35,574 bases of DNA from Anaerolineae bacterium (GTDB lineage: Bacteria > Chloroflexota > Anaerolineae > Aggregatilineales > UBA3940): the NCBI GenBank assembly GCA_016927375.1, contig JAFGMS010000139.1, forward strand, positions 1-35,574. Direction: 5' to 3'. Position 1 is the first letter of the stretch. Each line of letters begins with the position of its first letter. Under the pieces are notes generated by a model. The model searched no databases, had not been told where the DNA came from, and saw only the letters and a list, made by a program, of their open reading frames with translations. The position numbers and the translations under genes are program-made. Of this stretch, positions 1 through 35,574 are shown one piece after another.

Positions 1-140
1 ACATCGAAGATGTAACGCATAACATCGTGAGTGCTGCGACAACCGTGAACTGGACATTGATTAACTGCTCACTGACACCTGAGCACTAATAACTCAAGAT
101 CGACTTTTACTCTTTTGAGATACCAAGGACAATCATAACC

Positions 141-536
141 ATGGCAAAAATCCTGGTCGTTGACGACGATCCCGATATGGTTCTGGCGGCCCGCCTGTGC
201 CTGGAGCGTGCCGGGCACCAGGTCGTTGAAGCCAAGAACGGAGATGAAGGGCTGGCGAAGGTCAAAAGCGACGAGCCCGATCTGATCATCCTTGACGTCA
301 TGATGAACACCACGACTGAAGGATTTCAGGTTGCGCACAAGCTGCGCAGCCCGGACCCCAAGTCGGAGTATGCGGTCTACAAAGACATCCCCATTGTTCT
401 ATTGACGGCAATCCACTCCACGTCGCCGGTTCGTCTTGCCCCTGAAAAGGATTACCTGCCGGTCGATGCTTTCATTGACAAGCCCATCGATCCGGATAAG
501 CTGGTAGAAGAGGTTGAGAAGCTCATCAAGAAATAG
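141..536 (+). CDS. Single-domain response regulator (CheY-like receiver)
   Basis: ILVVDDD acidic pocket, DLIILDVMM phosphoacceptor Asp, LLTA and IDKP motifs; AAGGA RBS upstream. Confidence 0.95.
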   Translation: MAKILVVDDDPDMVLAARLCLERAGHQVVEAKNGDEGLAKVKSDEPDLIILDVMMNTTTEGFQVAHKLRSPDPKSEYAVYKDIPIVLLTAIHSTSPVRLAPEKDYLPVDAFIDKPIDPDKLVEEVEKLIKK

Positions 537-581
537 GTGGGCCGGTGACGTTGGCCCACCCGACCCCGGAATGAGGTCTGT

Positions 582-2468
582 ATGACCGGAAGTCCCAACC
601 CGGCCAGTCTCTTCGAGACAGCTCAGCGCTTCTTCGATGCGGCCTACTGGGCATCGCTGCTCAAGAGCGATATCGTAGGCAACAGTCTCCGGCTGATCCT
701 GACTCGTTGGGTAGCCGGGATTATGGTTTTGGCTGCCACAGCGGTTTGCATTCACATCCTGATGCTGCCACTGCCGGCTTCCCAGCTTTACATCATCGGC
801 GTCGTCATCCTGATCTATAACATCCCCCTCACCTGGTCGGTGCTGCGAATCCGGGAACTCGATGAGCCCGAGCGAGAGGTGCGGATACGCCGTTTGGTTA
901 CCATCCAGGTGGTCCTGGACTGGGTAAGCATGTCTTTCTTCGTCCACCTGACAGGCGGCATCTCCAGCCCGGCTATCCCCTTCTTTCTGATCCATATGTT
1001 GATGGTCACCATCTTGCTGCCGGGCCAATCGCCCTATATCTACCTGGCATCGGGCATTGGAGCCTTGGGCCTCGTTGCCGTATTGGAGCAAACCGGCATT
1101 CTGCCGCACTATACCGTCATTCCCGGCTTACCGTCCTCGCTCCACACCAATCTTCTGTATATTGCTGCGCAGATGGTTTTTATCTCTACCGCCGCCTTTG
1201 CGACGGTCTACCTGGTATCAAACATTGTCAGCCGGCTTCGCATAAGAGAGCGGCAGATAGCGACATTGTTGCAAACATCCCAGGCAGTTTCTTCGACTCT
1301 CAGCTTGCAGGAGGTGATGGACCGCCTGGCTCACAATGCTGCCGGGGCGCTTTCGATGCCCGGCGCGTCCATTCGCCTGCTTGACGAGAGCGGCCGGCAG
1401 CTGCGAATGGCCGCATCCTACGGCCTCAGCCGGAGCTACATGGACAAGGGTGTAGTAGACCTTTCACGCAGCCGGGTAGATCAGGAAGCGCTGGAAGGCC
1501 ATTGGGTGATTATCGATGACGTGACAGCCGATTTGCGTCTTCAATATCCCCAACAGGTGCTCGAAGAGGGTATTCGCAGCATGATGGTGGCTCCCATCAT
1601 TGGGCAGAGCGGCGCGCTGGGCATCCTGCGGGTCTATTCCCATCAACCAGGTGCCTTCGATGATGAAGAGGCTGCCTTCGTTATGGCGATTGCGCAGCAA
1701 GGGGCATCTGCATTGGAAAATGCCCTGGCTCATGACGCTCTTCGCAAAGCCGATCAGGAACGTGCCGAGTTCGTCAGGATCGTCACGCATGAGCTTCGCT
1801 CGCCGGTTACCGGTGCCCAGAGCCTGCTCAGAACCCTGATCCGGGGCATGGCCGGCGATCTCAGCGAGACACAGCAAGACATCCTTTCACGGATCGAGCG
1901 GCGGCTCGATGTGCTGATCAATCTGATCAACGATCTGCTCGATCTGGCAGCCAGCAAAACCACCATGATCAAGGAGGTGGTCGAGCCTCTTCCGCTCCAA
2001 CCGGTCGTCCGGCAAGTGATCGAGACGCTGTCAACCCAGGCAGATGAAAAGCACATCGATGTGCAATACGATGCGCCTGATGAGGAGCTAATCGTCACCG
2101 CAGGCCCAGATGGGCTGGCACGCATCTTCGAGAACTTGATCGGCAATGCCATCAAATATACGCCCAATGGTGGCAGCGTGAGGGTCACGGTGGAAAAAGC
2201 ATCTGCCGGGGTCATCATCACGATAGCCGATACCGGGATTGGCATCCCACAAGACGATCTTCCTAACCTGTGGAATGAATTTTTCCGCGCGCGCAACGCC
2301 CGCGAGTCGCAGATCATGGGCACCGGACTGGGTTTGAGCATTGTCAAGCGGCTGGTCGAACGTTACAAGGGAACCATCAGTGTATGTAGTGATGAGGGGA
2401 AAGGCACAGAGTTCAGCGTCAGGCTGCCGGCAAATCACCCTGCCGAGCCACATAAGCATGAAGAATAG
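582..2468 (+). CDS. Membrane sensor histidine kinase (multi-TM + GAF + HisKA + HATPase)
   Basis: Hydrophobic N-terminal helices, GAF segment, H-box THELRSP, N-box ENLIGNAIKY, DTGIGI and GTGLGL. Confidence 0.95.
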   Translation: MTGSPNPASLFETAQRFFDAAYWASLLKSDIVGNSLRLILTRWVAGIMVLAATAVCIHILMLPLPASQLYIIGVVILIYNIPLTWSVLRIRELDEPEREVRIRRLVTIQVVLDWVSMSFFVHLTGGISSPAIPFFLIHMLMVTILLPGQSPYIYLASGIGALGLVAVLEQTGILPHYTVIPGLPSSLHTNLLYIAAQMVFISTAAFATVYLVSNIVSRLRIRERQIATLLQTSQAVSSTLSLQEVMDRLAHNAAGALSMPGASIRLLDESGRQLRMAASYGLSRSYMDKGVVDLSRSRVDQEALEGHWVIIDDVTADLRLQYPQQVLEEGIRSMMVAPIIGQSGALGILRVYSHQPGAFDDEEAAFVMAIAQQGASALENALAHDALRKADQERAEFVRIVTHELRSPVTGAQSLLRTLIRGMAGDLSETQQDILSRIERRLDVLINLINDLLDLAASKTTMIKEVVEPLPLQPVVRQVIETLSTQADEKHIDVQYDAPDEELIVTAGPDGLARIFENLIGNAIKYTPNGGSVRVTVEKASAGVIITIADTGIGIPQDDLPNLWNEFFRARNARESQIMGTGLGLSIVKRLVERYKGTISVCSDEGKGTEFSVRLPANHPAEPHKHEE

Positions 2469-2577
2469 CCTCAGTAGCGGTCAGGTTGGTAAGGCGGCGG
2501 CGTGGGCTGCCGGCTCGATCCATTTTGCGCGGCTTGGCCATCGAGACGATGCAGGTGGAGGGTATTTAATATTTGGC

Positions 2578-2594
2578 GTAACTACTCAGCTATC
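2578..2594. repeat. Solo terminal-repeat motif of the GTAACTACTCAG MITE family
   Basis: GTAACTACTCAGCTATC is the exact reverse complement of 22036-22052 (GATAGCTGAGTAGTTAC). Confidence 0.7.
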
Positions 2595-2818
2595 AGTGGG
2601 TAGGTTGGGTCGAGGATGCGACCGGTCTCATGATGCCGTCGCCGCCCTTGCCATTTATCCGCATCTTACCAATCGACTGTCTTACCGCTGGTGATCGCTT
2701 GTTGATCCGCAACTCTCGCCGGGGGGTAGGGTTATCCTCCGCCGAGCAATCGCCCGGTAGCTTCAATAGAGGATAGCAATGCCATTGTCCTGCTGATCAA
2801 GATGCAAATCTGCAGTGC

Positions 2819-3155
2819 TCAGGGGTGGTTGTTGGGATTATCGGTTGCCAACCCCTCGGAGGACGCCATGGCTGACAGCCGATTGTCGGCACAGACGAAG
2901 ACCAACCAGGGCAGATAATCCCCCGGCAATAAGCACAGTGTTGCTTTCGAGTGCTGATGCAAGCTGCACCGAGTCGTATGCGCGGAGAGAATGCTTCTCT
3001 AACAGGTCCTTGGCGCGTGCTGCGATCTGGTGGCTGAAACCAATCCCTATATAGTGGATATCGGCATAACGATCCAATACCTGGCGTATGGCATGGGCAT
3101 GGGCTGCAGAGAGATGTCCTTCACGAGCCCTGCGATTCAAACCACAGATTTCAGT
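2819..3155 (-). pseudogene. VapC-like PIN-domain toxin relic (5'-truncated, frameshifted)
   Basis: Minus strand reads ...LNRRAREG...LLEKHSLRAYDSVQLASAL...GLSAL, then after a 4-bp duplication (ACCAACCA, 2901-2908) continues in another frame as VFVCADNRLSAMASSEGLATDNPNNHP-stop, a typical VapC C-terminus; the N-terminus is replaced by the element at 3156-3366. Confidence 0.8.
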
Positions 3156-3366
3156 TAGCACCCGGAAATAACATGGACAAGCCGGCCAAGCCCGGTTGGC
3201 GCTCACAACCTTGCCCCTGAGAAACGTGGCAGCTCGATACGCGATCTGCGGCCCCTCTCCGCCCGGCGGCACAGAGGGGGACGTCGCCGGCATAGCTATC
3301 GGCCACCGTTGCAGGGGGTGAGGTTCAGTGCCTCTCATCTATCAACCACGCTATTCTCACGTGCTG
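3156..3366 (-). mobile_element. ~210-bp structured dispersed repeat, copy A (MITE-like or ncRNA)
   Basis: Reverse complement aligns end to end with 27839-28046 (about 85% by eye); imperfect terminal inverted repeats; internal hairpins. Confidence 0.75.
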
Positions 3367-3617
3367 CCCCACATTTATCTCAATTGTTAAGGTACACCAC
3401 CCAGATTACCATTACCTCGCTTGCTCCCGACATCAGCTACTGACCTTCAATCGTCATCACTAGCATCGAAAATGAGGTACATTGGGTGTGAGATGTCGTT
3501 TGTGATGAAGATCTCTCCGTGTTACGCGTGGGACCGTGCCGTTACTCTTGTTACCCGGCCTTTGTTTGTTGGAGAATGATAAAACCCTTCCCAACATGCT
3601 GGACCACAACAAATACC

Positions 3618-3626
3618 TGGTATAAT
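3618..3626 (+). promoter_or_regulatory. Extended -10 promoter for the phosphoesterase
   Basis: TGgTATAAT 24 bp upstream of ATG 3651. Confidence 0.55.
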
Positions 3627-3650
3627 CGTCACCCTGGAAAGGCACCTGAC

Positions 3651-4148
3651 ATGAAACTGGGCATCCTATCCGACACCCATGACAACCTGGAGAACACGCG
3701 CCGCGCGCTCGATGTCTTCAGGCAGCACGATGTCGAGCAGATCATCCACTGCGGCGATATCACTATCCCCCCCATTGTGGCGCTTTTTGGAGAGTGGCCG
3801 GTTGTCTTTGTCTTCGGCAACCTGGATCGAGGACATGCAGAGCTGGCAGCTGCCGTCAAGCGGTTATCGGGAACGTGCAGTATTGGTTTCGAATACGCGG
3901 GCAACCTTGGAGGATCATCGATAGCCGTCTATCACGGCAACGATGATGAGTATCTTGCCTCATTGATTTCAAGCAGCCGCTACGACTATGTCTTCCATGG
4001 GCATACCCATCGACGGCGCGATGATACAGTTGGGCGGACACGAGTGATCAACCCTGGAGCGCTGGGCGGGCGAGGAAGGGCACGCTCTGTGTGCGTGCTC
4101 ACCCTACCCAATGGGCCGGCCAGGTTCATCGACATCGATGAGATATAG
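3651..4148 (+). CDS. YfcE/MJ0936-family metallophosphoesterase
   Basis: SDTH, HCGD, GNLD, HGHTH and NPG motifs; start moved to ATG 3651 (MKLGILSDTH) with AAAGG RBS. Confidence 0.92.
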   Translation: MKLGILSDTHDNLENTRRALDVFRQHDVEQIIHCGDITIPPIVALFGEWPVVFVFGNLDRGHAELAAAVKRLSGTCSIGFEYAGNLGGSSIAVYHGNDDEYLASLISSSRYDYVFHGHTHRRRDDTVGRTRVINPGALGGRGRARSVCVLTLPNGPARFIDIDEI

Positions 4149-4152
4149 AGAG

Positions 4153-4183
4153 CACCAAGAGAAGAGAACCTCTTGGTGATTTT
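4153..4183 (+). terminator. Probable intrinsic terminator
   Basis: CACCAAGAG...CTCTTGGTG stem followed by ATTTT just after the stop at 4148. Confidence 0.5.
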
Positions 4184-4250
4184 CGACGCTCCTTCTATAC
4201 TCTACATGGTCTTGAGTTCTCGATCCATGTTGTAGCGTAAAGAGGCTAAA

Positions 4251-5210
4251 ATGCGTACTTTTCTTAACCGTCGACAAGGTACGTCTGTCCTGATTATCAC
4301 ACTGCTGGCTTTCACACTAGCCTGCAATACACCCATCGGTGCTGCTCCGACTGCAACCGAGACCCCCATGCCGTCATCCACGCCGACCGAGGTTCTCCCT
4401 TCGGCTACGCCGACGATCACCCTGACCGTCGAGCCAACTGCCACTACAGCGCCGGAGGAGCCTACATCTACCCCCGAGCCCACCAGTACATTTGTCCCGC
4501 CGGTTGTGCCTGCTCCTAACGCAGAGTATGAGGGCATTAGTTTCTATCGGGACAATAAGCTGGCCGCCACCTGGTCAGTTGAAATTATACCCGCCGATAT
4601 CCCCGACACCGGCGTGCCGGAGGCCTGGCTGGTACCTTCACATTATTACTTTGTACTGGATGGCTACCCTTTAGCCAGCACACTCTACAAGCCACAGATT
4701 TACGTTTTCCCTGTCCGCAATTTTGAAGACTATAACACAGCCGGGATGGAGATAATTGCTCAGATGCAGGCCTTTCTCAAGGAACCCCCTACCAGCGTCT
4801 CTGGTGAGATTCCTTTCTTTCCGATTTTCAACGCCGCCCAGACCATGCAGACACAAATTGCCCTTCTTAACTTCCAAAACGGCAGTGGTGTGCGCTTCCT
4901 GACGCAATATGCCCAGGCCGCCATTCCGATCAACAGCCACGAGATGTTCTATACCTTTCAGGGCATCACCAATGATGGTCAATATTACGTTTCGGTGATT
5001 ATGCCTGCCGCACACGCCAGCCTTCCGGCCAACCCGCCAGCCAATGCCTCAGAATACCCTGGCGGGGACCCGGATGCATTTGCCAACAACTTCTCTAACT
5101 ATATCGATGATATTGAGTTGCAGCTGAACAATGCCAGCCTATCGAGCTTCACCCCTGATTTGGAGATGCTCGATGTGTTGGTGCAGTCACTAACCATCCG
5201 GCCGCAGTGA
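4251..5210 (+). CDS. Secreted lipoprotein with Pro/Thr-rich linker, function unknown
   Basis: Signal peptide with lipobox TLA-C, PT-rich linker, globular C-terminal domain. Confidence 0.85.
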   Translation: MRTFLNRRQGTSVLIITLLAFTLACNTPIGAAPTATETPMPSSTPTEVLPSATPTITLTVEPTATTAPEEPTSTPEPTSTFVPPVVPAPNAEYEGISFYRDNKLAATWSVEIIPADIPDTGVPEAWLVPSHYYFVLDGYPLASTLYKPQIYVFPVRNFEDYNTAGMEIIAQMQAFLKEPPTSVSGEIPFFPIFNAAQTMQTQIALLNFQNGSGVRFLTQYAQAAIPINSHEMFYTFQGITNDGQYYVSVIMPAAHASLPANPPANASEYPGGDPDAFANNFSNYIDDIELQLNNASLSSFTPDLEMLDVLVQSLTIRPQ

Positions 5211-5430
5211 CCAAACCTTGGGGAGAAAGTTAGAAGAGGTCAAACTCAGCGTCGCTAAATCTGACTGTCAAAACGCAAATACATACTTGGACTTTAGACA
5301 AACGGATATAACTCACCAAAAGGAAGGCAAGAGCAAAACTGACAAAAATAGGATTTAGAAGCGAGAGGAAAGCGTCAGGCAGCCTTTTTGATAACCGGAC
5401 GACGTTCCAGAGGCTTCAAACGAGCGCCTT

Positions 5431-5631
5431 TAGAGCATGTTTTAGAAGTCTGGGTTGGTCTTGACAAAGGCAGAAATAGTATTCCATGCCTGAAGGTGTT
5501 GATGAAGAGATTGATGGGTGATGGGCCTTTCTGTCTGCCCCATCACCCAAATGATTTGCTTTTAATCGTCCATCACCCATTGCTCAAAACTATGCGATGA
5601 CCGCAACATCAAACTTCTAAAAAACGCTCTA
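5431..5631. mobile_element. ~200-bp MITE-like element with 19-bp terminal inverted repeats
   Basis: TAGAGCATGTTTTAGAAGT (5431-5449) vs reverse complement of 5613-5631 (TAGAGCGTTTTTTAGAAGT): 17/19 match, TA at both ends; internal inverted GGGTGATGG/CCATCACCC motifs. Confidence 0.7.
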
Positions 5632-5775
5632 AATGTGACCAATCACCGGTATCTGCTAACGAGGAGTTTCCTGCTATCAGGCCTGGTTGTCATTGGTCAT
5701 TTTATTTGCTGCCCATCGCTCATGAGCTCATCTGTATCGAGATCGGCTAAGCGGTTATGCCTTTCGCTGACTGTT

Positions 5776-5792
5776 GATAGCTGAGTAACTGC
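5776..5792. repeat. Degenerate solo terminal motif of the GTAACTACTCAG family
   Basis: GATAGCTGAGTAACTGC vs GATAGCTGAGTAGTTAC at 22036-22052 (14/17). Confidence 0.5.
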
Positions 5793-6046
5793 TTTGCAAA
5801 TAGCAAGTTAGACGGTACTGCACCATCAGTGATGGCGAGGCTCGCTGGGCAGCCCAAAGCCTTGCGGCGTAAGCAAGAGTGGGACGGGAAAGCGGGCCGC
5901 AAGAAGCTTCCTTGAAAAAACATAGGGAGGGGCTAATCAGAGAGAAACATTATGGCTCTAACTCATAATTACCCGAATCCCCCTAAAATGCAATACAATA
6001 GAGGGGATACTTCACAGAATACACGGAACCATGAAGGAACAACCCG

Positions 6047-7843
6047 ATGGCGGATTCTCCCCTCTCAGGCAAAAAGATCGTAGCTTTACTGGCTAACGCC
6101 CGTCAAACCATCGATCTTCTCAAGAGCCAGCTGCGTGCCGGGATGGTAGAGCAAGATTACTGGATGGAACGGTTGGACGATCTGGGTGCCCTGATGAATA
6201 CAGTGACTCAGGAGCATGCTACCAGTGATGAGCAAAGCCGGTTAGCAGCGTTGTATGACGTTAGTAGGCTGATTGGCTCCTCGTTGGACCTGGAAGAAGT
6301 GCTGAACCAGGTTATGGACGCCATCATCCAGCTTACAGGTGCAGAGCGCGGCTTTCTCATGTTGTTTGACGAAAAAGGCGAGTTAGAGGTCAAAGCCGCA
6401 CGCAACCTTGCCAAAGAAACCTTAGAAGAAGAGGAATTCGCTATCAGCCGCAGCGTCATCCGCATTGTAGCCGAGACCGGTGAACAAGTCGTTACAACTG
6501 ACGCTACTGAAGACCCTCGCTTTGCAAGTCAGGCCAGTGTAGTGGCACACAGTCTCCGCTCCATTCAGTGCGTCCCTCTGCGCGTGCGGGGCAAAATTAT
6601 TGGTGTGGTTTATGTCGATAACCGCGTCCGTACGGGGGTCTTCGATGAAGCTGACCTGGAGATGCTTAGTGCCTTTGCATCCCAGGCGGCCGTGGCCATT
6701 GAGAATGCCCGGCTGTTTACGCGGACAGATGAGGCGCTGGCTGCTCGTGTCGGCGAGCTGTCCATCATGCAAGAAATTGACCGGCAACTCAATGAGACGC
6801 TTGACTTTAGCAAGGTCATGAATCTCACACTCGATTGGGCAGCACGTGTGACCCATTCTGATAACGGTGCAATCGGTCTGATAGACATCGAGCAGGAGGG
6901 AATGCATATTATAGCTCAACATGGGAGCGCTCCTTCTGCTGCGGTCGCGTTGCTGGATGGTACTGAGAAAGCAAATGGCACAAGTGGGCTGACAATACCT
7001 ATCCAGCGTGAAGGCCGGATGATCGGAATGATCGCTCTGGAACATGGGGGAGAGCGCGAATACACCTCAGAACACTGTGACTTCTTAGCCCGTTTGGCGG
7101 ATCATGCTGCAATATCAATCGAGAACGCCCGGCTCTATGATGCGGTCCAGCAGGCAAACACAGCCAAGACCGAATTCATCTCCACCGTCACACATGAGTT
7201 GCGTATCCCGATGACATCTATCAAGGGATATACAGAGATGATCGGCATGATGGGGCAGCTTTCTGAGCAGCAAAAGAGCTTCCTCTCGATCATCCGCAAC
7301 AACATTGACCGGATGACTGTGCTGGTGAGCGACTTGAGCGACATTTCTCGGATTGAGAGTGGCCGCCTTAAGTTGGAGATCGAAGACAATGTCAATTTGG
7401 AGCATGTCGTAAGTGAATTGCTTCCATCCATGCGCAGCGAGATCGATCAGCGACGACACAACGTAAAGATCGACATCCCCCGCAATCTCCCCGCAGTGCG
7501 TACCGATCCACAGCGTCTGACACAGATTCTGGTCAATCTGATCAGCAATGCTTATAAGTACACCCCCAACGGCGGTAAGATCATCGTACGGGCAAGAAAA
7601 GAAAGCGATCAAGTGCGTTGTGAGGTCACCGACACAGGAGTTGGTATGACATCTGAGGAGGTAGGAAAGCTGTTTACCAAGTTCTGGCGTGCCGACGACC
7701 CACATGTACGCGAACAGCCAGGCACGGGGCTGGGGTTGACAATCGCTAAGAATCTGATCGAGCTACAGGGCGGAGAGCTGGCTGTCAAGAGCCAAAAAGG
7801 CTCTGGTACAACTTTCTCGTTTACCCTTCCGTTAAGTGGGTAG
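6047..7843 (+). CDS. Cytoplasmic GAF-GAF sensor histidine kinase
   Basis: Two GAF repeats ending AIENARL, H-box THELRIP, NLISNAYKY, DTGVG, GTGLGL; no TM helix. Confidence 0.95.
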   Translation: MADSPLSGKKIVALLANARQTIDLLKSQLRAGMVEQDYWMERLDDLGALMNTVTQEHATSDEQSRLAALYDVSRLIGSSLDLEEVLNQVMDAIIQLTGAERGFLMLFDEKGELEVKAARNLAKETLEEEEFAISRSVIRIVAETGEQVVTTDATEDPRFASQASVVAHSLRSIQCVPLRVRGKIIGVVYVDNRVRTGVFDEADLEMLSAFASQAAVAIENARLFTRTDEALAARVGELSIMQEIDRQLNETLDFSKVMNLTLDWAARVTHSDNGAIGLIDIEQEGMHIIAQHGSAPSAAVALLDGTEKANGTSGLTIPIQREGRMIGMIALEHGGEREYTSEHCDFLARLADHAAISIENARLYDAVQQANTAKTEFISTVTHELRIPMTSIKGYTEMIGMMGQLSEQQKSFLSIIRNNIDRMTVLVSDLSDISRIESGRLKLEIEDNVNLEHVVSELLPSMRSEIDQRRHNVKIDIPRNLPAVRTDPQRLTQILVNLISNAYKYTPNGGKIIVRARKESDQVRCEVTDTGVGMTSEEVGKLFTKFWRADDPHVREQPGTGLGLTIAKNLIELQGGELAVKSQKGSGTTFSFTLPLSG

Positions 7844-7891
7844 CATCGGCGATCTTGTGGTTAGAGGCAAGGGTTTCCTGCGGAGAGTCCG

Positions 7892-8569
7892 ATGAAAAAG
7901 AAGAGATCAACACGTCACAATCTTTTAGTCTATTCTCGCCTTGGTCAGCGTCTGCGAACAGCCCCTTTCCTGATCGTAATCTTCGGGTCGATTTTGCTGT
8001 TTATGGGATGGCTGCCAAATCACTCAAGTGTCCAGGGAATCAACGTTGAGCTGCTGAAGACACTATGGGAAGGGCGGATACTTCTCATTGTTGTCATTTT
8101 GTGCAGCCTGGCGCTCTTTGTGTTGACGATCATCATTGGACGCGGCAGCTATGTTCAGGTACGCGCGGTAACACTACACATCCGGGCCGGGCTATTGGCG
8201 GTCAATATTTCTTATAAGCGGATCCGGCAGATCAGATTGGGCCAGCTTGCAGCACAGCACCCTGAAGAAACCCTGCGCGGAAGTGATTGGGCACTGATCG
8301 AGCCTCTCCTTGGACAGCCTTGCACTGTGGTTGATATCAGCTCGTGGCCCTGGCCAGGAAAAAAGTGGCTTCACAAACTGTGGAGCAAATTTATGTTCAC
8401 CCACGATGGTAACAGCCTGCTGTTTGTTGTCAAGGATGCTATGGTTCTCAACCAGCAGATCGATGGCCGGCTTGCGGCTCTTCAGTCAAGCGCCAAAAAA
8501 GGCAGATATGTCGATCCCCTTGCAAGGGCCATCCAGGCAGAGCGTAAACAAAGAGGACAGCGGCGCTAG
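7892..8569 (+). CDS. Hypothetical membrane protein (2 TM + soluble C-terminal domain)
   Basis: 225-aa ORF co-oriented with the kinase, GGAG RBS, two hydrophobic segments. Confidence 0.75.
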   Translation: MKKKRSTRHNLLVYSRLGQRLRTAPFLIVIFGSILLFMGWLPNHSSVQGINVELLKTLWEGRILLIVVILCSLALFVLTIIIGRGSYVQVRAVTLHIRAGLLAVNISYKRIRQIRLGQLAAQHPEETLRGSDWALIEPLLGQPCTVVDISSWPWPGKKWLHKLWSKFMFTHDGNSLLFVVKDAMVLNQQIDGRLAALQSSAKKGRYVDPLARAIQAERKQRGQRR

Positions 8570-8638
8570 TACTTTGCAGCGGAAATCTGTATCCAGTCGA
8601 GAAGTGCAGCGCAAAGTACTTTCGATTGAAGTTTTTAT

Positions 8639-8663
8639 AGGGTGGGTTAAGCCACCCTTTTTT
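8639..8663 (+). terminator. Intrinsic terminator
   Basis: AGGGTGG-GTTAAG-CCACCCT stem-loop followed by a T run. Confidence 0.7.
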
Positions 8664-8682
8664 GTGATGAATAGGGGCGCGG

Positions 8683-9717
8683 ATGAAACGGTGGAGACGC
8701 TGGCTTCTGCTGGCGCTGGGGCTTGCAATCAGTGCGTTCTTTGTCTACAGGATAGTGCAAAGGCTTGATCTCCAAGGTGTTTGGCTGATTTTGCAAAGGG
8801 CTGACTATTGGTGGCTGCTCCCTGGTGTAGCCATCTACTTTGTTGGCCTATGGGCGCGAACCTGGCGCTGGCATTACCTTCTGCGGCCTATTCAAAAAGT
8901 ATCCCTACGCGATTTGTTCCCCGTTATGGTAATCGGATATATGGGCAACAATGTATACCCCTATCGAGCGGGTGAGGTTATACGCGCCTGGGTGCTCAAG
9001 CGCAATACCGGTATCAGCATCAGCGCCACACTAGCAACGGTCATCGTCGAGCGCATCTTCGATGGGTTGGTGATGCTCATTTTCGTCTTTGTCACCTTAC
9101 CCTTTGCACCCATCCCAGCCCCCTACGACCAGGTGGTGATCTGGATGACGGTGTTGTTTTTTGGTGGGCTGGCTGCCTTTATTGGTCTGGCACTGCGCCC
9201 AGAGCTGACACGTAGACTTTACACCTGGATATTTGCGAAGATTATCCCTGTCGAGCAGCTCCGAACACGCGCCTTGGGCCTGGCCGATCGCTTCATGGAT
9301 GGTCTATCCCCGCTGCGCAGCCCGGCAGACATGACGATGACACTGGTAACGTCCATTGTGGTTTGGCTGGCTGAGACAACCAAGTATTGGTTTGTGATGC
9401 ATGCCTTCGATTTCCAGGTCAGCTTCTTCGTGCTGATGCTGATGACCGCTGTCGTCAATCTGGCAACCACACTGCCCAGTGCGCCGGGCTATGTAGGCAC
9501 GTTCGATGAACCCGGTATCGCGATTTTGACTATCTTTGGCGTAGAGGAAAACCTGGCCGGGGCTTACACATTGGTGCTGCATGCTGCTCTATGGCTCGCC
9601 CCCACCCTTCTGGGGGCGTACTATATGATTCGCCAGGGTGTGAAATGGGGTGACTTCGCCAGGGCGAGACAGGCAGTACAGACGTCTGAACCGGAGATGG
9701 TTCAACCTGAGAATTAA
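8683..9717 (+). CDS. Lysylphosphatidylglycerol-synthase TM domain / flippase-like membrane protein
   Basis: RWHYLL, GYMGNNVYPYRAGEVIR, VERIFD and PSAPGYVG motifs of the LPG_synthase_TM (UPF0104) family. Confidence 0.9.
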   Translation: MKRWRRWLLLALGLAISAFFVYRIVQRLDLQGVWLILQRADYWWLLPGVAIYFVGLWARTWRWHYLLRPIQKVSLRDLFPVMVIGYMGNNVYPYRAGEVIRAWVLKRNTGISISATLATVIVERIFDGLVMLIFVFVTLPFAPIPAPYDQVVIWMTVLFFGGLAAFIGLALRPELTRRLYTWIFAKIIPVEQLRTRALGLADRFMDGLSPLRSPADMTMTLVTSIVVWLAETTKYWFVMHAFDFQVSFFVLMLMTAVVNLATTLPSAPGYVGTFDEPGIAILTIFGVEENLAGAYTLVLHAALWLAPTLLGAYYMIRQGVKWGDFARARQAVQTSEPEMVQPEN

Positions 9718-9765
9718 GCTGGGTACATAGAATATTTGGAGCATCTTTTGTCTCAAGGAAACTCA

Positions 9766-11199
9766 ATGCGAATTGCCATTATTGGGGCAGGGGCAGCCGG
9801 GCTGGCAGCCGCCTACGATCTGGCAAAGGCCGGGCACAGCGTCACTGTTTTTGAGAGCGGGCCGGAGGTTGGCGGTTTGGCGGCCGGTTTCAAGGATATA
9901 CGGTGGGACTGGACGCTAGAGAAGTTCTACCATCACTGGTTTGCCACCGACCACGATATCTTGCAGCTGCTTAGCGAGATCGGCTGCGCTGACAGGGTGC
10001 GCTTTTATTCACCCACCACGAGTTACTGGCACGAAAGTGGCAATTTCGCGCTCGATAAACCGGTTCTGCCCAGTGGCTTACTGTCTCGCATTGTCAACGT
10101 GCTACGTATTCCCAGCATGTCATTGATCGACCGGCTGCGGATGGGGCTGGTTAGTGGTGTGGTGGCATTCATCCCTAATGGCCTCTTTCTGGAAAAGTAC
10201 ACAGCTAATGACTGGGCATACCGCTGGATGGGCAGGGCTGCCCATGAGCGCTTCTGGAAGCCGATGCTGATCGGCAAGTTCGGCCCCCTCTACGATCAGG
10301 TCAATATGGCCTGGTTCTGGGCACGGATGAACAAACGCACGGCAAAGCTGGGGACCTATGTCGGCGGGTTTCAAGAAGCACTCAATGATATTGCAGCAGC
10401 GGCCTGGAAGCTGGGTGTGACCATCAACCTGAATGCCTACATCGGGCAGATTACTTCTGTTGAAGGAAGCGAGCTCAGGGTAGCCACTAAGAAGGTCGGC
10501 GGTTACTTTGACCAGGTGCTCAGCACCACAAGTCCGGCTGCAATGCTTAAGCTGACCCCCGATCTGCCCGATCCGTATGCCTCTAAGTTGCGTAACTTGC
10601 ACAGCATCGGCGCACAATGCCTGATCCTGGCACTCGACCGGCAGCTGATGACCGATGGTACCTACTGGCTCAATCTGCCCGCCGCCGGCCCGGATAAAGA
10701 TGAGAACACCTTCCCCTTCCTGGCGCTGGTGGAGCACACCAATTACTTATCGAAGGAATATTATGGAGGGGATCACCTGGTCTATCTGGGGGATTACCTG
10801 TCTCCTGAACATGCCTATTTTCGCATGAGCGAGGAGGAACTGGCTGCTCGCTACTTGCCTGCGCTCAAACGAGTCAATCCGGGTTTCTCTCCGGAGTGGA
10901 TACGCAAACGCTGGCTGTTCCGATCTCCATATGCGCAGCCGGTGCCGTTTGTCAATCATTCACAACATCTACCGGACATCCGTACTCCGATGGAGGGATT
11001 GTACTTCGCTTCTATGAGCCAGGTGTACCCGTGGGACAGGGGGACGAATTATGCTGTTGAGATGGGGCGTCGTGCAGCGCGTATGATGCTCGAAGATGCC
11101 GCAAAAACAGCCGAGCCGCATGAGGTAAAACAAAACCCGGGGCGGTCGATCTGTCGCCCCGGGAGAGCGGGTAAGGAGATTCGAACTCCTGACATTTAG
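9766..11199 (+). CDS. NAD(P)/FAD-dependent oxidoreductase (amine oxidase/protoporphyrinogen-oxidase-like)
   Basis: MRIAIIGAGAAGL Rossmann motif, VGGLA, EKFYHH, YPWDRGTNY; start set at ATG 9766 with AAGGA RBS. Confidence 0.9.
   Translation: MRIAIIGAGAAGLAAAYDLAKAGHSVTVFESGPEVGGLAAGFKDIRWDWTLEKFYHHWFATDHDILQLLSEIGCADRVRFYSPTTSYWHESGNFALDKPVLPSGLLSRIVNVLRIPSMSLIDRLRMGLVSGVVAFIPNGLFLEKYTANDWAYRWMGRAAHERFWKPMLIGKFGPLYDQVNMAWFWARMNKRTAKLGTYVGGFQEALNDIAAAAWKLGVTINLNAYIGQITSVEGSELRVATKKVGGYFDQVLSTTSPAAMLKLTPDLPDPYASKLRNLHSIGAQCLILALDRQLMTDGTYWLNLPAAGPDKDENTFPFLALVEHTNYLSKEYYGGDHLVYLGDYLSPEHAYFRMSEEELAARYLPALKRVNPGFSPEWIRKRWLFRSPYAQPVPFVNHSQHLPDIRTPMEGLYFASMSQVYPWDRGTNYAVEMGRRAARMMLEDAAKTAEPHEVKQNPGRSICRPGRAGKEIRTPDI
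11127..11163 (-). terminator. Intrinsic terminator downstream of tRNA-Gly
   Basis: CCCGGGGCG/CGCCCCGGG stem (11136-11163) followed on the minus strand by TTTTGTTTT. Confidence 0.8.
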
Positions 11200-11237
11200 C
11201 TTGGGAAGCTAACGTTCTACCACTGAACTATACCCGC
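11166..11237 (-). tRNA. tRNA-Gly (CCC)
   Basis: GCGGGTA acceptor stem, AGTGGTA D-loop, TTAGC-TTCCCAA-GCTAA anticodon arm, GTTCGAATC T-loop, U discriminator; CCA not encoded. Confidence 0.96.
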
Positions 11238-11247
11238 ATCGCCCCTC

Positions 11248-11277
11248 ATTATACACCGCAGATCGGTGAGATTGCAA
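11248..11277 (-). promoter_or_regulatory. Sigma70-type promoter of tRNA-Gly
   Basis: TTGCAA-18 bp-TATAAT ending 10 bp before the tRNA. Confidence 0.75.
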
Positions 11278-11299
11278 CGACAATTCGTGAGCGCTCACT

Positions 11300-11797
11300 C
11301 TACACGAGCACCATCAACGTCTGATATTGCTCGACACTGCTGCCCACCTCGACGCTAATGCGCTCTATCCGCCCATCACGCGGGGCTTTGAGCTCATTCT
11401 CCATCTTCATCGACTCGAGGATGATGAGATTATCACCCTTGGCTACCTCCTGACCGATCTCGACCGGGATATTGATCACCAGGCCCGGTATAGGCGCCTT
11501 GATCGGAAGCTCACCACTGTCCGGCACAGACATGTGGGCACGTGCCCGCATTAGCTGTGCACGCTCATCATTAACCTGAACTTCGTAGAGATCGCCCCGG
11601 AAGACCACCTGCCAGAGGTCTTCGTGCTTTTCAACCAACCCCTCGAATGACTCATTATTGACCAGCAGTAAATACAAACCCGAATCGCCAATGCGAGAAA
11701 ACTCAACCAGGGTATCTTGCCCATCAACGGCGATTTTGCCGTCCTGGTTGACCTCAATCATGTATGTCTGGTCATTTACCGTAACTTCATATCTCAT
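11300..11797 (-). CDS. Biotin carboxyl carrier protein of acyl-CoA carboxylase
   Basis: KAPIPG and ILESMKMENE biotinylation motif; start set at MRYEVTVN because the longer ORF runs into a heptamer array. Confidence 0.92.
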   Translation of the reverse strand: MRYEVTVNDQTYMIEVNQDGKIAVDGQDTLVEFSRIGDSGLYLLLVNNESFEGLVEKHEDLWQVVFRGDLYEVQVNDERAQLMRARAHMSVPDSGELPIKAPIPGLVINIPVEIGQEVAKGDNLIILESMKMENELKAPRDGRIERISVEVGSSVEQYQTLMVLV

Positions 11798-11810
11798 AAA
11801 TACATTCCCG

Positions 11811-11889
11811 GCTTGTGGCGTATGGCTAATAGCGTATGGCATACAGCATAAGCTAAGAGCCGTAAACTAAGAACCAACAACTACGAGCT
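11811..11889. repeat. Degenerate 7-bp tandem array (about 11 units)
   Basis: GCTTGTG GCGTATG GCTAATA GCGTATG GCATACA GCATAA GCTAAGA GCCGTAA ACTAAGA ACCAACA ACTACGA. Confidence 0.8.
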
Positions 11890-11893
11890 GTCC

Positions 11894-13411
11894 TTACTGG
11901 CGCCCCATGCGCTCCCAGCGCCCAACCCACTTCCAGTTGCTTATGTCGCGTTGATTGCGCCCTACGACCTGTGAGGCCTTGCGATGCGCTTCATGCGCGA
12001 CCAGTGTCGCAAAGATGGCCGCGATCTCCGGCCTATTGTCATTGTCTTCGCTCATTGAGAAGCGCTCTTCGACAAATGCGGTATCGTATTGCCCCGCAAT
12101 GAAGCGAGCACTATCGAGGAGATGCTGGTGAAATGGAATGTTAGTCTTGAGCCCTAGAATACGATACTCAGCCAGGGCCCGGCGCATCCGCAGCAGGGCC
12201 TCGCCGCGAGTCTCTCCCCAACAGACCAGCTTGGCGATCATGGGATCGTAGTAAGGTGTGATCAAATCTCCGGTTGTCACACCGGCATCCACGCGTACGC
12301 CCGGCCCGGTAGGCAGGGTTTGTGCTCTGATCGTCCCTGTTGCAGGCAAGAAGTTGTTGTAAGGGTCTTCTGCATTGATCCGGCACTCAATAGCATGGCC
12401 GTTGAACTGAATTTCATCTTGCGTCCGGCTCAGCTTACGACCACGCGCAACACGGATTTGCTCCTTGACGATATCGACATTGGTGACCAGCTCAGTCACC
12501 GGGTGCTCAACCTGGAGGCGCGTGTTCATTTCCAGGAAATAGAAATTGTGATCCTTGTCGACCAGGAACTCGATGGTACCTGCGTTGACGTAATTGACCG
12601 CGCGGGCGGCGGCTACAGCTACCGCGCCCATCCTCTCGCGCAAATCGTGGTCAATATATACCGAGGGAGACTCTTCCAGCAGCTTCTGATGACGGCGCTG
12701 GATCGAGCATTCACGATCGCCAAGATGGACGACGTTGCCATGGGCATCAGCCATGATTTGAATCTCGACGTGGCGGGCGCCTTCAATGAGCTTCTCCAGA
12801 TACACAGCTCCGTCGCCAAAAGCGGCCTCTGCCTCGCGGCGGGCACTCTGCAAGGCGCCCTCGAAGTCCTCCGGGCGATCCACCCGCCGCATTCCCTTGC
12901 CTCCTCCGCCGGCCGTGGCCTTAATCAGGAGGGGGAAACCGACAAACGCCGCCGCTGCTCCCAGCTCTTCGTCGCGCAGGTCCAGCTCAGTGCCGGGGAC
13001 GATGGGCACACCAGCCGCCTCGACCGTTTTGCGTGCAACAACTTTATCACCCATTGCCCCAATTGCCGAAGCAGGTGGCCCGATGAAAGCGATGTCCTCA
13101 TCATCACAAGCCTGGGCAAACTCAGGGCGCTCGGCCAGGAAGCCATAACCGGGATGAATGGCATCGGCGCCGCATTTCTTGGCGGTCTCGATGATCTTGC
13201 CGATGCGCAGGTAGCTGTCACGCGCGGGCGGTGGGCCGATGTGATAGGCCTCGATGGCATAGCGAACATGCATGGCATTCCGGTCTACATCGGAGTAAAT
13301 CGCCACGTTGGAGAGTCCTAGCTCACGGCAGGCGCGGATGATGCGAACGGCAATCTCGCCCCGGTTGGCAATCAGCACTTTCTTGAAAAGGGTTGGTGGT
13401 GAGCCAGCCAT
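11894..13411 (-). CDS. accC: Biotin carboxylase subunit (acetyl/propionyl-CoA carboxylase)
   Basis: KVLIANRGEIA, HPGYGFL, GGGGKGM, ECSIQRRHQK, EMNTRLQVEHPVTE. Confidence 0.96.
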   Translation of the reverse strand: MAGSPPTLFKKVLIANRGEIAVRIIRACRELGLSNVAIYSDVDRNAMHVRYAIEAYHIGPPPARDSYLRIGKIIETAKKCGADAIHPGYGFLAERPEFAQACDDEDIAFIGPPASAIGAMGDKVVARKTVEAAGVPIVPGTELDLRDEELGAAAAFVGFPLLIKATAGGGGKGMRRVDRPEDFEGALQSARREAEAAFGDGAVYLEKLIEGARHVEIQIMADAHGNVVHLGDRECSIQRRHQKLLEESPSVYIDHDLRERMGAVAVAAARAVNYVNAGTIEFLVDKDHNFYFLEMNTRLQVEHPVTELVTNVDIVKEQIRVARGRKLSRTQDEIQFNGHAIECRINAEDPYNNFLPATGTIRAQTLPTGPGVRVDAGVTTGDLITPYYDPMIAKLVCWGETRGEALLRMRRALAEYRILGLKTNIPFHQHLLDSARFIAGQYDTAFVEERFSMSEDNDNRPEIAAIFATLVAHEAHRKASQVVGRNQRDISNWKWVGRWERMGRQ

Positions 13412-13421
13412 AAGTCACCTC

Positions 13422-13478
13422 GGTAAGCTGTCAGCTCTTAGCTTTTAGCTGTTAGTCTTTAAGCTGTGAACGGTAAAC
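13422..13478. repeat. Degenerate 7-bp tandem array (8 units)
   Basis: GGTAAGC TGTCAGC TCTTAGC TTTTAGC TGTTAGT CTTTAAGC TGTGAAC GGTAAAC. Confidence 0.8.
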
Positions 13479-13487
13479 TCACCGTTT

Positions 13488-15176
13488 TCACAGCGGAATA
13501 TTGCCATGTTTCTTCGGCGGGTTGGTGTCGCGCTTGTTGCGCAGCACCTCTAACGCATTGATCAGGCGTGGGCGCGTCTCGCGCGGCTCAATGACATCAT
13601 CGATGTAGCCGCGACCTGCCGCCACGTATGGGTTGGCAAAACGCTCACGGTAATCGGCAACCAACTCGGCCCGGCGAGCATTCGGATCATCGGCCTCGGC
13701 CAGTTCCTTACGGAAGATGATGTTGACCGCGGCGTCCGGCCCCATCACGGCGATCTCGGCTGTTGGCCAGGCCAGGTTCAGGTCGCCCCGGACATGTTTG
13801 CTGTTCATAACACAGTAGGCCCCGCCATACGCCTTACGAGTGATGACCGTAATCTTGGGCACGGTTGCCTCACAGTAAGCATAGATCAGCTTGGCCCCGT
13901 GCCGGATGATCCCTCCATGCTCCTGGTCGACGCCGGGCAGGAAGCCGGGCACATCTTCGAATGTGACAATGGGGATATTGAAACAATCGCAGAAGCGAAT
14001 AAAACGTGCCCCCTTGATTGCTGCGCTGATATCAAGCACGCCTGCCAGCTCGACGGGTTGGTTGGCAACGATCCCCACGCTGTGCCCGCCAAGCCGCGCA
14101 AAACCGACTACGATATTCCTGGCATGGTGCTCCTGGATTTCATAGAACTGCCCGCTGTCTACGATCATCCGGATCACATCTTTGGCATCGTAGGGTTTGT
14201 TGGGGTTCTCCGGGATGATGGTATTCAGCCGGTCATCCATGCGCAGCGGATCGTCGCTGGTTGCCTCAAAGGGCGGGTCCTCCAGGTTATTCTGCGGCAG
14301 GTAGGTCAGCAGCTCGCGGATCAGAGCCAGGCAGTCTGCCTCGCTCTCGGCGGCCATGTGGCTCACACCGGAGACAGCATTGTGGGTCATCGCACCACCC
14401 AGGTCTTCGAAGGTTACTTCTTCATGCATGACGGCCTTGATCACATCCGGCCCGGTGACAAACATGTTGCTGGTGTTCTTGACCATAAAGATGAAATCGG
14501 TCAGCGCGGGGGAATAGACCGCGCCGCCTGCACACGGCCCCATGATGGCCGAAATCTGGGGAACCACCCCTGATGCTAATGTGTTACGGAGGAAAATCTC
14601 AGCATACCCGCCCAGCGATTTTACGCCTTCCTGGATGCGGGCCCCCCCCGAATCGTTGATGCCGATTACCGGGGCGCCGGTCTTCATTGCCATATCCAGG
14701 ATTTTGCAGATCTTCTCGGCGTGGACTTCGGAGAGGCTGCCCCCAAGAACGGTGAAATCCTGTGAGTAGACGTAGACCAAACGCCCATTGATGGTGCCCC
14801 AGCCGGTGATGACGCCATCGCCCAGAAACTGCTTATCAGGTTTGTCCATGCCAAAGTTGCGCTCGCGATGGAGAACAAAGGCATCTTGTTCCCGGAAGCT
14901 GCCGGTGTCGAGCAGCAGCTCAAGCCGCTCACGGGCTGTCATCTTGCCCTGCTTATGCTGCTTGGCGATGCGCTCTTCGCCGCCTCCCTGCCTGGCCTGA
15001 TATCTGAGGTCGTTGAGATGCTCAAGCCTGGGGTCTGCTTCTCGCCGGGCCGCTTGATGGGAAGACGAACGCTTGCTTCCGTCTGGGGCCGGCTGCTGCG
15101 GTTCCGGCATCTCACGAAGTGCGACGTTGGACTGTTCAACATCGTTTTTCTTTGGCTTTCGATTATTCTTCGGCAT
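13488..15176 (-). CDS. pccB: Acyl-CoA carboxylase carboxyltransferase (PccB/MmdA-like)
   Basis: [39 protein letters not shown]-terminal KKHGNIPL. Confidence 0.93.
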
Positions 15177-15236
15177 AGACCTTCGACTTTCTGTAAGCTT
15201 CCGGCATCAGCCCGCAGCCAACAACCGGAGGAGCCA

Positions 15237-15698
15237 TCACTCAGTGCCCATTACATTGCTGCTTGCTTCAAATGCCTGTTGCACGCGTGGACGCGTCAAA
15301 CCGAATATCACCAGGGCGCTTAACAGCACTGCTGCGCCGATGACGAAAGGGAGCCGGGCACGTTCGTATTCGCCCTGTGCAAACAGGCCTTGCTGCCCAA
15401 TGAACATGATCTGGTACATGATGAAACATACAATGGCTGCCCGGCGCGACCAGGATAATAATCGCCATAACCCCCAGGCGACTCCCAGCCAGATGATACC
15501 CCATATGCCGCCGGATGTCAGGAGCAGCCAGAACGGCAGAGCCAGGTTCAGCTCGGTAAAGATGTGCCGGCGCGCCAGGCCAACAGCGAGGCCGGTAAAG
15601 CCGGCAACCGATAAGATAAACACCGCGACTGCCAGCAAGGTTACGAAAAGAGGGCGTTTGGGCTTAGCATTCATCAGACCAGGATATCCATTCGTCAT
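15237..15698 (-). CDS. Hypothetical 4-TM membrane protein
   Basis: 153-aa ORF, KRP followed by four hydrophobic helices, co-oriented with the carboxylase genes. Confidence 0.75.
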   Translation of the reverse strand: MTNGYPGLMNAKPKRPLFVTLLAVAVFILSVAGFTGLAVGLARRHIFTELNLALPFWLLLTSGGIWGIIWLGVAWGLWRLLSWSRRAAIVCFIMYQIMFIGQQGLFAQGEYERARLPFVIGAAVLLSALVIFGLTRPRVQQAFEASSNVMGTE

Positions 15699-15787
15699 AA
15701 GAGACGCTTCGGTTGAGCCAGCTTAACACGGGGATGCTCTCAATTACTCGCAGGTTTCCTTCTTTAGCCATGGATTGATAGCCCTGT

Positions 15788-15838
15788 CTGGACACAGAAC
15801 GTCCACCTGGGCATTCCTACGCAGAGCGTAGGAACGAG
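15788..15838. repeat. REP-like palindrome
   Basis: GCATTCCTACGCAGAGCGTAGGAACGAG hairpin preceded by TGGAC-ACAGAAC-GTCCA; resembles from recall the GCATTCCCACGCAGAGCGTGGGAACGAG REP class. Confidence 0.65.
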
Positions 15839-15842
15839 GAAA

Positions 15843-16115
15843 GACATCGCGATGTTCTTTTAAGACGCCGCGATGTTTCTTTAGGACATCACCATGTTCC
15901 TCTATAACATCACGATGTTTCTTCATAACATGGCAATGTTTCTTCATAACATGGCAATGTTTCTTCATAACATGGCAATGTTTCTTCATAACATGGCAAT
16001 GTTTCTTTAAGACATCACCATGTTCCTCTATAACATGGCAATGTTTCTCCATAACATCGTGATGTTTCTTTGAGACACCGCCATGTTCCTTCAGGAGGCC
16101 ACGATGTTTCTCTGG
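15843..16115. repeat. 13 x 21-bp tandem array with palindromic core RACAT-N4-ATGTT
   Basis: Units start every 21 bp from 15843 to 16095; central units AACATGGCAATGTTTCTTCAT; edge units degenerate. Confidence 0.95.
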
Positions 16116-16225
16116 GGCGCCGGTTCAGTCGAGGATTGTGACCGGTCTCCTGATGCCATCACCGCCCTCGTTCCTTGACCCAACATGCCTTTTTATCCCA
16201 ACCAGCCGCTCAGTGCGCCTATCAG

Positions 16226-16425
16226 CCCCGCCCGGCAATAGAATTGGCCGGGCTATAGTTGTGATGTCCACTGAAAGTGGACTTTTTGGCAGGTGGTAGG
16301 GTTTCCTGTCCACATAAGGAGAAGGCCTGGGCCTCTGTAAGGAAGTTCGCCCCCTTACACAGGAGGTCGAGTCCACTTCAGTGGACATTACATTTGTAGC
16401 TGGGGAATTCTATTCCTCAGCGGGG
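16226..16425. repeat. REPIN-like inverted pair of ~57-bp hairpin units
   Basis: 16226-16283 and 16370-16425 are inverted copies sharing AGTCCACT(T)TCAGTGGACAT and an AATTCTATT-centred hairpin, 86 bp apart. Confidence 0.75.
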
Positions 16426-16451
16426 GCGCATAGCCCGGCCAAGCCGCTCTT

Positions 16452-16533
16452 GCATAGTCACGCACCTTTATCGTCAGGCGACACGGAAGCATTATCATGC
16501 ACCGCAATGGCGTTGTCATGCGTCGCGATAGCT
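16452..16533. repeat. Short degenerate 21-bp-period array with GCAT-N4-ATGC core
   Basis: Cores at 16468, 16489 (GCATTATCATGC) and 16510 (GCGTTGTCATGC) are 21 bp apart; an extra core GCATAGTCACGC at 16452. Confidence 0.6.
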
Positions 16534-18598
16534 ATGTTTGCTTGGGCACACAGTACTTGTCAAACCAATCGAGCATCTGCTGCAGGCGGCTGGCGCGGTG
16601 GGCGGGCTCGCCGCTGCGTGACAGCTCGTGGCCGTCACGCGGGTAGCGCAGGAACTCGACCGTCCCGCCGCTGCGGCGAACCATGGCAAATAGCTGCTCC
16701 GACTGCTCGATGGGAACCCGGAAATCGTTCTCGCTCGCCAGGATCACCAGCGGTGTCTTGATGTGGTGGGCATAAGCTGCCGGAGAGTACTTCCACAACA
16801 ACTCCGGCTCTTCCCATGGCTCCACATCGAACTCGTCACTGATCAGGGTGGGGATATCGGATGTACCGTAGAAGCTGGTCAGGTTGTAGACGCCGCGCTG
16901 GGCAAAGGCGCAGGCAAAGCGATCGGTGTGGCCGGCTACCCAGGCGGTCATGAACCCGCCATAGGAACCACCGGTGACGGCCATCCGGTCCGGGTCGACG
17001 AAGCCTTTAGACAACAAGGCATCGATGCCCGCCATCAGGTCGGGGAAATCGGCTTCACCCCAGCCGCGGTACAGGGCGCGCCGGAAAGCCTCACCGTAGC
17101 CTTCACCGCCGCGCGGATTGCAGTAGAAGACCACGTACCCTCGCGCTGCATGGAGCTGCCACTCGTGCCACATGGTGCGGGAGCCGGGTCCCCACATGAC
17201 GTGTGGTCCGCCGTGGATGTTGAAGGCCAGAGGATATGACTGACCTTCTTCGTAGCCGGGCGGCAGGATGTACCAGCCTTGTATCTCGGTCCCGTCGTGG
17301 GATTGGAAACGCATCTCCTGCGTGGGCTGGACGATGACCTCGTCGAGCAAGGCTGTGTTAGCCTCGGTGAGCTGCTGCGGGCTATCGGCATCGACGGGCT
17401 GCCAGAACAGCTCCGACGGGTTCTCCGGCGTGCCGGCGCTGAAGGCGATCCCGCCCCCGGCCGATATATCGACATCTTCAACCTGCATGCAGCCGGGAAT
17501 GACCTTCTCGACCACGCCGGTGGCGACATCGGCCTGATAAACCTCGGTATTTCCCTGGTCCCCGGCTAAAAAGATGATCGCCCGGCTGTCAGCCGTCCAG
17601 CGGAAGCCCGACCAGGGCCGGTTGGCGGTCATGGCCAGCGAGCGATCCAGCGCCAGGGTCAAGTCGCGGGGGGCGCCTCCATCAGAAGGGATCAACGCCA
17701 GCCGCGTTATGTGCGTGTACATGTTCTGATGGGGGATGCGATTGTAGGCAATCCACCGGCCATCCGGTGAGGGAAGAGGATTGCCGCCGGCATACTCATC
17801 ATCGGTCAGACGCTCCTCAGCGCCGTCGGCTAAACGTATCCGGTACAGACACCTGGAGCGCGACGGCTCGTCGCTTTCCGGCTCCGAAGCCCGCGCCGTG
17901 AGGATGTATTGGCCGTCCGGCGTCCACCGGGGCTCATCGTGGTGGGCATCGATGCCCGTCAGGCGGCGCGGCCTGGCCTCTTCCTTGCTCAGCCCGGCGG
18001 CAGCGGGCATCACATAAATCTGGTCAAAACGGTCATCGAGGAAAGAGGTGCCCTGGCGGTAGGGAATGCGCCATACCGGGCGCGGGTCCCAGCGCTCGGC
18101 CTCTTCATGCTCCTTGCGCTCGACCTGCTGTGTAGCCTCGAATTTGTCTGCCGGAGGCGGATCTTCCTCACCCCGATCTTCTCCGGCGCGCTCTTCGGCG
18201 TTCACCTTCGATAGAAAGGCTATCTGTGTCCCGTCGGGCGACCAGGCAGCGCGGCCGGCGCCGTTGGGCATGGCAGTCAGCGCGCGGGCCTCGCCACCCG
18301 GCCCATCGATGGGCAGCAGGTAGATTTGAGGCTTCTCGCCCCGGCCCGAGGTAAAAGCCAGCACTCTGCCGTCCGGTGACCAGCGCGGCTGCGAATCCTT
18401 GCCGCTGTAAGTAAGCCGGACGGGTTTCTCCCCATCTGTTGGAGCCAACCACAGGTTGCGCTGATAGGCGTCCTCGATCTTATCGATGGTCACCTGGACA
18501 TAGGCGATATAGCGACCGTCCGGGCTGATGGATGGGTCTTCGATAGCAACGAGCTTGTAGAGATCGTCGATGGTTATGGGACGTTTGTCGTTGGACAA
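16532..18598 (-). CDS. S9 family peptidase (acylaminoacyl/dipeptidyl peptidase, beta-propeller + alpha/beta hydrolase)
   Basis: WSPDG repeats, IHGGP, GGSYGG nucleophile, DFRVP, DGHEL; TTG start with GGAGG RBS. Confidence 0.95.
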   Translation of the reverse strand: MSNDKRPITIDDLYKLVAIEDPSISPDGRYIAYVQVTIDKIEDAYQRNLWLAPTDGEKPVRLTYSGKDSQPRWSPDGRVLAFTSGRGEKPQIYLLPIDGPGGEARALTAMPNGAGRAAWSPDGTQIAFLSKVNAEERAGEDRGEEDPPPADKFEATQQVERKEHEEAERWDPRPVWRIPYRQGTSFLDDRFDQIYVMPAAAGLSKEEARPRRLTGIDAHHDEPRWTPDGQYILTARASEPESDEPSRSRCLYRIRLADGAEERLTDDEYAGGNPLPSPDGRWIAYNRIPHQNMYTHITRLALIPSDGGAPRDLTLALDRSLAMTANRPWSGFRWTADSRAIIFLAGDQGNTEVYQADVATGVVEKVIPGCMQVEDVDISAGGGIAFSAGTPENPSELFWQPVDADSPQQLTEANTALLDEVIVQPTQEMRFQSHDGTEIQGWYILPPGYEEGQSYPLAFNIHGGPHVMWGPGSRTMWHEWQLHAARGYVVFYCNPRGGEGYGEAFRRALYRGWGEADFPDLMAGIDALLSKGFVDPDRMAVTGGSYGGFMTAWVAGHTDRFACAFAQRGVYNLTSFYGTSDIPTLISDEFDVEPWEEPELLWKYSPAAYAHHIKTPLVILASENDFRVPIEQSEQLFAMVRRSGGTVEFLRYPRDGHELSRSGEPAHRASRLQQMLDWFDKYCVPKQT

Positions 18599-18609
18599 GG
18601 CAACCTCCG

Positions 18610-18644
18610 GATTGACGATTGACGATTGATGATTGACGATTAAA
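18610..18644. repeat. 7-bp tandem array (GATTGAC x5, degenerate)
   Basis: GATTGAC GATTGAC GATTGAT GATTGAC GATTAAA abutting the peptidase RBS. Confidence 0.85.
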
Positions 18645-18664
18645 AGACAGCCCTGAGTTACGGA

Positions 18665-19366
18665 TTACGTTTGACGTTTTTTCTCTTCACGTTTTATGGC
18701 TTGCAAGTAATCACAGTCCTGCCGGAGCACACATCGATCACATTCCGGACCGCGCGCGTGGCACACCTGCCGGCCGTGTTGGATGACCTGCAGGTGGAAG
18801 GCGTAATAATCCTCAGGAGGGACGATCTCCTCCAGCACAGTGTGAGCCTTCTCGGCGCTTGTTTTCTTGTCGATCAGTCCCAGCCGCCCGGTCACTCTGT
18901 GGACATGGGTGTCGACAGGGAAAGCAGGCAGCCCAAAGGCGAAGCACAGGATGATGGCAGCCGTCTTGGGCCCAATGCCATCGATGCCGGTCAGCCAGGC
19001 TTTGGCTTCCTCGACGGGCATATCCGCCAGATGATCGAGGGTGATGCTGCCCTGGGTCTCGGTGAGGTGGCTCAGCGCGGCCTGGATGCGCGGCCCTTTC
19101 CGGTTCGACAGCCCGGCCGGGCGGATGGCCTCGATGATGTCATCGACCGGGGCATCGCGTACCGCTTCCCAGGCCGGGAAGCGCTCTTTGAGCGCATCGA
19201 AGGCCTTGTCGCGGTTGGTATCGGATGTGTTTTGCGAGAGAATGGTGCTCACCAGCTCATCGACGGGGGGCAGATGCTGCCGCCAGGTGGGATGACCGTA
19301 CTCCTGGGATAGGGCTTCGGCCAGTCGTTTGTACCTTGCTTTGAGGTTTTGCAGGTTGTCGCTCAT
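18665..19366 (-). CDS. nth: Endonuclease III-like HhH-GPD DNA glycosylase with 4Fe-4S cluster
   Basis: ILSQNTSD, GIGPKTA HhH, VDTHV, C-x6-C-x2-C-x5-C. Confidence 0.9.
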   Translation of the reverse strand: MSDNLQNLKARYKRLAEALSQEYGHPTWRQHLPPVDELVSTILSQNTSDTNRDKAFDALKERFPAWEAVRDAPVDDIIEAIRPAGLSNRKGPRIQAALSHLTETQGSITLDHLADMPVEEAKAWLTGIDGIGPKTAAIILCFAFGLPAFPVDTHVHRVTGRLGLIDKKTSAEKAHTVLEEIVPPEDYYAFHLQVIQHGRQVCHARGPECDRCVLRQDCDYLQAIKREEKKRQT

Positions 19367-19455
19367 CAGTCTCTATTTCCCGAGCATCAGGCAATGGGCG
19401 TCATGATACCACGTATGGTCGATGTAATACCAGAAGCTCATGGCGCATCTAGGTA

Positions 19456-19518
19456 ATGTGGCATATGGCTGATGGCTTATGGCATATGGCTGATGTTGGT
19501 GAACGGTAAGCTGTGTAC
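19456..19518. repeat. Degenerate 7-bp tandem array (9 units)
   Basis: ATGTGGC ATATGGC TGATGGC TTATGGC ATATGGC TGATGTT GGTGAAC GGTAAGC TGTGTAC. Confidence 0.8.
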
Positions 19519-19627
19519 TCATCACTACTTTGAGAGATATAGAATAGATACAAATAGCAGCAACGGGTGATTTGATTGCTCAAGACCATCATTTTTTGGC
19601 TCAACGTGAAAGGTAGGGACTGCCCCA

Positions 19628-19656
19628 ACCCTAAGGGTTTTCAAAACCCTTAGGGT
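19628..19656. repeat. REP-like perfect palindrome
   Basis: ACCCTAAGGGTTTT-C-AAAACCCTTAGGGT, 14-bp arms. Confidence 0.8.
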
Positions 19657-19746
19657 CTTCCGAGGATCGCGAACGGGTCCAGAGAGGGTCAGAAACGAGT
19701 CTAGACTCGTTCCCGGGTTGCTCAGCACTCAGCACTTGCCACTTCG

Positions 19747-20010
19747 GTGACACAGCTCGGCAACCTGGATGTAGGCCAGATCAAAAAAGGAAATTCCTAT
19801 AAGATCGAGTTAGCAAATGAAGCAATGGTGCTCCGGCTGGATGAACACAGCGATGTTGGCTTGGAGGCCGTCAAGCGTTATGGCATCCGAGGGCTGCCCA
19901 CCCTGATCGTGGTGAATGGGTGTGGAAAGGCAGTTGCCAGTTATGGTGGTGTGCCGGATGCGGACAGAATAGCCGAGGTCGTGCGCGGCATACCTGCCTG
20001 TAATCCGTAA
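19747..20010 (+). pseudogene. Thioredoxin-like C-terminal fragment
   Basis: VLRLD...RYGIRGLPTLIVVNGCG matches the thioredoxin cis-Pro region; no CxxC; in-frame TAG at 19702 upstream. Confidence 0.6.
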
Positions 20011-20041
20011 TCTGCATGCAGTTGAGGAGGTCAGGCCATAG

Positions 20042-20659
20042 ATGTCCATATCGATCAGCGCTGCAATACTGGCGGGTGGGCAAAGCTCCCGTATGGGAGC
20101 TAACAAGGCTTTTGCTCTGGTTGGCGGGCGGTCCATCATCGAGCGGGTCATCGAGCGGGTGGCCTCTCTTACTGATGAGTTGGTGATTATTGCCAATAAA
20201 CCTTCTGAGTATGTCCGGCTGGGTTTGCCTGTCTTCACCGATCTACTTCCCGGTAAAGGACCTCTAGGCGGATTATACACGGCTATTACTCGGACTCGCG
20301 CGGAACACACGCTGGTGGTAAGCTGCGATCAGCCCTTTCTCAACCCGGAGCTGCTGCGCTACCTGATCAATCTCAGAGAAGGTTACGATGTCGTTGTACC
20401 TCTTAGCGGGGACGATTATCCCCAGAGCATGCATGCTGTCTATGGCAAAGGCTGTCTGGAACCGATCCGCCGCTGTATTGATGCTAAAGAGCTTAAAGCA
20501 ATCGGTTTTTTGGACAAGGTGCTTGTTCGCCGTGTCGGCAGTGCAGAGATCGAGCGCTTCGACCCGGACCGTTTGAGCTTCTTCAACGTCAATACCCCCG
20601 ACGATCTCAAGCAGGCTGAGCGGTTGGCTTGCTCATCACATCCTACAAAGATGGAATAA
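20042..20659 (+). CDS. mobA: Molybdenum cofactor guanylyltransferase
   Basis: ILAGGQSSRMG, GPLGG, VSCDQPF, FFNVNTPDDL; GGAGG RBS. Confidence 0.95.
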   Translation: MSISISAAILAGGQSSRMGANKAFALVGGRSIIERVIERVASLTDELVIIANKPSEYVRLGLPVFTDLLPGKGPLGGLYTAITRTRAEHTLVVSCDQPFLNPELLRYLINLREGYDVVVPLSGDDYPQSMHAVYGKGCLEPIRRCIDAKELKAIGFLDKVLVRRVGSAEIERFDPDRLSFFNVNTPDDLKQAERLACSSHPTKME

Positions 20660-21827
20660 GGCTGATGGCAAAGAAAAGACAGCCTACCACCATGCTCATC
20701 ACTGTCCCGGCAATAATTACCGTCCCCATAGACACCAGGATATTCAGCTTATGCGCGGCTTTGACGGCATTGGCCATCTGCAAGAATTGGTAGATGCTTG
20801 CAACCAACGAACCCACAGCCAGGATCGCCGGAGAGAAAGGCGCAAGCAGCCACACGGGAATTTGCACGATGCTGGTAGCAACCAGGCCAATGGTCAGAGC
20901 TAGGGTCAATTGAATGATATCCCCTTTGCCGCCCAGCCGCTCGGCTACAGCGTTGACAGCAATGGCCAGGAACATCTGACCGACAAACGTTAACAGCACC
21001 GTCAGGATCAGGTACACCGCAAAAATCGTGCCAAACGCGGCTGCTACCTCAGGCGAGATGCGGGGAATCGAACCGCCGCCTGTGGCAGCCACCAAATAGT
21101 TATAAGCAGGCCTGAGTGCCGGATAGATCCAATTGGCGCTATTGAATTCCTCAATAGCCGCCAGCATTTCATTGAGCGATTGGATCGCGGGCGAAAGCAG
21201 AGAGTCGGGATTGCGCCCGACAGCAAGCAGCAGTACAAAAAAGAGGAGAGCCGCCAACACCTGCAAGAACACCGCAACGTTAATATTGATCAGGATGTGG
21301 GGCACCGAGCCATACTGCACCTCTTCATCGTAAGGGCCGATGATCTTGAAGATCAGGGCGTTTGCCCAGGCACTGGTCAGATCGAGTAAGGTGCGTGGCG
21401 CCGGCTCTCTGCAACTGGGAATCAGGATAGCATCGGAGACATACTCTCCATCGCCGGCAGGCTTTTCAAGCAGGCCGGCACGCCATTGCTCCTCGGGAGG
21501 GAGCTCGCTGCCAGGAGAGGGTGAGGCTTGGATTTGTGAGGATGGCGGCTCCGGCCCAGTATCATCTCCTGGAAGCGAAGCGCCCAGTTTGCTCAAGCCC
21601 TTGAGGGCAGCCTCACTACGAGGATTGATCGTCAGGACATTCTGAAGACAGATGATGCGTTCTTCATCGGTGTCCACGCAGGTGCTGAGCCACAACCAGG
21701 CCTGCTCGTGAAGCTGATCCTGCTCGACCACCTTCATCAGCTTCTCTCTGCCTGTCGCCTTATCGCCGGCCCGGATAGCGGCCACGCCCTCCCGGTAAAG
21801 ACGATCTGTTTCACTTGAGTCTGCCAT
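20643..21827 (-). CDS. Hypothetical membrane protein (N-terminal TPR-like repeat, C-terminal Yip1-like TM bundle)
   Basis: AIRAGDK...EQAWLWLS...LTINP helical repeat, Pro-rich linker, about five TM helices; GAGGGGG RBS. Confidence 0.8.
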   Translation of the reverse strand: MADSSETDRLYREGVAAIRAGDKATGREKLMKVVEQDQLHEQAWLWLSTCVDTDEERIICLQNVLTINPRSEAALKGLSKLGASLPGDDTGPEPPSSQIQASPSPGSELPPEEQWRAGLLEKPAGDGEYVSDAILIPSCREPAPRTLLDLTSAWANALIFKIIGPYDEEVQYGSVPHILININVAVFLQVLAALLFFVLLLAVGRNPDSLLSPAIQSLNEMLAAIEEFNSANWIYPALRPAYNYLVAATGGGSIPRISPEVAAAFGTIFAVYLILTVLLTFVGQMFLAIAVNAVAERLGGKGDIIQLTLALTIGLVATSIVQIPVWLLAPFSPAILAVGSLVASIYQFLQMANAVKAAHKLNILVSMGTVIIAGTVMSMVVGCLFFAISLIPSL

Positions 21828-21879
21828 AACATTCCCCCCTCAATAGAGTGGTCGTCACAATACAAAAGTAACATCTGCC

Positions 21880-22052
21880 GTAACTACTCAGTCTTAGCTG
21901 TTGGCTCTTAGCTTTTAGCTTTTAGCTTTTCAAGCTTCGATCTGTGCTTGTAAACTCAGGCTGGATACTCGTCACGTCTCACGTTTTACATATTTACCTT
22001 TTGTGCATCGCTTATGGCCACAGTAGAGAGCACCAGATAGCTGAGTAGTTAC
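21880..22052. mobile_element. 173-bp MITE with perfect 12-bp TIRs and 8-bp target-site duplication
   Basis: GTAACTACTCAG (21880-21891)...CTGAGTAGTTAC (22041-22052), flanked by direct repeat CATCTGCC (21872-21879, 22053-22060). Confidence 0.92.
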
Positions 22053-22103
22053 CATCTGCCTATATCCCGATTGTACTCAGAAGACAGCATGGTGAAAGTA
22101 TCA

Positions 22104-22128
22104 GGGCATAGCAAATTCTGCTATGCCC
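22104..22128 (-). terminator. Probable terminator after fhs
   Basis: GGGCATAGCA-AATTC-TGCTATGCCC 10-bp stem 28 bp past the fhs stop; weak U tract. Confidence 0.55.
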
Positions 22129-22156
22129 CGGCTGCGTTCGGTGAAGTGCCAAGCTT

Positions 22157-23929
22157 TTAGAACAGTCCTTTGATCCTCCCCGTCTCCACATCGATATCGA
22201 TATCCATGTAGGCTGCATGCGTCGCCATGCCGGGCATGGTGCTCATCTGCCCCAACAGTGGGTAGATGAAGCCGGCCCCCGCACTGGCACGCACCTCGCG
22301 CACGGGGATGGTAAAGCCGGTCGGCGCCCCCTTGATCGTTGGGTCAGCAGTGAAGCTCAGATGCGTCTTGGCCATGCAGATCGGCAGATTGCCAAAACCA
22401 ATACGCTCGTAATTGGCAATCTGCTCTTCAGCTATCGGTTCATAGCTCACGCCATCGGCGCCATAAATCTCTTTGGCAATATGCTCGATCTTCTGTTTGA
22501 TGGGCCACTCCAATGGGTAGAGGAACTTGAAATTGCTGGGCTTATCGCAAGCTGCCACAACGGCCTCGGCCAGTTTAGCCGCGCCTTTGCCGCCATCAGC
22601 CCAGTGGGTGCTCTTGACAGAGTCCTCGGCGCCCTGAGATGCAGCATACTCGCGCACCATCTCTAATTCGGCATCCGTATCATCCTTGAAACCGTTAACG
22701 GCAACTACTACCGGGACGCCATACTTAAGCGCGTTCCGGATATGCCGCCCCAGGTTTGGCAGGCCCGCTTCGAGAAGTGGGAGGTTCTCTTTAGTGTAAG
22801 CCTCATCAAGCGGTTTGCCGGGGGAAACCTTGGGGCCCCCGCCGTGCATCTTGAGAGCGCGAACCGTCGCTACCAGCACGACACAGTTGGGGATCAACCC
22901 CGAGTAGCGGCACTTGATACCGAAGAATTTCTCCATGCCGATATCCGCGCCGAAGCCGCTTTCCGTCACGACGTAATCGGCCACCTTGAGCGCGATCTGG
23001 TCAGCGATGATGGACGACTGGCCATGTGCGATGTTGGCAAATGGCCCGGCATGAACGAAAGCAGGCTGTCCTTCGAGTGTCTGCATCAGGTTGGGCATCA
23101 GCGCGTCCCGCATGAGGACCGTCACTGCGCCTGCCACGCCCAGCTGCTCCAGGTTAACCGGGTTGCCTTTCTTGTCGAGGGCAACCACGATCTTGCCGAA
23201 ACGCTCGCGCATATCCTTAAGACTGGTAGCTAGTGCCAGGATGGCCATGATCTCGCTGGCAACGGTGATATCGTAGCCGGTCCTGCGAGGGAAGATGGGG
23301 CTGGGCGAGCCGTCCTTCATCAGCCGCTCAGCATCGCCAAGCCCAACATCGATCTGGCGCAGCATGCGATCGCATACATCCACCACGCGGTTCCAGGTGA
23401 TGGTGTCAGGGTCGATGTCCAGCCGTGTAATGCCGGCCTTCCCCAAGCCCACATCTGACTGGCGGCTTTCGTGGTACATGCGTGTATCGAGCGCGGCGGC
23501 GACCAGGTTATGCGCGACGGTGATGGCATGAATGTCACCGGTCAGGTGCAGGTTAAAGTCCTCCATCGGGATGATCTGGCTGTAGCCGCCGCCCGCAGCG
23601 CCGCCTTTGATGTTGAAGGTTGGGCCCATACTGGGCTGGCGAATGCAGCACATGACATTCTTACCCAGCTCTGAACCGAGCGCCTGGGTCAGCCCGACCA
23701 TGGTCGTCGATTTTCCCTCACCTAGAGGTGTGGGTGTAATAGCGGTTACATCAATGTATTTGCCCTGTGGGCGATCTTTCAACCTATCGAGCACATCCAA
23801 ATGTACCTTGGCTTTGTATTTACCATAGAGTTCGAGATCGTCTTCTGTAAGGCCTAATTGACTGGCGATCTCAACGATGGGTATCAGGGGGGTTGCTTGG
23901 GCGATCTCAATGTCACTGGGTACAGGCAT
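22157..23929 (-). CDS. fhs: Formate--tetrahydrofolate ligase
   Basis: [49 protein letters not shown]; start at MPVPSDIE with GGAGG RBS. Confidence 0.97.
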
Positions 23930-24096
23930 TTGATTTCCTCCTATTTGGCAATTGAACATAACAGGCAAGAAAGTCTGGGGTAGGCGTATAATTGCGTCAA
24001 GATGATTATATTGCCCTTCACTATGATACTCACTTAGCCGCTTTACACTAAATGCAGCATCGATGTGCCGGGCGCGTCAACGCGCGCGTACGCGCG

Positions 24097-24126
24097 TTGA
24101 CGGCTGACCAAGCACCGTGTTATACT
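24097..24126 (+). promoter_or_regulatory. Sigma70-type promoter upstream of the AKR-rho genes
   Basis: TTGACG-18 bp-TATACT with TGn extension; the -35 lies in a palindrome at 24075-24102. Confidence 0.65.
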
Positions 24127-24375
24127 TCGATCAGGATTTCCCTTGTCTCCTAATAACTTGGTAAGATTCCTGCTCGCTCGCCTTCACAAGGTATAGCGCA
24201 TCCACAGTGAGTTGCCCAACCTAGCATGAGGTTTGCTGGCAGCAATAGCCCTAAAGGTCAATCTGCAGGGTATTCTATCAAAGCAATTATTACTTGAATC
24301 AAGCAGAGCCAACGGTTCGGCATGCATAAGCCCTTGAAGTATGTATCTTAAAGCCTATATAAGATCGGTCAACCA

Positions 24376-25314
24376 ATGACTGGACAACCAATACCCCCCA
24401 TGGTGTCACTGGGCGCAAGTGATGTGCGTGTCAGTCCTTTAGGTATTGGAGCCTGGGCCTGGGGCGCACGCTCCTTTTGGGGTGACTATTCGGTCCCGGA
24501 TCTACAAGCTGCCTTCGACACCAGCCTGGGCGGAGGCGTCAACTTCCTGGACACTGCCGAAATCTATGGATCTGGGCGTTCCGAGACTCTAATAGGAACA
24601 TTCCTGCAGGCCACCGACAAAAAGCCTTTTGTCGCTACAAAATTCTTTCCTCTTCCCTGGCGCTTAACGAAAGGTAGTTTTAAGAAGGCTCTCCAGGGCA
24701 GCTTAAAACGTCTGGGTTTACAGAAGATTGATCTCTATCAGATTCACTGGCCAAGCCCTCCTATGCCCATCGATGTATGGGTTTCGGCTCTAGGAGACGT
24801 CATCGAGGCTGGACTAGTGCGTTTGGGAGGTATATCGAACTACAATGTCGAGCAGACCAGACAGGCCCATGCGCTTCTTGCAGATCGAGGGATCCATTTG
24901 ACTTCTAACCAGGTGCATTATAGTTTATTGCACCGCAATCCGGAACACAGTGGTTTATTAGACCTGTGCCGAGAGCTTAACATTACACTCATCGCCTACA
25001 GCCCCTTGGAGCAGGGTGTGTTGACCGGAAAATATACACCGAACACACCGCTGCCCGGCGTACGCGGGCGACGCTATGACCGTGACTTCTTGCTCCGGGT
25101 ACAGCCGCTCATCGGCCTGATGCGAGAGATCGGACAGGCATATGGAGGAAAGACCCCAGTGCAAGTTGCGGTCAATTGGGTTATCAGTAAAGGGGCATTC
25201 CCCATTCCTGGTGCTCGTAACGCACGCCAGGCCCAGGAAATCTTAGGATCGTTGGGTTGGAAGTTAACCCATGACGAAGTATTTGCCCTGGAACAAGCAG
25301 CCGAGAAATCATGA
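24376..25314 (+). CDS. Aldo/keto reductase
   Basis: LGIGAWAWG, DTAEIYG, VATK, DLYQIHWP, ISNY, AYSPL, IPG. Confidence 0.95.
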   Translation: MTGQPIPPMVSLGASDVRVSPLGIGAWAWGARSFWGDYSVPDLQAAFDTSLGGGVNFLDTAEIYGSGRSETLIGTFLQATDKKPFVATKFFPLPWRLTKGSFKKALQGSLKRLGLQKIDLYQIHWPSPPMPIDVWVSALGDVIEAGLVRLGGISNYNVEQTRQAHALLADRGIHLTSNQVHYSLLHRNPEHSGLLDLCRELNITLIAYSPLEQGVLTGKYTPNTPLPGVRGRRYDRDFLLRVQPLIGLMREIGQAYGGKTPVQVAVNWVISKGAFPIPGARNARQAQEILGSLGWKLTHDEVFALEQAAEKS

Positions 25315-25374
25315 GAGCAAATCCTCTCTCAAATACATCCCGTTGGAGACAGGAAGGAAACAGGATACAAGCAA

Positions 25375-26652
25375 ATGAATATAGCAGAACTTGAAGTGAT
25401 GACGTTGTCTGAACTGCGTGAGATAGCACGTGAAGCTGAGATTGCCGGACTCAGTCGCATGAAGAAACAAGACCTGATCCTGGCTTTGCTACGTCACAAA
25501 GCCGAGCAACAAGGTTTCCAATTGCGCGGCGGCGTCCTGGAGATCATCGAAGAAGGGATTGGCTTTCTTCGTTCCGATCACTATGTGCCTGGGCCAGATG
25601 ATATTTACGTCAGCCAAACGCAGATCAAACGCTTTGACTTACGAACCGGCGATCTTGTTGTTGGGCAGGTGAGACCTCCCAAGGATACCGAGAAGTACTA
25701 TGGTCTGCTGCGCGTCGAGGCAGTCAATGGCCTCGATCCGGAACAGGCCAAGAAGCGCCCACATTTCGAGCAGCTCACTCCTATCTTCCCGGAAAGACGT
25801 TTCGATCTGGAGACCAATGGGCGCATTCTTTCTACCCGCCTGCTCAACCTGGTGGCACCGATCGGACGTGGGCAGCGTGGGCTGATTGTCTCCCCACCCA
25901 AAGCCGGCAAGACAACTGTCCTCAAAGAGATTGCCAACGGCATTAGCCACAATTATCCGGAAGTCCATCTCATGGTCCTGCTGATCGGTGAGCGCCCAGA
26001 AGAGGTCACTGACATGGATCGCTCAGTCGAGGCAGAGGTGATTGCCTCAACCTTCGATGAAGCATGGACCAGCCAGGTGCATGTCAGCGAGATGGCCATG
26101 GAAAGGGCCAAACGCCTGGTAGAAAGCGGAAAAGACGTGGTGATCCTGATGGACAGCATCACCCGGCTGGCAAGAGCTTACAACCTGGTTGTGCCTCCCA
26201 GTGGACGTACACTCTCCGGCGGTCTTGACCCCAGCGCACTTTATCCTCCCAAAAGGTTCTTTGGTGCAGCCCGTAATATCGAGGAAGGTGGCTCGCTCAC
26301 CATCATCGCCACCTGCTTGGTCGATACCGGTTCCCGCATGGATGATGTCATTTACGAAGAGTTCAAGGGCACCGGTAATATGGAGCTGCATCTTTCCCGC
26401 AAGCTGCAAGAGCGCCGCACCTTCCCGGCATTCGATATCGAGCGTTCCAGCACACGGCGTGAAGAGCTGCTGCTTGGTGCAGACATCCTCCAGCGCGTTT
26501 GGTTAATGCGCCGTATGCTCAGCCAGATGATGGCTCCACTGCCTAACGGTGCAGGCATGGAAATGACCGCCGCTACAGAGGCTGTCATCGATCAGCTGCG
26601 CCGCACCGAAAGCAACGAGGAATTCCTGCAGTTCCTGACTGACAATAGTTAA
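25375..26652 (+). CDS. rho: Transcription termination factor Rho
   Basis: DDIYVS, PIGRGQRGLIVSPPKAGKT, DSITRLARAYN, FKGTGNME. Confidence 0.98.
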   Translation: MNIAELEVMTLSELREIAREAEIAGLSRMKKQDLILALLRHKAEQQGFQLRGGVLEIIEEGIGFLRSDHYVPGPDDIYVSQTQIKRFDLRTGDLVVGQVRPPKDTEKYYGLLRVEAVNGLDPEQAKKRPHFEQLTPIFPERRFDLETNGRILSTRLLNLVAPIGRGQRGLIVSPPKAGKTTVLKEIANGISHNYPEVHLMVLLIGERPEEVTDMDRSVEAEVIASTFDEAWTSQVHVSEMAMERAKRLVESGKDVVILMDSITRLARAYNLVVPPSGRTLSGGLDPSALYPPKRFFGAARNIEEGGSLTIIATCLVDTGSRMDDVIYEEFKGTGNMELHLSRKLQERRTFPAFDIERSSTRREELLLGADILQRVWLMRRMLSQMMAPLPNGAGMEMTAATEAVIDQLRRTESNEEFLQFLTDNS

Positions 26653-26725
26653 TGATATGTAGCCGAGGATCATACTGTGATGGTTGTACTGTCATAAAAA
26701 ATATCAACCATATGTTTCGAGTTGC

Positions 26726-26754
26726 TTGACAGTTGGCTGCGATTCGGCTACAGT
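26726..26754 (+). promoter_or_regulatory. Sigma70-type promoter
   Basis: TTGACA-17 bp-TACAGT upstream of the AAGGAG RBS and ATG 26792. Confidence 0.6.
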
Positions 26755-26791
26755 TCTGCCCATTCTGTAATGTGACTGATAAGGAGTATTC

Positions 26792-27694
26792 ATGCGTGAG
26801 ATCACTGTTGCTACCGTGCAGATGAAGCCCGAGCTGGGCGAGCTTGAGAACAACCTGGTCAAGATGTCTGATATTGTTTCCAAGATCGCCAACCAGCAAA
26901 AGGTCGATCTGATTCTCTTCCCCGAGCTCGTGACCAGTGGTTACGAGCTGGGTGTCAAGTTCACCAATCTTGCCCAGCTTGTCCCTGGCCCAACCGTCAA
27001 TTTGATGGCTCAACGTGCCCAACAGCTCGGTGTCCATATCGCCTTTGGTATGGTTGCCAAGGAGCGTGTTGAAAGCATTCTGTATGATGCAGCAGTGTTG
27101 ATCGGCCCGGATGGCGAATTCATCGGTGATTACCGCAAGGCTCACCTCAAAGGCGAAGAGCGAATGGCCTTCCGCGAGGGATATCGGCTGCCCGTCTTCG
27201 AGACCCAGATTGGCAATATTGGGATGGTGTTGGGCTGGGACCTGGCTTTTCCGGAGGTGGCGCGCAGCCTGGTACTTGATGGCGCCGAATTGCTGTGTGT
27301 GTTGGCAAGTTGGGAAAAAGACGACATTGAGGAATGGAAAACCTATCTGAAAGCACGCGCTTACGAGAATGCCGTCTTTGTGGCGGGCTCAAATCGCGTT
27401 GGAGAAGATGTCACATTGACCTTTGGCGGAGAGAGCATGATCGTCGGGCCGCGCGGCAAGGTCCATGCCTCTTTATCCAACAACACGTCGGGAGAGGCCA
27501 AAAAAGACGACGACAAGAAGGATGAGGGGCAAAAAGACGAAAAAGCTGCCCCTAAAGAGAAAAAGGGAAAGTTCGTCGAGGGGTACTGCGTGGCACGCAT
27601 CGATCTTGATGAAGTCAAGCGTCACCGCGAAGAGCGGTTGACACTCCAGGCCCGGCAGCCGACTGTGTACCGGAACATCGTCAGGAAATACTGA
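26792..27694 (+). CDS. Carbon-nitrogen hydrolase (nitrilase-fold) protein lacking catalytic Cys
   Basis: LFPEL (Glu), YRKAHL (Lys), LGWDLAFPE where ICWD/ICYD is expected, ARAYEN, NRVG. Confidence 0.9.
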   Translation: MREITVATVQMKPELGELENNLVKMSDIVSKIANQQKVDLILFPELVTSGYELGVKFTNLAQLVPGPTVNLMAQRAQQLGVHIAFGMVAKERVESILYDAAVLIGPDGEFIGDYRKAHLKGEERMAFREGYRLPVFETQIGNIGMVLGWDLAFPEVARSLVLDGAELLCVLASWEKDDIEEWKTYLKARAYENAVFVAGSNRVGEDVTLTFGGESMIVGPRGKVHASLSNNTSGEAKKDDDKKDEGQKDEKAAPKEKKGKFVEGYCVARIDLDEVKRHREERLTLQARQPTVYRNIVRKY

Positions 27695-27733
27695 TCGGAC
27701 AGCAGCCTTCCAGCTGTATATCCTATATGCAAG

Positions 27734-27762
27734 AAACGGCGGCCTCGGCAGGTCGCCGTTTT
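27734..27762 (+). terminator. Intrinsic terminator
   Basis: AAACGGCGGCCT-CGGC-AGGTCGCCGTTTT. Confidence 0.7.
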
Positions 27763-27838
27763 GGTAAACCCATGAGACAGTCCGCTCAACAGGGATAAAG
27801 GGCTGTCGCAGTCTATTTGCTTGTGCTAAGATCGGCTG

Positions 27839-28046
27839 TAGCATGCGAGGATAGCGTGGTTGATAGGTGAGCGGCGCTGAACCTCGCCCCCTGCAGCGGT
27901 GGCTGATAGCTATGTCGGCGATGTCCTCCTCTCCGCCGGGCGGAGAGGAGACGCAGATCGTGTATCGAGCTGCTACGCTCCTCAGGGTGAGGTTGTGAGA
28001 GCCAAACCGGACTTGGCCGGCTTGTCCCCGTTATTTCCGGGTGCTA
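27839..28046 (+). mobile_element. ~210-bp structured dispersed repeat, copy B
   Basis: TAGCA...TGCTA ends; matches reverse complement of 3156-3366; perfect CTCCTCTCCG/CGGAGAGGAG stem at 27926-27950. Confidence 0.75.
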
Positions 28047-28082
28047 GGTTACCAGCATGTATCCATTTTTGTGGAGAAACCG

Positions 28083-29132
28083 ATGGACTCCATAGATTTA
28101 CGCAGCGATACTGTCACCTGGCCGACGCCTGAGATGCGCGAAGCCATGTATCAAGCCGAGGTCGGTGATGATGTCTACGGGGAAGACCCGACCATCAACC
28201 GCTTAGAGGAGCTGGCTGCCAGGCGTTTGGGCAAGGAGGCAGCCCTGTTTGTCTCAAGCGGCACACAGGGCAACCTGATCGCCGTCCTGGCTCACTGCAA
28301 CCGCGGTGATGAGATGATCGTCGGTCAGAGTTCCCACACCTTCATCAACGAGGTCGCAGGAGCATCGGCATTAGGAGGCGTCTCATCCTATACCATCCCG
28401 ATACAGCAGGAAGGCACCCTTTCCCTCGCTGACATCCGCGCAGCCATCCGCGACCCGCGCGACATCCATTATCCTACGACCAGGCTGGTTTGCCTTGAGA
28501 ATACCAATGGCGCGGTCGGTGGCATCCCGCTCAGCATCCAATACACACGCTCGGTAGGAGAGCTATGCAGCGAGTGCGACCTGAAACTACACATCGATGG
28601 CGCGCGTATCTGGAACGCGGCAGCCGCATTTGGCTGTGATGTTAAGGATTTGGCCGCCCCGGCAGACAGCATCAGCTTCTGCTTATCGAAGGGATTGTGC
28701 GCACCTGCGGGGGCAATCCTGTGCGGGTCATGTGATTTCATCGAGCGCAGCCGCCGTCTTCGCAAGATGCTGGGAGGCGGCATGCGCCAGATCGGTATCC
28801 TGGCCGCGGCCGGGATTATCGCCATAGAGAAAATGACCAAGAGGCTGCAAACAGATCACAGCAATGCCAAACGTCTGGCCGAGGGTCTAAGCGACATCCC
28901 AGGTATTCACCTCAACATGCAGCAGGTACAAACCAACATGATCTTCTTCCGGCTCGACGAGTCAAGATCCATCGATGCAGCACAGATGACCGCAGTCCTG
29001 GCGCGAGAACACAACGTCAGGCTGGACGTCACCGGGCCACGCAGCTTCCGCGCTGTAACACATTACTGGATTACCGCAGAGCGCATAGAGACGGCTCTCG
29101 CAGCTATCCGGCAAGTCTGGGAACATGCCTGA
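28083..29132 (+). CDS. ltaE: Low-specificity L-threonine aldolase
   Basis: IDLRSDTVT, GDDVYGED, HIDGAR, CLSKGL PLP-lysine, GGGMRQ; start set at ATG 28083 with GGAG RBS. Confidence 0.96.
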   Translation: MDSIDLRSDTVTWPTPEMREAMYQAEVGDDVYGEDPTINRLEELAARRLGKEAALFVSSGTQGNLIAVLAHCNRGDEMIVGQSSHTFINEVAGASALGGVSSYTIPIQQEGTLSLADIRAAIRDPRDIHYPTTRLVCLENTNGAVGGIPLSIQYTRSVGELCSECDLKLHIDGARIWNAAAAFGCDVKDLAAPADSISFCLSKGLCAPAGAILCGSCDFIERSRRLRKMLGGGMRQIGILAAAGIIAIEKMTKRLQTDHSNAKRLAEGLSDIPGIHLNMQQVQTNMIFFRLDESRSIDAAQMTAVLAREHNVRLDVTGPRSFRAVTHYWITAERIETALAAIRQVWEHA

Positions 29133-30226
29133 TGACAATCCCTCCTATACCAGAACCAGAAGAAGATGTATTTTCTTACGCCGGAATACATCATACTGTT
29201 CCGCTGAAGCACGGGGGTCAGGACACAACCTTATTCGATCCCCCTGTCCTGCCGGAGGTCGATGTCGAGGCCGCACGCCGGCCGCTCTCTCCGGGAATAC
29301 CTCCTCTCAAGCATATTCCCCTGCCGCCGCCAGAGGCTTACCAATTGATTGTCCTTCCCCTGGAAGGAGGCAGAGTCGCCGATCAACCTTCCCATTCCAT
29401 AGGAGCGTCATCGGTCCATCCGGTTATCTCGCCAACAGAGCGAGTCCGGTTCCCGGTAGCTGAGCCACCGGCCTTCAAGCATCTTAAACCCGCCCCGACA
29501 GTTGTCGGGCAGCCGTCCAAACCTGCTGTACAAGAACCTGTTGTTGTGCCTGCTCCTGTTCTCACACCTACGCCAGCTGTCGAGTCAACATCCAGCCGCG
29601 CCGAAGCGCAGATATCCCAGCGCTTCGATCCCGTTTTCGCGCTGCTCGTCTACCTGGCGCTCGGTCTGGGCACCTGGGTGCTCAGCGATCTGGAAAGCCG
29701 CTACACAATCATGTGGATTGCCTTGATAGTTATCGGGGGAAGTCTGGTGCTGCTAGGGGGTGGCGAGCCGCGCGGCCAGATCTCGCTGGGCAGCTTGAGC
29801 TGGGGATTGATATTTGGTCTGCCGATTGGACTAATGCTGATTGTATTCGCCCCCCAGGCCCTGGCGACAACTTCCTCACTGCTCTTTCCCGGCATTAGCC
29901 TGCCCGCATTGTTCCAGATGCTGGCGATTACCGGTCCGCTCGGCGAGACGCTCTTCTTCCGTGGGGGACTTCAGGAACGGCATGGAATAGTAGCCGGAAT
30001 CATTGGGGCGGGTCTGGGAACGCTGGTTTTGTTTCTGCCTGCCGCTGCCGGGATACCTGAGCAGCTGACCGCGGTGGCCTTCGTTGCGCTGTTCCTGACT
30101 CTGCTGGCAGGGGCTTACAGTTATATTCGCGAGAGGTATGGGTTGGCTGCGGCCTATGCTTGCCAGGTGACGGTTAATGTCATGCTGCTCTTCCTACCCC
30201 GGTTGCTGGTGCCACCCGTGCCATAG
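29132..30226 (+). CDS. Pro-rich membrane protein with degenerate CPBP (CAAX protease-like) domain
   Basis: TGATG coupling to ltaE, long Pro-rich N-terminus, multi-TM region with GETLFFRG. Confidence 0.75.
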   Translation: MTIPPIPEPEEDVFSYAGIHHTVPLKHGGQDTTLFDPPVLPEVDVEAARRPLSPGIPPLKHIPLPPPEAYQLIVLPLEGGRVADQPSHSIGASSVHPVISPTERVRFPVAEPPAFKHLKPAPTVVGQPSKPAVQEPVVVPAPVLTPTPAVESTSSRAEAQISQRFDPVFALLVYLALGLGTWVLSDLESRYTIMWIALIVIGGSLVLLGGGEPRGQISLGSLSWGLIFGLPIGLMLIVFAPQALATTSSLLFPGISLPALFQMLAITGPLGETLFFRGGLQERHGIVAGIIGAGLGTLVLFLPAAAGIPEQLTAVAFVALFLTLLAGAYSYIRERYGLAAAYACQVTVNVMLLFLPRLLVPPVP

Positions 30227-30336
30227 AGAGCGACGAGTTTTCGGTCTTTCATTCCTACATGGAGCATACACCTGCCATTCACTGCATGGCTTCAATCAAC
30301 ATTGGTGCGAAGCTAAAGCCGACACCTATGATCTGG

Positions 30337-31722
30337 CTACCTTCCTCGCCGATCCTCCTTGCCGGCGCGGAAGCTCATCAGGATTGGTGTGCCGGTGAAG
30401 GGGTAGACCGCCCGGATCTGGTTTTCCAGATAGCGTGCGTAGGTGAAATGCACCAGGTCGACATCGTTGACATGAAAGAGGAACTTGGGCGGATCGACCG
30501 CCACCTGGCTGCCATAGCGGAGCTTGAGCCGCTTACCGGCCTTGAAGGGCGGAGCCTGCCTGGCGACGGCTGCTCGTAGAATACGGTTGATGTCGGCGGT
30601 AGGGATGCGCACAAAACGCTCTTCATGCACTTGCAACGCCAGGGGGATGATCTCGCTCACGCGCTGCCCGGTCTTGGCCGAGATAAAGATGATGGGCACA
30701 TAAGGTAGGAACTTCAGCGCGTCGCGGACCTTTTCCTCCTCCTGCAGCATGGTATAGCTGTCTTTCTCGACAGCATCCCACTTATTGACCAGGACGATCA
30801 CGCTTAACTTCTCCTCAAGGACAAAGCTGGCGATGTGAGCATCCTGCGATGTGATGCCTTCGATGGCATCGATCAACAGCAGGGCGACATCGGCCCGCTT
30901 GAGTGCCTTGAGAGCGCGCAGGACGCTGTATTGCTCCACGCCGCCATGGTCGATTTTCCCTCGACGGCGGATGCCCGCTGTATCGATCAGGGTGATGAGC
31001 TGGTCATGCCAGACGACTTGTGTATCGATGGCATCGCGAGTGGTGCCGGGGACCGGGCTGACGATTACACGCTCTTTGCCCAACAGACGGTTGAGCAGCG
31101 ATGACTTGCCGACGTTCGGCCGCCCGACGATGGCGATCTTGAGTGAGTCGTCATCCTCTTCGCTCTCCGGTGGCTTCTGAGGCAATGCCTCGACCACCGC
31201 GTCGAGCAGGTCACCGACCCCCGTCCCATGCATCCCTGACACAGGGTAGATCTCGCTGAGGCCCAGGTTGTAGAACTCGACCGCACCATCGCGGCGTTCT
31301 TGGTTATCGCCCTTGCTGGCTGCGACCAGCACCGGCTTATTGGCCCGTCGCAGGATGTCGGCGACTTCTTCATCGGCGGCGGTTACCCCGCTAATCAGGT
31401 CAACCACCATAACGATCACATCGGCATCGGCAATGGCCAGCTCGGCCTGAGCCCGGATCTCGGCAATGAACTGGGCCGAGTCTTCGGCGACAGGATCGGC
31501 CGCTCCAACCAGGACGCGGTTGAGAGCTTCGATGCCGCCTGTATCGACCAGCGTGAAAGCCACGCCGCGCCAATCGGCCTCTGCCTGTTGGCGGTCGCGG
31601 GTTGTGCCGGGACGGTCGTGAATGACCGCCAGACGCCTGCCGACAATGCGGTTAAATAAGGTGGACTTGCCCACGTTGGGCCGCCCTACCAGTGCTACCA
31701 GAGGTATGTTTTTCATGCCCAT
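30337..31722 (-). CDS. der: Ribosome biogenesis GTPase Der (EngA)
   Basis: Two GRPNVGKS G domains, GTTRD, DTGG/DTAG, YLENQIR. Confidence 0.97.
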   Translation of the reverse strand: MGMKNIPLVALVGRPNVGKSTLFNRIVGRRLAVIHDRPGTTRDRQQAEADWRGVAFTLVDTGGIEALNRVLVGAADPVAEDSAQFIAEIRAQAELAIADADVIVMVVDLISGVTAADEEVADILRRANKPVLVAASKGDNQERRDGAVEFYNLGLSEIYPVSGMHGTGVGDLLDAVVEALPQKPPESEEDDDSLKIAIVGRPNVGKSSLLNRLLGKERVIVSPVPGTTRDAIDTQVVWHDQLITLIDTAGIRRRGKIDHGGVEQYSVLRALKALKRADVALLLIDAIEGITSQDAHIASFVLEEKLSVIVLVNKWDAVEKDSYTMLQEEEKVRDALKFLPYVPIIFISAKTGQRVSEIIPLALQVHEERFVRIPTADINRILRAAVARQAPPFKAGKRLKLRYGSQVAVDPPKFLFHVNDVDLVHFTYARYLENQIRAVYPFTGTPILMSFRAGKEDRRGR

Positions 31723-31741
31723 AGTTTAACAGGTGATGGGA

Positions 31742-31776
31742 CATTGGGCGATTGACGACCGGTTGATTGACGATTG
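31742..31776. repeat. Degenerate 7-bp array (CGATTGA-like) upstream of der
   Basis: CATTGGG CGATTGA CGACCGG TTGATTGA CGATTG; same unit as 18610-18644. Confidence 0.6.
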
Positions 31777-31939
31777 GTAGCGATGAGGCATGGAGAATGA
31801 GACCAGGAGGGATGAGTAAAGCTGCGTGAGCAGGGGATTGTCGACGCGTAGCAAGCACTGGTTAACGCTGAGCGGACATTTGTCACCATTGAGGTTTCTC
31901 TTGCTAGTATCACCCGATTTGTGAAACACTCCAATAATT

Positions 31940-31968
31940 TTGACTAAAAGCAGGCCATCGTCTAGAAT
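31940..31968 (+). promoter_or_regulatory. Sigma70-type promoter of ffh
   Basis: TTGACT-17 bp-TAGAAT. Confidence 0.7.
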
Positions 31969-32017
31969 ATCGCAGCTATGACGGTAACCAGAAACAGTAA
32001 TGGTATGCACCATGGCG

Positions 32018-33346
32018 ATGTTTGAAAGCCTCAGTGAGAAACTGCAAGACGTTTTCAAAGAACTGCGCAAGCGGGGCAAGCTGAATGAAGCTGATGTCGA
32101 TGCAGCCATGCGTGAAATCCGGCTTGTGCTGCTTGAGGCTGATGTTCATTACAGCGTGGTCAAGACTTTCGTCGCCCGCGTGCGTGAAAGAGCGGTTGGC
32201 ATCGAGGTTGCCAAAAGCCTGACGCCTGGGCAGCAAGTGATCAAGATTGTTCACGAGGAGCTTGTTCAGACTCTGGGGCAGGCCGGCCATCTGGAGCTGA
32301 GTGGAAACACGCCTCACGTGATTTTGTTAGTCGGTTTGCAAGGTTCCGGCAAGACAACCACAGCTGCCAAGCTGGCTCTACATCTGCGGCGTCAAAAGCA
32401 GGTGCCTTTTATGATAGCGGCAGATACCTACCGTCCAGCCGCTGTCGACCAGCTTGTTGCGCTGGGGCGTCAGATCGACATCTCGGTTTATTCCGAGAGT
32501 GGTTCGGCACCACCGCCGCAGATTGCCACCAATGGCGTACAGGCGGCTGCTCGCGCCAATGCCAGCGTGGCCATCATAGACAGTGCCGGCCGGCTGCAAA
32601 TCGACCAGGAAATGATGGGAGAGCTGGCTACCATCAGGGATCGTGTTCATCCCCAGGAAATACTGCTGGTGGCCGACTCAATGACCGGCCAAGAAGCTGT
32701 CAATATCGCGGAGGGTTTTAACAAACAGGTTGGCATCACCGGCTTGATACTTACCAAGGTAGACGGCGATGCGCGCGGTGGCGCAGCCATCTCGATGCGA
32801 GAAGTTACCGGTGTCCCGATTAAGTTTCTGGGCACCAGCGAGAAACTAGACGGGCTCGAGACCTTCGACCCGGATCGGCTTGCCCGGCGTATACTACAAA
32901 TGGGCGATATTCTAGGACTGATCGAGCGGGCTGAAGCGTTGGAGATGCAAGAGGAAGAGGCCTTTGAGCTGGCGGGCAAACTCCGCACTGCCAACTTCAA
33001 CCTCGAAGATCTATATAAACAGCTTCAGCAGGCAAAACGGCTAGGTCCCCTCACTCAGCTCATAGAGATGATCCCTGGGCTGAGCCAGAGTGTCAAACAA
33101 GTATCGCAGGAAGACGTAGATAGACAACTTAAGGTAGTAGAGGCTATAATCAGCTCGATGACGCCAGAGGAAAAAAGGCATCCTAAAGTATTGAATGCCA
33201 GCCGCCGCAAGCGGATTGCAGCAGGGAGTGGAACCTCTGTTCAGGATATCAATCAATTAATGAAGCAGTTTCAGCAGTCGCAAAAGCTGATGAAACAATT
33301 ATCGCGTCAGAAAATACCTGACATCAGAGGACTTTTCGGTCAATAG
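32018..33346 (+). CDS. ffh: Signal recognition particle protein Ffh
   Basis: MFESLS start, LLEADV, GLQGSGKTT, DSAGR, DGDARGG, SRRKRIAAGSG. Confidence 0.98.
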   Translation: MFESLSEKLQDVFKELRKRGKLNEADVDAAMREIRLVLLEADVHYSVVKTFVARVRERAVGIEVAKSLTPGQQVIKIVHEELVQTLGQAGHLELSGNTPHVILLVGLQGSGKTTTAAKLALHLRRQKQVPFMIAADTYRPAAVDQLVALGRQIDISVYSESGSAPPPQIATNGVQAAARANASVAIIDSAGRLQIDQEMMGELATIRDRVHPQEILLVADSMTGQEAVNIAEGFNKQVGITGLILTKVDGDARGGAAISMREVTGVPIKFLGTSEKLDGLETFDPDRLARRILQMGDILGLIERAEALEMQEEEAFELAGKLRTANFNLEDLYKQLQQAKRLGPLTQLIEMIPGLSQSVKQVSQEDVDRQLKVVEAIISSMTPEEKRHPKVLNASRRKRIAAGSGTSVQDINQLMKQFQQSQKLMKQLSRQKIPDIRGLFGQ

Positions 33347-33403
33347 AGCGGTTTGACTATTTGCCGCTTTGTCAAATAAAGAATTAAGGAGTAAGGTGCT
33401 AGC

Positions 33404-33967
33404 ATGGTGCGAATCAGACTGCGTCGTGTTGGGTCAAAAAAGCAGCCGAGCTACCGTATTGTGGTCGCCGACAGCCAAAGCCCCCGCGATGGTCGTTTTA
33501 TTGAAAAGATAGGCTTCTATAATCCGCGTACTGAGCCTGCAACAATGGAGCTGGATGAAGCTCGTGCGCTCTATTGGTTGTCGACTGGGGCACAACCGAG
33601 TGATGCGGTACGCCGTATCATGGACAAACTAGGGACCACTGATCGTCTTGAGCGTTTGCGTAGAGGGGAAGCCATGGAAGCTCTGTTGGCAGAGGCTGAG
33701 GCCATCGAGCGTCCGGCAGTTGACCCACGCACTCGGCGCGATGACCTGCGAGGGCAAGCCAAGGCAAAGAAGAGCAGCCCTGATGTTGAGGTGGAAAGCG
33801 AGGCAGAACCAACTGCTGAGGCCGAGGTGGAAGTCGAAGCTGAAGTCGAAACCGAGGTTGCAGCAGAGGCCGAAACGCAGGTGGACGCTGAGGAAGAAGT
33901 CGAAGCTGAAGCCGAAGTTGAGTCTGAGGCCGAAACCGAGACTGAAGAAGAAGCCGAGTCAGAGTAA
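33404..33967 (+). CDS. rpsP: 30S ribosomal protein S16 with long acidic C-terminal extension
   Basis: [24 protein letters not shown]; E/A/V-rich tail. Confidence 0.97.
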
Positions 33968-34049
33968 TCTCTCATCGCCCGGATGCGCCACCCACTTGTG
34001 TTCACCGTCATCTACCTCAGCTAACCCGTCAACCTACTAGGAGGGGCCG

Positions 34050-34277
34050 ATGAAGGAACTAATCGAGTACATAGCAAAGGCATTGGTGGACAACCCGTCA
34101 CAGGTAGAAGTGACGGAAATTGAAGGAGCTACTTCTGTCATCCTCGAACTGCGGGTGGCGCAAGAAGATATGGGCCGAGTTATCGGCCGGAGTGGGCGTG
34201 TAGCAAATGCTATGCGCACCTTGTTGCGCGTTGTAGCGGCCAAACAAGGCAAGCGCGTGACACTCGAGATCGTGTGA
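34050..34277 (+). CDS. khpA: KH-domain RNA-binding protein (KhpA/YlqC)
   Basis: IAKALVD, DMGRVIGRSGRVANAMR; position between rpsP and rimM. Confidence 0.95.
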   Translation: MKELIEYIAKALVDNPSQVEVTEIEGATSVILELRVAQEDMGRVIGRSGRVANAMRTLLRVVAAKQGKRVTLEIV

Positions 34278-34281
34278 GAAA

Positions 34282-34860
34282 GTGCGAGCGAAGCAACCAA
34301 AAGTCCGGCTTAGCCGCCCTACCACAAATGCCGATTCGGGCTCAGGGGGCAGGACCTCTGAGCCTGAATTTTTAGTGGTTGGACAGATCGTGCGGCCGCA
34401 TGGTGTGCGTGGTGAGGTTGGAATGAAGCTCATGACTGCCTACCCGGAGCGGTTGTCACAAATTGGCACATTGTATGTAGGGCCAGAGTATAAACCTCAC
34501 TCAGTTAAGCGTATGCGTCGCCATTCGGCAGGGATGATCGTGCATTTAGAAGGCATGCTTGATCGCAATGACGCAGAGACGCTGCGAGGGATGTTTGTCC
34601 ATATTCATATTGACGATGCTATTCCGCTTGAAGAAGGAGAATATTATCTATTCCAGATCGAGGGGATACAGGTTGTTACTGATACCGGGCAGATACTTGG
34701 CCATCTAACCGATCTGATCGAAACGGGCGCCAACGACGTTTATGTGATCACTACTCCAGAGCAGCAGCAGATCTTGCTCCCAGCTATTCCAGAGGTGATT
34801 CAAACGGTTGATGTCGTCGCTGGCGTAATGACTGTACATCTTCTGGAAGGTTTGTTGTAA
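34282..34860 (+). CDS. rimM: Ribosome maturation factor RimM
   Basis: GQIVRPHGVRGEV, EGEYY, ETGANDVY, LLPAI. Confidence 0.95.
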   Translation: MRAKQPKVRLSRPTTNADSGSGGRTSEPEFLVVGQIVRPHGVRGEVGMKLMTAYPERLSQIGTLYVGPEYKPHSVKRMRRHSAGMIVHLEGMLDRNDAETLRGMFVHIHIDDAIPLEEGEYYLFQIEGIQVVTDTGQILGHLTDLIETGANDVYVITTPEQQQILLPAIPEVIQTVDVVAGVMTVHLLEGLL

Positions 34861-34862
34861 TT

Positions 34863-35339
34863 ATGGCAAATGGCACATACCCTATGACTAAAGGCATGCT
34901 CGAGGAACTGCGTGCCGAGCTTGAACATAAGATAGAGGTTGAACGCCCAGCTATGGCAGCTCGTCTCAAAACTGCTATAGAGATGGGGGATTTATCTGAA
35001 AATGCCGAGTACCTGTCGGCCAAGGAAGATCAAGGCTTTCTTGAAGGCCGCATACAGGAATTACAACGCACAATCAGAGGCGCAGAGATCATAGATGAGA
35101 GCAAGACAAATGACACACATACTGTCCGGCTGGGCAGCCGGGTGACGGTAGTTGAAGACGGTGAGGGTGAAGCCGAAACTTTTCGGATCGTTGGGCAGGT
35201 TGAAGCCAATCCGTTAGAGGGTAGGATCTCACAGGATTCGCCTGTTGGGCAGGCGCTGGTGGGATGTAAAGTTGGTGATGTCGTGCAAGTTCAGGCGCCT
35301 GCGGGTAAAATGACATTCAAGATTGTTGAGATTGCCTGA
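34863..35339 (+). CDS. greA: Transcription elongation factor GreA
   Basis: GDLSENAEY, ISQDSPVGQAL. Confidence 0.96.
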   Translation: MANGTYPMTKGMLEELRAELEHKIEVERPAMAARLKTAIEMGDLSENAEYLSAKEDQGFLEGRIQELQRTIRGAEIIDESKTNDTHTVRLGSRVTVVEDGEGEAETFRIVGQVEANPLEGRISQDSPVGQALVGCKVGDVVQVQAPAGKMTFKIVEIA

Positions 35340-35434
35340 TGATTTTGATATGGGTGTGTTTCATTTGAGTTGAGCATAAGCTCCCCGGGCCCAGAGCAAT
35401 TGGTATCTGTTCCCGTCAAGAATGTACCCTGCCC

Positions 35435-35574
35435 GATTTCCTACAAAGGACTTCTCGGTTTCCAGTAAGGAATGAGCTGGTTTCCTATAAGGATTGGATC
35501 GGCTTCCTATGAGGATTTACTCCAGATCCTATGGGATTTGTGCCGTTTCCTATCAGGATTCGAAGCGTTTCCTA
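35435..35574. repeat. 22-bp-period tandem array with palindromic core TCC-N5-GGA and variable linkers (runs off window end)
   Basis: TCC cores at 35439, 35461, 35483, 35505, 35527, 35548, 35570 (spacing 22,22,22,22,21,22). Confidence 0.85.

Follow-up and report, generated by a model that had tools for sequence, protein, structure and literature searches.

A 13-unit, 21-bp tandem array in an Anaerolineae genome belongs to a dispersed repeat class linked to genes for small helical proteins

Results

The locus and its neighbours

The window analyzed here, meaning the whole stretch of 35,574 nucleotides (contig JAFGMS010000139.1 of the Anaerolineae assembly GCA_016927375.1), contains a 21-bp tandem array in an 830-bp spacer between a gene for an S9 peptidase and a gene for a 153-aa protein. 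Both genes lie on the minus strand (Table 1).

Table 1. Features of the window around the array and elsewhere
Position	Strand	Feature
11166-11237	-	tRNA gene
13433-13467, 18610-18641, 19459-19495, 21894-21930		Intergenic heptamer arrays
15237-15698	-	Left neighbour; 153-aa protein without Pfam match, kept in six relatives that have no array upstream
15744-16052	-	102-aa heptad-repeat open frame through the array
15788-15842		Dispersed hairpin repeat adjoining the array, separate from it; 11 places in the genome, one directly downstream of a helical gene on contig C513
15843-16115	+	Tandem array, 13 x 21 bp; RACAT-N4-ATGTT core plus 7-nt linker
16116-16168	+	Short segment right of the array; single 85% copy at window 2603-2648, outside the array family
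16226-16442		Nested inverted-repeat elements; arms 16252-16275/16377-16400, 16226-16245/16406-16425 and 16244-16256/16430-16442
16452-16535		Array of four degenerate units with period 21, different in sequence type from the 13-unit array; at the peptidase gene's 3' end
16532-18598	-	Right neighbour; S9 (prolyl oligopeptidase family) peptidase by Pfam, transcription directed at the array
35380-35574		End of an element of about 300 bp that has conserved flanks and is internally repeated with a 22-bp unit; occurs at about 41 places in the genome

The spacer holds further repeats. We take the hairpin repeat that adjoins the array to be REP-like. The nested inverted-repeat elements, parts of which match 15 places in the genome, are separate insertions into the array's spacer. 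In three genomes of the same family, two genes, presumably dehydrogenase- and oxidoreductase-like, lie between the peptidase gene and the 153-aa gene; here the repeat-filled spacer (15698-16532) is found instead.

At the orthologous site, all six relatives (one of the same genus, five of the same family) carry another ORF abutting the start of the 153-aa gene, and no array. Since the left gene is retained in these relatives without the array, we rejected the array as an operator for the neighbouring genes, and it has probably not arisen as a control element for them. A promoter scan near the array gave results at chance level.

Structure of the array

As the original prediction had stated, the period is exactly 21 bp: 13 units follow each other without gaps, and the identity at lag 21 is 0.77, compared to 0.37 or less for the best lag in 1000 shuffles. 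ATGTT was indeed found in 13/13 units (unit positions 10-14), but RACAT, which had been ascribed to every unit, forms the unit start in only 10 of the 13. The earlier list of N4 centres had left out CGCC. We also recovered the unit reported to recur 126 bp apart (at 15885 and 16011) and the expansion of GGCA units, as five of the 13 units are GGCA-centred and three of these are identical and adjacent. As to the description of the cores as palindromic, a self-palindromic centre (CGCG) occurs in just 2/13 units. One mini-hairpin per unit is not supported: in the predicted RNA fold, pairing is mostly between adjacent units. For both strands of the array, the predicted folding exceeds that of shuffles by far (z about −7).

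The array has no spacers, and its units vary within a small allele set. A Pfam scan of the 30 ORFs in the window revealed neither a cas nor a rep gene, in agreement with the earlier claim that none is adjacent, and a search of Rfam gave no match over the array. With no unique spacers, no cas family among the 30 ORFs and no Rfam match, the array does not fit the description of a CRISPR array. Two RNA runs from the same study gave no match to the stretch, a result that is uninformative about expression. Contigs from one public run, possibly the source of this DNA, match positions 15200-15944 and 15978-16304 with zero differences. They break inside the run of identical units, so that the copy number of these units stands without independent confirmation.

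An architecture shared with two other stretches, 16452-16533 and 35435-35574, had been proposed. These belong to different families, and a common architecture beyond the period is not supported. The array at 16452-16535 has a lag-21 identity of 0.51 and no common core, and 35435-35574 has a period of 22 (identity 0.58 versus 0.40 at lag 21) and conserved flanks. One array of this latter element family lies directly downstream of a HU-HIG gene on contig C335.

Coding potential

Judged by its sequence, the array is intergenic and non-coding, and the heptad frame running through it is most likely not a gene. The frame is stop-free in the window array and in the copies on C269 and C471, which would suit a coding role, but few single changes would make a stop in it. 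A codon-phase test on the variable positions gave p=0.096 for the window array, and p<0.05 was reached in just 1/48 arrays. Consistent enrichment of synonymous change was absent in every frame across the arrays tested; in the minus-strand heptad frame, the synonymous share was 10/38 compared to 0.19 expected. Arrays of the families identified here are inside long ORFs in 8/146 cases, versus 73% of random positions. Copies of the window family also lack common flanks. The frame has an atlas score below 0.8 and was not found in the protein collection, neither of which is proof against gene status. A translated and conserved heptad protein would have refuted the original prediction; we did not see one, as the frame matches no Pfam family at the cut-off and the codon-phase result is as given above. 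A real small protein encoded on the minus strand is thus very improbable.

The array class in this genome and beyond

A catalogue of arrays with a period of about 21-22 bp in this genome yielded 168, which fall into 16 multi-member clusters (10 of period 21) and 22 singletons. Together with the low number in long ORFs, this bears out the proposed genome-wide family of intergenic phased arrays. Among tandem-repeat (TRF) rows with at least four copies and a period of 10-40, periods 21 and 22 account for 88. The family of the window array has copies on five further contigs (C269, C471, C285, C281 and C250), of which those on C281 and C250 may be one locus, since they have common sequence at the contig ends. 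The copies in the window and on C269, C471 and C285 have unrelated flanking sequences, and conserved ends or terminal inverted repeats are absent.

The window array type was not found in the genome of the same genus. A three-unit pattern, on the other hand, had matches at 37 GTDB loci, spread over Cyanobacteria, Bacteroidota, Planctomycetota and other phyla; a stricter two-unit pattern matched 0 metagenome loci. Palindromy had been put forward as a defining feature, but whole-unit dyad symmetry exceeded that of shuffles in just 6/23 gene-linked arrays. It is therefore a trait of the window family and not of the class, and the feature common to the class is the period.

In five relatives that have neither a helical nor a HU-HIG gene, we found 2 marginal arrays in 800 kb compared to 23 expected. 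This scarcity is confounded, as the array-rich genomes G000 and G001 belong to one genus and heptamer repeats show a similar contrast: TRF rows of period 7 or 14 number 440 in this genome and 3 in 800 kb of five relatives.

Several arrays were observed in other arrangements. On G000 contigs C41, C544, C322 and C235, a single tract joins arrays of two different 21-bp families. The arrays at L227, L229, L232 and L234 occupy homologous positions, where the unit has drifted and the period of 21 and the downstream flank are kept; three of the four were located upstream of duplicated genes encoding repeat proteins, in Tolypothrix-like genomes. The common flanks of the L002, L003, L006 and L011 arrays were considered as element ends, but proved to be mostly upstream regions of duplicated genes. 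A Bacteroidales ORF adjoining an array (L016:3481-4161) matches an ADP-ribosyltransferase Pfam family.

A helical protein gene downstream of period-21 arrays

When the genes neighbouring 119 arrays of this genome and the 37 GTDB loci were clustered, as the original prediction had advised, a small protein recurred across phyla. The prediction that a protein partner is missing at this locus was also borne out, since no helical gene lies beside the array and gene-linked arrays exist elsewhere. The missing partner is probably this protein family of about 115 aa, which has 1953 representatives at 50% identity (E≤0.001) and a conserved C-terminal motif, G-x-x-S-x-x-Y-E-x-x-G-G-x-R-x-S-E-R-K. We found no name for it: there was no Pfam match at the cut-off and no common NCBIfam among 135 members, and the atlas clusters are unnamed.

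The linkage is one-sided. In five cyanobacteria, sampled because they carry the window array type, a period-21 array lies within 900 bp upstream in 22/30 gene loci and downstream in 0/30 (30 of 57 hits were fetched, one had been found array-first, and three of the eight negatives have less than 240 bp upstream). In two other cyanobacteria, sampled on the same ground, 14/17 hits have an upstream array, and the three negatives include two partial hits. A sample of 400 genomes of the phylum gave an upstream array at 7/9 full-length hits, one of the seven with period 22, after eight weak hits inside long ORFs had been dropped. These gene-first searches counted arrays of period 21 or a multiple of it. 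All three helical gene copies in this genome and the single one in G001 are preceded by an array. The gap between array and gene varies from about 110 to 620 bp.

Each helical gene has its own unit sequence, and gene-less copies of the three types found here occur on 16, 2 and 1 further contigs, with about 11 such copies in G001. Arrays of the window type precede the helical gene at L033 and L071 (two Nostoc genomes) and at L024 (an acidobacterium), and these three are also the closest to the window array among 28 gene-linked arrays. In genome G202, the gene-less L005 array matches the gene-linked L071 array at 74%. The claims on L024, L203 and L205 are based on an unpublished genome (G610). 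Across the 28 loci, array and protein similarity are weakly correlated (rho 0.17, with kin not independent). At L104, L092 and L106, an inverted repeat of about 13 bp, identified by eye, brackets the helical gene, with one arm just past a promoter-like site and the other beyond the stop, which could allow the transcript ends to pair.

The plus strand of the window array corresponds to the strand that codes for the gene at the gene-linked Nostoc array (7-mer overlap with L033: 0.27 sense, 0.04 antisense). The partner gene would therefore be expected to the right of the array, where there is none. No helical gene was found beside the six window-family arrays, or elsewhere with a matching array, in this assembly, which is 87% complete and has three of the family copies at contig ends. 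Near the pattern-matched GTDB loci, the gene was found at just 2/37. Nine non-cyanobacterial genomes with the window array type gave no convincing match to the helical family, and the gene-less arrays in G616-G619 had no gene-linked match from the same genome among the fetched loci.

Predicted structure of the helical protein

The model of the helical protein (pLDDT 95.5) has a 54-residue helix, preceded by a short one and followed by a short terminal one. Dimer prediction gave a score of 0.70, a mark reached by 20/30 proteins solved as pairs and 1/23 solved as single chains; the best of three controls scored 0.00. The dimer runs showed at least 97% contact agreement and a pLDDT of at least 87. 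The predicted contacts (48-66, 52-62 and 41-73) give an antiparallel register with the rod centre near residue 57, and the N-terminus of one chain packs by residues 70-99 of the other. The mean net charge is −3.6 for the rod, and +2.0, +2.4 and +4.8 for the segments that meet at the ends. The prediction is thus of a rod-shaped homodimer whose chains run antiparallel, acidic in the middle and basic at the ends. By ideal-helix arithmetic on the contact list (1.5 Å per residue), the ends of the dimer would be roughly 70-90 Å apart, compared to 71 Å for 21 bp.

A Foldseek search of PDB and viral structures gave no match at E≤0.001. The best structural match from VIA-align (Z 5.6, rmsd 6.0, 90 aligned residues) was level with unrelated helical chains, and a sequence search of solved structures returned generic helical hits only.

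Other protein families beside period-21 arrays

In the nine non-cyanobacterial genomes, three arrays have as neighbours helical proteins that carry Ig-like tails. Proteins with a helical N-terminus and an Ig/fibronectin-like C-terminus were seen beside 21-bp arrays at L021:3356-4048, L034:3487-4428 and L017:256-888. The L021 family has upstream period-21 arrays at 12/21 metagenome loci, where three of the positives are near-identical and three of the negatives lack upstream DNA. We detected no homology between this family and the helical partner family, and did not find it in this genome. HU-HIG (PF18291), which has a DNA-binding fold, has a 21/22-bp array within 1 kb at 5/6 hits in this genome. 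Array pairing therefore spans several protein families.

Discussion

The array matches a published class of repeats. Subirana and Messeguer (PMC8161180) described constant-size, non-coding bacterial tandem repeats of 20-21 nt, gave their function as unknown and the constancy of their size under changing sequence as unexplained, noted that the size equals two helical turns and proposed a protein polymerizing on DNA. Like these repeats, the array at 15843-16115 has at least four copies of a 20-21-nt unit, a fixed period, a variable non-coding sequence and a short motif in all units, and the genome holds several families that agree in period and differ in sequence. By the features described in the consulted part of PMC8161180, it is a member of this class. 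The published families are described as species-specific; ours was not found in the genome of the same genus, yet a similar core occurs at 37 GTDB loci in several phyla. The main difference is that the accessible text of PMC8161180 names no partner gene. Here, a gene family is linked one-sidedly, and each copy has its own array family with additional gene-less copies. No report of such a link was found in the literature searched (main texts, mostly non-subscription), and the linkage to the helical family is apparently unpublished.

By analogy, the array may work like plasmid centromere arrays. In ParR-parC, omega-heptad and iteron systems, a small gene follows a helically phased array of direct repeats that belongs to it. 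Unlike these, the array described here is chromosomal, has housekeeping neighbours, and has no partition ATPase, par gene or Rep among the recurring neighbours. Many copies are gene-less, and the putative partner is a long predicted helical rod.

Comparison with dispersed elements gave partial likenesses. BrickBuilt, a minisatellite-MITE of Porphyromonas gingivalis (PMC4596501), is described as a dispersed intergenic array of 23-nt tandem repeats, with 19 copies per genome. It shares with our array a unit of about two helical turns, but has a conserved leader, tail and inverted ends; the window family lacks common flanks, and the 22-bp element of the window fits this description better. REP/BIME and REPINs with RAYT (PMC3733652, PMC3116915) resemble it in having one gene-linked copy and many dispersed, intergenic, short palindromic repeats. 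Compared with what these sources describe, the array is head-to-tail, with a fixed period, no spacers, no GTAG/CGTC tag and weak hairpins, and its partner has no transposase family match. CRISPR, TIGR and VIPR likewise place a periodic intergenic array beside a dedicated protein, but the periods given in a 2026 survey of periodic intergenic clusters (bioRxiv 10.64898/2026.10.21.760802) are 60-79, 18 and 5 nt, with variable guides, which our array lacks. Section 2.3 of that survey lists no period-21 class. The small dispersed repeats (SDR) of cyanobacteria could overlap with the 21-bp class.

The existence of the array class, the dispersal of its members and their one-sided linkage to a gene family are observations; what the arrays do can be explained in several ways. 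Gene and array could be a selfish module that spreads together. The protein would then copy or spread the repeat, for instance by bridging arrays so as to promote exchange, and gene-less arrays would be non-autonomous by-products without a function for the host. DNA binding would fit such a module too, the difference from docking being one of purpose. The distribution is indeed patchy, with convincing hits in 4/400 other genomes of the phylum versus 8-17 per heterocyst-forming cyanobacterium, and truncated gene copies exist. The array is missing at the orthologous site in 6/6 relatives, a search of the genome of the same genus did not find its type, and other repeats accumulate in its spacer. 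We nevertheless consider such a module unlikely, given that no transposase, nuclease or reverse transcriptase family is among the recurring neighbours, that the gene-less 21-bp arrays have no common flanks or ends, and that the phage collection gave no match and the plasmids a single record.

Slippage in a repeat-tolerant lineage could also have produced a neutral minisatellite, with the gene link inherited and no mechanism behind it. The enrichment of heptamer and other repeats in the same lineage fits this, as does the drift of the unit at a constant period upstream of duplicated cyanobacterial genes, which concerted evolution alone would produce. It is improbable in view of the unrelated units that have period 21 in common upstream, and only upstream, of a single gene family across three phyla, and of a second protein family paired likewise at 12/21 loci, with the same reservations about near-identical positives and missing upstream DNA. 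A role as RNA, in which the array is transcribed and the partner binds 21-nt units or long inter-unit hairpins, strikes us as quite improbable. Although both strands fold beyond shuffles, the basic protein ends would suit RNA equally, and satellites of Bacillus coagulans were reported to be transcribed (PMC8625621), folding is a trivial outcome of repeated dyad cores, and dyad symmetry is missing from most gene-linked arrays. Moreover, no Rfam match and no variable spacer were found, and at three loci a TTGACA-N17-GATAAT-like or partial promoter, recognized by eye, lies between array and gene, which places the array outside the gene transcript.

We favour, with a probability of about 0.5, the reading that the array represents the 21-bp class as a gene-less, non-coding copy specific to its lineage, and is likely a double-stranded DNA docking track for the predicted dimer of the coiled-coil protein. 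Of the workings originally suggested, a phased protein-binding array is the likeliest, with binding by the putative partner. The predicted dimers would be arranged along the array with about one dimer to each unit, because their end span of 70-90 Å is near the 71 Å of 21 bp, and this spacing would hold the period while the sequence drifts. A few units may seed a new intergenic site, followed by local expansion through slippage or unequal exchange. The cognate gene of the window array would then be unassembled or lost. Several results count against docking: the missing cognate gene in this assembly, the rarity of the gene near the pattern-matched loci (2/37), the negative searches in the nine non-cyanobacterial genomes, where other proteins flank some arrays, the weak correlation of array and protein similarity, the variable gap between array and gene, and the poor fit of a symmetric dimer with the 17/23 arrays that have no significant dyad symmetry.

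More tentatively, the antiparallel coiled-coil dimer of about 115-aa chains could be a two-turn ruler that reads, and maybe propagates, its own 21-bp array family, so that each paralog (up to 17 helical paralogs occur per cyanobacterial genome) owns dispersed docking tracks. The window array is itself gene-less and matters mainly as an entry point to the class. With a candidate family of some 2000 representatives, linkage on one side, a predicted dimer whose span is about right, and many copies in cyanobacteria that can be cultured, the polymerizing protein suggested in PMC8161180 becomes directly testable. If true, a two-turn-ruler system would explain the constant 21-nt size of these satellites and would provide orthogonal protein-DNA pairs.
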